NCBI GenBank assembly: GCA_011364985.1
Contig: RDOC01000004.1
Coordinates: 152,218-216,217 of the forward strand
Source: Candidatus Thorarchaeota archaeon
GTDB lineage: Archaea > Asgardarchaeota > Thorarchaeia > Thorarchaeales > Thorarchaeaceae
DNA length: 64,000 bases
Direction of reading: 5' to 3'
A program made the position numbers and the translations under genes. Numbering within the stretch: position 1 is the first letter of the stretch; each line of letters begins with the position of its first letter. Shown piece by piece: positions 1-64,000 of this stretch. The notes below the pieces were generated by a model. The model was not told the DNA's origin. It saw only the letters and a list, made by a program, of their open reading frames with translations, and did not search any database.

Positions 1-299
1 AGCTGACTCAGCTCTACAGAACGGTTCTGTTGAAGATAGGTAAGATACTGCGATCTGAGGGCAGAATAGGAATGACTATTCCAGTTATTAATTCAAAAGA
101 CGGACAACTCTCCATAGACCTTGAAGAAATGACCGCCGGAACGGAGTTTCACGTTCTCATGATGCTTCCCAAGGAGGCATTTGAGTCATCCATACCCAAG
201 AGCAAGCAACTGAAGATTACACCTGATAGGCCCGTACTTCCAGAGAGAAAGAGAGGGCAAGTAGTGGAGCGAGGGGTAGTGATGCTTGGAAGATACTAG
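1..299 (+). CDS. C-terminal part of a probable SAM-dependent (Trm11/TrmG10-like) methyltransferase, truncated by the window edge
   Basis: Frame is open from position 3 (LTQLYRTVLLKIGKILRSEGRIGMTIP), resembling the late helix/strand of RNA methyltransferases (LY...L.xILKxxGRIV..P). Confidence 0.4.
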   Translation, partial: LTQLYRTVLLKIGKILRSEGRIGMTIPVINSKDGQLSIDLEEMTAGTEFHVLMMLPKEAFESSIPKSKQLKITPDRPVLPERKRGQVVERGVVMLGRY

Positions 300-1129
300 A
301 ACAGATGGCGTATCACATCATCAATGATTGCGTAAGTCTGAAGCCGCTGGAGGTCTGACTTGACATAAGGCATTGCTTCACCAAATATCATATCCTTGTA
401 TGCCTTCTCAGGCACGGTTTCTCGAGCAGCTTTTGTCAATACTTGCAGAATCTCTTCAAGACACACCTTCAAAGCTCTATACGGGACCGCATAGACATCA
501 ATCCCAAGTACTTCAATTCCAGCCTCATCCACAGGGACATCTACGAGGAATTCATATTCCTTTTTAAGAGGTTCCATGAGTTTCTTAACACGTCCAACCA
601 GTGTTCGTCGAGTGGACTTGGGGACTTGCACCCGCATAATCGCTCTGTACAAATGACTGAAAACTGAGAGAGCATCCATTGATTTTCCAGCCATTAGACT
701 ATCATCAGTTTCCTCATATTGGCTGACAATTTCATCCACAAATTCGCCGAAGTCCTTGAACGTATCTGGTTCTCCATTCCAGTGCTCAAGGACATTTGCT
801 AGAAACTGACCCTCAGGAACCTTTTGTTTCGAGAACTCATTCAATGCGTATCGGAGAAGAAAACGCATGTGGCTTATTCTAGCACCCTTTGAAACCACCA
901 TGACAAATAGAAGGTCGTCATTTGCTTCCCAAATGTAACGATTCGTTTCAGTGTCAACCGTTGTAAGATTCTCATTAGATGCCTTATCAATAAAGGTATG
1001 AGTTGCGCTCAGAAATGGTGCAATTAGATCCATGTCGATCTCGATGCCAGAGTAGGCACGAGCCACGAGATTCCTTCCGCTACCTCGCTCAATAAGCCAG
1101 ACTCCGTGAATACATCGTCGATCAGACAT
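296..1129 (-). CDS. Longin-like domain protein with C-terminal helical extension
   Basis: N-terminal IHGVWLIERGSGRNLVARAY...DLIAPFLSATHTF...LLFVMVV...LRYALNEF fits the beta-beta-alpha-beta-beta-beta-alpha longin pattern common in Asgard archaea. Confidence 0.65.
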   Translation of the reverse strand: MSDRRCIHGVWLIERGSGRNLVARAYSGIEIDMDLIAPFLSATHTFIDKASNENLTTVDTETNRYIWEANDDLLFVMVVSKGARISHMRFLLRYALNEFSKQKVPEGQFLANVLEHWNGEPDTFKDFGEFVDEIVSQYEETDDSLMAGKSMDALSVFSHLYRAIMRVQVPKSTRRTLVGRVKKLMEPLKKEYEFLVDVPVDEAGIEVLGIDVYAVPYRALKVCLEEILQVLTKAARETVPEKAYKDMIFGEAMPYVKSDLQRLQTYAIIDDVIRHLF

Positions 1130-1271
1130 TGCAATACATTACTCCTAGACATGAATCTGATACTCTGAAAAATAAGCGTTTGTCGGATGTTAGAGGGATA
1201 TATTCCAATATTACTCGGAGAGAGAAAGTGATGGAGCAAGAGGACTGGATTGCCCACTCCCCTTGCTCGGT

Positions 1272-2237
1272 CTATGTTGTTGTTATGCCAAGTCGTTCAA
1301 CCATTTCCTTGTAGCGGTTCCTCACGGTCACTTCCGTCACTCGAGCAGTTCGGGCAATTTCTAGCTGAGTGCGTCGCTGACCGGTGAGAATACTCGCCAC
1401 ATAGATCGCAGCTGCTGCCATTCCTTTGGGGTCCTTGCCTATTGTTAGCCTCTCCTCCCTAGCTTTCTCCAAGATGTCAATCGCTGCCTTCTTAGCATCT
1501 CCTGGTAGTCCCAGTTCTGTGCCAAAGCGATGGACAAACTCGACCGGGTTGCTGTGGGGAATTTTGAGATTCAGATATCGAAGAATGAGTCTTACACATA
1601 GACTCAATTCCTTACGAGTGATGTGTATCTGATCGCACACTTCTTCCAACGGTCTCGGAACCTGATGGACTCTACAGGCGAGGTACAATGAGGCAGCAAT
1701 CATCCCGAGAATTGTGCGTCCACGAGTAAGACGCTTTCGAAGAGCCTTACGATAGATCACCGCCGAGGTTTCTCGAATAGAGTACGGAATACTCAATTGC
1801 GAACTGATTCGGTGGAGCTCTGTCATTGCAACTGCAAGATTACGCTTGTCAGAGGAATGAACCTTGGTACGTATTTGCCATTTACGTAGTCGGTGTATCT
1901 GAGCTCGTCTAGTAGACGTAAGCTTTCGTCCTGAGGCATCAACATTCTGACGACCAATGATTGTTGTAAGGCCTTGATCGAACTTACTCCAATCAGTGGG
2001 ACCACCCACTCGTTGCCTTGCGTTCTGCTCATCTGCAGTGAAGGCACGCCACTCTGGGCCCATGTCGATGGAATGATCAGAAAGAACAAGTCCACAGTTG
2101 GAGCAGATCACCTCACCACGGGTCACATCGATATAGACTTCATCAGAACTACACGTAGAACAAACGTATCGAGCTGCACCAAGCTTTGCATCCCTGGTTT
2201 TTCTAGTCTGGGCATGTTTACTGACCAGTGCGATCAT
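1272..2237 (-). CDS. tfb: Transcription initiation factor IIB (TFB)
   Basis: Zn ribbon CSTC..CSNCG, B-reader GPEWRAF, two cyclin repeats, C-terminal VTEVTVRNRYKE; start moved to the ATG at 2237, which follows GGAG. Confidence 0.96.
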   Translation of the reverse strand: MIALVSKHAQTRKTRDAKLGAARYVCSTCSSDEVYIDVTRGEVICSNCGLVLSDHSIDMGPEWRAFTADEQNARQRVGGPTDWSKFDQGLTTIIGRQNVDASGRKLTSTRRAQIHRLRKWQIRTKVHSSDKRNLAVAMTELHRISSQLSIPYSIRETSAVIYRKALRKRLTRGRTILGMIAASLYLACRVHQVPRPLEEVCDQIHITRKELSLCVRLILRYLNLKIPHSNPVEFVHRFGTELGLPGDAKKAAIDILEKAREERLTIGKDPKGMAAAAIYVASILTGQRRTQLEIARTARVTEVTVRNRYKEMVERLGITTT

Positions 2238-2632
2238 CTCCCTGCAAGCCCCATCCTTTAGGGGTTTTGCAAGAGTAGTTACGGAATTAGTGCAGTACGT
2301 CCCTCCATGGCGCATGAAGAGACAAGCTACTTTCGGCGGATGCTGAGGGCAGTTCTTCTGAAAGAAGAACACATCTGCGCACAAGGAAAAGCATTATAAA
2401 CTCTTTGCAAATTCTTGCAATTTATTTGTGCAAATGGGCAATGAAAAGTAATTTCGGCTCGGAAGAACAACAGAAAACGACGTGGATACCAGGGAGCATA
2501 GAATATATGATTTGTCAAGCACCAAAGTGGCCGTAGCTCCGGATAGTATTATAACAGCACATGTAGACCTTCTTTGTACGTCATTCAAGGGCTCATGTCA
2601 GAAGTCCGCAACATGATTCAAGGTGAATAACG

Positions 2633-4543
2633 ATGAGCAATGCAAAATCCAGAATCGACAATCCTTGGCAATTTGCAAGGAGCAAGGTTGTAGACATTTT
2701 GGAGAAGGTGACACAGCTTGATCGTGAAAGTATTGCAGACAATCTTGAAACTCCACCTGATTCGTCTCTTGGTGATTTTGCTACGACTCTCGCCTTTGGA
2801 CTTGCTAAGGAGAAGAAGAAGAACCCAGCAAAGATAGCGGAGGATATTGCAAAGGAGATTTCAGAGCTAAGCAAGACCGAAGCCTTACTGACTGCGGTGA
2901 AGCAGAAGGGGCCGTATATCAATTTCTATCTCTCACGCGGGGAGCTCGCAGATTTGACAGTGAAATCTGTACTGACCATGGAAACAGCATACGGCAATTC
3001 GGATGAGTACAAGGGACTCCGGGCACTAATTGAATCACCTGCTGTGAATCCGTCAAAGCCTTGGCACATTGGTCATGCAAGGAACGCAGTAATTGGAGAT
3101 ACATTGGCAAACATGTTGGAGGCAGTTGGATATGCTGTGCTACGAATGGATTACATCAATGACTTGGGCCTTCAGATTGCTCAGCTTGTATGGAAGTTGA
3201 AGGATGCGGAAGGACCAGAATCCAATGAGAAATATGACCATTACTTGGGTCGACTCTACGTGGGTGTCAATGAGACATTTGAGTCAAACGAACGAGTTGA
3301 GGAGCAAGTTAGAGAAGTCAGCCGCAGATTAGAGGATCTCAAGTCGAAAGAGGCCAAAAGAAGCGACAAGATGGTTTCAGATTGTGTGGAGGCACAAAGT
3401 CAAACAGCATACCGATTGAACATCTATCATGATTACCATATATGGGAGAGCATGATTGCTTACAGCGGACTGCTCGAACAGGCTAAAGAGATGATGCTCA
3501 AATGTGACAACATTTTCATTCCGGATGAAGGCGATAAGAAAGATTGTGTAATAGCAGACCTGACTGCTATTGACGAGTTTAAGGACATGAAAGAACCCAA
3601 CAAGGTTCTATTTAGGTCGGACGGGACACGGACCTATACGGGAGCTGACGTTGCCTTCCAGATGTGGAAGTTCGGAATAATAGAGGATCCATTCACATAC
3701 AGCCTTTTTGAAGAACAGCCGAATGACAAACCAGTTTATCGTACAAAGTTTGGGGGCAAGAAACACGACCTTGGAAAGGTCAATCTTGTTTTCAACGTAA
3801 TAGGGTCTGGCCAGGCACATCCTCAAAGACTGGTATATTCCATAATGGATCTGTTGGGATACCATGAACAAGCTAAGAATTCACACCATGTTGCCTACGA
3901 GTTTGTTGGTCTTGAAGAGGCTGATTTCTCAGGGCGAAAGGGAACATGGAGAGGATATTCCTGTGACGATGTACTAGACAAGGCAAGAGAGCTTGCCAAG
4001 AAAGAAGTGAGCAAGAGGAATCCAGATGAGAGTGATGCCTTCAAGAACCATGTTGCAGAACAGATCGGCACGGGAGCAGTCAGATATCGCCTTCTGAATG
4101 CTTCGCCTGACAGAAGAATAACATTCAGATGGGAGGATGCCCTTGATTTCAATGGAGATGCAGCCCCCTATTTGCAGTACTCCTGTGCGAGAGCCTCAAG
4201 AATACTCGAACGCGCTGTTGAGGATGAATCAGCTGACCTATCGCTCTTGAATACCAACGAGGAATTTGCTCTAGTCAAAGCCATAGCACGATTTCCTGAA
4301 GAAGTCCTTGGTGTGATCCAGGGCATGACAAAGCAGGTTTGGGGAACAAGTTTCAGCACCAACAGAATGACAGCATATTGCTATAATCTAGCAACTTTGT
4401 TCAGTCGATTCTATGATTCATGCCCCGTGTTAAAGTCCGAACCAGATTTCAGAGCCGCACGGCTTCAGCTTGTACAAGCTTTCAGAATAACCATGAGCAA
4501 CTGCCTACGTCTTCTGGGAATTCCAGTGGTAGAAAGAATGTGA
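2633..4543 (+). CDS. argS: Arginine--tRNA ligase
   Basis: NPSKPWHIGHARN (HIGH), FSGRKG, APYLQYSCARASRIL, C-terminal LLGIPVVERM. Confidence 0.97.
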   Translation: MSNAKSRIDNPWQFARSKVVDILEKVTQLDRESIADNLETPPDSSLGDFATTLAFGLAKEKKKNPAKIAEDIAKEISELSKTEALLTAVKQKGPYINFYLSRGELADLTVKSVLTMETAYGNSDEYKGLRALIESPAVNPSKPWHIGHARNAVIGDTLANMLEAVGYAVLRMDYINDLGLQIAQLVWKLKDAEGPESNEKYDHYLGRLYVGVNETFESNERVEEQVREVSRRLEDLKSKEAKRSDKMVSDCVEAQSQTAYRLNIYHDYHIWESMIAYSGLLEQAKEMMLKCDNIFIPDEGDKKDCVIADLTAIDEFKDMKEPNKVLFRSDGTRTYTGADVAFQMWKFGIIEDPFTYSLFEEQPNDKPVYRTKFGGKKHDLGKVNLVFNVIGSGQAHPQRLVYSIMDLLGYHEQAKNSHHVAYEFVGLEEADFSGRKGTWRGYSCDDVLDKARELAKKEVSKRNPDESDAFKNHVAEQIGTGAVRYRLLNASPDRRITFRWEDALDFNGDAAPYLQYSCARASRILERAVEDESADLSLLNTNEEFALVKAIARFPEEVLGVIQGMTKQVWGTSFSTNRMTAYCYNLATLFSRFYDSCPVLKSEPDFRAARLQLVQAFRITMSNCLRLLGIPVVERM

Positions 4544-5893
4544 TTAACCAGACGTGATCTTGGCGCTCTCAATGACAATGGACGGGGCAATCACACTGCC
4601 AATTGATCGTGTGTCCCCACCGATTCTTGTTGCACGCAAAAGGACGTCGCGCATGTTGATGCCAATTAGCGTGTTCTTCAGAGAATGCTGAATCTCGCCA
4701 TTCTCAAAATAGAGCCCCTCCATCACCATAGCACTTAGGTCTCCAGTAGTCATATTCGGACGGTCACCTGTGTTTCGGCAGATAATGCCCCTCTCTGTTT
4801 CTTCAACCAAATCGTCAAGGCTTCCTTTTCCTTCAGATATTACAAAGTTGGAGGAGGAGATTGAGGGTGTGCCTGCATATGAGGGTCTACTAGCATTGGC
4901 CGTATTTTCTACATGCTCTTTGTTTGCAGTATACGAGTTGTGAAGAAGTCCCTTTAGAACTCCTTCAACAAGAACTTCAGTTCTTTGTGATGACACACCC
5001 TCGCAGTCGAAGGCGCGTGTCCCTAGGCCACCGGGAAGGAGACCATCATCCACGATTTCCAACTTGTCCGATGCGATCTCTTCGCCAATTGCATCGGCGA
5101 TATATGACCGGCCATATTGAACCTCTTCAGCATTCACTGCTCCGGCAAATCCCTGACCAATGATGGTGCCGACAGCAAGCGGAGCAAGAATCACAGGCAA
5201 GTCATCACTCTTGATGATTTTTCCGCCAAGATTTCCGATCGCGTTGTGTGCAGAAGTGTATCCTATCCATTCAGGATCGATTTCAGAAAGATTTCTGGTC
5301 AGCTGGAATTCGTAGCTCGAAGTCTGATCTGTGCCTTCCTTTACAGTCGGATAGGTGTAGAGCCAAAGGGTAGTACCTCTTGCAGATCCTGCTATCCCAA
5401 GTGAGTTTACAATTGCTCTAAAATCTGATGAGGCAATAAGACGTGCTTCAATCGCCATCTTCATTTCCGAAAGCTCATTCTTTGTAGCATCAACTGCACG
5501 AAGAATAAGGGATGCTGCTTCCTCAGAAGAGAGCTGGTTGATCTTTTCATCAAAGAGCCCAGACACAGTAGGGTATCTCCCTCCAGATCTTGGCAGGCTT
5601 TCAAAGTCAGGGTCCTCTATTGAGGAGCGAGCTAGACGGACTGACTTCTCTGCTGCTTCAGATATATCCTCATCTTGAAGTGTTGTGACGTAGGCAAATC
5701 CAATTCCTTTTCCGATTACAGAGCGGATTCCACAACCTGCATCCCTCTTGTTTCGTGCCGACTTAATTGCGTTGTTTTGGACATCGATGGAGAATGACTT
5801 CGAAGAGCCAATATAGACCTCTGCTTGCTCAGCACCAAGAGCCTCTGCCTTCTTGATGGCACTTTCAGCCAAGTCAAGTAATTGGGATTCCAT
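4544..5893 (-). CDS. pmbA: TldE/PmbA family protein (non-catalytic subunit)
   Basis: AEVY N-terminus, FDCEG motif, NxTTGDLS; lacks HExxxH; abuts tldD. Confidence 0.9.
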   Translation of the reverse strand: MESQLLDLAESAIKKAEALGAEQAEVYIGSSKSFSIDVQNNAIKSARNKRDAGCGIRSVIGKGIGFAYVTTLQDEDISEAAEKSVRLARSSIEDPDFESLPRSGGRYPTVSGLFDEKINQLSSEEAASLILRAVDATKNELSEMKMAIEARLIASSDFRAIVNSLGIAGSARGTTLWLYTYPTVKEGTDQTSSYEFQLTRNLSEIDPEWIGYTSAHNAIGNLGGKIIKSDDLPVILAPLAVGTIIGQGFAGAVNAEEVQYGRSYIADAIGEEIASDKLEIVDDGLLPGGLGTRAFDCEGVSSQRTEVLVEGVLKGLLHNSYTANKEHVENTANASRPSYAGTPSISSSNFVISEGKGSLDDLVEETERGIICRNTGDRPNMTTGDLSAMVMEGLYFENGEIQHSLKNTLIGINMRDVLLRATRIGGDTRSIGSVIAPSIVIESAKITSG

Positions 5894-7279
5894 TTACATA
5901 CCCCCAACTGGTACTTGACGGATTCTTGCATGTGGACCACCACTATTGTCCGGTACCATCTGACCATCCTTTCTACATGTGCCGGCTTCCATTTCAAAAT
6001 CCTTTGCTACTGCATCGATCTTCGGCAAAATGTCCAAAATCTGCCCAGCCAGAGAAACATCCCGAACCATTTGTCCAATCTCGCCGTTCTCAATTAGATA
6101 GCCATGACTCGCCTGAAACATAAACTGGCCCTTGGAAGGTTCTGTATAACCATAGTTGAAATTGCATAGCAACATACCAGTTCCCATGTCCTGCATAAGT
6201 TCATCAACATCCCAATCGCCTGGTTCCATCATCGTGTTTGACATCCTTGGGAGGGGCTCGAACATAAACGACTGGGCTCTTCCAGCACCATTGGGCTCCA
6301 TGCCCAAGCGTGATGCGGTTTCAAGTGTATGTAGTAATTCTCTAAGAATTCCGCCCTTGACAAGTAAACGTTTCTTAGTCTTTGTTCCCTCCCAGTCGAA
6401 CTCATAAGTGCCTCTCTGTCCCTCCATTGTGGGATCATCGCTGAGGTTCAGATGTCCGGGACCGACCATTTTCCCGAGTTTGTCTTCTAAAACAGTGGTG
6501 TGTGCAGGCCAATTATCGGCTTCACATGCATGCCCAAACGCTTCATGAACCATAACTCCATTGAGAACTGGGTCCACTATGACATCATATGTCCCACCTT
6601 TTGCGGCAACAGAAGAAAGTAGGTCAATGGCGTTCCTTGCTGATTCTTCCCCTAGATTCTGAGGCCGCTCAAGGCTGTAGACTTCAAAACCACCACGAAT
6701 CCCGAAGGACTTGAATGATCTTTGACGACTGCTACCGTCCTTGGCAGTTGATACTGATATCACTCTTGGAAGTGAGTTCTCCATCCAAACACTTGTCCCA
6801 AATGAGTTTGCTGTATATCTCTCAGTCCATAAGTCTCCATAGACTGTTCGCGTGTTCACAATCCTTTTGTCAAAGCTTCGTGCTTGGTCATTAATCATCT
6901 TAACATAAGCCATCTTCTCTTCAAATGTGACATCCGCAAAGGGCACCTTGACCTTGAATCGAACCCTGTCTTTGAAGACTGGACCTTCCATCTCAAACTT
7001 CTCAGCAACCTTGGTCTTTGTTGCAAGGGCCAATTTGCCAACAGATTCTCCCGTTTCTCTCATACCACCAGTAGTTAGATCGGTGGTCTGTGCAAAAGCC
7101 CATGCGCCATCAATGAAAGCGCGGATTCCAGCTCCTTTCAGCCTTGACGCAAGAGAATCCTTCGAAACGCCATCAGTGATTTCGATGATTGTTGTCACTG
7201 TATTCTCGATTCGTACATCAGCGAAGGTTGCTCCAACATCAAGAGCAGCATCAATGGCAGCTTGAGCAAGGTCTTCCAT
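5894..7279 (-). CDS. tldD: TldD metalloprotease
   Basis: HEAFGHACEAD zinc motif, FDWEG, PRMSNT, C-terminal CRKDGQ..P..GGP; likely start at MEDLAQ (7279). Confidence 0.93.
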   Translation of the reverse strand: MEDLAQAAIDAALDVGATFADVRIENTVTTIIEITDGVSKDSLASRLKGAGIRAFIDGAWAFAQTTDLTTGGMRETGESVGKLALATKTKVAEKFEMEGPVFKDRVRFKVKVPFADVTFEEKMAYVKMINDQARSFDKRIVNTRTVYGDLWTERYTANSFGTSVWMENSLPRVISVSTAKDGSSRQRSFKSFGIRGGFEVYSLERPQNLGEESARNAIDLLSSVAAKGGTYDVIVDPVLNGVMVHEAFGHACEADNWPAHTTVLEDKLGKMVGPGHLNLSDDPTMEGQRGTYEFDWEGTKTKKRLLVKGGILRELLHTLETASRLGMEPNGAGRAQSFMFEPLPRMSNTMMEPGDWDVDELMQDMGTGMLLCNFNYGYTEPSKGQFMFQASHGYLIENGEIGQMVRDVSLAGQILDILPKIDAVAKDFEMEAGTCRKDGQMVPDNSGGPHARIRQVPVGGM

Positions 7280-7460
7280 GGAAAAATCCCCTCTGAAGTT
7301 GAACAATGCGGCTTTCTATTCGATTATAACTTATGCGGACAGGGAAATTTTGCCAGCAGCATGTCTGAAAGAATTCTGAAAGGCATAAAGGTACTAATAC
7401 CGAGGTTATACACACGTTATTCTGTGATATGTCAGTCATCATTACAATGGAGGAAGCTAC

Positions 7461-9017
7461 GTGAGCCTAGATTCTGCACATCTGTGTTGTCAAAAATGCA
7501 ATCAGAACAGAGCCAGTCATCTCTGTGAAGATTGCGGGAGCATTTTTTGCAACACCTGCATAGAAAGCAGAAACAACGATTACATGATGTGCAAGGACTG
7601 TCACTACCCAATTGATAACTCTTCTCAAGGAGAAGAGATTCTAGAGTGCCCCGAGTGTGGTTCCAAAAATCTAACTAAAGCGCGAAGAACCGAGGATATC
7701 TGCCCTCAATGCCATTCTGGTAAAATCACATTAGTGGAGGAAAAGAGGCGTTCACTTGCACAAGAAATGCGCCATGCTGTGATGACACTGCATTATGGTC
7801 CTACTAAACTAAAGGAATTCGGGAATAGACTTGATTCTGCAAAGAGAACTCTCGTATCATTGCGGATGGCAAATTTTCTGCATTATCATTGGCTCGAAGA
7901 TAAGCTCGAGGAGATTCAAGAAGAACTTCCAGCCATTAAGAATAGAATCACCAATCAAGGAGAGATAATCGCGAAACGAATGGCTGCAGAAACAAAGGGA
8001 CTTATGGATTATAATCGATGGACGCCTGACCAGTTCCCTTTCATTGAAGGGGTTACAAATAGAATATCAGAGATCGGAAGGCAGTACAAGCAGAATACAG
8101 ATGATGCATTTCAGGATTGTAAGGCGAAGCTGAAGGAACTTGTCGAACAGCTGGATGGCCTCAATTTCTATCGATCAGAATTCTCGGCCTTCTATGAACA
8201 TGTAGACCTATCTGTGGGCGAGCTTCCTGTTTGCGCACTGCCCGAAGTCAAGGTTATCGGTAGTGACTTTTTGAAACACGACAAAGCATCTGGAACGCTC
8301 TATATGACAAATAAGCGGTTGATACTCATTGCAGAAAGAGGCCTTCTCTGGAAGAACACAGGACCAGTATTTGACTTCCCCTTAATTTACCTGAACAGTC
8401 TTGAAGAAGATGGGAGATTCAGAAAAAAGCTTGTCCTAAGAATGAAGCAGGGATATATCCGAATATCCTGCAGTGAGGAGACTATGGAGGTCCTTCCGGA
8501 TTATGTGTCAATTGCAAAAAGATTCGACAAGTACGTGCAAAAAGATATGCAGAGAGTCCGAAAGATTGAGCAAGCCAACGTCAATATCAGCGATGTAAGA
8601 ATGAAGATAGAGAGTCTGGTCTACTCCCTTTTGACAGGAGATTTGGATTCTGGATACTACGGAGGACGTATAGATTCATTTGAATATCGTCCGGACATCA
8701 GGCATGGTGAACGTGGCCATTATGGAAGTGATTATGGCCGCCAAGATGTGCTGAAAGAAGAACTGAACAGAAGATTTGGCCTTGGAGGAAATGGCAGCGA
8801 TGCATCTCAATATGAATATGCTAGTTCCATTGACTCTTTGAAGAGGAGTGCCATAGAAATCCAAGATGCAATCCACGACACCATCCGTATGATGAGAAGC
8901 GGTCACCTTGTTGCGGAGGACTTCATTCGAAGATATCGTGGACTTGTTAGAGACTCATACGAAACCCAAAAGCAGATTGAACGAATTGATAGAACGAAAC
9001 ACGGATATGGTTGGTAG
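7461..9017 (+). CDS. Multi-Zn-finger/B-box + coiled-coil + PH/GRAM(GLUE)-like + Vps23/TSG101 steadiness-box-like protein (ESCRT-I-like)
   Basis: Six CxxC pairs in the first ~85 aa; long heptad region; GTLYMTNKRLIL PH/GRAM-type strands; C-terminal AIEIQDAIHDTIRMMRSGHLVAEDFIRRYRGLVRDSY resembles the TSG101 steadiness box; adjacent to ESCRT genes. Confidence 0.7.
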   Translation: MSLDSAHLCCQKCNQNRASHLCEDCGSIFCNTCIESRNNDYMMCKDCHYPIDNSSQGEEILECPECGSKNLTKARRTEDICPQCHSGKITLVEEKRRSLAQEMRHAVMTLHYGPTKLKEFGNRLDSAKRTLVSLRMANFLHYHWLEDKLEEIQEELPAIKNRITNQGEIIAKRMAAETKGLMDYNRWTPDQFPFIEGVTNRISEIGRQYKQNTDDAFQDCKAKLKELVEQLDGLNFYRSEFSAFYEHVDLSVGELPVCALPEVKVIGSDFLKHDKASGTLYMTNKRLILIAERGLLWKNTGPVFDFPLIYLNSLEEDGRFRKKLVLRMKQGYIRISCSEETMEVLPDYVSIAKRFDKYVQKDMQRVRKIEQANVNISDVRMKIESLVYSLLTGDLDSGYYGGRIDSFEYRPDIRHGERGHYGSDYGRQDVLKEELNRRFGLGGNGSDASQYEYASSIDSLKRSAIEIQDAIHDTIRMMRSGHLVAEDFIRRYRGLVRDSYETQKQIERIDRTKHGYGW

Positions 9018-9638
9018 TTATATACCTAGTTCTTTCTCTAGTTCCTTAATATCTTCCTCAAGCGTACCTATATCTGTGTCAGCTGTCATTTCGGCAGTTC
9101 TTTCTGCCAGCCCTGCCTCAACATCGAGCTCATGCATTGCCGTGGTGAGGTCCTCTGAGGAAACATCCATTGACGCATCAAGGGCATCTGATGATATGCT
9201 GCTTTCAATTTCAAGCTCCTCAAGACGCCGGGAAATCTCATCAGCATTCTCTACTAATCTTGTGGCTTCAGTTGCGTCACCGAGCATCCCAAGCAGCTTT
9301 GCCACTTCCTGAAGCGCAATATTCGTTTTGGCTGATGTTTGGGCACGGTTTAGATGTGCAAGAATCTTAAGAATCTGGAGCCTAGATTTGTCAAAGGACA
9401 AGGCAAGTCGTCGGAAGCGAATCATCTCTGTGGCATAGGTTTTGAACGCTTCACCTTGACCAGCCTTTCTGGCTCTTATGGCCCGAGCTCTTGTCTCGCC
9501 CTCCTCTTTCTCAAGCTTGTTTCGTTCACGTGCAAGCTGCTTTGCCAAGATTCGTAGTTGACTAGAGATTTCTCCAACGTCGGGTTTTTTACGCCCCCAG
9601 GAGAAGGCCTTTCTAAACGAACTCAAGAGTTTCACCAC
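9018..9638 (-). CDS. ESCRT-III (Snf7 family, Vps2/24/46-like)
   Basis: Basic helical N-half with amphipathic start, KTYATEMIRFRR pattern, acidic C-half, terminal LEEDIKELEKELGI MIM1-like helix; next to vps4. Confidence 0.9.
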   Translation of the reverse strand: MVKLLSSFRKAFSWGRKKPDVGEISSQLRILAKQLARERNKLEKEEGETRARAIRARKAGQGEAFKTYATEMIRFRRLALSFDKSRLQILKILAHLNRAQTSAKTNIALQEVAKLLGMLGDATEATRLVENADEISRRLEELEIESSISSDALDASMDVSSEDLTTAMHELDVEAGLAERTAEMTADTDIGTLEEDIKELEKELGI

Positions 9639-9817
9639 ATACCGAACTGGACGAACAAGACTAGAAGTAATGCTTCTCGTTTAAACCTTCGTAGAGCTGC
9701 TTATCCTCCTTATACGAATCTGCACCTTGCATATTAAGATTAGCGCAGATTGTGGCGTCTAGGAACAGGTTTAGAAAGCTTTTCGAAGATATCACTGATA
9801 ACAGAGTGTGATTAGTC

Positions 9818-10066
9818 ATGGCATATGGAGCAGAGAGTGCAGCTATTGCGGCACAACATACGAGTTCCTACCGAGTCAAGTTCGAGAGAAACGAATTCCT
9901 AGAGCTGGTGCAAATAGCACAGCCGCAAATCATCTATCATGTGCGAAGAATGCATTTCTTTGCATACGATGGCTTTGTCATGTATACCTTCGAGTGCGAG
10001 TCTGAGGATTTCAGCCAGAAAGTGATGCATGCCATCGAATTCTCAAATATGGCGTGGAGGGAATAA
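9818..10066 (+). CDS. Small hypothetical protein within the ESCRT locus
   Basis: 82-aa ORF with protein-like composition filling the gap upstream of vps4. Confidence 0.65.
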   Translation: MAYGAESAAIAAQHTSSYRVKFERNEFLELVQIAQPQIIYHVRRMHFFAYDGFVMYTFECESEDFSQKVMHAIEFSNMAWRE

Positions 10067-10213
10067 CTAGCAGCCGATACGATGGTCAGCGGAAGCAAGT
10101 ACATCTTTGCGTTACTGTGTAATCATTGAACCATTACGCGCTCAGAATGAAATTGGGAAGAAAGTGGTAAGAGAAGTTATTAACATGGATTTATCTCATT
10201 ATTCTGAACAGGA

Positions 10214-11431
10214 ATGTCTGATAGACTAGACCAAGGACTCAGGAACCTCCTTAACAAAGCAATTGATCTTGATAGAAGAGGAATGGCAAAGGAGGCTGCC
10301 CAATACTATCTAAAGGCTAGCAAGATCTTGATCAAGCTCTCAAACGCGGCTTCATTGCCGTCTATACAGAAGCACTATCTTGATAGAGCGCAGGAGTGCG
10401 TTGATAGGGTCCGTTACATCTCAGGCATAAAGAAGAAGGCTAGAGGGCTAAGAAACGGGCTTACGACCCCAGTATCCCCAATGCCACATTCAGAATCCGA
10501 GGCAGTTGCTGAGCACGCTCCGCAGGCAGATGCGGAAGTTGATGAAGACACTCGTAGGCTTCAGGAGATGATATCTGATACCATTATCTCGGAGAAGCCC
10601 AATATCAAGATGAGTGAAGTGGCTGGACTTGAGAAGGCGAAACAGGCAATTCATGACGCAATTATAGCACCTATGAAGCATCCTGAACTCTTCAAGGGCA
10701 AGGCAAGACAACCATGGAGAGGTATTTTATTTTACGGGCCAGCAGGTTGCGGAAAGACCCTGATAGCTAAAGCTGTTGCGTCTGAAATTGATGCGACTTT
10801 CTTCAATGTATCAGCGGGTAATATTGTTAGCAAGTGGTTGGGAGAATCAGAGAAATTGGTGATGAATCTCTTTGATTTGGCAAGAAGAAGCCAGCCGGCG
10901 ATCATTTTCATGGATGAGCTCGATTCAGTTGGAGTATCAAGATCAGGAGATGATGTAGGAGGAGAAAGAAGGCTGAAGACTCAGCTGCTTACGGAACTCC
11001 AGGGTCTTGAAAGCGATCCAGAGGAGAGAATAACCGTCATAGGTGCTACAAATCTGCCATGGGAACTTGACTTTGCCTTACGGTCTCGATTTGAGAAGAA
11101 GATTCAAGTTCCACTTCCGGACAATGAGGCAAGGACACACATCTTTGAAATACATATGGAAGAGGTCAAAATTGCTCCAGAAGTCGATTATGAGGAATTG
11201 GCGGACCTAAGCGAGGGTTATAGCGGCCGCGAGATTAGCGTCGTCTGTAGAGAGGCGGCAATGGAGCCCATAAGAGATCTGCAGCGTACAGGCAGACTAG
11301 ATGACGGAGAGGTAATACTAGAGGTGCGCCCTGTTTCAAGAGAAGATTTTCTTGAGGCCATTGAAGACATCCGTCCAGCAACCTCACCAGAAGACTTGAG
11401 AAGATACACCGATTGGGCGGAGGGGTCCTAG
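10214..11431 (+). CDS. vps4: Vps4-like AAA ATPase with MIT domain
   Basis: N-terminal MIT (AIDLD..G..KEAAQYY), GPAGCGKT, SKWLGESEKLV pore loop, FMDE, GATNLPWELD, C-terminal Vps4-type helix. Confidence 0.93.
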   Translation: MSDRLDQGLRNLLNKAIDLDRRGMAKEAAQYYLKASKILIKLSNAASLPSIQKHYLDRAQECVDRVRYISGIKKKARGLRNGLTTPVSPMPHSESEAVAEHAPQADAEVDEDTRRLQEMISDTIISEKPNIKMSEVAGLEKAKQAIHDAIIAPMKHPELFKGKARQPWRGILFYGPAGCGKTLIAKAVASEIDATFFNVSAGNIVSKWLGESEKLVMNLFDLARRSQPAIIFMDELDSVGVSRSGDDVGGERRLKTQLLTELQGLESDPEERITVIGATNLPWELDFALRSRFEKKIQVPLPDNEARTHIFEIHMEEVKIAPEVDYEELADLSEGYSGREISVVCREAAMEPIRDLQRTGRLDDGEVILEVRPVSREDFLEAIEDIRPATSPEDLRRYTDWAEGS

Positions 11432-11434
11432 GCT

Positions 11435-12154
11435 GTGGACGTCAAGGAACGACGTAGAGAGCGAAAAAACACAAAGTCAGCAGAAGAAGAACGACCAAGA
11501 AAGACCGAAGGAGAGACCATAGAAAAGGAGGAGAAGACAGGAGATCAATCCAGTACGATCATGGCACTAACGGAAAGAACAACCCAGGCCACTCAGCGCC
11601 AGCTTGAAATACTGCCCACCGAAACCGTTGTGGAGGAGATCGATGAAGAGATACTACTCCCAGACTGGGGAGACATCACTCAAAGCGAATGGATGTATAG
11701 TATTCCGGACAGAGAAAAAGACAAACCAATGTGGGCAGAGGAATGGAGCGACTTTCTCTTGGAGTGGACAAAGAAAAAACACATTCACGTGATTTCTGTT
11801 TCCTTGTTCCTCAGCGAGCCACCTTTCAAAGACATTGCTGGGAAGGTAGATTCGTTTCGATGCATCGGTGAAGTTCTTGTAAAGAAGGAAATTGCCGAAT
11901 GGCTGGATAAGAATCGACGACAGCTTCGAGTCTATTGGAGATTTCTAGAAGAGTGGGCAGATTCTGTTTATCGATGGGCACTGGAAAGCGGGACAGTTCG
12001 ACTTGATGTGAAGTCAATAGTAATTCAAGAAGAGGCCCAAGCATTTTCGAATCTTCCAGAGAGAGACCTCCATATCATCATGACACTCCTCGTAGAGAAA
12101 CAACTGGCGGAATGGATTGACAAGAAGAAAGGTGCTATCAAAATCCTACTTTGA
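11435..12154 (+). CDS. vps25: ESCRT-II Vps25-like tandem winged-helix protein
   Basis: WAEEWSDFLLEW and VYWRFLEEWADSVYRWA motifs typical of Vps25; 3 nt downstream of vps4. Confidence 0.85.
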   Translation: MDVKERRRERKNTKSAEEERPRKTEGETIEKEEKTGDQSSTIMALTERTTQATQRQLEILPTETVVEEIDEEILLPDWGDITQSEWMYSIPDREKDKPMWAEEWSDFLLEWTKKKHIHVISVSLFLSEPPFKDIAGKVDSFRCIGEVLVKKEIAEWLDKNRRQLRVYWRFLEEWADSVYRWALESGTVRLDVKSIVIQEEAQAFSNLPERDLHIIMTLLVEKQLAEWIDKKKGAIKILL

Positions 12155-12194
12155 ACGGCAGTAGCCGAAGATTGCTGTGTGGCATGCTGCTATG

Positions 12195-12947
12195 TCATTT
12201 GGCAATATGACCATCTTGGCTATCACGTGCCCTCAAGCCTGGGAAATAGTACCGCCCACCAGTGGAGAATTTGATATCTGCGACAGCCATGCCTGCGTCA
12301 ACAAGACTAGACAGGACCCTTCGAGCATGATCCTCAGACCATTTCAGTTTGATCATGACTTCTTCAACTGAAACATAGCCCTTGGAAGCCGCCAGATTAA
12401 CCACATCGCTTTGATCTTCTCGTAACTCAAGAGGGCGTAATTCGACAACTTTCACGCCACCTTTTAGAACACGAATTCCAGGGATTAGACCATGATCGGA
12501 AACCCGATTGACAGCCTCGATCACATCGCTGTAGCTCACACCCTTTATCTCCGGCAATCGTTTCACAACTTCCACGATTAAGTCAGCCAGCCCCATTAGC
12601 CCCTTTGAAGCATTTGCAGTGGCAACATCAAGTATTGCAAGTCCTATGAAATCATAATACTCGTCTTGCGTCAATCCATGATGAAAAAGGACTCCCTGCC
12701 TACGGTCCATATTTAGCATCCGAATAGCGTCAGGAAACCGCTCATACACGCGTTCTGTATCCAAGAACGCTGTAATGCTCATGCCAGTCCGTCGCAATTC
12801 AGCAATACTTGACTTGAGTTCCATAACAAGTGCTTCGGACTCTCGTTGAAAGGACCTAATGTCAACTACACCCATGTCGTACATCTTCCTAAGCTGATCA
12901 AGAGTAGCAAGTGATGCGTAGAACTCGGTTTGTAGTCGGCTTTGCAT
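12195..12947 (-). CDS. Fusion of Vps28 N-terminal-like domain and Vps22/36 (EAP30) winged-helix domain
   Basis: EFYASLATLDQLRKMY..F..E...L...ITAF..RFPDAIRML (Vps28-N-like) followed by YYDFIGLAIL...PLELREDQ..KGYVS...LKWS..A..VL..LV..G...YYFPGL (EAP30); likely start MQSRL at 12947. Confidence 0.8.
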   Translation of the reverse strand: MQSRLQTEFYASLATLDQLRKMYDMGVVDIRSFQRESEALVMELKSSIAELRRTGMSITAFLDTERVYERFPDAIRMLNMDRRQGVLFHHGLTQDEYYDFIGLAILDVATANASKGLMGLADLIVEVVKRLPEIKGVSYSDVIEAVNRVSDHGLIPGIRVLKGGVKVVELRPLELREDQSDVVNLAASKGYVSVEEVMIKLKWSEDHARRVLSSLVDAGMAVADIKFSTGGRYYFPGLRARDSQDGHIAK

Positions 12948-13098
12948 GGGTTGGAATCCCTTCATTCCTATGGCTGACCCAGACTGGGCATACCAAGGGA
13001 TGAGCAAGAATGTGCTTTAAGAGAGAGTATTATCCGATTATGGTTCAATAGGAAGTAGTCCCATCCAGCTGCAATGTATCTTTGGACGATGAAGAGTA

Positions 13099-14466
13099 CT
13101 AGGGGGTAATTCTGTCTCGGTCTCTTGGTAGAAGAATTGCTTCACGAATATTCTCAATGTCTAGCAGCTGCATGGTCAAACGCTCCACTCCCAAACCCAG
13201 ACCACCGTGAGGTGGCGCACCGAATTTGAAAGGATCTAGGTAGAAACTGAAGTCGGCAGGATTGAATCCTTTGACTCGAAACCGTTCCACCAGCAGGTCA
13301 TATAGATGAATTCGTTGGCTACCTGTTGTGATCTCCATGCCCTTGTAGGTCAGATCGAAGCTTTCTGTCATCCCTTCGTCTGTAAGACTTGGCATTGTAT
13401 AGGCAGGTCTCAACTCCAGCGGATAATGAGTGATGAATACCATTTCTGTACCGAATTTCCTAGGAAATATTTCGCCAAGCAAGCGCTCACCTTCTGGGTC
13501 GACATCATCAGTAATCGACATCTCTTTCCCTTCTTGATTGAGCAAATCAATTACTTTTGCGTACTTAATTCGCTTGAAGGGTAGTTTCGGAATCTCAAGC
13601 TTGACTCCGAGTAGTTCAAGCTCTGCTGCTGCTGCTTGTGCGGTGTTCTTGAATGCGTGACGGAGCATCTTCTCCTCCATTTTCATGACATCGTCGACAT
13701 CGCCAATCCATGCCATCTCAAAGTCAAAAGATGTGTACTCATTGATATGACGCCGCGTGTTATGCTTTTCTGCACGGAAGACCGGGGCAATCTCAAAGAC
13801 TCGTCCGAACCCAGCCAATAACATGAGTTGCTTGTAGAATTGCGGGCTTTGAGCAAGGTAGGCTTTCTTCTCGAAGTACTTCACCTCAAAAAGATTGGCT
13901 CCGCCTTCTGTGGCTTCTGCGACAATCTTTGGTGTGTGTATTTCGATAAATCCGTTCCTCTCTAGGAAATCCCTAGCAAACCGGACTAGTGAATGTTGAA
14001 TACGGAATATTGCATTAACTGCGGGCTTACGGAGGTCGAGTATTCTATGATTCAAACGAGTGTCTAAATCGATATCGACTTTGCCTTCGACCACATCAAT
14101 GGGAAGCCGTTCTGCTGTATTGATTACTTTGATCTTCTTGGGAATCACCTCAGCCCCAGTCGCGACCTGTTTCGCTTCAACAACATCCCCACAAACAAGC
14201 ACTACGTACTCTGGTTTCAGTTCGCCGGAAATTGCAAATACCTCACCAGTGACTTTCTTCTCAGGAATTGTCACCTGAACTAGTCCGTGTTCGTCTCTGA
14301 GGATGAGAAACTTGATTCTTCCCTTGTCCCGAAGGATATGAACCCAACCAAGAAGAGTGACTTCGATACCAGCAAGCGAAGGGCCAATCTCACTACTGAA
14401 ATGAGTTCGTTTGTCTTTTCCAAGAGGCTCGACACCGGCTTTCGCATAGAAATCCATAGAATTCAT
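13099..14466 (-). CDS. aspS: Aspartate--tRNA ligase (archaeal type)
   Basis: OB fold [50 protein letters not shown]. Confidence 0.95.
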
Positions 14467-14560
14467 CTCTTATTCCTAATCATCCTGACGAGTCTGCTAG
14501 CATTATGAGGCTTTTGGAGTTGGGATTCTTCCGTACATCGTTCTCAAGATCCAAAGAGGA

Positions 14561-14589
14561 GATGCCTCCGGAATGCTTCCGGAAACATC
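14561..14589. repeat. Inverted repeat (possible terminator or operator)
   Basis: GATG..TCCGGAA-TGC-TTCCGGA..CATC between the wHTH gene end and the aspS start. Confidence 0.4.
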
Positions 14590-14612
14590 AAGATAATAGG
14601 ATCACGATGTTT

Positions 14613-14846
14613 CTACATCGGCGCAGCGATGAGCTCGTAGACCATCCTTCGCTTATCCCTTCCATGCGTATGCTCTCGGATTAGACCGAGATCCTTAAGC
14701 CTACTGAGTCCGTAGTTCAGAGTCCGCGGAGGTAAGTAGGTTCGTTGAAGCAGGTCTTGCCGGGTCATCCGGTGCCTTGCTTTAAGAAGCACGTAGAGGA
14801 ATTTCGCGGAAGGAGGTAAAGCTAAGAACGAGCGTCTGGCAAACAT
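14613..14846 (-). CDS. Small winged-helix (MarR-like) DNA-binding protein
   Basis: LPPSAKFLYVLL..MTRQDL..RT.LPPRTLNYGLSRLKDLGLI..D.RR..Y. Confidence 0.85.
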   Translation of the reverse strand: MFARRSFLALPPSAKFLYVLLKARHRMTRQDLLQRTYLPPRTLNYGLSRLKDLGLIREHTHGRDKRRMVYELIAAPM

Positions 14847-14984
14847 GATCCCACCGTGAAGTTGTTGCCATAATATCTATGACCTCCTTTTTGCTTTCGT
14901 TTGATTGTACAGCTCGTCAAAATAAGCATTCCCATTTCATCATTGTGCATAGGCTTTTTCAGTTGAAAGCGCCGTATGTAAGTT

Positions 14985-15653
14985 ATGTATTCTCTTCAGA
15001 ATCTCGATATCATTGGATATGATGGTGCGGCAATCCCAAATACATACTTCAAACTGGAAGAGACCGATGAAAAAGCCGCCATTGTGTTCCCGGGAAGGGG
15101 GTACACTTCACAGGGGCCACTCCTACACTATACCATCAGCCTCCTTCTTAAGAATCGCATCAATGTCCTTTCCGTTGATTATCAGTACTTCAACAATCAG
15201 GAATATGAAGCGTTGGACTGGGAAGAGAAACGAAAATGGCTCTTTTACGATGTTGGAGAAGCATTCAAAGCTCTAGTGGATTATACGAACAGAGACATTG
15301 ATATTATGGTGGGCAAATCCCTAGGTACTCTGGCCATGGGATACCTATTAGACAGGTTTACGGCTGCAAGAAGAGCCACCGCAATTTGGCACACACCTCT
15401 CCTTAAGCAAGCGGAATTAACAAGACAAATCCACAAACATCACCCGAGGTCTCTATTTGTTATAGGTACACGAGATCCCCATTACGATGATGAGATTCTT
15501 GAAACAGTCAAGAGAGTGACCAGAGGGAAGACACAGGTGATTGAGAATGCGAACCACAGCATGGAAGTGCCAGGGGATGTAGAGGATTCCATTAATATCA
15601 TTCTCAGAGTAGTAGATGGTATTAGGAATTTCTTATGGCCGGTGGATAAGTGA
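14985..15653 (+). CDS. Alpha/beta hydrolase
   Basis: FPGRGY, GKSLG nucleophile elbow, GTRD acid, ANHSM His. Confidence 0.85.
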   Translation: MYSLQNLDIIGYDGAAIPNTYFKLEETDEKAAIVFPGRGYTSQGPLLHYTISLLLKNRINVLSVDYQYFNNQEYEALDWEEKRKWLFYDVGEAFKALVDYTNRDIDIMVGKSLGTLAMGYLLDRFTAARRATAIWHTPLLKQAELTRQIHKHHPRSLFVIGTRDPHYDDEILETVKRVTRGKTQVIENANHSMEVPGDVEDSINIILRVVDGIRNFLWPVDK

Positions 15654-15658
15654 GTATC

Positions 15659-17053
15659 TCACTGGGGCTTCCTTAGAATTAAAACCCATTCGCCTCTCAT
15701 TCTTTCTTTCCGAGGTATCTTGATAAAATGCCTAATCAACCCAGAGAAGAAGATCTTCTCCAGCTCGAACCCAACTTCATCTGACGTAGCAAGCTCGCCA
15801 AGAACCTCCTGAGACGGAATTGGAACACCCCGAATGACGTTATTTCCAATCGCTAGGCAGTAACGAGCTCCTGGGCGAAGAACGCGTATCATCTCTTGTA
15901 GCTGCATCTTCATGTCACAAAAGAACTTGAAGACAATGAATGATCGACGGGGGTCTTTATCGAATATGGCTTCTAGGAGGGGATCAAGTGCTGAGAGACC
16001 TGAAACCCTGAGAGACCTGTACTCCTTCTTGTAGACAGTCTCAGTTCCAATGTATTCTCGTTTCATCTTTGACAGAGGCTCATCGCCTGCCAGTCCTAAC
16101 CAGTACATCTCAAGCTGATGCGTTCGAGGGTAATCAACGGCATTAATGTAGGGAGGTGATGTCACAGCCAGGGCGATAGAATCTGAATCAAGACCTGTGT
16201 CTTCTGCCCTTGATTGAGGAAGTCGTACTTCTTTGAATTGCAGTTGACTGCATACCTTGGCAAATTCAATCATCGAATCAATCTGTTTCTCCAAATTCTC
16301 CCTGAATCTACCAATTGTGTTTCCCGGAAGAATAGAACGCTGAAGATTCTGCCTAATCACGGTACGCGTGCAATGAGGATCTGCATTTGACACATCTCGG
16401 ATGATAGACGAGAAAATGATCTTGAAAAAATTGGTTATATCAACTTGCTCTTCAGATGATATAGCATTCCCAAGAGGAGAATTCGGAAGGTCAGAAATGG
16501 TAGATCGGATAATGGCAAGCTCCTTGATGACAAAGCTGTGAAACCAATTGTCTTGGTAGTTGAATCTGGGTATATCAGGCTCGTACCCGGCTGTAAGGTA
16601 CCTTTCTTGAATTGTCTCGATAAGCCAAGTACTAGCAAGCATCAGTATTTCCGGGTCAATGGGTGTTGTCTTCACCCGTGTGATTAGCTGAGCTATGGGG
16701 TCAATATCGATGCCAACAGCAAGCCTCTCCATGAGCATGGCTTCAAGAGCAACAGTGCCACTACCACACATTGGGTCAAGTACGACTTGCCTTGAATCCG
16801 AGTACTTCTCTATAAGATACCTTGGTAGCTCTGGAAAAAACTTGGCAGGAAATCTGTGAATTCCATGGGTTAGGTAGGACTGGTCCTTACTATAGATGAG
16901 GATCTCTGCCTCATTTGGGATATCCACAACAGGATCAATGGTTCCAGAGAACTCCAGTATGGGCATATCTTCTGATGATGCATCCGCCTTGGTCGGTTCA
17001 TCCGGAGCTTCCATCATCTCTGTTTGCATCCTGAATCGTTCAAGAAGCAACAC
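15659..17053 (-). CDS. Site-specific DNA methyltransferase (N4-cytosine type, motif I before motif IV)
   Basis: THGIHRFPAKF, LDPMCGSGT (motif I), VTSPPY (motif IV); true start may be 17029. Confidence 0.88.
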   Translation of the reverse strand: MLLLERFRMQTEMMEAPDEPTKADASSEDMPILEFSGTIDPVVDIPNEAEILIYSKDQSYLTHGIHRFPAKFFPELPRYLIEKYSDSRQVVLDPMCGSGTVALEAMLMERLAVGIDIDPIAQLITRVKTTPIDPEILMLASTWLIETIQERYLTAGYEPDIPRFNYQDNWFHSFVIKELAIIRSTISDLPNSPLGNAISSEEQVDITNFFKIIFSSIIRDVSNADPHCTRTVIRQNLQRSILPGNTIGRFRENLEKQIDSMIEFAKVCSQLQFKEVRLPQSRAEDTGLDSDSIALAVTSPPYINAVDYPRTHQLEMYWLGLAGDEPLSKMKREYIGTETVYKKEYRSLRVSGLSALDPLLEAIFDKDPRRSFIVFKFFCDMKMQLQEMIRVLRPGARYCLAIGNNVIRGVPIPSQEVLGELATSDEVGFELEKIFFSGLIRHFIKIPRKERMRGEWVLILRKPQ

Positions 17054-17318
17054 ATCCTCATGCCATTTAAGTGATTATTCAACGGAATTCAGCTAATACG
17101 GCATTTGACGATTAAGAAACGCGGCTTGCCGGTTATGTTAAATAGGAGAAATGAATTCCTTAAACCTCAATCCCTTTCTTTGAGTTGAGAGTTTCGTGTT
17201 CATGATGGCCGGAAGAAAAGAGAAACGCGCCATACTGCTTTCAGATGGCGCACGCTCCAATTATCATGAATTCGAAATGACTTGAAGCTATGGGAGTTAC
17301 GCAAAGGAGTTACATGCA

Positions 17319-17648
17319 ATGGCAGACCTAAAGAAGATTGGAGACCTACTGGTCCTCCTTGGTGCCCTGATTGGCCTTGTCCAAGGAATTCTGCTAATCT
17401 TTAATATGGCATTCAATTATGTGAACGTCCTTGGAGGATTCCTTGACCCATTGATATTGGGAATCCTTGCAATTCTATTCTCACTGATCGCATTGGTGAA
17501 TTGCGGATTCCTGAAGATCAGTGCCCTCGATTTTGGTAAGACGAACAAGTTCATCGTGATTCTTATAGTTGGCATCCTGATGATACTGTTCGCCAGCGAC
17601 ATCGGTGGCATTCTGTGCATTGTGGGCGCAATACTATACCTTCTATAG
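17319..17648 (+). CDS. Small multi-pass membrane protein
   Basis: About four hydrophobic segments; AAGGAG upstream. Confidence 0.8.
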   Translation: MADLKKIGDLLVLLGALIGLVQGILLIFNMAFNYVNVLGGFLDPLILGILAILFSLIALVNCGFLKISALDFGKTNKFIVILIVGILMILFASDIGGILCIVGAILYLL

Positions 17649-17658
17649 ATAAGTAATG

Positions 17659-17700
17659 CTCATCTCCTGCTTTTACAGGAGATGAGTCATCTTTCTTTTT
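17659..17700 (+). terminator. Hairpin plus T-tract terminator between convergent genes
   Basis: Perfect 11-bp stem CTCATCTCCTG/CAGGAGATGAG (17659-17686) followed by CTTTCTTTTT. Confidence 0.7.
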
Positions 17701-17710
17701 GTTGAAGTAC

Positions 17711-19069
17711 TCATATCGATTCCTTGATTGCACTATCAATACGGTTTACAGCTTCGTCTATGTTCTCCTTCGTAATAATGTAGCTTGGAGTTAATCTCAT
17801 GACGTTTTGGCCGGCGCCAAGAACCCATAGCTTTTGTCTTTGCACTGCATTCTTGATGATAGTATCTCGAAGCTTGGGAGCTTTCTCCTTGGATTTCTTG
17901 TCTTTCACAAATTCAATACCAATCATCAAGCCCATCCCACGAACATCGCCAATAACTTCGTGTTTTTCCTTGAGTTCATCCAGCAGCTTCAGAAAGTATA
18001 CTCCATTCTCAGCATTCTTTCTGAGATAATCACCATCTTCCATATGTTTGAGAATCCATAGCGAGAGAAGCCCCATCTTGGGCTCGGCAGAGAAAGTCTC
18101 CGAGTGACGTGATGGCCCAGTAAACATGGGCACAGGTCCGATTGACGCTCCCATTGGATATCCTCCACCTATTGCTTTGCCCATAGAGATGTAATCGGGA
18201 GTAACATCATGATTCTCCATAGAAGTCCACTTCCCTGTGCGTCCCATGCCAGCCTGGACCTCATCGCCCATGAAATAAGCTCCAAATTCCTTGGCGAGTT
18301 TGTAGAAGCCCTGTACAGCCTTGCTCGGAGGCACAATCAGACCACCCTCACCAGCAAGTCCTTCCATTACAACGGCAGCAATATCATCACCCTCCACTTG
18401 TAGTACATAGCGAAGATACTCCACACACTCAAGATTACAATCCTCAACATTCTGCCCGTAAGGACACCTGTAGCAGTAAGGATAAGCAACTCGAATTACA
18501 TCAACGCCTTGAGGAAATCCGTACTTGTGTCTTGAATTGGAAGCCGTCAAAGCCAAAGCATATCCTGTTCTGCCATGAAAAGCCGGACGGAAGGCAACAA
18601 ACCGTTTCTTGCCGGACAAGTCAATTGCAGACTTCATACAACCTTCCACAGCCCTTCCTCCGGAGGTCGTGAAGACAACTCGTTTCTTGTGGGTACCAGG
18701 AGTTATTCGAGATATCTTCTCAGCCAATAGAGTCTGGGGAATCGCATCAAAATCCATGCCTGGCAATTCATGGACGATGTCAACAATGCTCATCTCGAAA
18801 TCCAGATAGGGCTTGTATCTCAGACCGAAAGCGCGGACTGCTACGCCACCAGTCACGTCAAGATATTCGGTTCCTTCGATATCAAAGATTCTTACGCCTT
18901 CGCCTTTGGTGTGGTCCAGACAGCCGTACACATCACGGTCCTGAGTTGTTATGGCAAGTGCATCAGCAGCTCTAGCCTTCCAATACTCGTTTGTCATTTT
19001 CTTCTCATCTATATCATCAAAACCAAGTTCATGAAGAAGTCGAATGTGCTTGTCATCCATTGAGCTCAC
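17711..19069 (-). CDS. Class III PLP-dependent aminotransferase
   Basis: TSG.RAVE, AFHGRT, DEVQAGMGRTG, GKAIGGG (PLP lysine), VRGMGLMIG. Confidence 0.92.
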   Translation of the reverse strand: MSSMDDKHIRLLHELGFDDIDEKKMTNEYWKARAADALAITTQDRDVYGCLDHTKGEGVRIFDIEGTEYLDVTGGVAVRAFGLRYKPYLDFEMSIVDIVHELPGMDFDAIPQTLLAEKISRITPGTHKKRVVFTTSGGRAVEGCMKSAIDLSGKKRFVAFRPAFHGRTGYALALTASNSRHKYGFPQGVDVIRVAYPYCYRCPYGQNVEDCNLECVEYLRYVLQVEGDDIAAVVMEGLAGEGGLIVPPSKAVQGFYKLAKEFGAYFMGDEVQAGMGRTGKWTSMENHDVTPDYISMGKAIGGGYPMGASIGPVPMFTGPSRHSETFSAEPKMGLLSLWILKHMEDGDYLRKNAENGVYFLKLLDELKEKHEVIGDVRGMGLMIGIEFVKDKKSKEKAPKLRDTIIKNAVQRQKLWVLGAGQNVMRLTPSYIITKENIDEAVNRIDSAIKESI

Positions 19070-19182
19070 ATCCTGTATGGACTACAACCTTGATGCCCTT
19101 GCCATCTCATTATTTAATTTGTGATGTCGGCGGATGTGCTGAGAAAAAAGATGATGCAAGCTGAATGCGCTCGTATGATTAT

Positions 19183-19551
19183 CTAGGATCTGGCCACAAG
19201 TAAGATGCCAGCAATCAGAATCATGAAGCCAGCGAGAGTGCCTGCATTCAGCAGCCAACTTACTAGATCAAAACTCACGTTTCTCAGGACAATGAATATT
19301 GAAGAAAGCCCAAAGATTGCCAGAAGTCCACCGCTCTTACGTACTTTCCAGTTTATGAAACCGCATGCGTCGTACGACAAAGCAACCATTAGTAAGAGAG
19401 CAATAGCAATCAATACATCAATCAGGGCATTCACACTTCCACCTAGAAAAGTATTGATTCCGCCCACGAGCATCTGAAGCCCGATCACGGTGAGAACTAA
19501 TCCGCCTAACACTGTGAATCCCTGTGCAGCGCCTTCAGCCTTAAGACCCAT
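19183..19551 (-). CDS. Small multi-pass membrane protein
   Basis: Four hydrophobic helices; likely start MGLKAEG. Confidence 0.7.
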   Translation of the reverse strand: MGLKAEGAAQGFTVLGGLVLTVIGLQMLVGGINTFLGGSVNALIDVLIAIALLLMVALSYDACGFINWKVRKSGGLLAIFGLSSIFIVLRNVSFDLVSWLLNAGTLAGFMILIAGILLVARS

Positions 19552-19708
19552 TATGTTGACCATCCATCGGGAGAACGTATTCTCTTTGCGAATAATCCTT
19601 ATTGATGGTGATGAGAATAATATAGTTTTCCAAGAATTAGTTAAGTTACGCTCGTAATACACAGGTTCTATTCCAGATGCATAGGATATCAAATAGGGCT
19701 CCTATGAG

Positions 19709-20584
19709 GTGAATATTATTACATACCATAGCCAAGAAAGAGAAGATACAGCAGCCAGACCGGTTCGACTTGATAGAACTGAAGGGCATGTGATTATTGA
19801 GGGAAGGGCCTACCCCGCAAGAGAACTGGTTGAGGCTTTGGCTCAGAGTGGATATGCTGAGCTGAGATCCATGGGAGACTCTCTTGTTCTAGGAAGAAGA
19901 AAGATAACACCTATTTTCAAGTCGAGACAGGAACGAGCAATGGCGGCACTTTGTCATGGAAGTCTGGCCTTTTGCTGCCCTCTTTCGAAACGGTGCGCTG
20001 AGAGAAATAGGGCTCTTGAGATGCTGGGATTGACCCCAGCCGACTATGAACAGATGAAAGGTGAAGCGCATCTCAGGTTTATAGAATTGGCCAAAGGACA
20101 TCCTCGCGAATCGCGTTCCTATGAGCCTCTCGGATACAGGACAGCGAATCGACCGGCAGACGATTACGGCTACGGACAGGATGAATACAGAAGAGACTTT
20201 GATTCCCTTGACAGAGCTCTTTCACGAGAAGAGCAAAAGCAAGATAGCCAACGCTCACCATGGTCTTCCGAGTCTGATACTCGTGGTTCTCAGACTCATT
20301 CTGAGTATAATAAACATGAAAGGAGTGATCTGTACTCTGACCTTGGATCGCTCTTCGGCGAACATGCTGGCTCAGGCATCGAAATCCCATCTTCAGGAAG
20401 AGCATGCAAGACTTGTGGTGATGAGAATATCGAAGGCCTTGGCTCGCTATTCAGTCAGGGCGAACTAAGTCCATTCAGTAGTGATCATCGGGACAATCGT
20501 GAGGAACGTGCTTTCTGTTTCTCGTGCGGAAGAACATTCAGAGAGGGCACTAAGGTCTGTCCATGGTGTGGAGTCACTCAGTAG
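19709..20584 (+). CDS. Protein with a methanogenesis-marker-9-like Cys cluster and C-terminal double Zn ribbon
   Basis: CHGSLAFCCPLSKRC..R..AL..LG....Y..MK; C-terminal FCFSCG...CPWCG. Confidence 0.6.
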   Translation: MNIITYHSQEREDTAARPVRLDRTEGHVIIEGRAYPARELVEALAQSGYAELRSMGDSLVLGRRKITPIFKSRQERAMAALCHGSLAFCCPLSKRCAERNRALEMLGLTPADYEQMKGEAHLRFIELAKGHPRESRSYEPLGYRTANRPADDYGYGQDEYRRDFDSLDRALSREEQKQDSQRSPWSSESDTRGSQTHSEYNKHERSDLYSDLGSLFGEHAGSGIEIPSSGRACKTCGDENIEGLGSLFSQGELSPFSSDHRDNREERAFCFSCGRTFREGTKVCPWCGVTQ

Positions 20585-21609
20585 TTGCCAATAGCACTCT
20601 CACGTCTAGTTGAGTAGTCTGCGGGATAACTAAAGGTGGTCATGAACCGCTCAATGCTAGCATCCCTTCCCAATGCCTTCAATTCTTGAAGTTGCTCCAT
20701 GGACACTACTCCCCATCGAAATAGCGAAGCTGTACCACCACGCCGTGTGAACTCGTTAGTGAAATAAAGCGACTCTATTAGCTCATTATACTCTGCGGAA
20801 CCGCTGGTCGGAAGAATCGGACTCCACGGATAGAGATTGATAATCACACTTCCTGTAATGTCAAGGATTCCATTGTAGTCATAACCGTACTGACCCTTCC
20901 CTCCCTCTGAGAAGCCGGTTTCAGGGTCAAGCAATACTTCAACTGAAAGCTTCAGAGGCGTTTCTCTGCCGGTTTTCTCATCTGATGCTCTTGCTGCTGC
21001 TTGCAGGCGCCTAAGACCCTCATTGACCTTGCCAGCCCTCCACTCATGCCACTTGGCATGGTAGTCAGGATTCTCAGTAATATACTCGTATGTGAGCCGA
21101 GCTGGTTCCTGATCGACAGTTGGTGCGAACTCGTTTCTGCACCTGTCACAGAAACAGAAGTGGTCACGAATGAATCCAGCGCCAAAAAGAAGGATCTCAT
21201 CTATGGGAAAAGCACCGAGCTCACTTACTATTTCTGCACCGTATGCCCAAAACTCCTCCCTGTTAGGACATATTTGGTGAGGCATTGGTTCACCTCTGGG
21301 CGAAACAGTGTGGTACTTCGGGTCGCGTGCAAACCATCCATCAGTGTAGAAATCCATGCTGGCGACAGTATGAATGTCTAACGTGTGTGTTAAGTCGACC
21401 AGCTCCTGAAAAAGCTGAGTATTCTGCTCCTGCACTGGTGCAATCTTACTTGGAAAATTTACATATCCAGTGGGACCTTTCCCAACAATCCCTATCGATT
21501 CCATGTAAGATGCGTAGGTTGATACGAAATCCTTCGCGGACATGTCAATGTCCCCGGGCTTCAGAAGGATGAGAAGTTTTTGCATGAAGAATTCCCTGAA
21601 GTTAGACAT
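20578..21609 (-). CDS. Glycoside-hydrolase-like TIM-barrel protein (GHL/GH42-like)
   Basis: ICPN, FCFCDRCRNEF, WHEWR motifs typical of GHL10/GH42-like barrels. Confidence 0.55.
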   Translation of the reverse strand: MSNFREFFMQKLLILLKPGDIDMSAKDFVSTYASYMESIGIVGKGPTGYVNFPSKIAPVQEQNTQLFQELVDLTHTLDIHTVASMDFYTDGWFARDPKYHTVSPRGEPMPHQICPNREEFWAYGAEIVSELGAFPIDEILLFGAGFIRDHFCFCDRCRNEFAPTVDQEPARLTYEYITENPDYHAKWHEWRAGKVNEGLRRLQAAARASDEKTGRETPLKLSVEVLLDPETGFSEGGKGQYGYDYNGILDITGSVIINLYPWSPILPTSGSAEYNELIESLYFTNEFTRRGGTASLFRWGVVSMEQLQELKALGRDASIERFMTTFSYPADYSTRRESAIGNY

Positions 21610-21723
21610 TTTTCCGACTCCGGCAACGTCAATGGTCTTGTATCTGCCCTTTAGCGTTTTCCCATGTGTCCTCTATAAGAATTTCTTGGGGATACTCGCA
21701 GCATTTCCCGTTGCTACACCTTC

Positions 21724-24513
21724 TTAAAAGAACTGGTCCAATGTAGTGAATCCCAATAATTCTTCAAAATCGATGCCTACTGAATCCAAGACTTGCTCAA
21801 AAACTGACCGCAATGTATCGATATACTTGTCTTTATCAAGCCAGTAGCTCGACCCTTCGGCAAGCTGCACTGGAAGCAAGTCCTCTGGTCCCTTTATCTT
21901 AATGTATTCAACAATAGTACCAGGCGGAACATCATATCCAGCATCCTTCAACATCAAGGCAGCACGGACATGCTGTGGTGTAGTCTTTCCATAGGCATCG
22001 AGGGGTTTGGTCATTTGAACACGAAAAGCAAGTTCCTCAGGCTCATAGGGATCTGCTTTTCCTTCAAGGCGGTCGATGACACAATTGACTATTTCTCGCA
22101 CCTCATCCTTTGCCGTCTCAAATCCTTCAGGGTTATCGACTTTGCTCAATGCATGTAGCATTTCACGGAAAGCATTTTGAACAAAGTCTGGCGTGTTTCG
22201 CTTCTTTCCGCTGAGCCCCTTAACCTCGACATAGCCTGATGGGTAGACTCCAATGTAGTTCTTCTTTCTCTCTGACAAGGCCACATACTTGTAGGTTTTT
22301 TCAACCTCAAGGTCAATCCCCAGCTCCTCTCGGGACCACTTGATCAGATCATCTTGTTGTTCGGGAGAGGGATTGTCAAGGAATACCGAGTCTGTATCAC
22401 CATACAAGACTCGAACATCCATCGATTCCGCCTGTTCCTTGGTCTTCATGATTGCATTTCTTCCATAGGCAGTAACACTCTCTGCAGCCGGCATACAGAA
22501 GAGCTCAAAGTGCTGTGCTCCGGTTACGCCATAGGCCGCGTTGACAAAGACCTTGAGCGCCTTTTCCACCACACCGTACCAGTTACGCGCCTGATCGTCA
22601 AGGCTCCTGTCTTTGCTCCTCGACTTGAACCATTTTACTCTCGTGTCTCGAAAGAAACCAATAGTCTGGCTAATCATACCCTTTCGTTTCTTGCATATCC
22701 AGTGGTCTGTTTCAGGAACACGATTATCTGTCGCATTCTTGCATTCTTCGTGAGAACAATCAACAGTTTCATAGCTGATGTTATGTTTCTTCATAATTGT
22801 GGGATATAGACTTGCAAAGTCTAGGACTGTTGTATTGAAGTGAACTCCAGCTTCAGGTTCAATTACGATAGCTCCTTTGAACCGCTTTTCTTTAATCATT
22901 GCTTCAGTGTGAGCCTCGGCTGACTTTAACGTGTCAATATCAATTCGCCTTGGAATAAGGAATCCTCGAGACCTATGTTCCTGTCTAAAGAGAGACTGAA
23001 TCCATGAGGATATGCCAAGACGAGTAACGTCTTCCATTGAAAGGCGCGAGATACGCATCAATAGGACAATTAGGCGCAATAAGAGATTGTCATCATAAGA
23101 GGTAATTCTTTGAGTAATATTGGCATCAAGCCAACAATAGTGAGCTAGTTCGTTGTACGGCAAGGCAGAGATATCAGTACTAAGCTCCAGTTTCCCGATT
23201 CCTAGGAGTCCATGTGCAATGGAGTCTAAGTTTGATTGCTCATACGCACCGGAAAGAGCATAGAGTCGAATGGATGGGTTCTTGAGAAACCTATAGAGAT
23301 CAACGTGAATTCCTTTGCGCAAAAGAGCCAGATCTCTTGCCAGATAGATTGGGCAATCAGTATCCATGTCGACATTAAGCTTCTTCGCTCTATTGTACAA
23401 GTATTGAAGATCAAAAGCATCGCCAACAAAAGTCAGAACAATGGGATAGTCATCCATGAGTTGGAAGGCATCAAGGAGCATTTTCCGCTCATCCTCGTAA
23501 TAGACAATGTCAAGCTCCTTCGGGAAGTTTGGTTGCTTTGGACCTTCAACTATACCTTTTCTCTTTAGAACAAAACACTTCTGGAAGGTTTCGTTATCAG
23601 AGAAACCAATAGCCGTTACCTCATTGGGTGCCGTCGCAGCATCAGGAACCCTATTCCTAACGGGAGTGTACACCTCTATGTCAACAGCGATTCTTCTAAT
23701 GTCAGGAACCTCTGTGAAAAACATTGGAGAATATGATGAGATTATGTCATCCAGACCTTTCTCATCACCAATCACTTGTTTGAACTCATTAAGTAAGGAT
23801 TCATCCAATTGTGGAGGACACGGTACCAAGTTACCCTTCTCAATCTTGTAGAGCAGTCCACTCACAATGTTCTGATCATAGGTGTAACAATTCCGGTATC
23901 GGATGTTTGCCTCCCAAGCGTGACTAATAGGCTCAGGGCCACTTCTGTCCACAAGACGGTCTCTAATGGCACCCGCAGAACCGCCAATTGCAAGAGGATC
24001 AGTTCCAATGACCTTTGTCATTTTCACCGTTGTATCACGCAAGAGATCAGTCAATGGCACCTCCTCAACCCGAACAAAGCCTCTATGAGAGCCAGTCTTT
24101 TCTTCCACAACTTGCACTGGATAGTCGGTGTAGCAATACGGTTTGTGACCACGATTATCAAACCAGAAATGGATTCTCTTTGATTTGGGTTCATAGAGTC
24201 TCGCAAATGCACAATTTTCGGAGCCGGAATAGTCAACAGAAAGAAGATATGATGGTGGAAGATCCGTTGGCCTATCTTGTTCCTGTGCTTTCAGTGGAGC
24301 TACAATTTCTTCCTCTTCTTCCTCCTCCACCTCATTTTCATCCGTGGAATTGTCGTTTAATTCGGTGTTCTTGCTAGATGTGTGTGCTTTGGCGTCAGGT
24401 GATAGCGGTTTTCTTGGAGGCACTTTTGGCTGTTTGTCGTCGGTTTGACCAAAGAAGTCCTCTAAGTTGGATTGTGTGTCTTCGTCATCTTGCCTGTCAT
24501 TGGACAATTCCAT
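21724..24513 (-). CDS. polB1: Family B DNA polymerase (PolB1 type)
   Basis: Exo I DIEV, Exo II G..FD, DFASLYPTIM, KVFVNAAYG, YGDTDS, KKNYIG, GKKRNTP. Confidence 0.95.
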   Translation of the reverse strand: MELSNDRQDDEDTQSNLEDFFGQTDDKQPKVPPRKPLSPDAKAHTSSKNTELNDNSTDENEVEEEEEEEIVAPLKAQEQDRPTDLPPSYLLSVDYSGSENCAFARLYEPKSKRIHFWFDNRGHKPYCYTDYPVQVVEEKTGSHRGFVRVEEVPLTDLLRDTTVKMTKVIGTDPLAIGGSAGAIRDRLVDRSGPEPISHAWEANIRYRNCYTYDQNIVSGLLYKIEKGNLVPCPPQLDESLLNEFKQVIGDEKGLDDIISSYSPMFFTEVPDIRRIAVDIEVYTPVRNRVPDAATAPNEVTAIGFSDNETFQKCFVLKRKGIVEGPKQPNFPKELDIVYYEDERKMLLDAFQLMDDYPIVLTFVGDAFDLQYLYNRAKKLNVDMDTDCPIYLARDLALLRKGIHVDLYRFLKNPSIRLYALSGAYEQSNLDSIAHGLLGIGKLELSTDISALPYNELAHYCWLDANITQRITSYDDNLLLRLIVLLMRISRLSMEDVTRLGISSWIQSLFRQEHRSRGFLIPRRIDIDTLKSAEAHTEAMIKEKRFKGAIVIEPEAGVHFNTTVLDFASLYPTIMKKHNISYETVDCSHEECKNATDNRVPETDHWICKKRKGMISQTIGFFRDTRVKWFKSRSKDRSLDDQARNWYGVVEKALKVFVNAAYGVTGAQHFELFCMPAAESVTAYGRNAIMKTKEQAESMDVRVLYGDTDSVFLDNPSPEQQDDLIKWSREELGIDLEVEKTYKYVALSERKKNYIGVYPSGYVEVKGLSGKKRNTPDFVQNAFREMLHALSKVDNPEGFETAKDEVREIVNCVIDRLEGKADPYEPEELAFRVQMTKPLDAYGKTTPQHVRAALMLKDAGYDVPPGTIVEYIKIKGPEDLLPVQLAEGSSYWLDKDKYIDTLRSVFEQVLDSVGIDFEELLGFTTLDQFF

Positions 24514-24592
24514 TCACACTTTCTGTCAATTTATTTGACCTGATAAGCACTTCCCATGATAAACAGAGTTCTTAAGAACAACAGTACTTTAG

Positions 24593-25033
24593 ATGGACAT
24601 GGTTCGTTCGATTGAAACAAGACCGATGCGTGTGATCGTTGCCCGTATGGAACCTGGAGAGGATATTCTTGACACAATCGAAAAAGTTGTGGAAACAAAA
24701 GGTATTCGCTCAGGAACCATCAACCTGATTGGTGCAACATCGAGGGTGCAACTTGGATATTTCGATAGAAGAGCAAATGAATACAAGAGCTTCCTCCTCA
24801 ATGAAGACTTGGAAGTCGTTTCCTGCATGGGGAATATCTCAAGACTGGAGGATGGAAGTCCTGTCATTCATGCACACATGATAGTATCAAGTGAAACTGG
24901 GAATTGCTACGGGGGACACTTGATGAAGGGATGTGAGGTATCAGTCACAATCGAGATGATTATCCAAGAAATGGATATTGACATGACTAGGGCAACAGAC
25001 TCGCACACAGGTTTGAATCTGTTAGACCTTTGA
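24593..25033 (+). CDS. PPC/DUF296 domain protein
   Basis: RMEPGED, EVVSCMGNIS, HAH, GGHL. Confidence 0.9.
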   Translation: MDMVRSIETRPMRVIVARMEPGEDILDTIEKVVETKGIRSGTINLIGATSRVQLGYFDRRANEYKSFLLNEDLEVVSCMGNISRLEDGSPVIHAHMIVSSETGNCYGGHLMKGCEVSVTIEMIIQEMDIDMTRATDSHTGLNLLDL

Positions 25034-25053
25034 AATACTCAGGAACTTCCAAA

Positions 25054-25488
25054 CTAGATATCAACTGATGCAATTAGTCTTGCAGTGAACTCTAGTTCCT
25101 TCTTATCTGCCATCTTCTCTCTATAATCATCGGGAAATCGGAACCCAAACGCATCCCCCTTATTGCGGGGTATCACATGGAAATGAAGGTGTGGGACTTC
25201 CTGTCCCGCACCAGCACCATTGGCTGCGGCTGTGAGTACTCCATCAGGGTTTAGAGCACTTTTGACCCTTCGGACAAGTTCTGCAAGTCGCTTGCTCATA
25301 TGTGCTAAGACACTCAGATCGACATCAAAGAGATTCTCATAATGCATCTTTGGAATTAGCAGACAGTGTCCGTTCCGCACTGGGAATATATCCATGAAGG
25401 CGATGCAAATGTCATCTTCAAAGACTCTTGTTGATGGAATTTCGCCTCGTATTATCTTGCAGAATGTACAATCACTTTGGCCAGACAT
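25054..25488 (-). CDS. HIT family nucleotide hydrolase
   Basis: CTFCKII, GHCLLIPK.H, AGQEVPHLHFHVIPR histidine triad. Confidence 0.95.
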   Translation of the reverse strand: MSGQSDCTFCKIIRGEIPSTRVFEDDICIAFMDIFPVRNGHCLLIPKMHYENLFDVDLSVLAHMSKRLAELVRRVKSALNPDGVLTAAANGAGAGQEVPHLHFHVIPRNKGDAFGFRFPDDYREKMADKKELEFTARLIASVDI

Positions 25489-25597
25489 GGAGAAGAAACG
25501 GTAATACTACGAGATAAAGTGTTGCATAGATAAATAGGAGAGCTGCACAAGTCTCATTAGTTAGTCTCTCCGGTGAAGGAATTAGACTCTTCAGACG

Positions 25598-26788
25598 GTG
25601 GTGGCATTGAGCGGTAGAAGAAAGCTTGTCCTCTTTGACCAAACGCAGAACGAACGTGGAAGGTTAGATACGACCTATTCCGACTTGGGAGAACTTCTCA
25701 GAGATAATGATTTCGATGTAGAGCCTTATACTGAGTTCATGCTTCTAGCAAAGAATTTGAGTAACGCAGATGTGCTGGTCTTCGGATGCCCAAATAGCTC
25801 GAAGCTAAGACCAGCAGAAATTGATGTGCTGAAGAGATTCGTTCAAAAGGGAGGGGGCTTGATGCTGCTTTCGCTCTCGGGAGGAGACCGAGGCCTAATG
25901 AACAACATGAGCCAAATCTCAAAAGGCTTTGGCATTAGCTTTGAGAATACCGCGGTAAAGGATGAAAGAAGTAACGCAGGCTTACCTACAATGCCCCTGA
26001 TTTCAAACATAGCCCCACACCCAACAACGGTTGATGTAAACGACATTTTGGTGCCATCGGCTTGCACACTCTCGGTGAGCGAAAATGCAAAGGCTATTGC
26101 AACGACTTCGGAAACGGCGGAACCATCCAATAAGCCAGTAATAGCCATCGCAGAAAGTGGAAAAGGCAGAGTGCTTTGCTCAGGAAGCTATGAGATCTTC
26201 AGAAGAGGTGGAGGTCTAAAGCACCAAGGCAACAAGGTTCTTGCTGTAAATGCCTTCAAGTGGCTAAGCGGAGAAGTCACGGTCGCCAAACCAAGCAAGG
26301 TTGCTGAATCCCAGAGAAAAGATTCGGACAAGGAATCCAAGACTCCTAAAGGTACAAAGATGGAAACTTCCCCGGAGATTGAAGCAACACTTCGTAGGCT
26401 TGTTAATGCAGTATTCGACCTTCAGAAGGATATATCAAAGGTTACAAAAGAAACAGAGAAGATTGAAAAGAATATTGAAAAGCTCAGGAACCAGTTTCAG
26501 GATTTTGCAGAAAAGACACAATCGCAACTTGGAGTAATGATTCCTGCAAAACAATTCAAGACGGAAGAAGAAAACCGCATGGCGGAGCTTGAAGGAGATA
26601 TCAAGGCGCTGAGGAAGGAAATTGACTCGGTTCAACAGCTTCGAAACCATATTGAGGAACGCCACTCTGCTGCAGCAATGCCCAAAGAAACCTATGAGGA
26701 GCAGGCAAAGAAACTTGATACACGAATGAAAAGTCTTGAGGAGAAACTGGCAAAGAGAGAGATGGAACTCGCCGACTTGGTCTCTTGA
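25598..26788 (+). CDS. GIFT/IFT52-like (class I GATase-like) domain + C-terminal coiled coil
   Basis: VLFDQTQNE, DVLVFGCP, EIDVLKRFVQKGGGL, GKGRVLCSGSYEIF, N...A.NAFKWL; heptad-rich C-terminal ~140 aa; no signal peptide. Confidence 0.7.
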   Translation: MVALSGRRKLVLFDQTQNERGRLDTTYSDLGELLRDNDFDVEPYTEFMLLAKNLSNADVLVFGCPNSSKLRPAEIDVLKRFVQKGGGLMLLSLSGGDRGLMNNMSQISKGFGISFENTAVKDERSNAGLPTMPLISNIAPHPTTVDVNDILVPSACTLSVSENAKAIATTSETAEPSNKPVIAIAESGKGRVLCSGSYEIFRRGGGLKHQGNKVLAVNAFKWLSGEVTVAKPSKVAESQRKDSDKESKTPKGTKMETSPEIEATLRRLVNAVFDLQKDISKVTKETEKIEKNIEKLRNQFQDFAEKTQSQLGVMIPAKQFKTEEENRMAELEGDIKALRKEIDSVQQLRNHIEERHSAAAMPKETYEEQAKKLDTRMKSLEEKLAKREMELADLVS

Positions 26789-26793
26789 ATATC

Positions 26794-28338
26794 CTAATAG
26801 CCATCTGCTCTGCTCGTATTCTCTGTCTGGTCATAAACGTGATACTTTGCCTTTGAAAGAATCAGTCGTAGTCCTGCTCTAGCGGGTCTTGTTAGGAGGT
26901 TGTATATATCAGAGAAAGCACTTTTGAGAATGTAGGCAAGGAATATCAGAATTAGATAGAGAAGGTATAGGTTCCTGTCAGGAATCATAATGGCAATAGC
27001 AAGAATGAACGGGTTAACAAGCATGGGCAAAGAGACCTGCAACTTATCCAAATCCCTGTTGCATATTGCAGATACTGAGAGAATTGAGAAGAAAGGAGCA
27101 AATACCACTGTATAGTACTTGTAGATGCCGCGGGGAGAGAAGAGGTGTACACTTAACATCAAGAGAAAGGTCAGATAGAATATTCTCCGCCAGTACCCAC
27201 GAAGGTTGCGATCATCCTTGACTTCGATAAGTAGAAGCAGAAAGACTGGAATGACACCAATCAGTAGCAAAATGGAGTATAAGTTCAGAAGGTCAAGGAT
27301 TTCGGCTAGCCATTGTAGCATCGGCACAAGGGCTTCGAGCTGAGTGGTCTCAGCTTGTATACCCGCAACAACGAATAAAACAGCAATTGTGATAGGGGAA
27401 TTAGAAGGAGGGAGCTTTGTGAAGCTTGCTAGATGTGTAGCTCCTGCTCTTTGCAGAATGTTATACAAGTAATTGGCAGGATCTAGAATGTATGGCATCG
27501 ATGCAATGCCTGCATAGATAATCACGATAATCGCAATCTTTGCAAATTCTACGAGATCCAGATTATCATCAGCCTTGTGGTTTTCTTCTTCAGATACTTC
27601 ATTGCTTTGCTCGATCATCCTAGGAGGCCGTCGAAACAAATACGCGAAGAGGGGAAGTGCGAAGAAGAATGCCGTCTGTTTGAAAAGAGCGGACATTGTC
27701 ATGGAGATTGCCCCTGCAATCCTATAATCCTTCATCAGCAGATAGAAGGAGAGCATAGCGAAAAAGACGAAAGGCGCAGGATTTAACCATTCAAAGACTG
27801 TATAATAGAGAACAATCGGACTGAAGAGATAGGTAGCGGCGGCGGCCTCGCCAACTCTGCGGTTCTCAGAGAGGTACTCCGCTATCCCGTATATCGGGAA
27901 GACCGTCAGGAATCCGAAGAGCGTGATGATGAATCCAATGCCAAAATCAGGGTGGAGAAGCTTGCCGATTACGCATATGTAAAGGTATAATGGAGGAAAG
28001 AAATAGGGGACATTGAACGAGTCTGAATTAACGATGATGGTATCAAATTCGGGGGTATACGGAAGCTCGCCACCGAGGAACTGTTCAGCCCAGTTATGAT
28101 AGAAGTAGTCATGATCAGCCCAACCTTCCAAGTTCAGATGAATTGTATAGCCGAAGATATCAAACTCGCCATATCCGTTCCACACCGCTCTGAAAGGACG
28201 AGCTCCACCAGAGACAAAGTCAATAGCAGCTTCATTGAACACCCAAGCCCAGACAGCTGCTGCAGCTAGTAGAACTACGATGAACAGACCATTTCCTTTG
28301 ATTGTATTCTTAACGCTATTCAAAGGATAACGTTTCAT
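26794..28338 (-). CDS. GT-C fold membrane glycosyltransferase (GT87/PMT-like)
   Basis: EGWAD acidic loop after TM1, YFFPPL, SALFKQ, PRGIYKYY; about 11-13 TM segments. Confidence 0.7.
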   Translation of the reverse strand: MKRYPLNSVKNTIKGNGLFIVVLLAAAAVWAWVFNEAAIDFVSGGARPFRAVWNGYGEFDIFGYTIHLNLEGWADHDYFYHNWAEQFLGGELPYTPEFDTIIVNSDSFNVPYFFPPLYLYICVIGKLLHPDFGIGFIITLFGFLTVFPIYGIAEYLSENRRVGEAAAATYLFSPIVLYYTVFEWLNPAPFVFFAMLSFYLLMKDYRIAGAISMTMSALFKQTAFFFALPLFAYLFRRPPRMIEQSNEVSEEENHKADDNLDLVEFAKIAIIVIIYAGIASMPYILDPANYLYNILQRAGATHLASFTKLPPSNSPITIAVLFVVAGIQAETTQLEALVPMLQWLAEILDLLNLYSILLLIGVIPVFLLLLIEVKDDRNLRGYWRRIFYLTFLLMLSVHLFSPRGIYKYYTVVFAPFFSILSVSAICNRDLDKLQVSLPMLVNPFILAIAIMIPDRNLYLLYLILIFLAYILKSAFSDIYNLLTRPARAGLRLILSKAKYHVYDQTENTSRADGY

Positions 28339-28349
28339 CTGGTCACCTC

Positions 28350-29963
28350 TTATGATTCCGTTTCTCGATGTTCATCAACAATCGTCATTTCCTGTGAGAA
28401 CTCCTCAGGATAGATGAATGCAGTAAGTCGTTCATGTAAACTCAAGAACCTCGAAGTGAGAGGCGCAAACATAGAAGTACGTTTCCTGATCCATCGTCCC
28501 GGAGCGGTCAAGTAATACCAGAAGTCACCTACTTGATTGACAAAGACATAGATAAGAAAGATCAGAAGCACATAGGCTAGATATACATTCCTAACGGGTA
28601 TCAGAATCATCAGACTAAACAGAATAGGGGCCCATATCATTGATACTGAGAAGCCAATATCACTTTCCATACTAGAAGCCATGCTTGCAGATGAGAAAAT
28701 TGAGAAGAAGGGCGCCATCAGTGTGAAATAATACTTGTATACGCCTCGCGGGCCCATCAGATTCACCCAGAGCATCATCAGCATTGTCAGAAAGAGAAGT
28801 CGACGAAGATAGACTTTGGTTTCACCCTCGCGCTTCGGTTCCAAGAACATTAAGCCAGCAAGCACAATGACGCCAAGAACGAGTAGAAATCCAGAGAAGA
28901 TGAGACTGTCAATAAGCTCTGCAAGAGTGGGCAGACTAGCCATCACTAGAAGAACCTGAAAGCGCATGGGACTTGAGTAAGGAGGTGGATTAGTAAATGA
29001 CTCAAGAGGAAATCCTCCCATCGCTAGCCGCAGATTTATCCATATTTCAACGGGTTGGGCAATGATGAAAGGAAACATGATCACACCGGCGAATATTATC
29101 ACAATAATGACACTAATGATAAATTGCCACAGATCAAGATATCTTCCTACTGCCTTTCGAAGCGCTTGAAGTCTTGGCATATCTTTGGACTGGGCGGAAC
29201 CTTCTTCGCTATCCCTTGACCTCATAAGCAGGAAGACCACGAGTGGTATGCCCAAGAACCATGCAGTCTGTTTGAATAGCGCTGCGGTAACAATAAGCAA
29301 TGTGCCTGTATGTCTTTTCCCCTTTGTGAGCATATAGAAGCCTGAGAAAAAGAAGAAGATGAACGGAGCAGGATTGGTCCAAAGGAACGTGGTGTGATAT
29401 AACACGTTTGGTGCAAGAAGATAGGTCAAGGCAGCAGCCTCACCAACGTGACGATTGCTAGATAGCTCATGCCCGATGCCGTAGACTGGAAGAGCAGTGA
29501 AATAACCGAATGAAGCAATTAGAAGCCCAATGCCCCAGTTATCCACAGGAATGAGGATACCAATTGCATAGAATATCGCCGTCAGAGGTGGAAAGATGTA
29601 GAGCCCATTATTGTTGGTAATGCCATCCATCTCGAGGTGACCAAACTCTGTGCTATATGGCAACACTCCATTCAGTATGTTGTGTCCCCAATGAACGTAG
29701 AAGAAGCTGTAATCGCTATAGCCTTCAAACTGATACTGAATCGTGAATCCGAAGATTTCAAAGGTGGCCGGGCTTAGTCCTCCAGTCCCAGCGCCCCCAA
29801 GCCAAACAGCCCTACTATTCCACCGATCCGTCGCAAGGTAGTCAACAAGAGCAGACTGAAATACATTCGCCCACACTATGGCGCCGATTATTAGCACTAT
29901 GATTAGGATGATGTACTCGTACAGAAATCTAACAACGCGCCGTTTCAGCTCTGCTTGGTCCAT
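28350..29963 (-). CDS. GT-C fold membrane glycosyltransferase, paralogue of the downstream gene
   Basis: EGYSD, YIFPPL, NPAPF, AALFKQTAWF, PRGVYKYY shared with 26794..28338; likely start MDQAEL. Confidence 0.7.
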   Translation of the reverse strand: MDQAELKRRVVRFLYEYIILIIVLIIGAIVWANVFQSALVDYLATDRWNSRAVWLGGAGTGGLSPATFEIFGFTIQYQFEGYSDYSFFYVHWGHNILNGVLPYSTEFGHLEMDGITNNNGLYIFPPLTAIFYAIGILIPVDNWGIGLLIASFGYFTALPVYGIGHELSSNRHVGEAAALTYLLAPNVLYHTTFLWTNPAPFIFFFFSGFYMLTKGKRHTGTLLIVTAALFKQTAWFLGIPLVVFLLMRSRDSEEGSAQSKDMPRLQALRKAVGRYLDLWQFIISVIIVIIFAGVIMFPFIIAQPVEIWINLRLAMGGFPLESFTNPPPYSSPMRFQVLLVMASLPTLAELIDSLIFSGFLLVLGVIVLAGLMFLEPKREGETKVYLRRLLFLTMLMMLWVNLMGPRGVYKYYFTLMAPFFSIFSSASMASSMESDIGFSVSMIWAPILFSLMILIPVRNVYLAYVLLIFLIYVFVNQVGDFWYYLTAPGRWIRKRTSMFAPLTSRFLSLHERLTAFIYPEEFSQEMTIVDEHRETES

Positions 29964-30029
29964 GCTGTGCGAATTCTTGACATACCCCTTAATATGTGTC
30001 CTCATGAGTGTTATCAGCAATCAGAGCTT

Positions 30030-32099
30030 CTAGCCATTTCCAGAAATTGCTGCATTACTTGTTGAACCTGCTTTTGTGACTTCTATAACTGGTACTCCTT
30101 CCCAGCCCTGTACATCAGTATGCGTGATTAGGAAGATTTGTTCGAAGCTCTGATCATCAACCAAATTCTGAACCACAGCCGTCCTTCTATTCTTGTCGAG
30201 CCCACCCAATGGTTCGTCAAGAAGAACACAACGTACGCGTGGAGAAATAGCAGGGCTGTCCTTTAGTGGGCGTATACTGCTCATCGTGCGGCTTATACCT
30301 AAACGAAGACCAAGACTAATAGCTGTTCTGTCACCGAAGCTTAACTGGTTGGTTTTCTTGTTTGCCTTGTCGCGATCGTCCCAAATCTTTAGAACAAGTC
30401 CAGGCCCCGCCCGGCCTCTTGCCGGGGTCGGTTCAAGATCTATGGCTGTGTACTGGTTATTGGTGAAGGAGCGGACATACTTGTTCGAAGCAGTCCGAAT
30501 GATGCCAATGAGGCGCTTCTGGAATACATAATCAGCGATGAAACCGCTGACAATCTTTCGACGCACGTATTTCGTATGTTCATCTATGGCCTTCAGAGAG
30601 GAAATTTCGGCCTCCATCCTTTTCATCTGCGTTTCCTTGCCTTCGTTCTTGACAATCTGCTCATTGGCATCATCAATTTCCTGACGCAGACGGTCACATT
30701 CGCTCTTAGAGGACTTGAGATTATTCTGCTGAACCAGTATTGAGTTTCGCAGCTCATTCAAATCATCAGCCTTGTGTTTCTTGAGCAGCTTTTCAATATC
30801 CGCGACCTCCATCTTGGCTAACACATCTGATAGGCGGCTTGCAGCCTCCTCAAGCCGCTTCTTTGCCTGGCTAACTTCCTTTTGGTGCTCTGCCACCCGT
30901 CCAATGGCATCAATGGTTCTTGCAATAAGTCGCTGTCGTTCTTCTATCGCCTTGATTTGTGCAGGAATGTTATTACGTCCTTTTCTGAGTTCTTCTAGTT
31001 CTGTGCTCTTTTCCTGGATTACTGCATCATATTCAGTAAGCATTTTTTGCATGTCCTCAGGATTCAACTCCCTGAAGCAAACAGGGCAAATGCTTTCATC
31101 CTGCACAGAGGCTCGGTTTGCCTCTGCTTCTTCAATCTGGCTCAAAAGCTGGCCTGCTGCTCTGTCTATTTTCGAGGCACTGCTCCTTGCCACCTCACGC
31201 TCGCTTTCGAGTTTCTTATCCTCTTTCTGCAGCGACTGCAGTTTTGCCCTTATTATTCGCTCATCAGCATCTACCAGACCGGCATCATGGATTTCTTTGT
31301 CGCGTCGTTCGACACTAAGAGTATGATCCCTTTCGAAAGATGTGATTTTTTGAAGAAGGTCGTAAGCGGCCTTTAGATCATCAGGGTTGGGCAGTGAAAC
31401 CAAAAGGCCTTCTGCTTTGGAAATCTCCTTCTCTTTCTCTTCCAATTCTGCTTCCAACTCTGCCACTCGAGCTTTCCCCGCGGCCACAAGTTCGCTTAGG
31501 ACATAAGGTTTAATGAATTCCTGATCAAGACTGGAAATCTTGGCAGAGAGCTCAGATTCAAGAGCCTGAAGATGGCCACCCATTTTATCAAGTAGGTCAA
31601 TATTGTAGACTGTCACCAACTGATTTCTCAAATCAGATGGCGATGCATGCGCGATTCTTGCCACTTCACCCTGTCTAACTAGGAGTGTGTTCAATGCTTG
31701 TCCTAATTCTAAATTCAATATCCCTTCAAGTGCGGTATCAACCGTCTTACTCTTGTCAGCCATTCTCTTCCAAGTATTGCCCTTTTCCACATACAGGATA
31801 ACTGCCATCTTGTTTGCAGGGTCATATGACCGGTCAATCTTGTACCTTGTTCCAGCCACCTCAAATTCCAAAACAACCCTACAAAATGATGAGGCAAAGC
31901 TAATCAGTTCATCATTTGTCAGTCCTACGGCGTTTGCACCCCATAATGCCCAAAGAATGGCCTCGAACAATGAAGACTTCCCTGTCGAATTCGGACCGCG
32001 GATAAGGATTAACCCATTGGGCAAGTCCTCATCATTGCTGGGAAGATTTAGGTCTCGAAACGGCTTGAAGTTCTTGAGTTCTATGCGCAAGAGCTTCAT
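30030..32099 (-). CDS. rad50: Rad50/SbcC SMC-like ATPase
   Basis: LKNFK, GPNSTGKSS, Q-loop VRQGE, CPVC zinc hook, signature LSFGD, LLDEP, ITH. Confidence 0.9.
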   Translation of the reverse strand: MKLLRIELKNFKPFRDLNLPSNDEDLPNGLILIRGPNSTGKSSLFEAILWALWGANAVGLTNDELISFASSFCRVVLEFEVAGTRYKIDRSYDPANKMAVILYVEKGNTWKRMADKSKTVDTALEGILNLELGQALNTLLVRQGEVARIAHASPSDLRNQLVTVYNIDLLDKMGGHLQALESELSAKISSLDQEFIKPYVLSELVAAGKARVAELEAELEEKEKEISKAEGLLVSLPNPDDLKAAYDLLQKITSFERDHTLSVERRDKEIHDAGLVDADERIIRAKLQSLQKEDKKLESEREVARSSASKIDRAAGQLLSQIEEAEANRASVQDESICPVCFRELNPEDMQKMLTEYDAVIQEKSTELEELRKGRNNIPAQIKAIEERQRLIARTIDAIGRVAEHQKEVSQAKKRLEEAASRLSDVLAKMEVADIEKLLKKHKADDLNELRNSILVQQNNLKSSKSECDRLRQEIDDANEQIVKNEGKETQMKRMEAEISSLKAIDEHTKYVRRKIVSGFIADYVFQKRLIGIIRTASNKYVRSFTNNQYTAIDLEPTPARGRAGPGLVLKIWDDRDKANKKTNQLSFGDRTAISLGLRLGISRTMSSIRPLKDSPAISPRVRCVLLDEPLGGLDKNRRTAVVQNLVDDQSFEQIFLITHTDVQGWEGVPVIEVTKAGSTSNAAISGNG

Positions 32100-33403
32100 G
32101 AATCGCCCTCCAAAAAGCTGTCTATGGTGAGCTTCTCATCAGGCCCACCAACTGCAAGCTTCAATGCCCTCACTGCAACTTTGGTAAGCAGCTCAGTGTC
32201 AAATTTCTCATCTATTGCAACAGAGTCCAAGTATTCTCTAAAGTCATTTTCAGGATCTTCAATTAGATATTCTGACTCAATCTCAGGATAGGCAGCCGCG
32301 TCGAGATCCACCTCCTTTTGATGCATTGCCCAAACAAACTGGGAAATGTTATAGTCTGAGTCACGACCGAGCAGGCTAATTCTCAATCCTTCCAATGCAA
32401 CAGCCAACTCAATTCCTCCGATTCGCGAAGACTGTCCTTGAAAAGTCAGACGGATTCTGGCCGCCGTTGACGGATTCCAGGGAATCTTCAACGACTTATC
32501 ACCGATATACTTCTCAACCTTTCCGATGAGTGATTCTACGGTGTCATCTTGGACAACCTCAATCTTATCACTGTAAACCGGCCTTGAGAATTCCAAGTGG
32601 AATGGTTGTATCTTAGGTTTTTTTCCGACTTCTACTTCCACCAAGAGGAAGCCCTTCTTGTGCTTCTGTTCATCAAATCGCCATCTCTCAGGAGACCCGG
32701 CATACCACGCATGGTCACTCAGTTTGTGCTGATGGTGGTCGTGTCCTAAGGCAATGTAGTCGTACCCCATGCTAAAGATAGGAGTGGGAAGAGACCTATC
32801 TAGGTCCATGCCATGGGCTACAGCAATCGAGGTCCTCTTTGGTGTGGGATTTTGTGCTGTGGAGATCCAGTCATTGAAATCAGTAACAAGATCGGATGAT
32901 TCTAACACATGATAGTCCATGAAGGGAAAGCAGAAGACATCGAAATCATCAAACTCAAAAATGAGGGGCTCCTTGTTGGCAAACGACCGTTTCAGGTCAA
33001 CTTGCGTTGCCACGCGAAGTTCGGGTATCGTCATTCTCAGATAATCAAGCAGTGACACGTCTCTATTCCGATAGAGTCCATGATTTCCCTCAATAATGAG
33101 AACAGGAATTCCAGTGTGCTTGATGAAGTCATGGATGACTCTCCAGGCAGTTTCCTGAGCCACCACGGGAGGCTGCTGAGGGTTGTTCTCCCAAGGAGAA
33201 TCATAAAGGTCTCCTGAGTGAACTACCAAGTCAACCGCCGGTTCAAGCTCTGCAATTGTGGCAAAGATCTCCTCAAATCGCTCATAGAAATCATGCTCAA
33301 GAAGATGGCTCCGCATCTCCTCGCCCCAGACGTTCTGTTTTACACCACGTCTAGGTCTTGCACCCAAGTGCGTATCGGAAATGTGAGCAATTCTTGTTGG
33401 CAT
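32096..33403 (-). CDS. mre11: Mre11/SbcD nuclease
   Basis: HISDTHLG, SGDLYD, EGNH, DYIALGHDH, YAGSPE. Confidence 0.9.
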   Translation of the reverse strand: MPTRIAHISDTHLGARPRRGVKQNVWGEEMRSHLLEHDFYERFEEIFATIAELEPAVDLVVHSGDLYDSPWENNPQQPPVVAQETAWRVIHDFIKHTGIPVLIIEGNHGLYRNRDVSLLDYLRMTIPELRVATQVDLKRSFANKEPLIFEFDDFDVFCFPFMDYHVLESSDLVTDFNDWISTAQNPTPKRTSIAVAHGMDLDRSLPTPIFSMGYDYIALGHDHHQHKLSDHAWYAGSPERWRFDEQKHKKGFLLVEVEVGKKPKIQPFHLEFSRPVYSDKIEVVQDDTVESLIGKVEKYIGDKSLKIPWNPSTAARIRLTFQGQSSRIGGIELAVALEGLRISLLGRDSDYNISQFVWAMHQKEVDLDAAAYPEIESEYLIEDPENDFREYLDSVAIDEKFDTELLTKVAVRALKLAVGGPDEKLTIDSFLEGDS

Positions 33404-33413
33404 TACTAATTCC

Positions 33414-35183
33414 TCATAGCTCGTGCTTTTTGGTACTTCCAGTCTTTTTACCCTTGTAGTCGTTCATGTCCTTTTCAAAGACGCTGTCAAAGAGAGGAAT
33501 TCTGACCGAGAGAGGGAGCTCTCGGTAGGATGCTGTGACAATACATTCGCCTCTTGACATGACTCGGAATTCATTCTCAAATCCCGAGATGTTCACACTT
33601 GCGTTTTCTATGCAAGCTCTAATCTCTCGCTCATTACCAAGGCGAAGATTGATTTCGGTGTTCATCTGACTAAGAATCACATTATCTAGGACACTAACCT
33701 GCTGGCTTACTACTAGCAAGCCAATATTGAACTTTCGACCTTGCCTAGAGATGTCTTTGAAGACCGACTGGCCTCTCATTAATTCGGGATTGAGGATTGA
33801 TGGAGCCTCCTCTACAGTGACGAGGATCACTGGTAGATTTCGGGGGTCACGAACAGGCAGGTCGTCTGTAATGCCGCCAATGCCATAGAAGGACTTGGCC
33901 TGTGTCTTGACTCGGCTAAAGAATTGACTTGGGAGTCGCATATACCCCTGTCTCTCAAAATCGCCCAGAGTTCCGCTGCTCTTCAACGCGCGCCTCATAT
34001 CTGACAGGGTTCGGGTGACGATGGTTGTCAGTAGGAATTGCTCCATGTCACTCATGAGACTGGTATTGACTACAAGAATTCGTCCTGATTCCATGGCGTG
34101 AAAGATGTCATCCAAGATAGAGCTGCACCTCTTCTCGAAGATGGGTGATCGCTCTAGCAAGCCGAGTCTCCGCTTGACTGCATTTAGAGTGCCGCTAGGT
34201 GTTCCTGCTGGGTCATCTGTCATATCCAGTATATTCTCAATCCAGTCCTCTCGATGCTGACTATACTGAGTATCGATGAAGGACGACATCTGTGGTGTAA
34301 ATTCCATAATCGAATACAAATCACGTGGTTGGATTTCATTCCATTGAACACGAATCTCCCTAGCATATCTTTTAACTTCGCGTGGAGTGGCCTTCTTATG
34401 AGTTGTCAAATAGTAGAAATCACCCACGACCTCTTTACGTGTTTTATCGTCCATGGTTTCTACTATTGATTGGATTCCATACTTGTCCACGCCTTTCGCA
34501 AACTCATCATGTGGGTCAATACAAAAGGCAGACAAAGTAAGACGCTTGTCATCGGATACGCCTGTGAGGCCCATGTTTGAGTCGATAATTGATTTTATCA
34601 GGACCATCATCAGATTGCTCTTTCCCGATCCAGTGGACCCGAATATGCCTACGTGCATGGGTAGAAATTCTGAAGGTATCAATACAGGTACATCCAAGGT
34701 ATCTTCACCGACTTGGAGGTCTCCAATGTAGATGTGACCATCAGTCTGGGTGGCAAGCATGGTCCTGATCTGTTCATCAGAGATGCCAGGCATGGGACGA
34801 TAAACAGACGCAAGATGGTCAGGAAGACGTCTAGGAGACATGAACGTCCATTTCCCATTCGTTTGCTGGGCGTACCCCAACATCTTGCCATTCACGGAGA
34901 GGAGCATGTTTCGCTCAATACCTGAAAGGTAGGCATCACCTTCAACCATGAGAGTTCCAGCTACTCCCCCGATGTCGTCGACATGGCGGAGGTAATTCTC
35001 TAGGCCAAGGACACGGAAGAAGAACACTCGTTCCGTTCCGTCCCGCTGGGAGTAAATCACAAAGATTTCACCAACGCTGATGTCACGGTTGCGGCCCATG
35101 ATACCAAGCATTGTCTGATTTCCCATGCCAACCTTTCCGTAAAGCTCACCTAATTTATCACGGTCAAGTACCATCGTTTCCAT
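33414..35183 (-). CDS. herA: HerA-family ATPase/helicase
   Basis: N-terminal HAS-barrel region, HVGIFGSTGSGKSN, DPHDE, VEEA, RQGRKF..LLVVSQ. Confidence 0.9.
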   Translation of the reverse strand: METMVLDRDKLGELYGKVGMGNQTMLGIMGRNRDISVGEIFVIYSQRDGTERVFFFRVLGLENYLRHVDDIGGVAGTLMVEGDAYLSGIERNMLLSVNGKMLGYAQQTNGKWTFMSPRRLPDHLASVYRPMPGISDEQIRTMLATQTDGHIYIGDLQVGEDTLDVPVLIPSEFLPMHVGIFGSTGSGKSNLMMVLIKSIIDSNMGLTGVSDDKRLTLSAFCIDPHDEFAKGVDKYGIQSIVETMDDKTRKEVVGDFYYLTTHKKATPREVKRYAREIRVQWNEIQPRDLYSIMEFTPQMSSFIDTQYSQHREDWIENILDMTDDPAGTPSGTLNAVKRRLGLLERSPIFEKRCSSILDDIFHAMESGRILVVNTSLMSDMEQFLLTTIVTRTLSDMRRALKSSGTLGDFERQGYMRLPSQFFSRVKTQAKSFYGIGGITDDLPVRDPRNLPVILVTVEEAPSILNPELMRGQSVFKDISRQGRKFNIGLLVVSQQVSVLDNVILSQMNTEINLRLGNEREIRACIENASVNISGFENEFRVMSRGECIVTASYRELPLSVRIPLFDSVFEKDMNDYKGKKTGSTKKHEL

Positions 35184-35190
35184 CTCCGGA

Positions 35191-36483
35191 CTATAGATTA
35201 TAATCGACTCTCATTGGTTCTATCTTTCTGTCAACCAGCCCCAATTCTCTTCGGACATCTTTGCTGATATCTCGGGCAAGTCGAAGGTCTTCATAACTTA
35301 GCTTACAAGACTCATGTGCAAGTGCGAGAGCCACCGGGTAGCCATACCATCTTGCATCTCTTGACATGAATTCGAGGTCCCTGAAAAGAGCTTTCTCATT
35401 CTGTCGTGTTGCTATTGGATCATTTGGGACAAAGACGTTCTCTAGCCACCAGATTCGATCAAAGTCAATTCGTGATGGTCTATTCTCTTGGGAGAAGCTG
35501 AAAAGGTAGGGAACAGCCAATTCGGGAGGAATATAGGTGCGGTCCTCGATAATGTGCAGTCCGCCGCCAGGATCATCCTCGCAGGGAAGATGGCAGAACC
35601 ACTTCGCATCTTCTCCAAAGAGGTCTTGTGCCGTCTTTGCAATGCGATGTGCAAAAGGAATTGTGTGGTTCTTGCTCACTGCACACAGTATCACACCCTC
35701 TCTTCTGGCCAGTTCCGCCAAGTCACGAAGCATGAATCCACTTGGCATAGAAGGGTATTTTCTGGCAAAGTGCATGAAGACCGACAATGCTCCATCAAGG
35801 AGAAGATACTTGGGTCTCAAATCGCTGGTCAGGACGTTGCGTGCAGCTGCATATTCGGACACTTTTCGTAGCTCATCATGAACGACAGGGTTTGTCAGCA
35901 TCTGAGCCCTGGTGATTAGGGTTTCCATATCAGTGAGTTCCGGAACGTACTCCTCATATATAGTCCCTGTGAAATCTGACTTCGAAGAGACGATACCGTC
36001 TGTATGATCTCTGAAAAAGGGCATGACTATATCCACAACATCTTTCAAAGGATAGATGTTCTCCAGGGTTTCCGCCAGTTTATTCCGGGCATCATTACGC
36101 ACTCCAGAATGCCAGTGAGCGTCAAGATGTGGTTGAGAACCTAGCTGTTGCATTATAGTTATTGTAGAGAGGGGTTCAAAGAAGCAACCATCGCGTGACT
36201 TAGAATCAAGTACTACCGTCGCAGTACTCAGCAGATGAACGCGAATATCGTCTAACATCATGAAATTGTCAGTGCCAGAACCATCAATAGCAGCAACTAG
36301 GAAGTCATCATCAAGTAAGACGTCAGGAGGATAGAGATCAATTGTGTCAAGCAGTCGCTCCTTTATTCTTACTTCATCCTCTGAGAACTTCTCCTCGTCC
36401 ATACGATCCTGCTGATTGGTTATATCAGCAAAGAGCAGCTTGAGAGTATCTCGGAACTTTGTCGTAAGGATTCTTTCTAACAT
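35191..36483 (-). CDS. nurA: NurA nuclease
   Basis: AIDGS, LLLDGAL, VSK, GYPVALALAHE; likely start MLERIL after GAGGGG. Confidence 0.85.
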   Translation of the reverse strand: MLERILTTKFRDTLKLLFADITNQQDRMDEEKFSEDEVRIKERLLDTIDLYPPDVLLDDDFLVAAIDGSGTDNFMMLDDIRVHLLSTATVVLDSKSRDGCFFEPLSTITIMQQLGSQPHLDAHWHSGVRNDARNKLAETLENIYPLKDVVDIVMPFFRDHTDGIVSSKSDFTGTIYEEYVPELTDMETLITRAQMLTNPVVHDELRKVSEYAAARNVLTSDLRPKYLLLDGALSVFMHFARKYPSMPSGFMLRDLAELARREGVILCAVSKNHTIPFAHRIAKTAQDLFGEDAKWFCHLPCEDDPGGGLHIIEDRTYIPPELAVPYLFSFSQENRPSRIDFDRIWWLENVFVPNDPIATRQNEKALFRDLEFMSRDARWYGYPVALALAHESCKLSYEDLRLARDISKDVRRELGLVDRKIEPMRVDYNL

Positions 36484-36727
36484 ATGACCCCTCTCGTCAA
36501 GACAGATGGTATACAGAATGTATCCTCTTCGAAAGTCGTTGTTGCTGAAATCATAAAAAGGTAACACTCGATATTCGGGAGAGATCACTGTTCTAGACAG
36601 AAGATGTTTCCCTTTGACGGGTTTTCGTCGTCCCGCGCAAATTTCCTTTTAAGGAACCACATTAACGATTCTTTGCCGCAAGTATCCTGACCTAGCGACG
36701 ACCAGCGGAAAATAGGGAAGTGATTCA

Positions 36728-37423
36728 TTGCTCACAATCACATACTTTGGTAAGACATCGTTTATGCTTGAATCAAAAGAGGCTTCTGTGCTAATCAACC
36801 CGGGTATTTGGGAAGGAACTCCAATCGTCTCTGATGACCAAGCTTGCCAAATGATTATCGCAACCAATCATGACGATGATGCAATGGGCAACTCAGTTGA
36901 AATTGCAGCCAACTCAAAGGCATGGATTCTGGGCAATGAGCCAACCATCGAGAAAGCTCGTGAACAAGGAGGTAAACCATGGCTCTTACATGTGCTACAG
37001 CCCGAGATTCCATACGAGATTCCTGGGATGAAGGTTACACCCTTTCCCTTGAAGAAAGGAAGACCTGAGTCTAGCGAAGTGATCGAGAATCTTGGCATCT
37101 ATGTAGAAATGGGCTCAATGAAAGCTACCTACCTTGGAGACGCCTCAATTCGAGGACCCTTCGGCCAAATGGAATCCAATATCCTAATAGTGCCTATTGG
37201 CGGAGATGGGGTCTTCGACATTAAGGATGCGGTATCGTTGACTCTGGATGTCAAGCCTCAAATTGCTGTCCCAATGAGATGGAGTTCCGATGAGCAGACC
37301 AAGAAATACTCGAAGTATATCGATCAGTTTGGTCATGGTATAGCACCAGTCACTATGGAAATAGGGCAAAGAATGGAGGTCCAATGGGCTGCAGGTAATG
37401 AATTCCGTTTCGAGCTCTCTTGA
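36728..37423 (+). CDS. Metallo-beta-lactamase-fold protein (UPF0173-like) with degenerate metal motif
   Basis: ITYFG, LINP, ATNHDDDA in place of THxHxDH, YLGD, VPIGG, AVPM. Confidence 0.75.
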   Translation: MLTITYFGKTSFMLESKEASVLINPGIWEGTPIVSDDQACQMIIATNHDDDAMGNSVEIAANSKAWILGNEPTIEKAREQGGKPWLLHVLQPEIPYEIPGMKVTPFPLKKGRPESSEVIENLGIYVEMGSMKATYLGDASIRGPFGQMESNILIVPIGGDGVFDIKDAVSLTLDVKPQIAVPMRWSSDEQTKKYSKYIDQFGHGIAPVTMEIGQRMEVQWAAGNEFRFELS

Positions 37424-37480
37424 ATTGCGCCATGTCACCGTCAGGAAAATCACCCGGGAGGGTGAATACTTAGCAAATGG

Positions 37481-39280
37481 GTGAGTATATTGAGTGAGCA
37501 CAAGACTGTCACAATCGACCTTGAGGAAACCGAGAAGGTTACTCTAGGTGAACATAGCGAACTAGAAAGTGCCAGTGCTTCAGGTGTTTTGAGCGTCAAC
37601 AATGTTTCAGAGCGTTCAAGGATTTGGAACGTCCGTGTTCTCCTCAAAGAGGGGAGAATAGGAACAACAATATCAGAGAACGATCTCTCGGCAGGCGAAG
37701 TTGACGCAGGCTCGAAGTGGGAGAGCAACTATGGTATCGATATATCCGAACCGATTCTAACTCTCACTGAAACCTTTGACACTTGTAGCACTGAAGAAAG
37801 CGAGGAATCACATTGGGCTTATGTCCACGGAAAAGAGAATCCAGTGAGGATTACAATTGTGCTGAAGAATGAAACGGATGGTCAATTGGACAATATGGTC
37901 CTCAATAAGACCATTCCACTTGAGTTTTCGGGCGTCAACGTAGAAAGCCTGAGCTCAGGCACAGCGGAATTTGACGAGGGAACTCGAACAGTGATCTGGA
38001 AGGATTTCCTAGTCTACCCGAAGGAGTCAGCAACTATTATCATCTCTGCAACTGGGAATGTCGAGGATGTGGAAACAAAGAGTGCTGGAGAAATCATTGT
38101 CACGTATCGAGGCGAGAGCCAACAAAGGTCGAATCTAAATCCAGATTTATCCGCCCTGACCGAATTCCTGACTGGGATAGAAACTGCTGAAACAGAACCG
38201 AACCAATGGCAATGCACTTTGGAGTGTTCCAATGAAAGCGATCTCATGGTCCGTCTTGACAAGGCAGAAGTCTACTATACGCCTGAGGGAGGTGGCGATT
38301 CACAGAAGATGATTGACGAAGCCCCGGCCTTTGAGATGGCTCCTAACGATGAATGGACAGCCAAGTTTGAGGTGTCAAGTAAGACTCCGCCGAAATGCAC
38401 GCAAGAAGTGGTTTACACACCAATCAGAGTCATCTCAAAGCGTGTGCTAGGAACAATCGAGAAGAAATCCCAGATAATTCCTGTCAGCCATATCGATTAT
38501 GTAAAGAAGTTTGATCCTCCTGATGTGCATAGTTTCGATAAGACACCTGTCGAAGTGACAATTGAAGTGAGAAACATAGGAACTGCCAAGCTAAACAAAG
38601 TGATCGTGCAGGACTCTATACCTGATGATATAATGCCACCTAAGCCTGAGCATGTTACGATGTGGATACGTGGTGTGGAATATTCCGGACCGTCACAGGT
38701 AACGATCGAACCAGACGATCAGAATCCTGAGGCCCCACATAGAATCATTTTCATGGTTGACGACCTTAAGGAATCAGTTGGTGAGCTAGAACCAGGCGAG
38801 TCATTCAAGATTAACTACGCCATTATGGCTTGGAGGAACAGACCAGAAAAGGAGTACCCCTCACCAATTCACTGCAAGGCTTATGCATATCCCAAGGGTC
38901 TTCCGGCTGAGGCCTTTAGCGCAGATGACGGTCACAAGCTTGGAGTCATTTACAAGAAACGAAGCATTTCAGTGAAGAAGGGCATCAACAAGGGTTCCAA
39001 CTCTGGTGAGTACATAGTTGTGCTTGTCATTGAGAATAAAGGTGAAGTGACCGCAGAGAATGTCGAAGTCACTGATTGGATACCAACTGGATTCAACTAT
39101 GTACGAACAGAGCCTGAAGAGGAGTCTCCATCCGAACAACCAACAAGTGAGGGAACCAATCTCGTCTGGAAGTACACCCGAATGAATCCGGGCGATAAGA
39201 GGAAGATCAGTGTCACTGTGCAAGCTGGTGAAGGTGCCGGGGAATACGAGCGCCGAGAGCCACAGGTAACCTCTGACTAG
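37481..39280 (+). CDS. Acidic all-beta protein with mu-homology-domain-like and DUF11-like repeats
   Basis: N-terminal TVTIDLEETEKVTL..SGVLSV; IPLEFSGVNV..GTAEFDEGTRTVIWK; DSIP/DWIP repeats; no signal peptide or TM. Confidence 0.55.
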   Translation: MSILSEHKTVTIDLEETEKVTLGEHSELESASASGVLSVNNVSERSRIWNVRVLLKEGRIGTTISENDLSAGEVDAGSKWESNYGIDISEPILTLTETFDTCSTEESEESHWAYVHGKENPVRITIVLKNETDGQLDNMVLNKTIPLEFSGVNVESLSSGTAEFDEGTRTVIWKDFLVYPKESATIIISATGNVEDVETKSAGEIIVTYRGESQQRSNLNPDLSALTEFLTGIETAETEPNQWQCTLECSNESDLMVRLDKAEVYYTPEGGGDSQKMIDEAPAFEMAPNDEWTAKFEVSSKTPPKCTQEVVYTPIRVISKRVLGTIEKKSQIIPVSHIDYVKKFDPPDVHSFDKTPVEVTIEVRNIGTAKLNKVIVQDSIPDDIMPPKPEHVTMWIRGVEYSGPSQVTIEPDDQNPEAPHRIIFMVDDLKESVGELEPGESFKINYAIMAWRNRPEKEYPSPIHCKAYAYPKGLPAEAFSADDGHKLGVIYKKRSISVKKGINKGSNSGEYIVVLVIENKGEVTAENVEVTDWIPTGFNYVRTEPEEESPSEQPTSEGTNLVWKYTRMNPGDKRKISVTVQAGEGAGEYERREPQVTSD

Positions 39281-39331
39281 GAACTCACCCAAACCCTCCC
39301 CACGGGTATAGGCGAAGGATATTTCCCTTGC

Positions 39332-39676
39332 CTATTCCTTTTCTTCTTTTTCTAATTCATCTAATTCTTTCTGAAGAGACTCAAGCTCTTCATCAATATC
39401 CTTCAAATGTGATAGGTCCACATCATCCTGTTCCCGTGTGTCAAGAGTATACATTACATTGAATCCTGCAAGAGTCTTGTGCAGAGCATCAGAGATTTCA
39501 ATTATGGCGCTCATGAGATCTGCATTACTCATGTCTTCTTGCTCATGTTCATATGCGAAATCGTAAGCCCCCCTTACGGGCATAAATCCTAGCTCAAGTA
39601 GCTTCTTGATTACCATAGAGGGAGAAGCCCCTTCACTGTTGAATAGAATGGATACTCTGGTCACATAGCTTGGCAC
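39332..39676 (-). CDS. Conserved archaeal hypothetical protein
   Basis: FNSEGASPS.V...L..LGF.PVRG.YDF.Y motif; acidic coiled-coil tail. Confidence 0.7.
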   Translation of the reverse strand: MPSYVTRVSILFNSEGASPSMVIKKLLELGFMPVRGAYDFAYEHEQEDMSNADLMSAIIEISDALHKTLAGFNVMYTLDTREQDDVDLSHLKDIDEELESLQKELDELEKEEKE

Positions 39677-39747
39677 TCAGTTGCACCTCGTTCATTCCAA
39701 CTGGACGGACCGCCGCCCGGTAGGTCTTAAGCCTTTTCCAATGATAG

Positions 39748-40839
39748 CTATGCTTCACTCGAGTGAACAAGGAGGGAGACGTCCTCATGTATCAGAACAT
39801 GATTCCACAAGCTCTTACACTCACAATGAAGGTCTGCAAAAACCTGAACATCTTGACTTAGAGAGAAGTCGCGAATTGCCTTCGTGACTGTGGAATCACA
39901 TCGACCGCAATTATGAGGCCCTCTTTGCCGGCCGGAGGCCACTGGATCACAGATAATATCTATTCTCGAATCTACTTCCAAACGAGCTCTCCATAGAGCA
40001 TCTACCACTGTCCAAAGCCATGGTGGACGGTAATGGCCTTTGGACCAGAGTCGTTCAACCAGTGTGTGTTTCTGAACGTTCACCGGATTAATGGAGATAG
40101 TTGTTGCACCAATCTGCGCCGCATCCACGATAGTCTGTACACAGTCCAGAAGCGCATCACGTTCAGTTAGAAAGGGCGGTTTGACCAGAACATAGGCACG
40201 AGTCCCAATTTTCTCCTCCTTTGCAGCTTCTACTGCAGCAGTGAAATCGGACCTCGTAAAACCTTTGTTGATACAGATAGAACGCACAGTATCATTGCCA
40301 CTTTCAAGGCCAATACCAATCTCGATCTTACGCGTTCCAAGGATTTCACGGATTTGCTTGAGAGATGTTCCATTGACGTATTCAGGTCGGGATTCTATCA
40401 CGACTTCTTCTATTCTTGCGTCTTTAGCTATCTTGGATAGAATTCCACTCCTTGCTTCCAATGGAATTTCCTCTGGATCCAGAAAGCTGCCGCTTGTGTA
40501 TATCTTGATGGCAAGTGGTGAGGGCATATTGTCTAAAGTAGCCATTGCCTTGTCGAATTGTGCCAATAGTTCATCAGCTGAGGCCGGCTTTGGCGAACCA
40601 TCAAGGAGATAGCTGCACATCGTGCATCCTCCCTCATTTCCGCGAGCATGGGCACATCCTTGCGTCAGCATCACCAGAGACAGCGCATTTCCAACCTTGC
40701 CCCCGATTCTATTGACAGTCACCCATTTGGCCGCAGGTCTTTTGAGATCTCGTTTTCGAATCTTACTTAGAGACCGACCTCTAGCAGCCTTGCTTTCCTG
40801 CATGATAATGTCTTTGAAGGAATTTGGAATCGTGGACAT
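39748..40839 (-). CDS. raSEA: Archaeosine biosynthesis radical SAM enzyme RaSEA
   Basis: T.GC......GGCTMCSY, TSGSFLD, ESRPE, IGLES, KPPFLTE, YRPPWLW, RGPHNCGRC; abuts arcS. Confidence 0.92.
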   Translation of the reverse strand: MSTIPNSFKDIIMQESKAARGRSLSKIRKRDLKRPAAKWVTVNRIGGKVGNALSLVMLTQGCAHARGNEGGCTMCSYLLDGSPKPASADELLAQFDKAMATLDNMPSPLAIKIYTSGSFLDPEEIPLEARSGILSKIAKDARIEEVVIESRPEYVNGTSLKQIREILGTRKIEIGIGLESGNDTVRSICINKGFTRSDFTAAVEAAKEEKIGTRAYVLVKPPFLTERDALLDCVQTIVDAAQIGATTISINPVNVQKHTLVERLWSKGHYRPPWLWTVVDALWRARLEVDSRIDIICDPVASGRQRGPHNCGRCDSTVTKAIRDFSLSQDVQVFADLHCECKSLWNHVLIHEDVSLLVHSSEA

Positions 40840-42789
40840 CTACTTATTCACCTCCGATTTATGTCGGAGTGATACCGCATGCCCTTTTTCGAATTCGCAC
40901 ATTTCCTGTCCGGACATCTCGCTTCGACCCACTCCAACCACGACATCGTCCTGACTTAGGACAATGACCTCATCACCGGGCCGGACTCCCGGGTCTGCAT
41001 CTTCAATTCCTACAGCAAAGATGGAACTTCCCTTCAGCTCACGACCTGCAAAGCGCACCCAGTATCGATTGAGTGGAGCTAGGAGTTGTCCGCCAGCAAG
41101 AGTAAGAGATATCGATCCAATTGAAGCGACAAAGGCACAGACTTGCTCCTTATTCACTCTACATGTGACAGTATGGTATAGCTTGCCGCCCAATCTAGCT
41201 TCATCGGGAATGAGAAGTTGACCAGCGCCGAGCCCAAACTGGAAATCAGCGATTGCACGCAGATGGTCGTCCAATTCTGTTCGCTTTTCGTCATCAATTG
41301 CGAGAATCTCTGTCATATCCAGAAGGACATCTGCCAATGCAGCAAGAGATTCCCTTCTTGTAACGGGCTGCTCTGGGGACGTGTAGATGATGCTCTGACG
41401 GATTCTGTCCTCAGCACTTCGAACAATATCGAGATAGCCACCATTTACATGAGCGACTATGACGACATCATCGCCAAACTTGTTCATGTGATGCTCAAGT
41501 GCGGTTGCTGCTATCTCAATCTCTTCCGAGTCCCAATCACCGGTCACTGGAATATCGTAGTGTGCTGCTGGGAACACTCGTTCGAGCTCCCGCGGAATCA
41601 CTCCAAGAGGAGATGTGAGGATTGTTTCCGCAACACGATGCCTTACAGAACCGATTGTTGACTCGATAGTTCGGATGAAGCGTCTGTGTGATTTAGATGA
41701 TGAATAGGGCTTTCTTGCGGAACAAGGCAAGAGCAGAACCAGCTGCTTGTGGGTGGGCGGGCTGAATCGTTCAACTATATTTTCCCGGAAACGGCGTATT
41801 GTAGGGGCATGGTACGATTCAGGACCAATGAGGACCATTGTATGCCTGCAGTTGTTTGGTGTGTATTCCTCAAGATAGGAATAGGCAGCCCTATCGATTT
41901 TACGCATGAACGACGCCATTGCGGGACTTGAATGCGTCGTTGACTCAATCTTCCAACGGAGCCGATTCTCTTGTTGAAGCTGCACACTCTCTGAGAGAGC
42001 CATTCTATACACCCCAATGTTGTGCTGAATCAATGTATCTTGAAGCGAATCGAACGCTAGGCCAAGTAATGAAGGATGTGCTGAACAGGCAGAACAAGAG
42101 CAGTATCGCGGCGCCACGTCTGGAGTTATTCTCTCGGTATCCAAGAACATGAGGCGCTTCCTCTGAGCGGCAGCCTCGAAAGCTCTTCCTATGTCGAAGA
42201 GGTCAAAACCGAAATAATGGAGGGGAGCAACAAGAGGTGGTTCGATTCTCCCAAGCGCCAAAGCGGCCCAGTTCCGTGGAAGCTGACTTCTAAGAATCAC
42301 ATTCCTATAATCTGATGGCGCAAGAACACCATCAAAGGCAAATGCGGCAATTCTGACGCCCAGAGAGCCAAATGAGTCTAGATATGAAGCAATGCTGTCA
42401 GGGTCTGTGAATGAGTCAATGCGGACTATGGCGCGGGTAGGATTCAGAGTGTCGCTGTTGTCTTTGAGAAATTCTAGCTGTTTCGAAAGAAGAATTGAGC
42501 CTACTGAGGCAGAGAGAATACCTCCAGAGATCATGGAAGGAAGAAGAATCAGGTTCTCGTCGTGGAGTAGAGAACGAGGTTGTTCCCATCTTCTGGATAG
42601 GGCAATGAAAGACGGCTTTGCTGCTGTTTCATCATGACCAAGAGAACCATAATAGGTTATGCCATGTTCAGTTTCCAAGGGAGAAATAAGAGAGGGGGTG
42701 CGAATCTCAGAATCACCAATCCGAAGGTGTCCGGTTCGTGCAGGACCATCATGACCCCGGTCAATCCAAAACGTAGTCAACTTCCTCAC
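40840..42789 (-). CDS. arcS: Archaeosine synthase alpha subunit ArcS (TGT-like + DUF5591 + PUA)
   Basis: GPARTG, CSCSAC..H, LLLPCSARKPYSSSKSH, TSPLGVIPRELE..P...YDIPVTG.W, C-terminal PUA. Confidence 0.9.
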   Translation of the reverse strand: MRKLTTFWIDRGHDGPARTGHLRIGDSEIRTPSLISPLETEHGITYYGSLGHDETAAKPSFIALSRRWEQPRSLLHDENLILLPSMISGGILSASVGSILLSKQLEFLKDNSDTLNPTRAIVRIDSFTDPDSIASYLDSFGSLGVRIAAFAFDGVLAPSDYRNVILRSQLPRNWAALALGRIEPPLVAPLHYFGFDLFDIGRAFEAAAQRKRLMFLDTERITPDVAPRYCSCSACSAHPSLLGLAFDSLQDTLIQHNIGVYRMALSESVQLQQENRLRWKIESTTHSSPAMASFMRKIDRAAYSYLEEYTPNNCRHTMVLIGPESYHAPTIRRFRENIVERFSPPTHKQLVLLLPCSARKPYSSSKSHRRFIRTIESTIGSVRHRVAETILTSPLGVIPRELERVFPAAHYDIPVTGDWDSEEIEIAATALEHHMNKFGDDVVIVAHVNGGYLDIVRSAEDRIRQSIIYTSPEQPVTRRESLAALADVLLDMTEILAIDDEKRTELDDHLRAIADFQFGLGAGQLLIPDEARLGGKLYHTVTCRVNKEQVCAFVASIGSISLTLAGGQLLAPLNRYWVRFAGRELKGSSIFAVGIEDADPGVRPGDEVIVLSQDDVVVGVGRSEMSGQEMCEFEKGHAVSLRHKSEVNK

Positions 42790-42797
42790 AACTCCAA

Positions 42798-45452
42798 TTA
42801 AACCAAGGGCTCATAAGATGCATACCCCTTCGTATCAACTTCCGTTTTTGCCTTCTTCAGGACGAGGTCGATGCTGGCCAACGCACCTAGCTTGAACAAG
42901 GGACTGTTATTGTTTCCGCATTGATAGGAATATGTGCAGAGAGGGCATCCATCGATGGTGTTGCAGTCACACTTCTCAAGAATCGTCTTGCACCTGTTGA
43001 AGGCCTCTTCCAATCTGGTGAAGAGAAGCTTGGACGCACCATTGCCTCCAGGGCTTCCATCATAGACAAAAATAATGCCAGAATCACCCATTGACACGCC
43101 TCCAATCTCACGCGTACTGCCCCCGGTTAGCATATCACTTGATTCGATTATTACATGTTCCAGTGCATGGAACGCTCCTCCAAACAAAGTCCCAGGCGTC
43201 ATCTGGGGGCCCTTTACTTGCTTTAGCTTTCCTTCTATGTAATCGTTAACGACATTCACAGGGCACGGTGCAGTGAATGCAAATCCCCTTGTTACATACC
43301 GATACTCAAGAGGTGCTGCAAGGTCCGAACGGCTTACAACAGCTCCAGTACGTGTCAGACGCTTCACATATCCGTAGACCGTCTGTGTCATCTCAAGTGA
43401 GCAATAGACAACATTGAGACCAAGGGCGGTGGTTTCCTCAAGCACATTCATAATCCGAGGCATTGTTGAGTAGATTGGTTTTGTGTGAACACTCCGGTCA
43501 TCGAGGGGTACAACGGTTGCGCTACCGAATCCAGGACGGTACCTGAAGTCAATAGACATGAAGTTCTTCCCACCATGCAGATAGATTGCACCAGGATGTA
43601 GCTCCTGCGCAGCCATTGGCATGGAACGTTCACCCAGACTGATTTCTCCCAGCTTTATCTCGACTGTGTCACCAATACCCCGGATACTATAGCCTCTCCA
43701 TTCGCTCATGGCGGTCTCGAAGTCAACAACCCGCACATTCCCATCTGGCATTACCTTGAGAAGTCCGTCCTTCACCAAGGAGTCCAAAATACCGCTCTGC
43801 TTTGGGAGGAATGACTCATTCAGTTTACCACTCATCGCTGCCGCGATGAATTGAAACCGACCCACAACTTCATTTCCTGGCTCCATATAGGCTGAATCTA
43901 TATCTGTGAAGTACTTATCAGGCTGATGTCTATAGAAAGAGGAGATTGGGTCGTTTTCTCTCAAGGCCAGAACTGCAATACTCTCTTGTCCCTTCCTTCC
44001 CGCACGTCCAATTCTTTGAGTAAGCCTGGTTATGGACACAATCATGCTTACTACACTATCCAAGTCGCCAATGTCGATTCCCAGTTCTAAGGTAGGAGTA
44101 GACACCAGTATAGGTAAGTTGCCAGTCTTGAATTGGAGCTCTACTTGATTCCTGTACTTCCTGGACAGCCCAGCACGATGAACCATTGATTTGAGACCTG
44201 TATCTTTCAGTAGCATATTGAGGACTTCAGCCTCAGAATGGGTGTTACCGAAGACCAGAGTCTTGAAGCCTCCCGACTGAAGGCGTTTTACAAGATCCAC
44301 AATCATGCTGTACTTGCTTCTTTCGTCAGGATAGAACATTAGAAAATGAATCGGGCCCCGTTTTGCACTTTCTGACACTATAAGTTCAACATTGGTGTCG
44401 AAAACCTGCTCGGCAAATTCCTTAGGATTTGCAATCGTGGCGGACGCACCAATCTTTTGGAAAGAGCCGGCCTCAAGTTCCAAGCGTTTGAGGATGTAGT
44501 ACAAATTGGCTCCCGTTGAACCTGTGTAAAGATGTATCTCGTCCAAGACGACATATTCAACCGTGTTAAGCAATGGCACGAGCCTAGAACGATCCCAGCC
44601 AAGATGATAGTGAAGAACATCAGGATTAGTGATGAGAATATCAGGAGGCCGCTCATAGAGCTTGGCGCGCTGAGCTTGAGACACATCGCCATCAAAGATG
44701 CCTGCCACAAGACCAGATGCTTCACACATCTGTGTTATCTTCTCATATTGGTCCCGGGCAAGTGCCTTGGTAGGGTATACTAGAAGCGCCCTGATTCCAG
44801 GATTCATGAAGGACTCCTGTACTGAAAGCAACAGCCTTCTGATAATTGGCAGAATAAAGGCCTCAGTCTTCCCTTGAGCTGTCGGAGCTGCAATTACTAC
44901 GTTCTTGTCTTCGAGTATGGCATTGAAGGACTGCTCCTGAAAAGCGTAAAGACGAGAGAACCCTTTCTTCCTAAGGTATTCGATGAGCCGATTCGGAAGC
45001 TTAACCTCAGACAAATCGCATCCATACACTGTATCTGTGGCAGGCATATACTTGTATTTAACAAGCCGATCACGGCCAATAGAAATGAGCGACTTGACTG
45101 TATCCGGAAGCTCCTCGACCGACGCACCACCATCCTCTATGAGGAGGCGAATCTCCCTCTCAGACTGTACTCTCGTGGTCCTTCCTCGTGCCCTTTTGCG
45201 GTATCCCGACGCATCCTCGCCCGCCTTTGACCTTCCTCTTTTCTTTGGCTCTGCTGCACCACCCTCAGAGAGGGAGGATAGCTGCCCATTCTTTATGGCC
45301 TTGGAGAACTCATCATAAGCGTCAAACAGATCCTTGCGAGTGCCATCAATAAGCAACTGAGCATCACAGCCAAAGCAACGCACTGTCCAAATGTGGCCGC
45401 CTTTCCTTATATCAAGTTTAGAACCACATTTTGGGCAATGCAACACAGGCAC
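42798..45452 (-). CDS. SF2 DEAD/DEAH helicase with C-terminal DUF1998 (Hrq1/MrfA-like)
   Basis: APTAQGKT, YPTKALARDQ, DEIH, SAT, LELGIDIG, QRIGRAGR, HALEH, CDC..GCPLC; extra N-terminal Zn ribbon. Confidence 0.9.
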   Translation of the reverse strand: MPVLHCPKCGSKLDIRKGGHIWTVRCFGCDAQLLIDGTRKDLFDAYDEFSKAIKNGQLSSLSEGGAAEPKKRGRSKAGEDASGYRKRARGRTTRVQSEREIRLLIEDGGASVEELPDTVKSLISIGRDRLVKYKYMPATDTVYGCDLSEVKLPNRLIEYLRKKGFSRLYAFQEQSFNAILEDKNVVIAAPTAQGKTEAFILPIIRRLLLSVQESFMNPGIRALLVYPTKALARDQYEKITQMCEASGLVAGIFDGDVSQAQRAKLYERPPDILITNPDVLHYHLGWDRSRLVPLLNTVEYVVLDEIHLYTGSTGANLYYILKRLELEAGSFQKIGASATIANPKEFAEQVFDTNVELIVSESAKRGPIHFLMFYPDERSKYSMIVDLVKRLQSGGFKTLVFGNTHSEAEVLNMLLKDTGLKSMVHRAGLSRKYRNQVELQFKTGNLPILVSTPTLELGIDIGDLDSVVSMIVSITRLTQRIGRAGRKGQESIAVLALRENDPISSFYRHQPDKYFTDIDSAYMEPGNEVVGRFQFIAAAMSGKLNESFLPKQSGILDSLVKDGLLKVMPDGNVRVVDFETAMSEWRGYSIRGIGDTVEIKLGEISLGERSMPMAAQELHPGAIYLHGGKNFMSIDFRYRPGFGSATVVPLDDRSVHTKPIYSTMPRIMNVLEETTALGLNVVYCSLEMTQTVYGYVKRLTRTGAVVSRSDLAAPLEYRYVTRGFAFTAPCPVNVVNDYIEGKLKQVKGPQMTPGTLFGGAFHALEHVIIESSDMLTGGSTREIGGVSMGDSGIIFVYDGSPGGNGASKLLFTRLEEAFNRCKTILEKCDCNTIDGCPLCTYSYQCGNNNSPLFKLGALASIDLVLKKAKTEVDTKGYASYEPLV

Positions 45453-45639
45453 AAATCACACCTTCGCTCCAACAGCTTGATTGATTCTTATCAAAGTTTG
45501 GCAGTGTACTAATAACGCTTCTTCACGAATGTCGGGTATACTTGAGATGAGTGGGGGGGAAGAGATACATCATAACGTTTTTAACGACTGTGCAAGCAGC
45601 TTGCACAGTTGCAGTCGGATTATGATTGGGAGACGATAG

Positions 45640-45999
45640 ATGATGGTTGAAGAAATATCCTCAGGTGATCTTGATGAGATAGTGTTGAAGAATAGAGTGG
45701 TATTCTTGGATTGCCATGCAATATGGTGCGGACCGTGCAGGACGTTGTCGCCTCTTCTTGAAGAACTTGACAGCAAGTACGGTGATAAAGGATTCAAAGT
45801 TGTAAAACTGGATGTGGATCAGAACCGGGAGTTCAGCAGTGAAAACCGCGTTACTGGTGTACCAAGTGTGTTTGTCTTCAGTGAAGGCAAACGTGTTGTC
45901 TTCGACGATGGCCGAGGCAATAAGGTTGACAGGCTGGTCGGCGTCATGCCCGAAGAGGTCTACACTCAAATCATCGAAGAGCTTCTCGCAGAAGCATAA
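45640..45999 (+). CDS. trxA: Thioredoxin
   Basis: WCGPC, KLDVD, GVP. Confidence 0.92.
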   Translation: MMVEEISSGDLDEIVLKNRVVFLDCHAIWCGPCRTLSPLLEELDSKYGDKGFKVVKLDVDQNREFSSENRVTGVPSVFVFSEGKRVVFDDGRGNKVDRLVGVMPEEVYTQIIEELLAEA

Positions 46000-46114
46000 C
46001 AATGGAGTCTCCTGTTCTTGACAGGGGAATTCCCCTCCACCTCTCGATAACAATACAGTTTCACATAACATTATTAGGTAGGCCCAGACTCCACCGCTTA
46101 ACGGAGACGAATCT

Positions 46115-46489
46115 TTGGTAGAGAATATTTTAGCGGAAGAGGTCGACTGCTTGGTCTCAAAGACGAAACTGGCGTTCTTGGATTGTTGGGCTCCATGGTG
46201 TAAGCCGTGTAGAGACTTGGCACCTGTACTTTCTGAGCTTGATGAAAAATACAAAGACAATGATGATATCGCCTTCTTCAAAATCAATGTCGATGAACAT
46301 CGAGGGTTCATGCGGCAATACAAAATCAGAGTGATTCCGTGTGTTCTCATATACTTTGATGGTAGACTGAAAGAGATTGAGGACCCTGATGGCAACCTGA
46401 AAAAGACCGATCGACTATTGGGAAGAAGAGGCCCTCAAGCCTACGAGGCGGTAATTAGGCAGCTCTTTCCACAGAATATGCTTAGCTAA
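46115..46489 (+). CDS. Thioredoxin paralogue
   Basis: WAPWCKPC, KINVD, VIP. Confidence 0.88.
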   Translation: MVENILAEEVDCLVSKTKLAFLDCWAPWCKPCRDLAPVLSELDEKYKDNDDIAFFKINVDEHRGFMRQYKIRVIPCVLIYFDGRLKEIEDPDGNLKKTDRLLGRRGPQAYEAVIRQLFPQNMLS

Positions 46490-46570
46490 TCGTCACATGA
46501 TGTTTTATAACGATGAATTCCTGAAGCTCCTCCGTATCGACCAACTATTGACCAACTAGAGGTGTAGATC

Positions 46571-47086
46571 ATGCCCATTTTTCCGTTTGGTGATAAGAAT
46601 CCGAAAATAGACAAAAAAGCCTTTGTAAGCCCCCAAGCAACGATAATTGGTGATGTCGAGATTAGCGAGGGGGTGAGTATATGGCCAGGCGCAGTGGTAC
46701 GCGGAGACTATGCAAGTGTTAGAATTGGAAGAAGATCTGCAGTGCAAGATAGTGTTGTGATTCATGCCCATTCCGAGGACAACCCTGCTATCATAGGAGA
46801 CCTCACTGTGATTGGAACTGCATCAGTGATTCACGGCGTTTACGTGGGAGATTTCGCCAATATTGGAGAAGGGTGTGTCATCTTCGATGGTGCCACTTTG
46901 GGCGAAGGTGTAATGCTGACTCCGGGAAGCATAGTGCCAGCAAACGTGGTTATCCCGCCTCGAAGCTTGAACTCCGGAGTTCCTGCTTCGCAAATCAGGG
47001 AGCTTTCGCGTGAAGAGGTGGAGAAGCATGGGACAAGGGCAGAAACCATTGCGTATGTCTTCCAGAAACTCAGGCACTGGCAATGA
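46571..47086 (+). CDS. Gamma-carbonic-anhydrase-family (hexapeptide repeat) protein
   Basis: A.IIGDV.I, SIWPGAVVRGD, VQD..VIH, GVPA..IR.L. Confidence 0.9.
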   Translation: MPIFPFGDKNPKIDKKAFVSPQATIIGDVEISEGVSIWPGAVVRGDYASVRIGRRSAVQDSVVIHAHSEDNPAIIGDLTVIGTASVIHGVYVGDFANIGEGCVIFDGATLGEGVMLTPGSIVPANVVIPPRSLNSGVPASQIRELSREEVEKHGTRAETIAYVFQKLRHWQ

Positions 47087-47093
47087 CTGGACC

Positions 47094-56733: not shown

Positions 56734-57489
56734 ATGAAATATTACCGAAAACCATCGCGCTATCACGTTGGCAAAAGGTATGTATCATGTCTTACAAAGT
56801 GGGGGCTTGAAATCGATGAAAACTCTGAAGGCCTTGTTCAAGCATACTTAGGGGATCTAGGACGTATTCCATACAATGAGCAGCTATATTGGAGTATATT
56901 CAATGTTGCCCCTCAAGGAGGGACAGCATGAGAGAGATTTCAGCGAAACTTCCTCAAATGACCTTGTAGAACTGATTGATGATCCTGTGTATCAATTCAA
57001 GAAACACTTCGAAATCATTCAAGATGCATCGATGAAGAAGTACGTGAACCTGTCTTCTTGTACTAAGGGTGACGCTCATAGGTACTCCTCTCTGCGAATG
57101 CCCTTAATGAAGAATGGAATGAGTTTGAAGAGCAAATACAGTCTCTTGCAATAATGACTTCAGACTCATTAAACGTAGCTCTACTGAAGCGTCTGATTGG
57201 AACATCAGTTCAGGGACTGAATGATATGAAATCCATCAAGTTGTTGGAGATGTATTTAGACTCGCAATCCATTGATAAGGCTGATACTCAAGATATTTTA
57301 CAGGGGCTCAGGATGGTTCAAGACCTATGGTCCAGCAGCACGACTCATTGCAAGGGAAGTAGGTTCGCTAGTGTGTTGAAGAAATACAACTTAGACACTC
57401 TATCAAGGTTGGATATTGTCAAGAACGTATTCTTTGAGCTGACCAAATCCATTACCAGGCTCCAATTCATAATTTGGATGCAGAGATGA
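56734..57489 (+). pseudogene. Multiply frameshifted hypothetical gene, possible C-terminal HEPN-like motif
   Basis: Three overlapping ORFs form one protein-like string (LGDLGRIPYNEQLYW..FN; DSLN..LL; SIKLLE.YL; VQDLWSSSTTHCKG). Confidence 0.5.
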
Positions 57490-57749
57490 TAATTCCAGAG
57501 TTGAATCAGAATCTAAGTGGCGAAAACGCATATGTTTCGCAGAGTTTGGCATCATCCTGCTCATCAACATACTCTCATCCAGTAATAGCTCCAATCCTAT
57601 TTCACGTAGACCGAGAGTGAGTGAGCATTTGATTTACCTCTGCAGTAACGAATCAAAATGTAATGGTAAACTGAGGTTTAACATCTTGAAAAGGCTGACG
57701 ATGAATAATCTGGTCTTTCCTTGAGGGATGAATAAATTCAACCCTAATA

Positions 57750-57769
57750 GAAGCGCTTAAAGGCGAAAC
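57750..57769 (+). promoter_or_regulatory. BRE/TATA-like promoter of tRNA-Arg(CCG)
   Basis: GAAGCGCTTAAAGGCGAAAC, near-identical to the element upstream of the first tRNA. Confidence 0.55.
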
Positions 57770-57785
57770 GGGAAGGGGTGCGACT

Positions 57786-57863
57786 GGGCGTGTAGTCTAG
57801 CATGGATAAGGCGCTTGCCTCCGGAGCAAGATTCCTCAGGTTCAAATCCTGACACGCCCGCCA
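57786..57863 (+). tRNA. tRNA-Arg (CCG)
   Basis: Same cloverleaf as 48631..48708 with anticodon loop CTCCGGA; encoded CCA. Confidence 0.96.
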
Positions 57864-58012
57864 ATTCTTTCTTGTATGGTAGTCAAGAGACTTAATCCAG
57901 ATGTGATGATGAATCGAGGTCTGTTAGTATACTAGCTGTTGGATATATCGATCTTCTAAACATCCGGTTGTGGTGTGATTCACTCATCATGACTTGTAAG
58001 AAACAGGTTATA

Positions 58013-58525
58013 TCAAGAAACGATCTTTGAATGATGTTCAAGCCACCAAGCGCCACGTTTTCCCTTCGAAAAGCCCTTCTCGTACTTCAGGACCTCGACC
58101 CCAATGAGGTTCTTTGCTCGCTCATTCAGTTTTGCAATTCGGTCTAGGATTGTTCTTCGATTTGAGGACAAGTCCTTTGCTAGTTCGGGAGTCGTTGCGC
58201 CGTCATTCTTGAGGAAGTACTCGAGTATGCTGCGGTCCAGTTGGTCCCGACAAATCTGTGTCTTGGCCACGGTGTTTAACTCGTCAAGAAAAACACTAGT
58301 AGATTGTATATTCTCCAGATGAGCAACTCGTTCCTTCAACTCATTCACATCTTCAATTAGCTCCATGATGAAGGGAGGTAGTTCTTGATCGAGTCGCCAA
58401 AGAACAGACTCCTCGATGAAATGCTGGCGCCCTCGTTCACCAGCAAGCTTGTCGATTCGCTCAAGCAGGTCAGGTTCCAATCGGAGACGAATGCTAACAG
58501 ACCTCTTTTTCGAAGATGGCGACAT
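58013..58525 (-). CDS. Ribbon-helix-helix + coiled-coil + HTH regulator
   Basis: VSIRLRLEPDLLERID...R..FIEE (RHH); ATTPELAKDLSSNRRTILDRI (HTH). Confidence 0.75.
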   Translation of the reverse strand: MSPSSKKRSVSIRLRLEPDLLERIDKLAGERGRQHFIEESVLWRLDQELPPFIMELIEDVNELKERVAHLENIQSTSVFLDELNTVAKTQICRDQLDRSILEYFLKNDGATTPELAKDLSSNRRTILDRIAKLNERAKNLIGVEVLKYEKGFSKGKRGAWWLEHHSKIVS

Positions 58526-58660
58526 TCTAGAGAACACCCTATTTCCAAAATGCAGCAACCTTCGACAAAAAGCCTTCTATTCACAGAAACTTCTGCATCC
58601 GACACAGTTATAACAATACTCACTAGGAGGTCGCAGAAAATACGCCACGGTGGCTCTCAA

Positions 58661-59020
58661 ATGGTTAACAAAGAGAAGGCTCTGAAACGGGAATTGATCC
58701 GACTGAGGAAGACGCAGAATCCCCAACAGATCGATTACAGAAGAATGAGGAAGTTGCGCAAGGCCCGAACAGAGTACTGGGCGCTGAAGACCATCCCCGG
58801 TGCAGTGAAAAAAGCAGCTGCTAAGCCCGAGAAGAAGGTCAAGAAGAAAAAGGAAAAAGAGCCAGAGCTAGAAATAGTTGAAAATGAGGAAGGGAGCGAA
58901 CCGGAGTTCGAAGTAATCGAAGATGAGACCGAGGTGTCCGACGAGGACCTAGAGATTGATGAGGAACTCGAAAAGCTCTATGCTGATGATGATGAGCCTG
59001 AAGACGAGGAAGAAGAGTAG
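58661..59020 (+). CDS. Small bipolar-charged protein (basic N-half, acidic C-half)
   Basis: ATG at 58661; K/R-rich then E/D-rich; the upstream extension overlaps the RHH gene and is discounted. Confidence 0.75.
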   Translation: MVNKEKALKRELIRLRKTQNPQQIDYRRMRKLRKARTEYWALKTIPGAVKKAAAKPEKKVKKKKEKEPELEIVENEEGSEPEFEVIEDETEVSDEDLEIDEELEKLYADDDEPEDEEEE

Positions 59021-59094
59021 GCCAAGTCTATGGGAAAGAATAAGACGAACCTTGCTTCTTCAATCTCACCATCAGAGATTCTTTGGTGAGAATA

Positions 59095-59907
59095 ATGGTC
59101 ACACTACTGACAATGATAAAATACCTTGAAGAAATCTCTCCTTCAAGATTCACCTTTGCAGGAATGGACACTAAGGTTGAGATTGGACCACAGACCGAGG
59201 CTATACAGGAAAAGACAACGGTGAATCGAGTCATTGTCGCAACCTATCCCTCAGGGAAAGTTGTCACAAAAGCCTCTCAAGAAAAGGCTAACCTTCTCAT
59301 CAGTCACAGGCCACTTTTTCCATTTGCCCTTGACAGAATCTATGGATTGGATCTGATTAGAGTCAGACTGCTTACAAAGAACTACATCTCCTCGCTATCC
59401 CTCGGGACCTCGTGGATTGCAGCAAGGGATGGAATTGTAGACGCCCTATCAGAGACTCTTGGGTTCACTCGCGTAAGTGAGTTTATGATTGCAGGAGACT
59501 ATAATGACCTTGTACCGGCTGGCCGCGTTTGTCAGTATCCCGGACTAATGAACCATTCAAAACTCGCTAACTATGTGGCAGCCAAGCTTTCCTTGGATAC
59601 AGTCCTCTTCACTGGAGACCTTGATGAGGAAGTTGGAAACACACTCCTGCTTCCTGGACACTATGTCGATATGCCCGAGGTGGTAATGGCGAAGAAGCAG
59701 GACATTCGGACCCTGATTACAGGAGAACTTTCCCCAGAAGTCAGATTAATGGCTGCTGAAGACGGAATGAACGTTCTTGAGTTAGGGCAGTTTGCAGGAG
59801 AAGAACCAGGAATGAAACGACTCAGACATCAGATTAGCCTTGAGTTCCCTGAGCTGCGAGTTGAGTTTACCGAGTCTGCACCCTTGTCCAAGAGCCTTTC
59901 TTGCTAA
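59095..59907 (+). CDS. NIF3/YbgI-family protein with degenerate metal ligands
   Basis: ANLLISHRPLF, LITGE, LGQFAGEEPGM..L. Confidence 0.75.
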   Translation: MVTLLTMIKYLEEISPSRFTFAGMDTKVEIGPQTEAIQEKTTVNRVIVATYPSGKVVTKASQEKANLLISHRPLFPFALDRIYGLDLIRVRLLTKNYISSLSLGTSWIAARDGIVDALSETLGFTRVSEFMIAGDYNDLVPAGRVCQYPGLMNHSKLANYVAAKLSLDTVLFTGDLDEEVGNTLLLPGHYVDMPEVVMAKKQDIRTLITGELSPEVRLMAAEDGMNVLELGQFAGEEPGMKRLRHQISLEFPELRVEFTESAPLSKSLSC

Positions 59908-59914
59908 TATGGAG

Positions 59915-60805
59915 CTATGCATAATTGGGTCTTCGAATAACAACAACATTCCGATTTAAATCGGCTCCAACGTGTCGAGACACAGGTGGACACTTCGTTC
60001 TCAGAATATGAACGACAGGGCAACGGGAGTCTATTTCTGTCATCGATTCATAATTTCCCATGCCTTTTGCTACGACAAGGTCTGCCTCAGCCAGAGCATT
60101 CATGAATTCATCTGAGTTTCGCTCAGGGTTTACTCCAATGGCAGGAGCACCGGTATCAATCACTGCGTCTGCGTACTCATGCAATCCGACCTCGTCAGCA
60201 TCCACCATTGTTGCATCGTTGAGAACTGGGCCGCCTTTCACAACAGCAACTACTCTGGCGCCCAGATTGCGTATTTCTGATATCAGAATCATATCCAAGA
60301 CAACTTCACCCGCATTGTCCATAAGATAGAGCACTTCGGATGCATTTCGGCAGAGATCTCGAAATTCATCCACTTGGTCAATTCCTAGATCGGCCTCCAC
60401 TTTGTTTATGATGGATCTAAGCTCATTTAGGCTGAAGTCACGACCTGAGACATCGAACTCGATAGCATTGGCTGCCGCGGCAATCAATGCAGCTCTTCTG
60501 AATCTGCCCTCAGGCGTTCGAACCTCATCGATCAAGTCTGTTAGTTCCTTGAGTATTCCAAGAGCCATTATGTTTGATTCATGCTTGAGCTCTTCGTAGG
60601 GGTCTCGGCCCGTCATCCGTTGTACAAGCAAGTCTCTATCTGTGCCAATGTGACTAGGAACCGATTCATTGGTGAAGTTCTTGGACAAGAAATCAAGCAT
60701 TTCAGAAACGACCTTCATCTGGAGATCCTTGTCATCTGTTGCTAGTTTAACCTGGTTTATTGCACGCTCAAGAAGACAGTGTGCACAATGGAGTGTGACC
60801 TTCAA
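59915..60805 (-). CDS. ARMT1-like/DUF89 damage-control phosphatase
   Basis: C..C, DPY...K, N.I.F, DNAGE, LNDAT, KGMGNYES, KC. Confidence 0.92.
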   Translation of the reverse strand: MKVTLHCAHCLLERAINQVKLATDDKDLQMKVVSEMLDFLSKNFTNESVPSHIGTDRDLLVQRMTGRDPYEELKHESNIMALGILKELTDLIDEVRTPEGRFRRAALIAAAANAIEFDVSGRDFSLNELRSIINKVEADLGIDQVDEFRDLCRNASEVLYLMDNAGEVVLDMILISEIRNLGARVVAVVKGGPVLNDATMVDADEVGLHEYADAVIDTGAPAIGVNPERNSDEFMNALAEADLVVAKGMGNYESMTEIDSRCPVVHILRTKCPPVSRHVGADLNRNVVVIRRPNYA

Positions 60806-60860
60806 TGTAGCTCGCCTAATTCCGCCGGGCAGTTGTTGGTGTTAAAGCATACGGAAGATG

Positions 60861-61544
60861 CTATTTCCGAATGGGGTCTGCAAGATCTCGTAGGATAGCC
60901 TCTGGTTTATCAGATTTGGCCACTGCTGAAGCGAGCAGTACACCTTGTGATCCTAGTTCTATGGCAGCCTTCACGTCTTCCCCGGTACTAATGCCTGCTC
61001 CACAAAGAATCACTACATCCTTGTTTACTGCACGTATCTTATCAACCGTACCAGTGATGATCTCAGGCTGACTCTGAGAGACTGAGATACCGGACCCGAT
61101 TAACTCAGGGGGCTCTACTGCCACCGCGGATGGATTGAGCGATGCAGCAGCAACGCTCACAAGGGGATTGTTTGTACAAACGATTGTGTATAGTCCAAGC
61201 TTCTCAGCCTTTCTAAGTGACATCTCAATATCTGCCAATTGCATTCGGTTCTCTGAGTGGTTCAGAAGAGTTCCCGAGCACCCTGCCTCAACAAGTGCTT
61301 CACCAAGGACATGACCCGTGAAGCGTCCTGGTTCTCCTGAATCCATATGCTGCGAGAATACCGGAATATCTACAGCTTTGCTCACACGATAGACGTCAGC
61401 AATCTGCGGAGCAACGACGACTGAAAAATCATACTCATTGGCGACTTTCTCACAAGCTTGAGCAAGAAGTACAGCTTTCTCACCTGTTGCTTGTGGATAC
61501 GTTTTGAAGTTCACTGCAATAACTGGCAGACTTATCTTATCCAT
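60861..61544 (-). CDS. tpiA: Triosephosphate isomerase (archaeal type)
   Basis: NFKTY, LLNHSE, AVEPPELIG, CGAGIS, GVLLAS. Confidence 0.96.
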   Translation of the reverse strand: MDKISLPVIAVNFKTYPQATGEKAVLLAQACEKVANEYDFSVVVAPQIADVYRVSKAVDIPVFSQHMDSGEPGRFTGHVLGEALVEAGCSGTLLNHSENRMQLADIEMSLRKAEKLGLYTIVCTNNPLVSVAAASLNPSAVAVEPPELIGSGISVSQSQPEIITGTVDKIRAVNKDVVILCGAGISTGEDVKAAIELGSQGVLLASAVAKSDKPEAILRDLADPIRK

Positions 61545-61639
61545 TGTGCTTATTCCCACCAAGCTGCAATTCACTGCAGCATCGGCTGAAGTAGCCGAGA
61601 GCCTGCTAATAAGTTGCTATGATGGTGCATCTTGTATAT

Positions 61640-62248
61640 TCAGCGGATCTGTCCGACCAAGAGCTTGAGTAGCGGAACCCGAGCATATCCCCTTCGGTTA
61701 AGACCACCGATATCTTTTCGGAGTTCTATTTTCACGAACTTGCCTCCATCAGGATTCTTGTGATACTTCATGTAGATGTTCGCAAATTCATCGAATGTTG
61801 AGGCACTGAGTAGTTCTGAAACGACATCATTGGAAATCCGGATGAATGCATCTTCGTTGGGAGCAGTCCCAGTACCAAAGACAACGTCACCAAGAGCTTG
61901 TTTCTTAACGTTGAATCGCTCACCCATTGCCATGAATTCAAGAACGAACTCGTCGGTGCCTTCGATACTCCCTGAGATTGTGGGATCATGGAACATGAAT
62001 CTGAGCCGCTCGGTTAATTCAGCGTGATAAGGTATCGTAGAACCACGAGCAGCAGAGGCTTGTTTGACCACAGTCACGGCTTCCTCGGCATGCTCTTGGA
62101 CGTCTGACTCGGCTGCCGATTCCGAAGAATCCTCTTCTTCGACGGCTGGCGCTGATTCTGCCTCAGCTACATCTTCTTGCTCTGTCTCTTCGGTCTCATC
62201 TAGTTTATCTTCATCTTCCTTCCCAAAGAATTTCCTTATCTTTTCCAT
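61640..62248 (-). CDS. Hypothetical protein with acidic disordered N-half and globular (possibly SCP2-like) C-half
   Basis: E/A-rich 65-aa N-terminus followed by an alpha/beta domain. Confidence 0.6.
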   Translation of the reverse strand: MEKIRKFFGKEDEDKLDETEETEQEDVAEAESAPAVEEEDSSESAAESDVQEHAEEAVTVVKQASAARGSTIPYHAELTERLRFMFHDPTISGSIEGTDEFVLEFMAMGERFNVKKQALGDVVFGTGTAPNEDAFIRISNDVVSELLSASTFDEFANIYMKYHKNPDGGKFVKIELRKDIGGLNRRGYARVPLLKLLVGQIR

Positions 62249-62369
62249 TTTGCACGGTCTCCTTGATCACAAATAGGACTTCTTGCCTTAGGTCACACAA
62301 GAACTCATTCAATTGGTCCCATTCATTGCTTGGTTCTCTTCTGCGTGCTTCCAAAAAAAGATAGCTTGA

Positions 62370-62594
62370 TTATACACCCTTGGTAGGTTCAATGGCAGAC
62401 AATTTCAAGTCTTCTAGCTGGGCAATAAGAGGCATTACTTTTGCCTGTCTCTGCCCTCCCCATAATTCGTCAACAAGAAGGTCTCGGATTGCAATCCTAA
62501 TGACTTCTGAACGATTTGGGTATCTGCTCTGTTCAATAAGCTCGTCAAGGCCATCAACATAGGATTCAGGAAGACATATCGTTACAACTTTCAT
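62370..62594 (-). CDS. CopG/CdrS-like ribbon-helix-helix regulator
   Basis: MKVVTICLPE..V.GLDELI....YPNRSEVIRIAIRDLL. Confidence 0.88.
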   Translation of the reverse strand: MKVVTICLPESYVDGLDELIEQSRYPNRSEVIRIAIRDLLVDELWGGQRQAKVMPLIAQLEDLKLSAIEPTKGV

Positions 62595-63328
62595 TGTTGA
62601 CCACTCTGAAACAGAGGAAACGTGCTAATGAAAGCGTGTCATTTCCAGATGTCAATGTAGGTATTATTCACTCTAGGTACGAATTCTGTGTGCTCCATTG
62701 ACTTATGGAGCTGGATTGATTTCCCCAGGCTGCTGGCCCACTTCAAGAAGCACACGAGCAGAGGGCGCCTCTCAGGAATGGGAGTCATTTTGATGTATCA
62801 ATCGCAATACCCTTTGCATATCCTTCCGGATAGTGCTCATCTAGGATTTCATAGGTTTGACAAAGCAATTCTTCGCCCTGAATACAAGACTCGCAAGTTC
62901 CACGAGATACATCAGGATCAATCATCGCAGGGGTTCCAATTTCCAAATCATTGAGTGTGCTTTGGCTTGTTTGTGCAACTATGCCGAAATATCGTTACCA
63001 AGATTATATGGCATCTTGAGATTGAAACCCGGAATTCCGGCTCACACGAAAAGGTTGAGATGATTGAGTGTCACCGCCTTGACATCAACAAAGACTCGTT
63101 CTAGCAGAGGCTTCAAGATGTTCATCTAGCACATTTGAGAACATCAGAAGGTCCATATTCGCCGAAAGCTGCCCTCATGTTGACTCTCGTCGCATACTCG
63201 ACAGCACAGGTCAATGAAGTAAAATGCTGTGAAGTGGCAGTAGTTTCTAGTCTGGATATCATTGTAATCAATACTACTACGAAATCTACTAAAGGTCTGT
63301 GCAGATCTCTGGTGTAAAGGTGAAAAAG

Positions 63329-63641
63329 ATGGGAAAGAAAAGCAAGAAGAGTGATGGCGGCGGAAGAATCCGAGTAAGCCATATCCTAGTCAAGAAACAC
63401 AGCCAAGCCCTAGAGATAATAAGCAAGATTCAGGAAGGAGCAGACTTCGCTGCTATGGCCAAGCAACATAGCTCCTGTTCTTCCAAAAAAAGAGGTGGTG
63501 ATCTTGGGCAATTCGGAATTCGGAAGAGGACAAATGGTCGCAGAGTTCGAACAAGCGGCTTTTGCCCTGAATGTCGGTGCAATGACCACAAATCCTGTGA
63601 AGACCGAATTTGGCTATCATATCATCAAGCGAACCGGATAG
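63329..63641 (+). pseudogene. Parvulin peptidyl-prolyl isomerase interrupted by a 7-nt duplication
   Basis: SHILV, SSC.S..RGGDLG.F then AATTCGG x2 (63510-63523); the next frame gives [24 protein letters not shown]. Confidence 0.88.
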
Positions 63642-63742
63642 CAGTGTGAACGAGATACTTCACGATGCATGTAGAGAGTCTAGTAATTGCTCCTATGAAA
63701 GGAGTGATGCGGGATGCTGGACTCTCACATCATGAGTGAATT

Positions 63743-64000
63743 TTATTCAGCGGAATCGGAGGTCTCTTTTTCCTTTCCTTTAGGAATAATCTCTTCTTCA
63801 ACAAAACGATTCGCACATTTGGTAAGAACTTTCGGAAGTGTGCTGTATTCCATTCTGTCAGATGAGAGGCGATGAAACTCAAAAGGCCCTAAACGCCGTA
63901 GATAGTCAGCTATTTCCATTCCACGTTGTCGTGTAATGTCAAAGGCAATATCATCGAACAAATCGACAGGCCCTACCAGCTTGCCGTTTGACACTTGAAA
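63743..64000 (-). CDS. C-terminal part of a hypothetical protein truncated by the window end
   Basis: Frame is open to the window edge; protein-like composition. Confidence 0.5.
   Translation of the reverse strand, partial: FQVSNGKLVGPVDLFDDIAFDITRQRGMEIADYLRRLGPFEFHRLSSDRMEYSTLPKVLTKCANRFVEEEIIPKGKEKETSDSAE

Follow-up and report, generated by a model that had tools for sequence, protein, structure and literature searches.

The open reading frame at 7461-9017 of the window (the whole stretch of 64,000 nucleotides of Candidatus Thorarchaeota DNA analysed here) almost certainly encodes the Thorarchaeal ortholog of Znr_CC_PH_SB, a protein family of Asgard archaea (asCOG cog.011556), and we infer that its product acts as an ESCRT-I-like adaptor. 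The family, its architecture and its proposed role have already been published (Hatano et al. 2022, PMC9192718; Makarova et al. 2024, mBio, PMC10936438), so that the present finding, first made in a preliminary description of the gene, is a correct rediscovery. To the published picture we add a near-universal presence of the family in Asgard archaea, its pairing with one particular ESCRT-III paralog, and a flexible tether in front of the steadiness box. The family bears on ESCRT recruitment before ubiquitin and before UEV-Vps23, a live question in eukaryogenesis.

The reading frame opens with a GTG codon; this is the right start, since the aligned orthologs also start there, with M-T-x-D. The deposited gene call for the source genome is 427 aa long and the database call for Thor AB_25 starts at residue 21; both cut into the zinc module, and such calls may have weakened the published two-hybrid constructs. 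On its own, the window protein matches no family above the Pfam or NCBIfam thresholds; its domains (Table 1) were called with family profiles and an AlphaFold2 model (pLDDT 89, pTM 0.70), and they bear out the list of zinc finger, coiled coil, PH domain and steadiness box given in the preliminary description.

Table 1. The family gene, the parts of its product and the neighbouring ESCRT genes, with positions in the window
Feature	Residues	Window position	Strand	Basis
Znr_CC_PH_SB family gene, Thorarchaeal member		7461..9017	+	whole gene, 518 aa plus stop
Eight-Cys module, B-box1-like spacing (C10, 13, 22, 25, 30, 33, 44, 47)	8-48	7482..7604	+	invariant Cys, B-box matches
Zinc ribbon, four Cys (C63, 66, 81, 84)	61-86	7641..7718	+	invariant Cys; model strands 71-80, 89-91
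Three long helices, 92-136, 144-177 and 189-244 ("coiled coil")	92-244	7734..8192	+	AlphaFold2 pLDDT 94-98
PH domain, PH-GRAM/GLUE kind	245-358	8193..8534	+	VIA, Foldseek, family Pfam matches
Pair of short conserved helices following the PH domain	363-392	8547..8636	+	alignment, AlphaFold2 model
G/D/R/Y-rich disordered tether	393-447	8637..8801	+	pLDDT 43-62
Vps23-type steadiness-box helical hairpin (448-479/485-514)	448-514	8802..9002	+	profile A4, Foldseek
Snf7/ESCRT-III gene, lower-scoring paralog class, convergent		9018..9638	-	Pfam Snf7 E 4.2e-7
Vps4 (MIT + AAA + Vps4_C)		10214..11431	+	Pfam; syntenic in Thorarchaeia
Vps25-like ESCRT-II subunit		11435..12154	+	Pfam ESCRT-II E 2.2e-13; syntenic in Thorarchaeia
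Vps28-type hairpin fused to Vps22 winged helices		12195..12947	-	EAP30 E 5.6e-13

The protein has 168 close homologs, mostly Thorarchaeal, and 93 representatives after clustering at 50%, with homology spanning residues 9-392. With the family profile, Loki-type proteins (620-730 aa) score E 1e-130 to 1e-153, and matches occur in 285 of 301 Asgard genomes, some of them from lineages with ubiquitin; the family is accordingly no UEV substitute peculiar to Thorarchaeia. Thorarchaeal forms are short (~520 aa, compared to 620-830 aa for Loki-type forms) because their tether is short.

We find no essential difference between the window protein and the published family. Makarova et al. 2024 (PMC10936438) named the family and proposed it as an ESCRT-I component whose PH domain is expected to be membrane-associated; in the two-hybrid experiments of Hatano et al. 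2022 (PMC9192718) the ortholog from Thor AB_25 went under the name "SB". That study spoke of a "freestanding steadiness box protein" and, from its two-hybrid results for Loki and Thor, of a protein that "may interact with Vps28". The Thor AB_25 ortholog shares 54% identity with the window protein, and its C-terminus (our entry L019) agrees letter for letter with the last residues of ThorAB25_08990|SB in the supplement of that study. The domains and their order (zinc fingers, coiled coil, PH, steadiness box) are the same in Znr_CC_PH_SB, in the Hatano SB protein and in the ESCRT-I-like protein of Loki GC14_75: CxxC pairs form three zinc-binding sites at the N-terminus of the window protein, and the coiled-coil helices and then the PH domain follow. 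The ESCRT-III neighbour (Vps20 family) and the published inference are shared as well. We offer one refinement of the published three ribbons: the first eight cysteines resemble a single B-box-type binuclear module, which is followed by one ribbon.

The C-terminal hairpin is a Vps23-type steadiness box. Searched against the whole PDB (177,635 sequences), the hairpin profile retrieves yeast Vps23 (2f66_A) first, at E 6.2e-6 and with both helices aligned, followed by 2p22_A (1.6e-5), 2caz_A (2.8e-5) and TSG101 (6vme_B, 0.008). The significance of this match needed non-Thorarchaeal sequences in the profile; a Thorarchaeal-only C-terminal profile reaches Vps23 at just E 0.08-0.26. The ten best Foldseek matches of the hairpin are all ESCRT-I core or headpiece entries (2f6m, 2f66, 2caz, 2p22, 6vme; rmsd 0.6-1.4 Å), and the model superposes on headpiece chains of Vps23 and TSG101 at 0.6-1.0 Å. 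Pfam Vps23_core (PF09454) does not match the window protein alone; it matches 23 of the 73 family members (best 7.2e-6), which identifies the domain at the level of the family, and it reaches E 2.5e-5 to 0.013 on non-Thorarchaeal C-termini. In a genome-wide search of Thorarchaeia and a Loki-like family with this model, nine of ten matches were the C-terminus of this very protein family, and the lone exception was a 175-aa ORF in one genome (G005). The steadiness box proposed in the preliminary description thus holds.

The window protein and Vps23/TSG101 share this hairpin, homologous by profile and superposable, and a putative position upstream of ESCRT-II; the window protein differs in having zinc fingers and a PH domain, neither of which is present in Vps23, and in lacking a UEV domain, a proline-rich region and a stalk helix that runs into the hairpin. 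No UEV match was obtained anywhere in the protein, and its N-terminus is the zinc module. A six-frame UEV search found nothing in Thorarchaeia and is uninformative, because it found essentially nothing in the Loki-like control either. A 2023 preprint states that UEV-Vps23 is missing from Loki- and Thorarchaeia.

The preliminary description had put the zinc finger and the PH domain on an ESCRT-I stalk. The three long helices, for which no specific family match was found, are not a stalk that runs on into the steadiness box: the PH domain, two short helices and a disordered linker (52-64 aa in Thorarchaeia, 24-379 aa across the family, with a short conserved helix at 429-439; the AlphaFold2 model is disordered over 403-447) intervene, so that the box sits on a variable flexible tether and not on a continuous stalk. 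The interruption, unlike the arrangement in Vps23, speaks against the adaptor mechanism proposed below. We also considered the tether helix as a MIT-interacting motif; in a comparison by eye the spacing did not fit, and we do not propose one.

The PH fold of residues 245-358 is confirmed: a beta-sandwich (256-336) is capped by a helix (339-353) in the AlphaFold2 model, and structural alignment with VIA matches the PH-GRAM domain of MTMR2 (Z 12.8, rmsd 2.5, 106 aligned), Lam6 (Z 12.2), EAP45 GLUE (2hth_B; Z 11.6, rmsd 3.9, 108 aligned), a bacterial PH domain (Z 11.2) and 2dx5_A (Z 10.8, 26% identity); Foldseek matches 2hth_B and 2cay_A. Across the 73 family members, Pfam bPH_3 matches 43, GRAM 15 and Vps36 GLUE (PF11605) eight, the last below threshold (best 1.8e-4); PF11605 does not match the window protein. 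A Pfam GLUE search of Thorarchaeal and other genomes gave weak matches, some in the PH domain of this protein and some in small stand-alone PH-like ORFs. The preliminary description was right about the PH fold and too specific in calling it GLUE-like, since GLUE is supported no better than PH-GRAM or bacterial PH. The PH domain of the window protein and EAP45 GLUE share a fold at 19-26% identity in structural alignment, and both reside in ESCRT proteins with zinc fingers that act early, putatively so for the window protein; however, its domain resembles MTMR2 PH-GRAM, Lam6 and bacterial PH domains just as closely, it lacks the zinc-finger insertion inside the Vps36 PH domain, and it is carried by a steadiness-box protein, whereas Vps36 is a winged-helix ESCRT-II subunit. 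A basic cluster (R286, R319, K322, K/R323) is conserved on the domain; a PH fold alone is no proof of lipid binding, a point that weighs against membrane anchoring in the mechanism below. Position 297 is a tryptophan in the window protein and an arginine in 29 of 30 orthologs, which also counts against that mechanism. The top whole-model Foldseek rows suggested a DH-PH tandem; they superpose at rmsd 17-24 Å, and helices plus PH at 5-18 Å in VIA, and we discarded this identity as a PH-driven match.

The gene lies in an ESCRT cluster that is conserved across 75 Thorarchaeal loci, with the convergent Snf7 gene adjoining it in 71. The whole Thorarchaeal block is syntenic, including tRNA synthetase and TldD/PmbA genes, and adjacency within Thorarchaeia is therefore not independent evidence. 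A Snf7-family gene is also adjacent to or near the family gene in 13 further Asgard families, which upholds the ESCRT linkage claimed in the preliminary description. The two convergent genes are adjacent or about one gene apart (gaps of ~0.1-1.3 kb) in f1, f2, f4, f6, f7, f9, f12, f15, f16, f18 and f21, and 2-9 kb separate them in f8, f19, f24 and one f9 genome. Outside Thorarchaeia the family gene is not adjacent to Vps22, Vps25 or Vps4. Of all neighbours, the Snf7/ESCRT-III gene is conserved most widely, and ESCRT-II genes lie next to the family gene only in Thorarchaeia; that the ESCRT-III gene alone is kept outside Thorarchaeia points at a different direct partner and tells against the adaptor mechanism proposed here. 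The neighbour at 12195-12947, whose true start is the Met at 12947 as judged from ortholog starts, had been described as a Vps28-Vps22/36 fusion, and a Vps28-type N-terminus on Vps22 winged helices is borne out: a search of the PDB with its N-terminal profile (A5) puts yeast Vps28-N in the first four places, below threshold (E 0.076-0.13), and positions 2-76 of Pfam VPS28 match the gene in six Thorarchaeal genomes. The sub-threshold match (E ~0.08) weighs against docking on this neighbour.

We give a slight overall preference to the following ESCRT-I-like adaptor mechanism. The steadiness-box hairpin would pack against the Vps28-type N-terminal hairpin of the neighbouring Vps22 fusion, yielding a minimal ESCRT-I headpiece in direct connection with ESCRT-II; the PH domain, via its basic cluster, would hold the complex on a membrane or ligand; the zinc module would recognise a partner or cargo, or drive self-association; and Vps25, Vps4 and the Snf7-family ESCRT-III of the convergent gene (annotated as Vps20 family in the published Loki table) would act downstream. 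In Thorarchaeia the whole pathway would run without ubiquitin.

In TACK archaea, CdvA recruits CdvB. It is possible, though we hold it doubtful, that the family works in a similar way: anchored at the membrane by its PH domain, it would directly recruit the convergent Snf7-family ESCRT-III, and ESCRT-II would not be an obligatory bridge. Like CdvA, the protein is putatively membrane-proximal, is encoded beside an ESCRT-III gene and carries a helical hairpin related to the steadiness box; ESCRT-III binding by the window protein is putative. Across the phylum, no neighbourhood but the pairing with the convergent Snf7 gene is conserved, and the same pairing, with the ESCRT-III protein annotated as Vps20 family, appears in the Loki GC14_75 table of Makarova et al. 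2024 (PMC10936438), who also reported similarity between the steadiness box and CdvA. The Pfam CdvA coiled-coil model matches the C-terminus of some members (3.1e-4 for L114; four of the 73 members), and in VIA the CdvA filament of S. islandicus scores level with Vps23 (Z 9.5). However, by sequence profile the hairpin resembles Vps23 more than CdvA; the PRC barrel of CdvA is missing from the model and from the Pfam matches, with zinc fingers and a PH domain in its stead; no winged-helix-binding peptide was identified; convergent genes are not co-transcribed; and in f5, f14, f25, f26, f27 and f28, for some of which the contigs are short, the pair is missing or its genes are unlinked.

A broader proposal, which we regard as unlikely, is that this protein rather than UEV-Vps23 is the ancestral and still the principal ESCRT entry of Asgard archaea: a membrane-bound, ubiquitin-independent nucleator in a fixed pair with the convergent Snf7-family ESCRT-III. 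If true, the family would form a functional bridge between the TACK CdvA-CdvB system and eukaryotic ESCRT-I/II, and would be the sole Vps23 equivalent in Loki- and Thorarchaeia, both of which lack UEV-Vps23.

The zinc module invites a third reading, in which it serves as a RING/B-box ligase or ubiquitin-binding finger of a TRIM-like, ubiquitin-dependent protein; we consider this highly improbable. Its six CxxC pairs (C10/13, C22/25, C30/33, C44/47, C63/66, C81/84) comprise twelve cysteines; all are invariant in 30 Thorarchaeal orthologs, at least 71 of the 73 family representatives have them, and the spacing suggests that residues 8-48 probably bind two zinc ions in a cross-brace. The module weakly matches RING, FYVE and PHD chains in the PDB (RNF4 RING at E 0.0075), "RING" stands among the domain labels in a figure legend of Hatano et al. 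2022 (PMC9192718) for the drawn Asgard ESCRT-I-like proteins, including that of Loki GC14_75, and the family also occurs in ubiquitin-bearing lineages. Yet the best Pfam matches are to B-box and not to RING: zf-B_box (PF00643) matches 35 of 73 members and exceeds the Pfam cut-off of 24.1 bits in two orthologs (P0006, 25.2; P0050, 26.4). The B-box likeness noted in the preliminary description is real, though weak in the window protein itself, where zf-B_box (E 0.011, 16.3 bits) and an ANCHR-like B-box (E 0.0026) stay below threshold, as do the Zn_Ribbon_TF and DZR matches to residues 61-86. The likeness to TRIM proteins is one of layout (B-box-like finger, long helices and C-terminal binding domain, in this order); the window protein has one eight-Cys module and a zinc ribbon with no separate RING in front, and bears no sign of the antiparallel TRIM dimer. 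Moreover, ubiquitin-family genes were found in none of 41 Thorarchaeal genomes (E <= 1e-3) and in all 21 of the Loki-like control family, and the twelve cysteines are invariant in Thorarchaeia despite this absence. Any function in Thorarchaeia is consequently ubiquitin-independent, as the preliminary description had suggested.

A generic coiled-coil/PH scaffold outside ESCRT, with a terminal hairpin resembling a steadiness box by chance, is largely refuted: helical hairpins are common (VIA-align with the hairpin alone returns 99 chains at Z >= 8, in which unrelated hairpins tie with Vps23, and is not discriminating) and the window protein alone lacks a significant Pfam match, but the profile ranks Vps23 first with both helices, the Foldseek top ten are ESCRT-I throughout, and the ESCRT-III neighbour is kept in more than 12 families.

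Two further matches were set aside. Phycobilisome linkers (ApcE, Glr2806) match the hairpin motif with no stretch that passes alone, and we treated them as a chance short motif; a second, weak Snf7 match in the window, at 26417-26656, sits in a GIFT-domain coiled-coil protein and was rejected as ESCRT-III.

The protein encoded at 7461-9017(+) belongs to the described Znr_CC_PH_SB family and is, in this sense, a rediscovery of a protein already known. Makarova et al. 2024 (PMC10936438) described the family (asCOG cog.011556) as having three zinc ribbons together with coiled-coil, PH and steadiness-box regions, regarded it as a likely ESCRT-I component with a PH domain expected to be membrane-associated, and placed a Vps20-family ESCRT-III two genes away from the Loki GC14_75 example. 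Hatano et al. 2022 (PMC9192718) drew ESCRT-I-like proteins with RING, CC, PH and 23-SB labels, that of Loki GC14_75 among them, tested ‘ThorAB25_08990|SB’ by two-hybrid, and stated that the Loki and Thor steadiness-box protein ‘may interact with Vps28’; the C-terminus from the Thor AB_25 locus (L019) is identical to the end of the ‘ThorAB25_08990|SB’ sequence. Our work adds to this picture the family's distribution, its context inside and outside Thorarchaeal genomes, two ESCRT-III genes, the tether length and the absence of ubiquitin.

The reading frame is open over 518 codons with GTG first, a start supported by aligned orthologs that begin with Met at the same position; close homologs are annotated as Candidatus Thorarchaeota in nearly all cases, which assigns the window to a Thorarchaeal genome. 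The deposited gene call in the window's genome (P0002) has only 427 aa and begins at residue 92 of the full protein, so that the entire zinc region (window 7461-7733) is dropped. The Thor AB_25 record behind the construct of Hatano et al. 2022 (PMC9192718) starts at the equivalent of residue 21 and misses the first CxxC pair; the zinc module may therefore be incomplete in the published two-hybrid constructs.

The preliminary description of a zinc-finger/coiled-coil/PH/steadiness-box protein is confirmed by the six CxxC pairs, the structural model, the PH fold and the Vps23 profile. All six pairs are present, are invariant in 30 orthologs (47-67% identity), and are kept in at least 71 of 73 family representatives at identities down to 18%. 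The spacing of the first four, C-x2-C-x8-C-x2-C-x4-C-x2-C-x10-C-x2-C, fits a two-zinc module of the B-box1 type. Pfam zf-B_box stays sub-threshold in this protein (E 0.011); the orthologs P0006 and P0050 exceed the cut-off, and 35 of the 73 members are matched. Pairs 5-6 form a zinc ribbon of their own, apart from the first module. From the 73 aligned sequences, AlphaFold2 gave a confident model (pLDDT 89, pTM 0.70).

Segments of the AlphaFold2 model (residues of the studied protein) and neighbouring genes (window coordinates)
Feature	Position	Strand	Remark	Source
Three long helices	residues 92-244			AlphaFold2 model
Beta-sandwich and capping helix	residues 256-353			AlphaFold2 model
Two short helices			between PH region and disordered segment	AlphaFold2 model
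Disordered segment	residues 403-447			AlphaFold2 model
Terminal helical hairpin	residues 448-514			AlphaFold2 model
ArgRS, then PmbA and TldD			before studied gene	Pfam
Snf7/ESCRT-III gene	9018-9638	minus	convergent, abuts studied gene's stop codon	Pfam
Vps4	10214-11431			Pfam
Vps25-like gene	11435-12154			Pfam
EAP30/Vps22-like gene	ORF 12195-13007	minus	true start 12947 by ortholog alignment	Pfam
AspRS			end of listed gene block	Pfam

By Foldseek and VIA-align, residues 242-358 fall on PH domains: MTMR2 PH-GRAM (Z 12.8, rmsd 2.5 Å, 106 aligned), Lam6 (Z 12.2), human EAP45 GLUE (Z 11.6, rmsd 3.9 Å, 108 aligned) and a bacterial PH domain (Z 11.2). As these scores are effectively tied, a PH domain of the GRAM/GLUE kind is justified, whereas the specific assignment to GLUE is not; Pfam matched bPH_3 in 43, GRAM in 15 and the Vps36 GLUE model in 8 of the 73 members, every match below threshold. 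The basic cluster kept across the family (R286, K/R297, R319, K322 and K/R323) is compatible with, though no proof of, an anionic ligand; residue 297 (window 8349-8351) is W in the studied protein, R in 29/30 Thorarchaeal orthologs, and K or R in 56/73 members. Separately, ORFs of 118-121 aa in two genomes (G027:C22:123517-123729 and G128:C1:403444-403665) have weak Vps36-GLUE matches (E 0.015-0.022), with scores equal to those of the studied PH domain.

The terminal hairpin is homologous to Vps23. Pfam returned no match for the C-terminus of the studied protein alone, and a Thorarchaeal-only profile reached yeast Vps23 in the PDB at E 0.08-0.26 only. After enlargement with 12 non-Thorarchaeal C-termini, aligned through the motif G-x-[IL]-x-x-E-[DE]-[FY]-[IF]-[RK]-x-Y, the profile ranked the yeast Vps23 core first among 177,635 PDB sequences (2f66_A 6.2e-6, 2p22_A 1.6e-5, 2caz_A 2.8e-5; human TSG101 0.008), bearing out the claimed steadiness box; individual non-Thorarchaeal C-termini matched Pfam Vps23_core at E 2.5e-5 to 0.013. 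When the final 80 residues were modelled on their own (pLDDT 84), the best 10 Foldseek matches were only ESCRT-I core/headpiece chains (2f6m, 2f66, 2caz, 2p22, 6vme; rmsd 0.6-1.4 Å over 54-63 columns), with weak E-values, and VIA-align did not separate ESCRT-I chains from other hairpins. A six-frame, genome-wide search with Vps23_core (41 Thorarchaeal and 21 Loki-like genomes) gave 10 sub-threshold matches, nine of them the family's own C-terminus; the other, a 175-aa Thorarchaeal ORF (G005:C78, L124:1450-1977 (+), E 1.3e-4), may represent a small stand-alone steadiness-box protein.

The link from PH region to steadiness box measures 52-64 aa in Thorarchaeal members and 24-379 aa over the whole family, and such a variable tether defeats the proposed ESCRT-I stalk analogy. 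Inside this otherwise variable disordered segment, residues 429-439 (window 8745-8777) form a short helix that bears the conserved pattern F-[RK]-x-[ED]-L-[ED]-R; its spacing is mismatched to a MIT-interacting motif.

The neighbouring Vps22 carries a Vps28-like hairpin: the best four PDB matches of a 28-ortholog profile covering the first 95 residues of the 12195-12947 product are yeast Vps28 N-terminal chains (E 0.076-0.13, alignment on the hairpin), and Pfam VPS28 positions 2-76 match this gene in six Thorarchaeal genomes, which agrees with the literature description ‘Vps22 fused to SB’. Nearly the whole VPS28 model (positions 10-185) is matched, sub-threshold (E 3e-4 to 9e-3), by four Thorarchaeal proteins of 413-522 aa (L120-L123, at G227:C10, G069:C68, G055:C21 and G251:C110), which may correspond to the multidomain Vps28-C proteins that Makarova 2024 refers to.

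Because the whole ArgRS-to-AspRS block is syntenic (up to 71/75 Thorarchaeal loci), adjacency to ESCRT genes there is no independent evidence. On the Thor bin8 chromosome (CP070658.1, L002), the Vps28-N/Vps22 gene lies ~11 kb from the zinc-finger/PH gene, and neither Vps4 nor Vps25 was detected between them; with the tight cluster kept in other Thorarchaeal loci, this looks like rearrangement or insertion. Outside Thorarchaeal genomes, Vps4, Vps25 and Vps22 are absent within 10 kb of the family gene, and one Snf7-family gene lies within that distance, usually convergent: at ~0.1-1.3 kb in families f2, f4, f6, f7, f9, f12, f15, f16, f18 and f21, and at 2-9 kb in f8, f19, f24 and one f9 genome. 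No linkage of such a gene is seen in f5, f14, f25, f26, f27 and f28, families with several short contigs.

The family profile matched 285/301 genomes sampled across the phylum (88/90 of high quality; 28/30 families, some six of them weakly, at E 1e-6 to 1e-11: f3, f13, f17, f20, f22, f23), and a re-search of 15 genomes from 15 other families gave one match each at E <= 1e-15. This breadth contradicts a Thorarchaeal-specific replacement of UEV; apart from this idea and the stalk analogy, the preliminary interpretation is largely right. Ubiquitin-family genes were found in 0/41 Thorarchaeal genomes at E <= 1e-3 and in 21/21 Loki-like controls, in agreement with Hatano 2022 (PMC9192718); a 2023 preprint reported Loki- and Thorarchaeia as the only lineages without UEV-Vps23.

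The domain set, the conserved ESCRT-III neighbour and the lack of ubiquitin in Thorarchaeal genomes are established. We infer that the steadiness-box hairpin would pair with the Vps28-like hairpin into a minimal headpiece and couple the adaptor to ESCRT-II directly. The PH domain would anchor the adaptor at a membrane, the zinc module may select a partner or mediate self-association, and Vps25, Vps20-like ESCRT-III and Vps4 would follow downstream. As the main rival, a CdvA-like mode would have the studied protein recruit its convergent ESCRT-III neighbour directly; the phylum-wide gene pair, weak CdvA matches and the CdvA tie in the VIA comparison of the hairpin speak for it. Headpiece coupling to ESCRT-II and CdvA-like recruitment are not mutually exclusive.

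High-quality Thorarchaeal and Loki-like genomes contain two Snf7 genes, the lower-scoring paralog adjoining the family gene; the higher-scoring one (60-77 bits) lies away from the ESCRT cluster in five high-quality Thorarchaeal genomes (G005, G027, G037, G075, G128). Only the cluster copy was seen in the window's genome (74% complete); the lack of the second copy probably points to a gap in the assembly, not to a lineage with a single ESCRT-III. A weak ‘Snf7’ match of the genome-wide search at 26417-26656 was rejected as a second ESCRT-III, since it falls on a coiled coil; in the protein concerned (25598-26788 (+), 396 aa), this long coiled coil comes after an IFT52-type GIFT domain that passes its cut-off at E 4.7e-16.

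What the first reader, a model, noticed from the sequence alone, without database searches (positions are those of the whole stretch)
7461..13007. Compact, domain-shuffled ESCRT-I/II/III-Vps4 locus lacking ubiquitin genes and a second ESCRT-III
Seen: six genes in mixed orientation (+,-,+,+,+,-) covering ESCRT-I-like, ESCRT-II, one Vps2/24/46-type ESCRT-III and Vps4. No ubiquitin, E1/E2 or Vps20/32/60-type gene is in the window. Known: Asgard ESCRT clusters exist, and Vps25 normally nucleates Vps20-class ESCRT-III. Inference: the locus encodes a minimal membrane-remodelling pathway with two fusion adaptors, and the Vps20/32-type partner is either elsewhere or bypassed.
Basis: partly seen in the sequence, partly recalled or inferred. 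Interest (0 to 1): 0.75.

Follow-up and report, generated by a model that had tools for sequence, protein, structure and literature searches.

The report
Standard Thorarchaeial ESCRT gene cluster
This is the ordinary, already published five-gene ESCRT membrane-remodelling cluster of Thorarchaeia (Asgard archaea that lack ubiquitin); the "missing" second ESCRT-III gene lies at another locus in relatives, and that whole region has no counterpart in this roughly half-sized draft genome, and the sixth gene is an unrelated small gene that moved into the cluster.

Summary
Window 7461-13007 carries six ORFs in the order +,-,+,+,+,-. Five are ESCRT genes: a Zn-ribbon/coiled-coil/PH/steadiness-box protein, ESCRT-IIIA (Vps2/24/46 class), Vps4, Vps25, and a Vps28-N-like hairpin fused to Vps22.

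No ubiquitin, E2/UEV, E1 or second Snf7 gene was found in the window or in the rest of the assembly.

None of this is new:
- Gene order, including the flanking genes, is the same in sister genomes.
- The proteins match ThorAB25_08990 to 09030 of Hatano et al. 2022 and the Znr_CC_PH_SB and SB-Vps22 families of Makarova et al. 2024.
- The lack of ubiquitin and UEV in Thorarchaeia is published. I reproduced it: 0 of 25 genomes of this order, against 13 of 15 other Asgard genomes.

The Vps20/32/60-class partner (ESCRT-IIIB) sits at a separate conserved locus in 20 of 24 family genomes. That whole region has no counterpart in this 1.7-Mb, 74%-complete assembly. Its absence is therefore most likely an assembly gap, not a bypass.

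The sixth gene (82 aa) belongs to a widespread, unannotated archaeal family. It entered the ESCRT-IIIA/Vps4 spacer only in this lineage.

This scan had already found the same cluster four times on other genomes. Interest is low.

The parts
7461..9017 (+). ESCRT-I-like adaptor of the Znr_CC_PH_SB type (518 aa): three Zn ribbons, a three-helix stalk, a PH-like domain, a disordered linker and a C-terminal steadiness-box-like helical hairpin
   Evidence: AF2 model, pLDDT 75: strands 1-91, helices 92-240, sandwich 256-336 with helix 339-371, hairpin 448-514 at pLDDT about 90. Cys pairs are invariant across 43 homologues. The 120 homologues listed (of 168 at E<=0.001) are about 410-570 aa, and the named ones are mostly labelled Thorarchaeota. 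Foldseek gives only weak helical-plus-PH matches. The C-terminal profile weakly matches the yeast Vps23 headpiece, E 0.3-1.2. It is the orthologue of ThorAB25_08990|SB and matches cog.011556 of Makarova 2024.
9018..9638 (-). ESCRT-IIIA (Vps2/24/46 class Snf7-family protein, 206 aa) with an acidic, Leu-spaced C-terminal helix (candidate MIM)
   Evidence: PF03357 at 30.2 bits. Best PDB hits are CHMP2A and CHMP1B. In seven other Asgard genomes with a tandem ESCRT-III pair, one member matches this protein better than P0004, the relatives' ESCRT-IIIB, and P0004 is the only query to hit the other member. It is 59-72% identical to the in-cluster gene of G004, G015, G003 and G024.
9700..10203 (.). Lineage-specific 504-bp insert in the ESCRT-IIIA/Vps4 divergent spacer; the spacer is 86 bp in G004
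   Evidence: blastn of the spacer against relatives. All same-genus species representatives in which both flanks matched show the short spacer.
9818..10066 (+). 82-aa gene of a widespread, unannotated archaeal family; not an ESCRT component by any test made here
   Evidence: 1231 homologous clusters. 79 loci in genomes labelled Thorarchaeota, Bathyarchaeia, Heimdall-, Hod-, Hermod- and Brockarchaeota at 54-87% identity. No ESCRT gene within 3 kb in any of them and no conserved neighbour. No hit in Pfam, NCBIfam, PHROGs or the Atlas. AF2 model poor, pLDDT 51.
10214..11431 (+). Vps4 AAA+ ATPase (405 aa; MIT, AAA, lid, Vps4_C)
   Evidence: Pfam. It is the only ~400-aa Vps4_C-bearing ORF in each of five family genomes; the other hits are ~730-750-aa ORFs. 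76-85% identical to relatives.
11435..12154 (+). Vps25 (239 aa): charged, low-complexity N-terminal ~70 residues followed by tandem winged helices
   Evidence: PF05871 at 51 bits. PDB 7pb9 'Tandem WH domains of Vps25' at E 2.5e-29, and human Vps25. Single copy in five genomes.
12195..13007 (-). SB-Vps22: a Vps28-N-like helical hairpin fused to a Vps22/EAP30 tandem winged-helix core (ORF 270 aa; likely real start at 12965, giving 256 aa)
   Evidence: PF04157 at 49.6 bits, residues 112-244. Human SNF8 at E 1.7e-15. The family profile matches SNF8 at 5.6e-20, and its positions 6-70 match the yeast Vps28 N-domain at E 0.11-0.19. The PF03997 VPS28 profile, positions 2-71, hits the N-terminus of the G024 orthologue. 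Orthologue of ThorAB25_09030|Vps22.

Best explanation
This is the canonical ESCRT locus of Thorarchaeia.

Shown here: the identity of the five ESCRT proteins, their conserved gene order, and the lineage-wide lack of detectable ubiquitin and E2/UEV genes.

Inferred mechanism:
1. The Zn-ribbon/stalk/PH protein sits on the membrane through its PH-like domain. Its Zn ribbons replace the ubiquitin-binding UEV head as the input end.
2. Its C-terminal hairpin (Vps23-SB-like) packs against the Vps28-N-like hairpin at the N-terminus of Vps22. ESCRT-I and ESCRT-II are thus joined directly, without a separate Vps28-Vps36 bridge.
3. Vps22, reported to self-associate, binds Vps25.
4. Vps25 nucleates ESCRT-IIIB, which in sister genomes is encoded at a different locus.
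5. ESCRT-IIIB recruits the in-cluster ESCRT-IIIA.
6. Vps4 binds the ESCRT-III C-terminal helices through its MIT domain and remodels the polymer.

The apparent lack of a second ESCRT-III in this genome most likely reflects incomplete assembly. The 82-aa gene is a relocated passenger.
For: - Domain calls.
- Synteny: the order TFB, ArgRS, TldD x2, adaptor, IIIA, Vps4, Vps25, Vps22, AspRS, hydrolase, methylase is conserved in G004 and G015; G024 (another genus) shows the same order from TFB through AspRS.
- Architecture of the 518-aa protein.
- Second ESCRT-III: 20 of 24 family genomes have two Snf7 genes on different contigs or far apart. The four with only one are 62-77% complete; two of them lack one class and two lack the other.
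- The second gene is ESCRT-IIIB: its best PDB hit is Heimdall ESCRT-IIIB, and the class pattern is reciprocal in seven other Asgard genomes.
- Its locus (HAD hydrolase, IIIB, inositol monophosphatase) is syntenic in G004, G015 and G024.
- None of its ~15 neighbours has an orthologue in this assembly, and only 3 of 156 ORFs of the 171-kb G004 contig do.
- Ubiquitin is found in 0 of 25 genomes of this order against 13 of 15 other Asgard genomes. UQ_con is above cut-off in none of the 25 against 13 of 15.
- Published support: Thorarchaeota lack ubiquitin; the free-standing SB protein may interact with Vps28; Vps22 self-interacts; Vps25 interacts with ESCRT-IIIB in yeast two-hybrid assays. Thorarchaeia lack UEV-Vps23. 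Znr_CC_PH_SB and SB-fused Vps22 are described. The ThorAB25 sequences are listed in the supplement.
Against: - The SB assignments rest on a confident predicted hairpin plus weak profile matches (E 0.1-1.2).
- The direct profile-profile comparison of the two hairpins was insignificant.
- No complex was modelled here.
- I could not prove that the ESCRT-IIIB region is unassembled rather than deleted. Ten large ORFs of the G004 contig included no essential marker, and the completeness-scaled genome size (about 2.3 Mb) is smaller than that of relatives.
- No experiment shows what membrane process the system serves.
Confidence: 0.85

Rival explanations
1. This lineage really runs a one-ESCRT-III pathway. 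ESCRT-IIIB was lost, and Vps25 or the ESCRT-I/II adaptors engage ESCRT-IIIA directly.
For: - Only one Snf7 in the assembly by profile search and by tblastn with the relatives' IIIB.
- Hatano et al. report yeast two-hybrid hints of ESCRT-I/II to ESCRT-III contacts that bypass Vps25 in Thorarchaeota.
- The completeness-scaled genome size is smaller than in relatives.
Against: - The assembly is 74% complete and about half the size of same-genus genomes.
- The whole conserved IIIB neighbourhood is missing, not just the gene: none of its ~15 neighbours has an orthologue here, and only 3 of 156 ORFs on the 171-kb G004 contig do.
- Every family genome at 92% completeness or more has both classes.
- Other incomplete genomes lack either class at random.
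Confidence: 0.08
2. The 82-aa gene has been recruited as a new accessory of the ESCRT system in this sub-lineage and is co-expressed with Vps4 and Vps25.
For: - It lies 147 bp upstream of Vps4 and on the same strand.
- By locus-tag order on one 77-kb contig, the nearest relative appears to share the arrangement: EAX95_07940 is the adaptor and EAX95_07950 the 82-aa homologue.
- The protein is strongly conserved, with 31 invariant columns of 82.
Against: - In 79 other loci from several phyla it is never within 3 kb of an ESCRT gene and has no constant neighbour.
- Every one of the 16 other species of the genus in which the spacer could be read has the short spacer; where they have the gene, it lies on another contig.
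- The family is abundant in genomes labelled Bathyarchaeia; I did not test these for ESCRT genes. From my own knowledge they lack the Asgard-type ESCRT-I/II.
Confidence: 0.05
3. The cluster works mainly in cell division, like the Cdv system of the TACK archaea, rather than in cargo sorting or vesicle budding.
For: - No ubiquitin or UEV cargo-recognition module.
- ESCRT-III plus Vps4 drive division in Sulfolobales. This is established knowledge, summarised in the paper read.
Against: - No CdvA-like gene turned up in the Pfam scans of the cluster and its flanking genes.
- The presence of ESCRT-I-like and ESCRT-II parts with a PH-like membrane module resembles the sorting pathway.
- Nothing here tests either role.
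Confidence: 0.25

Closest known systems
Thorarchaeote AB_25 ESCRT cluster ThorAB25_08990 (SB), ESCRT-IIIA, Vps4, 09020 (Vps25), 09030 (Vps22); Hatano et al. 2022, Nat Commun, PMC9192718
   Same: Same five proteins. The family consensus of the 518-aa and 256-aa proteins reads almost letter for letter like the printed ThorAB25_08990 and ThorAB25_09030 sequences. The paper also states that no ubiquitin is found in this lineage.
   Different: Here an 82-aa unrelated gene sits in the ESCRT-IIIA/Vps4 spacer. The sequence is 51-59% identical to same-family genomes in the adaptor and 76-85% in Vps4.
Znr_CC_PH_SB (Asgard cog.011556) and SB-fused Vps22 (cog.002769); Makarova et al. 2024, mBio, PMC10936438
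   Same: The predicted domain order matches: Zn ribbons, coiled coil, PH, SB hairpin. So does the N-terminal hairpin fused to the tandem winged helices of Vps22.
   Different: None found. This is a member of those families.
Eukaryotic ESCRT-I headpiece (Vps23, Vps28, Vps37; PDB 2CAZ, 2F66, 2P22) and ESCRT-II (Vps22, Vps36, two Vps25; PDB 3CUQ)
   Same: The hairpin of the adaptor weakly matches the Vps23 headpiece, and the hairpin of Vps22 weakly matches the Vps28 N-domain in the same crystal entries. Vps22 and Vps25 match human SNF8 and Vps25.
   Different: No UEV domain, Vps37, Mvb12 or Vps36, and no Vps28 C-domain in the cluster. The Vps28-N-like hairpin is fused directly to Vps22. Zn ribbons and a PH-like domain sit on the Vps23-like protein instead of on Vps36.
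Ubiquitin-ESCRT clusters of Odin-, Loki-, Hel- and Heimdallarchaeia
   Same: Both ESCRT-III classes, Vps4, Vps25 and Vps22-like proteins.
   Different: In those genomes ubiquitin, E2/UEV and Vps28 are present, often close to the ESCRT genes, and IIIA and IIIB are tandem. In this family IIIB is split off to another locus, and ubiquitin and UEV are not found.

Membership tests
Thorarchaeial five-gene ESCRT cluster (Hatano 2022) | Gene content and order: SB adaptor, ESCRT-IIIA, Vps4, Vps25, Vps22 | tested here: met
   The order and the flanking genes are the same in G004, G015 and G024.
Thorarchaeial five-gene ESCRT cluster (Hatano 2022) | Orthology to ThorAB25_08990 and ThorAB25_09030 | tested here: met
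   The sequences printed in the supplement agree with the family consensus of A1 and A3. The comparison was by eye, not by alignment.
ESCRT-III, Vps2/24/46 class (ESCRT-IIIA) | Snf7-family core above the Pfam cut-off, and closer to CHMP2/CHMP1 than to the Snf7/CHMP4 class | tested here: met
   PF03357 at 30.2 bits against 27.3. PDB ranking. Reciprocal class pattern in tandem Asgard pairs.
Vps4 | N-terminal MIT, a single AAA+ cassette and the Vps4_C domain | tested here: met
   AAA at 135 bits and Vps4_C at 26.8 bits, both above cut-off. MIT at 22.8 bits is below its cut-off of 30 but at the expected position, residues 11-69.
ESCRT-II (Vps25 and Vps22) | Tandem winged-helix cores matching PF05871 and PF04157 | tested here: met
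   51.1 and 49.6 bits. PDB 7pb9 at E 2.5e-29 and SNF8 at E 1.7e-15.
Znr_CC_PH_SB (cog.011556) | Three Zn ribbons, a coiled coil and a PH domain | tested here: met
   Five invariant CxxC pairs and a sixth nearly invariant. AF2 helices 92-240 and sandwich 256-336 with a capping helix. Only weak PH-containing Foldseek matches, E 6e-3 or worse.
Znr_CC_PH_SB (cog.011556) | C-terminal steadiness box homologous to the ESCRT-I headpiece | tested here: inconclusive
   The hairpin at 448-514 is confident. Sequence matches to the yeast Vps23 headpiece are only E 0.3-1.2. hhalign against the Vps22 hairpin gave a probability below 1%.
Asgard ubiquitin-coupled ESCRT pathway | Ubiquitin and a UEV/E2-variant reader encoded in the genome | tested here: not met
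   Not found in this assembly. No ubiquitin match (E<=0.01), and no UQ_con match above cut-off, in any of 25 genomes of the order, against 13 of 15 other Asgard genomes.
Complete Asgard ESCRT-III pair | An ESCRT-IIIB (Vps20/32/60 class) gene in the same genome | tested here: inconclusive
   Not found in this assembly. The locus region has no counterpart here, and the assembly is 74% complete.

The most novel reading that the evidence does not exclude
In this sub-lineage a member of a strongly conserved, unannotated 82-aa archaeal protein family has been captured into the ESCRT-IIIA/Vps4 control region and acts with the ESCRT system. Alternatively, the lineage truly lost ESCRT-IIIB and runs on a single ESCRT-III class.
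Probability: 0.06. Interest if true: 0.5.

Novelty: already known. Interest (0 to 1): 0.12.

Why it matters
It matters little beyond confirmation. The locus is one more copy of a published cluster. That cluster shows how an Asgard lineage without ubiquitin wires ESCRT-I-like and ESCRT-II parts together through fused helical hairpins.

The useful outcome is negative. The 'single ESCRT-III' reading should not be taken from this draft genome. Sister genomes keep the Vps20/32/60-class partner at another locus, and that region has no counterpart in this incomplete assembly.

The only local peculiarity is the relocated 82-aa gene. Its family is widespread in genomes labelled Thorarchaeota and Bathyarchaeia, and it has no annotation.

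Tried and rejected
I could not fetch the EAX95 contig, so its shared arrangement rests on locus-tag order only.
- The AF2 model of the 82-aa protein was too poor (pLDDT 51) for a fold search.
- The Atlas, Pfam, NCBIfam and PHROGs gave nothing for the 82-aa protein.
- Foldseek of the full 518-aa model gave only weak DH-PH and PH matches.
- hhalign of the two hairpin-bearing families was insignificant.
- Rfam found no RNA family in 7000-13500.
- The weak second Snf7 hit in the window (26417-26656) is the coiled coil of an IFT52-GIFT-domain protein, not an ESCRT-III.
- G003, listed as one contig and showing a single Snf7, is an N-spaced concatenation of contigs. It says nothing about loss.
- Pfam on ten large ORFs of the G004 contig that carries ESCRT-IIIB found no essential marker gene. 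That test could not separate 'unassembled' from 'deleted'.

Full report
**What is there.** Pfam assigns four of them above its curated cut-offs:
- 9018-9638 (-): Snf7.
- 10214-11431 (+): Vps4, with AAA, lid and Vps4_C above cut-off and a sub-threshold MIT at the N-terminus.
- 11435-12154 (+): ESCRT-II/Vps25.
- 12195-13007 (-): EAP30.

Solved-structure searches sharpen these calls.
- The Snf7 protein ranks CHMP2A and CHMP1B first, so it is of the Vps2/24/46 class, or ESCRT-IIIA.
- The 239-aa protein matches an Asgard Vps25 tandem winged-helix structure at E 2.5e-29.
- The 270-aa protein matches human SNF8/Vps22 at E 1.7e-15.
- The flanking genes are housekeeping genes: two TldD/PmbA genes, ArgRS, TFB and AspRS.

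**The two adaptors.**
- The 518-aa protein has no significant Pfam domain. It has 168 homologues at E<=0.001; the 120 listed are about 410-570 aa, and the named ones are mostly labelled Thorarchaeota. Five CxxC pairs are invariant and a sixth is nearly invariant.
- An AF2 model (pLDDT 75) shows Zn ribbons (1-91), three long helices (92-240), a PH-like sandwich with a capping helix (256-371), a disordered linker, and a confident C-terminal helical hairpin at 448-514.
- Foldseek finds only weak matches, all to helical-plus-PH proteins.
- The family profile weakly matches the Vps23 chain of three yeast ESCRT-I core entries over that hairpin, at E 0.3-1.2.
- The Vps22 family profile matches SNF8 at 5.6e-20. 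Its first ~70 positions match the Vps28 chain of the same ESCRT-I core entries at E 0.11-0.19. The Pfam VPS28 model hits the same N-terminal region in the G024 orthologue.
- These weak matches are mutually coherent but not significant singly. A direct profile-profile comparison of the two hairpins was insignificant.
- The architectures are those published as Znr_CC_PH_SB (cog.011556) and SB-fused Vps22 (cog.002769) by Makarova et al. 2024.

**It is the standard cluster.**
- The order TFB, ArgRS, TldD, TldD, adaptor, ESCRT-IIIA, Vps4, Vps25, Vps22, AspRS, hydrolase, methylase recurs in two same-genus genomes. G024, of another genus of the family, shows the same order from TFB through AspRS. Protein identity is 51-94%.
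- Supplementary file 4 of Hatano et al. 2022 prints ThorAB25_08990|SB, ThorAB25_09020|Vps25 and ThorAB25_09030|Vps22. The two sequences shown read like the consensus of my alignments.
- This scan has reported the same cluster four times on other genomes. I re-tested those conclusions here rather than relying on them.

**Ubiquitin.**
- No ubiquitin, UQ_con or ThiF gene above cut-off is in this assembly.
- Ubiquitin is found in 0 of 25 genomes of this order, against 13 of 15 genomes of other Asgard families.
- UQ_con is above cut-off in none of the 25, against 13 of 15.
- This reproduces published statements: Thorarchaeota lack ubiquitin and lack UEV-Vps23.

**The second ESCRT-III.**
- Twenty of 24 family genomes have two Snf7 genes at separate places. 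The four with only one are 62-77% complete; two of them lack one class and two lack the other.
- The second gene ranks Heimdall ESCRT-IIIB and yeast Snf7 among its best solved relatives.
- In seven other Asgard genomes with a tandem ESCRT-III pair, one member matches the window protein better than the relatives' second gene, and that second gene is the only query to hit the other member.
- In Thorarchaeial relatives ESCRT-IIIB lies between a HAD hydrolase and an inositol monophosphatase, in a neighbourhood that is syntenic across genera.
- None of about 15 neighbouring genes has an orthologue in this assembly. Only 3 of 156 ORFs on the 171-kb G004 contig do. That contig also carries a weak Vps28-like 411-aa gene.
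- The assembly is 1.7 Mb and 74% complete, while same-genus genomes are 3-4 Mb.
- The simplest reading is that the region was not assembled. I could not exclude a real deletion, because ten large ORFs of that contig are not essential markers.
- G003, seemingly a one-contig genome with a single Snf7, is a concatenation with 100-N spacers.

**No alternative ESCRT-I/II set.** Five family genomes each show one Vps25, one EAP30 above cut-off and one Vps4.

**The sixth gene.**
- The 82-aa ORF (9818-10066) is a real gene. It is 62-83% identical across 11 family genomes; a twelfth, weak match (35%, E 0.002) lies in a genome of another family of the order. It has 31 invariant columns of 82 and 1231 homologous clusters.
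- Seventy-nine loci at 54-87% identity come from genomes labelled Thorarchaeota, Bathyarchaeia, Heimdall-, Hod-, Hermod- and Brockarchaeota.
- None of those loci has an ESCRT gene within 3 kb, and no neighbour is conserved.
- In this genome the ESCRT-IIIA/Vps4 spacer carries a 504-bp insert, where G004 has 86 bp. Every other species of the genus in which both flanks matched has the short spacer.
- In G004 the gene lies in a roughly 7-kb variable segment, whose conserved flanks are about 2.5 kb apart in this genome.
- The nearest database relative appears to share the new position, judged from locus tags EAX95_07940 and EAX95_07950 on one 77-kb contig.
- The function is unknown and the AF2 model was poor. 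I treat the gene as a relocated passenger.

**Mechanism.** The parts list, the synteny and the absence of ubiquitin and UEV are shown. The following steps are inferred from the architectures and from published two-hybrid data:
1. The PH-like domain anchors the adaptor on the membrane.
2. The Vps23-like hairpin pairs with the Vps28-N-like hairpin of Vps22.
3. A Vps22 dimer with Vps25 nucleates ESCRT-IIIB.
4. ESCRT-IIIB recruits ESCRT-IIIA.
5. Vps4 recycles the polymer through MIT-MIM contacts.

What the Zn ribbons recognise in place of ubiquitin is unknown. So is whether the system serves division or budding.

**Verdict.** Interest is low.

Noticed in passing
window 9818-10066 (+); loci L042-L120: An unannotated 82-aa protein family is conserved at 54-87% identity across genomes labelled Thorarchaeota, Bathyarchaeia, Heimdall-, Hod-, Hermod- and Brockarchaeota. 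It is always a stand-alone gene with variable neighbours. No Pfam, NCBIfam or PHROGs family matches it.
   Followed up: partly
window 7461-9017 (+): The gene call on record for this contig (P0005, 427 aa) starts about 91 codons too late and cuts off the three Zn ribbons. Homologues of 518-525 aa align from residue 1.
   Followed up: yes
window 25598-26788 (+): A 396-aa protein has an N-terminal IFT52 GIFT domain (E 4.7e-16) and a C-terminal coiled coil. This eukaryote-flavoured domain gave the spurious weak second Snf7 hit.
   Followed up: no
G004:C3:132398-133633 (L040:7399-8634, -) and same-genus counterparts: A 411-aa protein has a weak full-length VPS28 match (E 1e-5 to 4e-3 in 14 of 16 same-genus genomes) and a faint BAR-like stretch. 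It is encoded far from the ESCRT cluster, next to a D-aminoacyl-tRNA deacylase gene. Its locus has no counterpart in this assembly.
   Followed up: partly
L008 (G025) versus family f1 loci L030 and L031: In the one genome of the sister family of the same order, and in other Asgard classes, ESCRT-IIIA and ESCRT-IIIB are tandem. In this family ESCRT-IIIB is separated to a distant locus.
   Followed up: partly
G004:C52:11334-11831, G015:C2:98367-98753, G024:C1:66979-67518: Sub-threshold EAP30-like winged-helix matches lie inside 693-aa and 779-791-aa ORFs of relatives. None was seen in this assembly and they were not characterised.
   Followed up: no
L033 (G003:C1:2140000-2156000), 8915-9014: The 'single-contig' same-genus genome G003 is a concatenation with 100-N spacers. 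Its Vps4 gene is cut after 21 codons at such a spacer.
   Followed up: yes
G012:C199:8594-8821 and G012:C138:4151-4347: The Vps4 5' end and spacer occur on two contigs of G012. This suggests strain heterogeneity or duplication in that bin.
   Followed up: no

Follow-up and report, generated by a model that had tools for sequence, protein, structure and literature searches.

A Vps28-Vps22 fusion protein of Thorarchaeia, its probable deletion origin and a proposed role as an ESCRT-I-to-II adaptor

The window analysed here, 64,000 nucleotides of a Candidatus Thorarchaeota contig (RDOC01000004.1) from a genome which is 74% complete, carries at 12195-12947 a gene in which a Vps28-like N-terminus is joined to EAP30 winged helices. 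How did parts of an ESCRT-I and of an ESCRT-II subunit come to reside in one chain, and what may such a chain do? A preliminary description had reported this combination and had considered it uncharacterised. The former is confirmed by profile and structure matches. The latter was mistaken: in their passages on Vps22, Makarova et al. (2024; mBio, PMC10936438) describe Asgard Vps22 (asCOG cog.002769) as fused to a steadiness box, and their Table S3 lists residues 1-70 of the Thorarchaeota protein KXH75178.1 as PF03997 at 99% in HHpred. The fusion architecture is already known, and the present work is a correct rediscovery with added detail.

The gene, its locus and its domains

The open reading frame reads from 12947 to 12195 on the minus strand, which the preliminary description did not mention. 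It is free of internal stops; the plus-strand frame of the same interval is riddled with stops. The start is the ATG at 12947, and the equivalent methionine begins 99 of 121 aligned sequences. Longer starts (TTG at 13007, upstream ATGs) were dropped because the homologue starts contradict them. Nearly every close homologue that has a name carries the label Thorarchaeota (57-94% identity). The features discussed below are:

12195..12947, minus strand: Vps28N::Vps22 fusion gene, 250 aa, with full-length orthologues throughout Thorarchaeia
12702..12947, minus strand: Vps28 N-terminal (steadiness-box headpiece) domain, residues 1-82, from profiles, HMMs and structure match
12669..12701, minus strand: linker (fusion junction), residues 83-93, poorly conserved
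12432..12668, minus strand: winged helix 1 of the Vps22/EAP30 core, residues 94-172
12228..12431, minus strand: winged helix 2 with conserved YYFPGL tail, residues 173-240; by analogy presumably the end that binds Vps25
7461..9017, plus strand: Znr_CC_PH_SB protein, 518 aa, predicted partner (model; family description in PMC10936438)
8808..9014, plus strand: Vps23-type steadiness box, conserved, residues 450-518 (the last 69) of 7461..9017
9018..9638, minus strand: ESCRT-III of the Snf7 family (Pfam Snf7, E 4.2e-7)
10214..11431, plus strand: Vps4 AAA ATPase with MIT, AAA and Vps4_C (Pfam)
11435..12154, plus strand: Vps25 of ESCRT-II (Pfam ESCRT-II, E 2.2e-13), convergent with the fusion gene

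The gene order is thus Znr_CC_PH_SB (+), Snf7 (-), an 82-aa ORF, Vps4 (+), Vps25 (+), fusion (-) and aspS. Four other Thorarchaeia genomes were checked. Three of them share this order, minus the 82-aa ORF; in the fourth the locus is rearranged with all genes retained. The position of the fusion, convergent to vps25-vps4, is one often seen for vps22. The 82-aa ORF (9818-10066, plus strand) has no convincing Pfam match and was not found at the other Thorarchaeia ESCRT loci checked. A single Snf7-family gene (9018-9638) was found in the source genome, 74% complete as it is; Hatano et al. (2022; PMC9192718) have a second, unlinked ESCRT-III in their AB25 panel. Elsewhere in the window a 277-aa protein (296-1129, minus strand) has a weak longin-domain match (Fuz_longin_1, E 0.013).

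The N-terminal domain is inconspicuous when single sequences are examined. A Pfam scan of the fusion protein by itself left VPS28 unmatched, and searches of its own genome with PF03997 and PF09454 gave no match for the N-domain; such searches are too insensitive and profiles are needed. At the family level the domain is recognised: PF03997 is matched by 39 of 64 family N-terminal sequences (best Pfam E 3.7e-5). The fusion-family profile recovers full-length Asgard Vps28 proteins among 1.84 billion proteins with E 2e-10 to 6e-8. The recovered proteins (P0339, E 2.3e-10; P0350; P0391) carry Pfam VPS28 with E 1e-11 to 3e-17 and align through profile positions 4-88 only. The top PDB match of the N-terminal profile is yeast Vps28 (2f6m_B, E 0.005).

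It had been set beforehand that the N-terminus might turn out to be an ordinary Vps22 helix, or nothing recognisable. It is neither. Using hhalign the N-domain matches an Asgard Vps28-N profile at 99.5% (E 3.3e-23, 77 columns) versus 0.5% for an Asgard Vps22-N profile. Further, all 121 Thorarchaeia sequences obtain 26.6-64.9 bits with a Vps28-N HMM built exclusively from unfused Vps28, whereas none of 29 unfused Asgard Vps22 proteins exceeds 3.0 bits. A Vps22-N HMM, in turn, reaches at most 3.0 bits on the Thorarchaeia fusion proteins, i.e., the Vps22-type N-terminal helical region is missing.

The AlphaFold model of the fusion protein (pLDDT 80.7, pTM 0.48) has N-domain helices at 2-24, 30-53, 58-64, 67-70 and 72-82. 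Residues 1-82 superpose on human VPS28 as it sits in the ESCRT-I headpiece (6vme_E; 80 residues at rmsd 1.9 A, Z 11.8) and also align to yeast 2caz_E (Z 9.4); the structural match to VPS28 takes in all five helices. The earlier assignment to Vps28 holds, whereas its restriction to a helical hairpin does not: the whole Vps28-N is present, hairpin plus three short helices. One could also read the N-terminus as a helical hairpin of a generic, SHOCT/CdvA-like kind or as an ordinary Vps22 helix, or the fusion as an assembly artefact. This reading could draw on the unmatched Pfam VPS28 of the fusion protein alone and on a weak SHOCT match in 4 of 64 family members, yet it is refuted by the length of the profile match, by the five-helix structural match, by the failure of the Vps22-N profile and by an identical fused frame in more than 120 independent sequences. 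A separate observation concerns a 1008-aa membrane protein on contig C11 (L063:7154-10180), in which residues 276-334 match as a short hairpin of the steadiness-box/SHOCT kind (E 1e-3), probably a generic one.

The linker is almost constant in length, 11 residues in 113 of 121 sequences, and residues 82-89 have a pLDDT under 50, consistent with a flexible linker in the model. Thereafter Pfam EAP30 covers residues 92-224 (E 4.9e-13, above cut-off). The best PDB sequence match is human SNF8/Vps22 (E 1.4e-15) and the best structural match is 3cuq_A, again Vps22/SNF8 (Z 14.6, 156 residues aligned, rmsd 3.7, 31% identity). The preliminary description had left the winged helices as Vps22/36. The tandem winged-helix EAP30 core is as stated, and by Foldseek it is closer to Vps22 than to Vps36 (3cuq_A E 7e-10 vs 3cuq_B E 2.6e-5; Vps36 chains are lower). 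The Vps36 hallmark, a GLUE/PH domain plus NZF ahead of the winged helices, is absent from the modelled N-domain, which is all-helical; a PH fold was found on the neighbouring protein 7461..9017, not on the fusion. Vps28-C, the C-terminal four-helix bundle, has no match within the fusion protein, in which the winged helices come after the linker. The YYFPGL motif is located at residues 233-238, and the protein does not end there, as had been written, but 12 residues further on. It is practically certain that the architecture is Vps28-N (1-82), an 11-residue linker and the Vps22 tandem winged helices (94-240).

Distribution and origin of the fusion

A survey across Asgard genomes, as the preliminary description had suggested, revealed no general Asgard trait: the fusion occurs in Thorarchaeia and, beyond them, in two sporadic cases. 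Of the 150 matches listed from 251 Asgard genomes, those over the entire protein are confined to the family of the window and a sister family; the remaining ones begin at position 19 or later, mostly at 60-95. Most other Asgard families possess a full-length Vps28; the Thorarchaeia matches listed are the N-terminus of the fusion, and full-length Vps28 was not found in Thorarchaeales. The Vps28-N profile has a single match per genome in nearly all genomes listed, and this sole copy is the fusion in 78 of 85 Thorarchaeia genomes and in the sister-family genome. Unfused Asgard Vps22 proteins start with ordinary N-terminal helices, with Pfam EAP30 beginning at residue 5.

The gene arrangement outside of Thorarchaeia is instructive. 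At 29 of 30 such loci vps22 lies right behind a full vps28 on the same strand, and the thirtieth stops at a contig edge; the two genes adjoin or are separated by up to about 300 bases. The Thorarchaeia profile divides across this pair, about positions 4-85 on Vps28 and through about 240 on Vps22. Because unfused vps22 sits just downstream of full vps28 at nearly all of these loci, the synteny and the domain content argue that the fusion was very probably born of an in-frame deletion between co-directional vps28 and vps22. The simplest reading is that this deletion likely took away Vps28-C and the Vps22 N-terminal helices. In two Asgard families a free-standing Vps28-C gene lies between full vps28 and vps22 (L070:9340-9627; L079:7851-8165).

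Of the two sporadic cases, P0248 (L086:3136-4083) is labelled Ranarchaeia and is found in three assemblies. It has the same fusion layout and converges on vps25-vps4; a Yip1 gene lies upstream, and a homologue of Znr_CC_PH_SB is found at a distance of 4.5 kb (E 4e-49). P0250 (L089:8001-8900), from an Odinarchaeia-labelled MAG, immediately follows UEV-Vps23, and upstream there are genes for ubiquitin and RING proteins. Both have longer linkers and keep differing amounts of the segment ahead of the Vps22 winged helices; the three junctions differ. A tree was computed from Vps28-N joined to the winged helices (39 rows, 230 columns, long branches). In it the Thorarchaeia form one group (98/96) and P0250 lies within a 100/99 group of unfused pairs; P0248 is unplaced, the grouping of Thorarchaeia with Ranarchaeia being weak (38/27). 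The AU test rejects the union of all fusions in a single clade by a small margin (p 0.043); for Thorarchaeia with Odinarchaeia p is 0.068. At least two origins of the fusion are likely.

The opposite polarity, i.e., steadiness box plus winged helices as the ancestral Asgard Vps22 which was split later in other lineages and in eukaryotes, would agree with the general wording of Makarova et al. (2024; PMC10936438), with the presence of the fusion in three differently labelled lineages and with the only marginal rejection of one clade for all fusions. Yet most Asgard families have a full Vps28 (N and C) and a helix-bearing Vps22, just as eukaryotes do; the sole Vps22 evidence tabulated in that paper is one Thorarchaeota protein; the Odinarchaeia fusion is nested among unfused pairs; and the three junctions are unlike each other. 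An ancestral fusion is therefore very improbable. Fusion is the derived state, and to extend it to all Asgard Vps22, as has been published, is too broad.

A predicted partner and a proposed adaptor role

Makarova et al. (2024; PMC10936438) view Znr_CC_PH_SB (cog.011556, also written Znr_PH_CC_SB) as a likely ESCRT-I component. The protein 7461..9017 consists of Zn ribbons, long helices, a PH/GRAM-GLUE-like fold at about 256-353, a flexible region and the C-terminal steadiness box. The PH fold of the model resembles many PH domains, MTMR2 GRAM and EAP45 GLUE among them. Pfam Vps23_core is matched by 36 of 97 members of this family, and the yeast Vps23 core with E 0.028. Of 87 Thorarchaeales genomes, 82 encode the partner, as a rule no more than about 4 kb away from the fusion; no clear UEV-Vps23 emerged in Thorarchaeales with one query. 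Across three lineages the fusion adjoins a Vps23-type steadiness-box gene. In another Asgard family a Zn/PH adaptor homologous to 7461..9017 (L077:18392-20002) carries a winged helix at its end instead of a steadiness box, which is a Vps36-like domain order.

An interface between the fusion and the C-terminus of 7461..9017 had been envisaged in the preliminary description, and modelling predicts one. Two steadiness boxes together with residues 1-85 score 0.81, against 0.01 for the best of three controls, a value that may owe something to already solved cores. The mark for this score was attained by 58 of 80 solved pairs as against 2 of 110 mismatched ones. The partner has a pLDDT of 85, the runs share at least 95% of contacts, and the confident interface lists just one of the two steadiness-box copies. 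The modelled contacts comprise A11, A14, T15, Q18, L19 and L40 facing F488, I489, Y492, R493, V496 and R497. These interface residues are conserved above the rest (0.83 vs 0.64, permutation p 0.003; 0.77 vs 0.61, p 0.014), in a test which is not independent as the conserved positions partly overlap the fold core. Because ESCRT-I cores have been solved (2CAZ, 2F66, 6VME) and may have shaped the prediction, the complex score indicates likeness rather than binding. On the strength of the model, the Vps28-N domain probably binds the steadiness box of 7461..9017. In the yeast two-hybrid work of Hatano et al. (2022; PMC9192718) a steadiness-box/Vps22 interaction is named for Loki; for Thor, self-interaction of Vps22 and possible links to ESCRT-III that bypass Vps25 are reported.

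We propose the following sequence of events. The Vps28 and Vps22 orthologues of Thorarchaeia would be united in a single chain, after an in-frame deletion presumably joined the neighbouring genes and removed Vps28-C and the Vps22 N-terminal helices. Vps28-N is predicted to pack on the steadiness box of Znr_CC_PH_SB like Vps28 does on Vps23 in the ESCRT-I headpiece. The partner could supply membrane or cargo recognition via its PH and Zn-ribbon domains without recourse to ubiquitin, which was not found in the source genome (74% complete) and which Thorarchaeota do not possess according to Hatano et al. (2022; PMC9192718). By analogy with eukaryotes, the winged helices would bind Vps25, followed by ESCRT-III nucleation and Vps4-driven membrane remodelling. 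[quoted passage not shown] Binding of Vps25, for which the eukaryotic pathway and the gene order speak, is quite probable. The entire proposal, a one-chain Vps28 and Vps22 orthologue which arose by deletion-fusion, is held by a steadiness box and constitutively connects ESCRT-I to ESCRT-II, appears reasonably probable. The shape of ESCRT-II may differ in Thorarchaeia, because the lost Vps22 N-helices normally help to form the Vps22/Vps36 stalk.

What exactly was replaced deserves attention. The preliminary description had the covalent fusion substitute for the interface of Vps28-C and Vps36-N. The fusion is real, but a full-length Vps36 was not found in Asgard archaea by Hatano et al. (2022; PMC9192718). 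Thus, what disappeared from an adjacent vps28-vps22 pair was Vps28-C together with the N-terminal helices of Vps22, rather than an interface between Vps28-C and Vps36-N.

The fate of Vps28-C itself leads to an alternative. The canonical Vps28-C profile found nothing credible in 87 Thorarchaeales genomes. Total loss of the domain was nevertheless withdrawn as a claim, since a marginal match (L065) exposed an unlinked Vps28-C-like family. This coiled-coil protein (L065:1486-2172, minus strand; L094-L118) has a C-terminus that weakly resembles Vps28-C (hhalign 61%, E 8e-5, 44 columns; controls under 1%). It is present in 80 of 87 Thorarchaeales genomes; among the near-complete genomes the count is 24 of 24. 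Its gene lies away from the ESCRT locus, and a search of the source genome (74% complete) did not reveal it. Searches with Pfam Vps5 (BAR) left the family undetected, and Atlas searches returned unnamed or own-family clusters only. It fits the BAR-Vps28 protein reported for Thorarchaeia (Eme et al., 2023, PMC10307638; Makarova Table S3, PMC10936438), matched by description, not by sequence. Conceivably, then, the bridge is real and this coiled-coil/BAR protein additionally recruits ESCRT-II non-covalently, so that domains were reshuffled, the N-half of Vps28 having passed to Vps22 and its C-half having stayed on another protein, and a regulated link was kept. Its wide occurrence and the contrast with the hhalign controls speak for this reading. 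Against it are the shortness and weakness of the match, the location of its gene outside the ESCRT locus and the removal by the fusion of its likely docking site on Vps22, i.e., the N-terminal helices. We consider it rather unlikely. Still, because a weakly Vps28-C-like domain persists in so many genomes, the non-covalent route from ESCRT-I to ESCRT-II may not be fully lost in Thorarchaeales, and the fusion may be one among several ESCRT-II inputs.

Another alternative takes Vps28-N mainly as a replacement of the Vps22 helices for self-association, either as a homodimer or with an EAP30 paralogue, without any link to ESCRT-I. This paralogue of about 770-810 aa (P0264, P0262; L085:5447-7879; L119-L121) has an Ig-like (CarboxypepD_reg) match and keeps weak Vps22-type helices ahead of its winged helices. 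It occurs in 52 of 60 Thorarchaeales genomes searched and almost nowhere else, and was not found in the source genome (74% complete); it could be a Vps36-like stalk partner. Apart from the paralogue, the two-hybrid self-interaction of Thor Vps22 and the packing of steadiness boxes in homo-oligomers such as the Odin Vps23 dimer (Hatano et al., 2022; PMC9192718) are in line with self-association. Yet the conserved face of the N-domain is confidently modelled on the neighbour's steadiness box, the fusion lies beside such a gene in all three lineages, and self-association and ESCRT-I bridging are not mutually exclusive. As an exclusive function self-association is improbable.

A bolder version of the adaptor proposal is tentative. 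The fusion would have arisen two or three times by vps28-vps22 deletion (Thorarchaeia, the Ranarchaeia MAG, the Odinarchaeia MAG). In Thorarchaeia, together with Znr_CC_PH_SB, it would constitute a two-protein, ubiquitin-independent ESCRT-I/II; adding Vps25, ESCRT-III and Vps4 could then rebuild the smallest ESCRT pathway that is still complete. If this is true, Vps28-C and the Vps22 N-helices serve only to link the two complexes.

Comparison with known systems

The SB-Vps22 of Makarova et al. (2024) shares lineage, architecture (PF03997-like, then EAP30) and the Thorarchaeota ESCRT locus with our protein. They extend the fusion to the Asgard Vps22 family, whereas the present survey finds it in Thorarchaeia and the two sporadic cases, and their passages on Vps22 offer no deletion origin, partner or bridging role (PMC10936438). 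What is added beyond the literature, the lineage restriction, the deletion origin, a possible recurrence and a testable partner, is of modest value. It narrows the published generalisation: SB-Vps22 is derived and lineage-restricted, neither the Asgard norm nor the eukaryotic ancestor. In the manner of a 'Rosetta stone' the fusion suggests that ESCRT-I and ESCRT-II of Asgard archaea are linked through Vps28-C and the Vps22 N-helices, and it names a small set of proteins for a ubiquitin-free ESCRT in vitro.

Such proteins have been handled before. The yeast two-hybrid panel of Hatano et al. (2022; Nat Commun, PMC9192718) contained ThorAB25_09030 as 'Vps22' and ThorAB25_08990 as 'SB', in addition to Vps25 and ESCRT-III. 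By inspection of the printed sequences these are the orthologues of 12195..12947 and 7461..9017, respectively. In the description of the panel ThorAB25_09030 is taken as a plain Vps22 and Vps28-N is not mentioned.

With eukaryotic Vps28-N (2CAZ, 2F66, 6VME) the fusion has the fold in common, and a similar packing on a Vps23-type steadiness box is predicted for it. Unlike eukaryotic Vps28 it is devoid of the C-terminal four-helix bundle, and its presumed partner bears no ubiquitin-binding UEV domain but Zn ribbons and a PH fold instead. With eukaryotic Vps22/SNF8 (3CUQ_A, 1U5T_A) and unfused Asgard Vps22 it shares the tandem winged helices and the C-terminal tail, whereas Vps28-N stands where the N-terminal helical region was. 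A parallel is the UEV-Vps23-Vps28 protein of Heimdallarchaeia (HeimAB125_14070; Hatano et al., 2022, PMC9192718), likewise a lineage-specific fusion among the adjacent vps23-vps28-vps22 genes. [quoted passage not shown]
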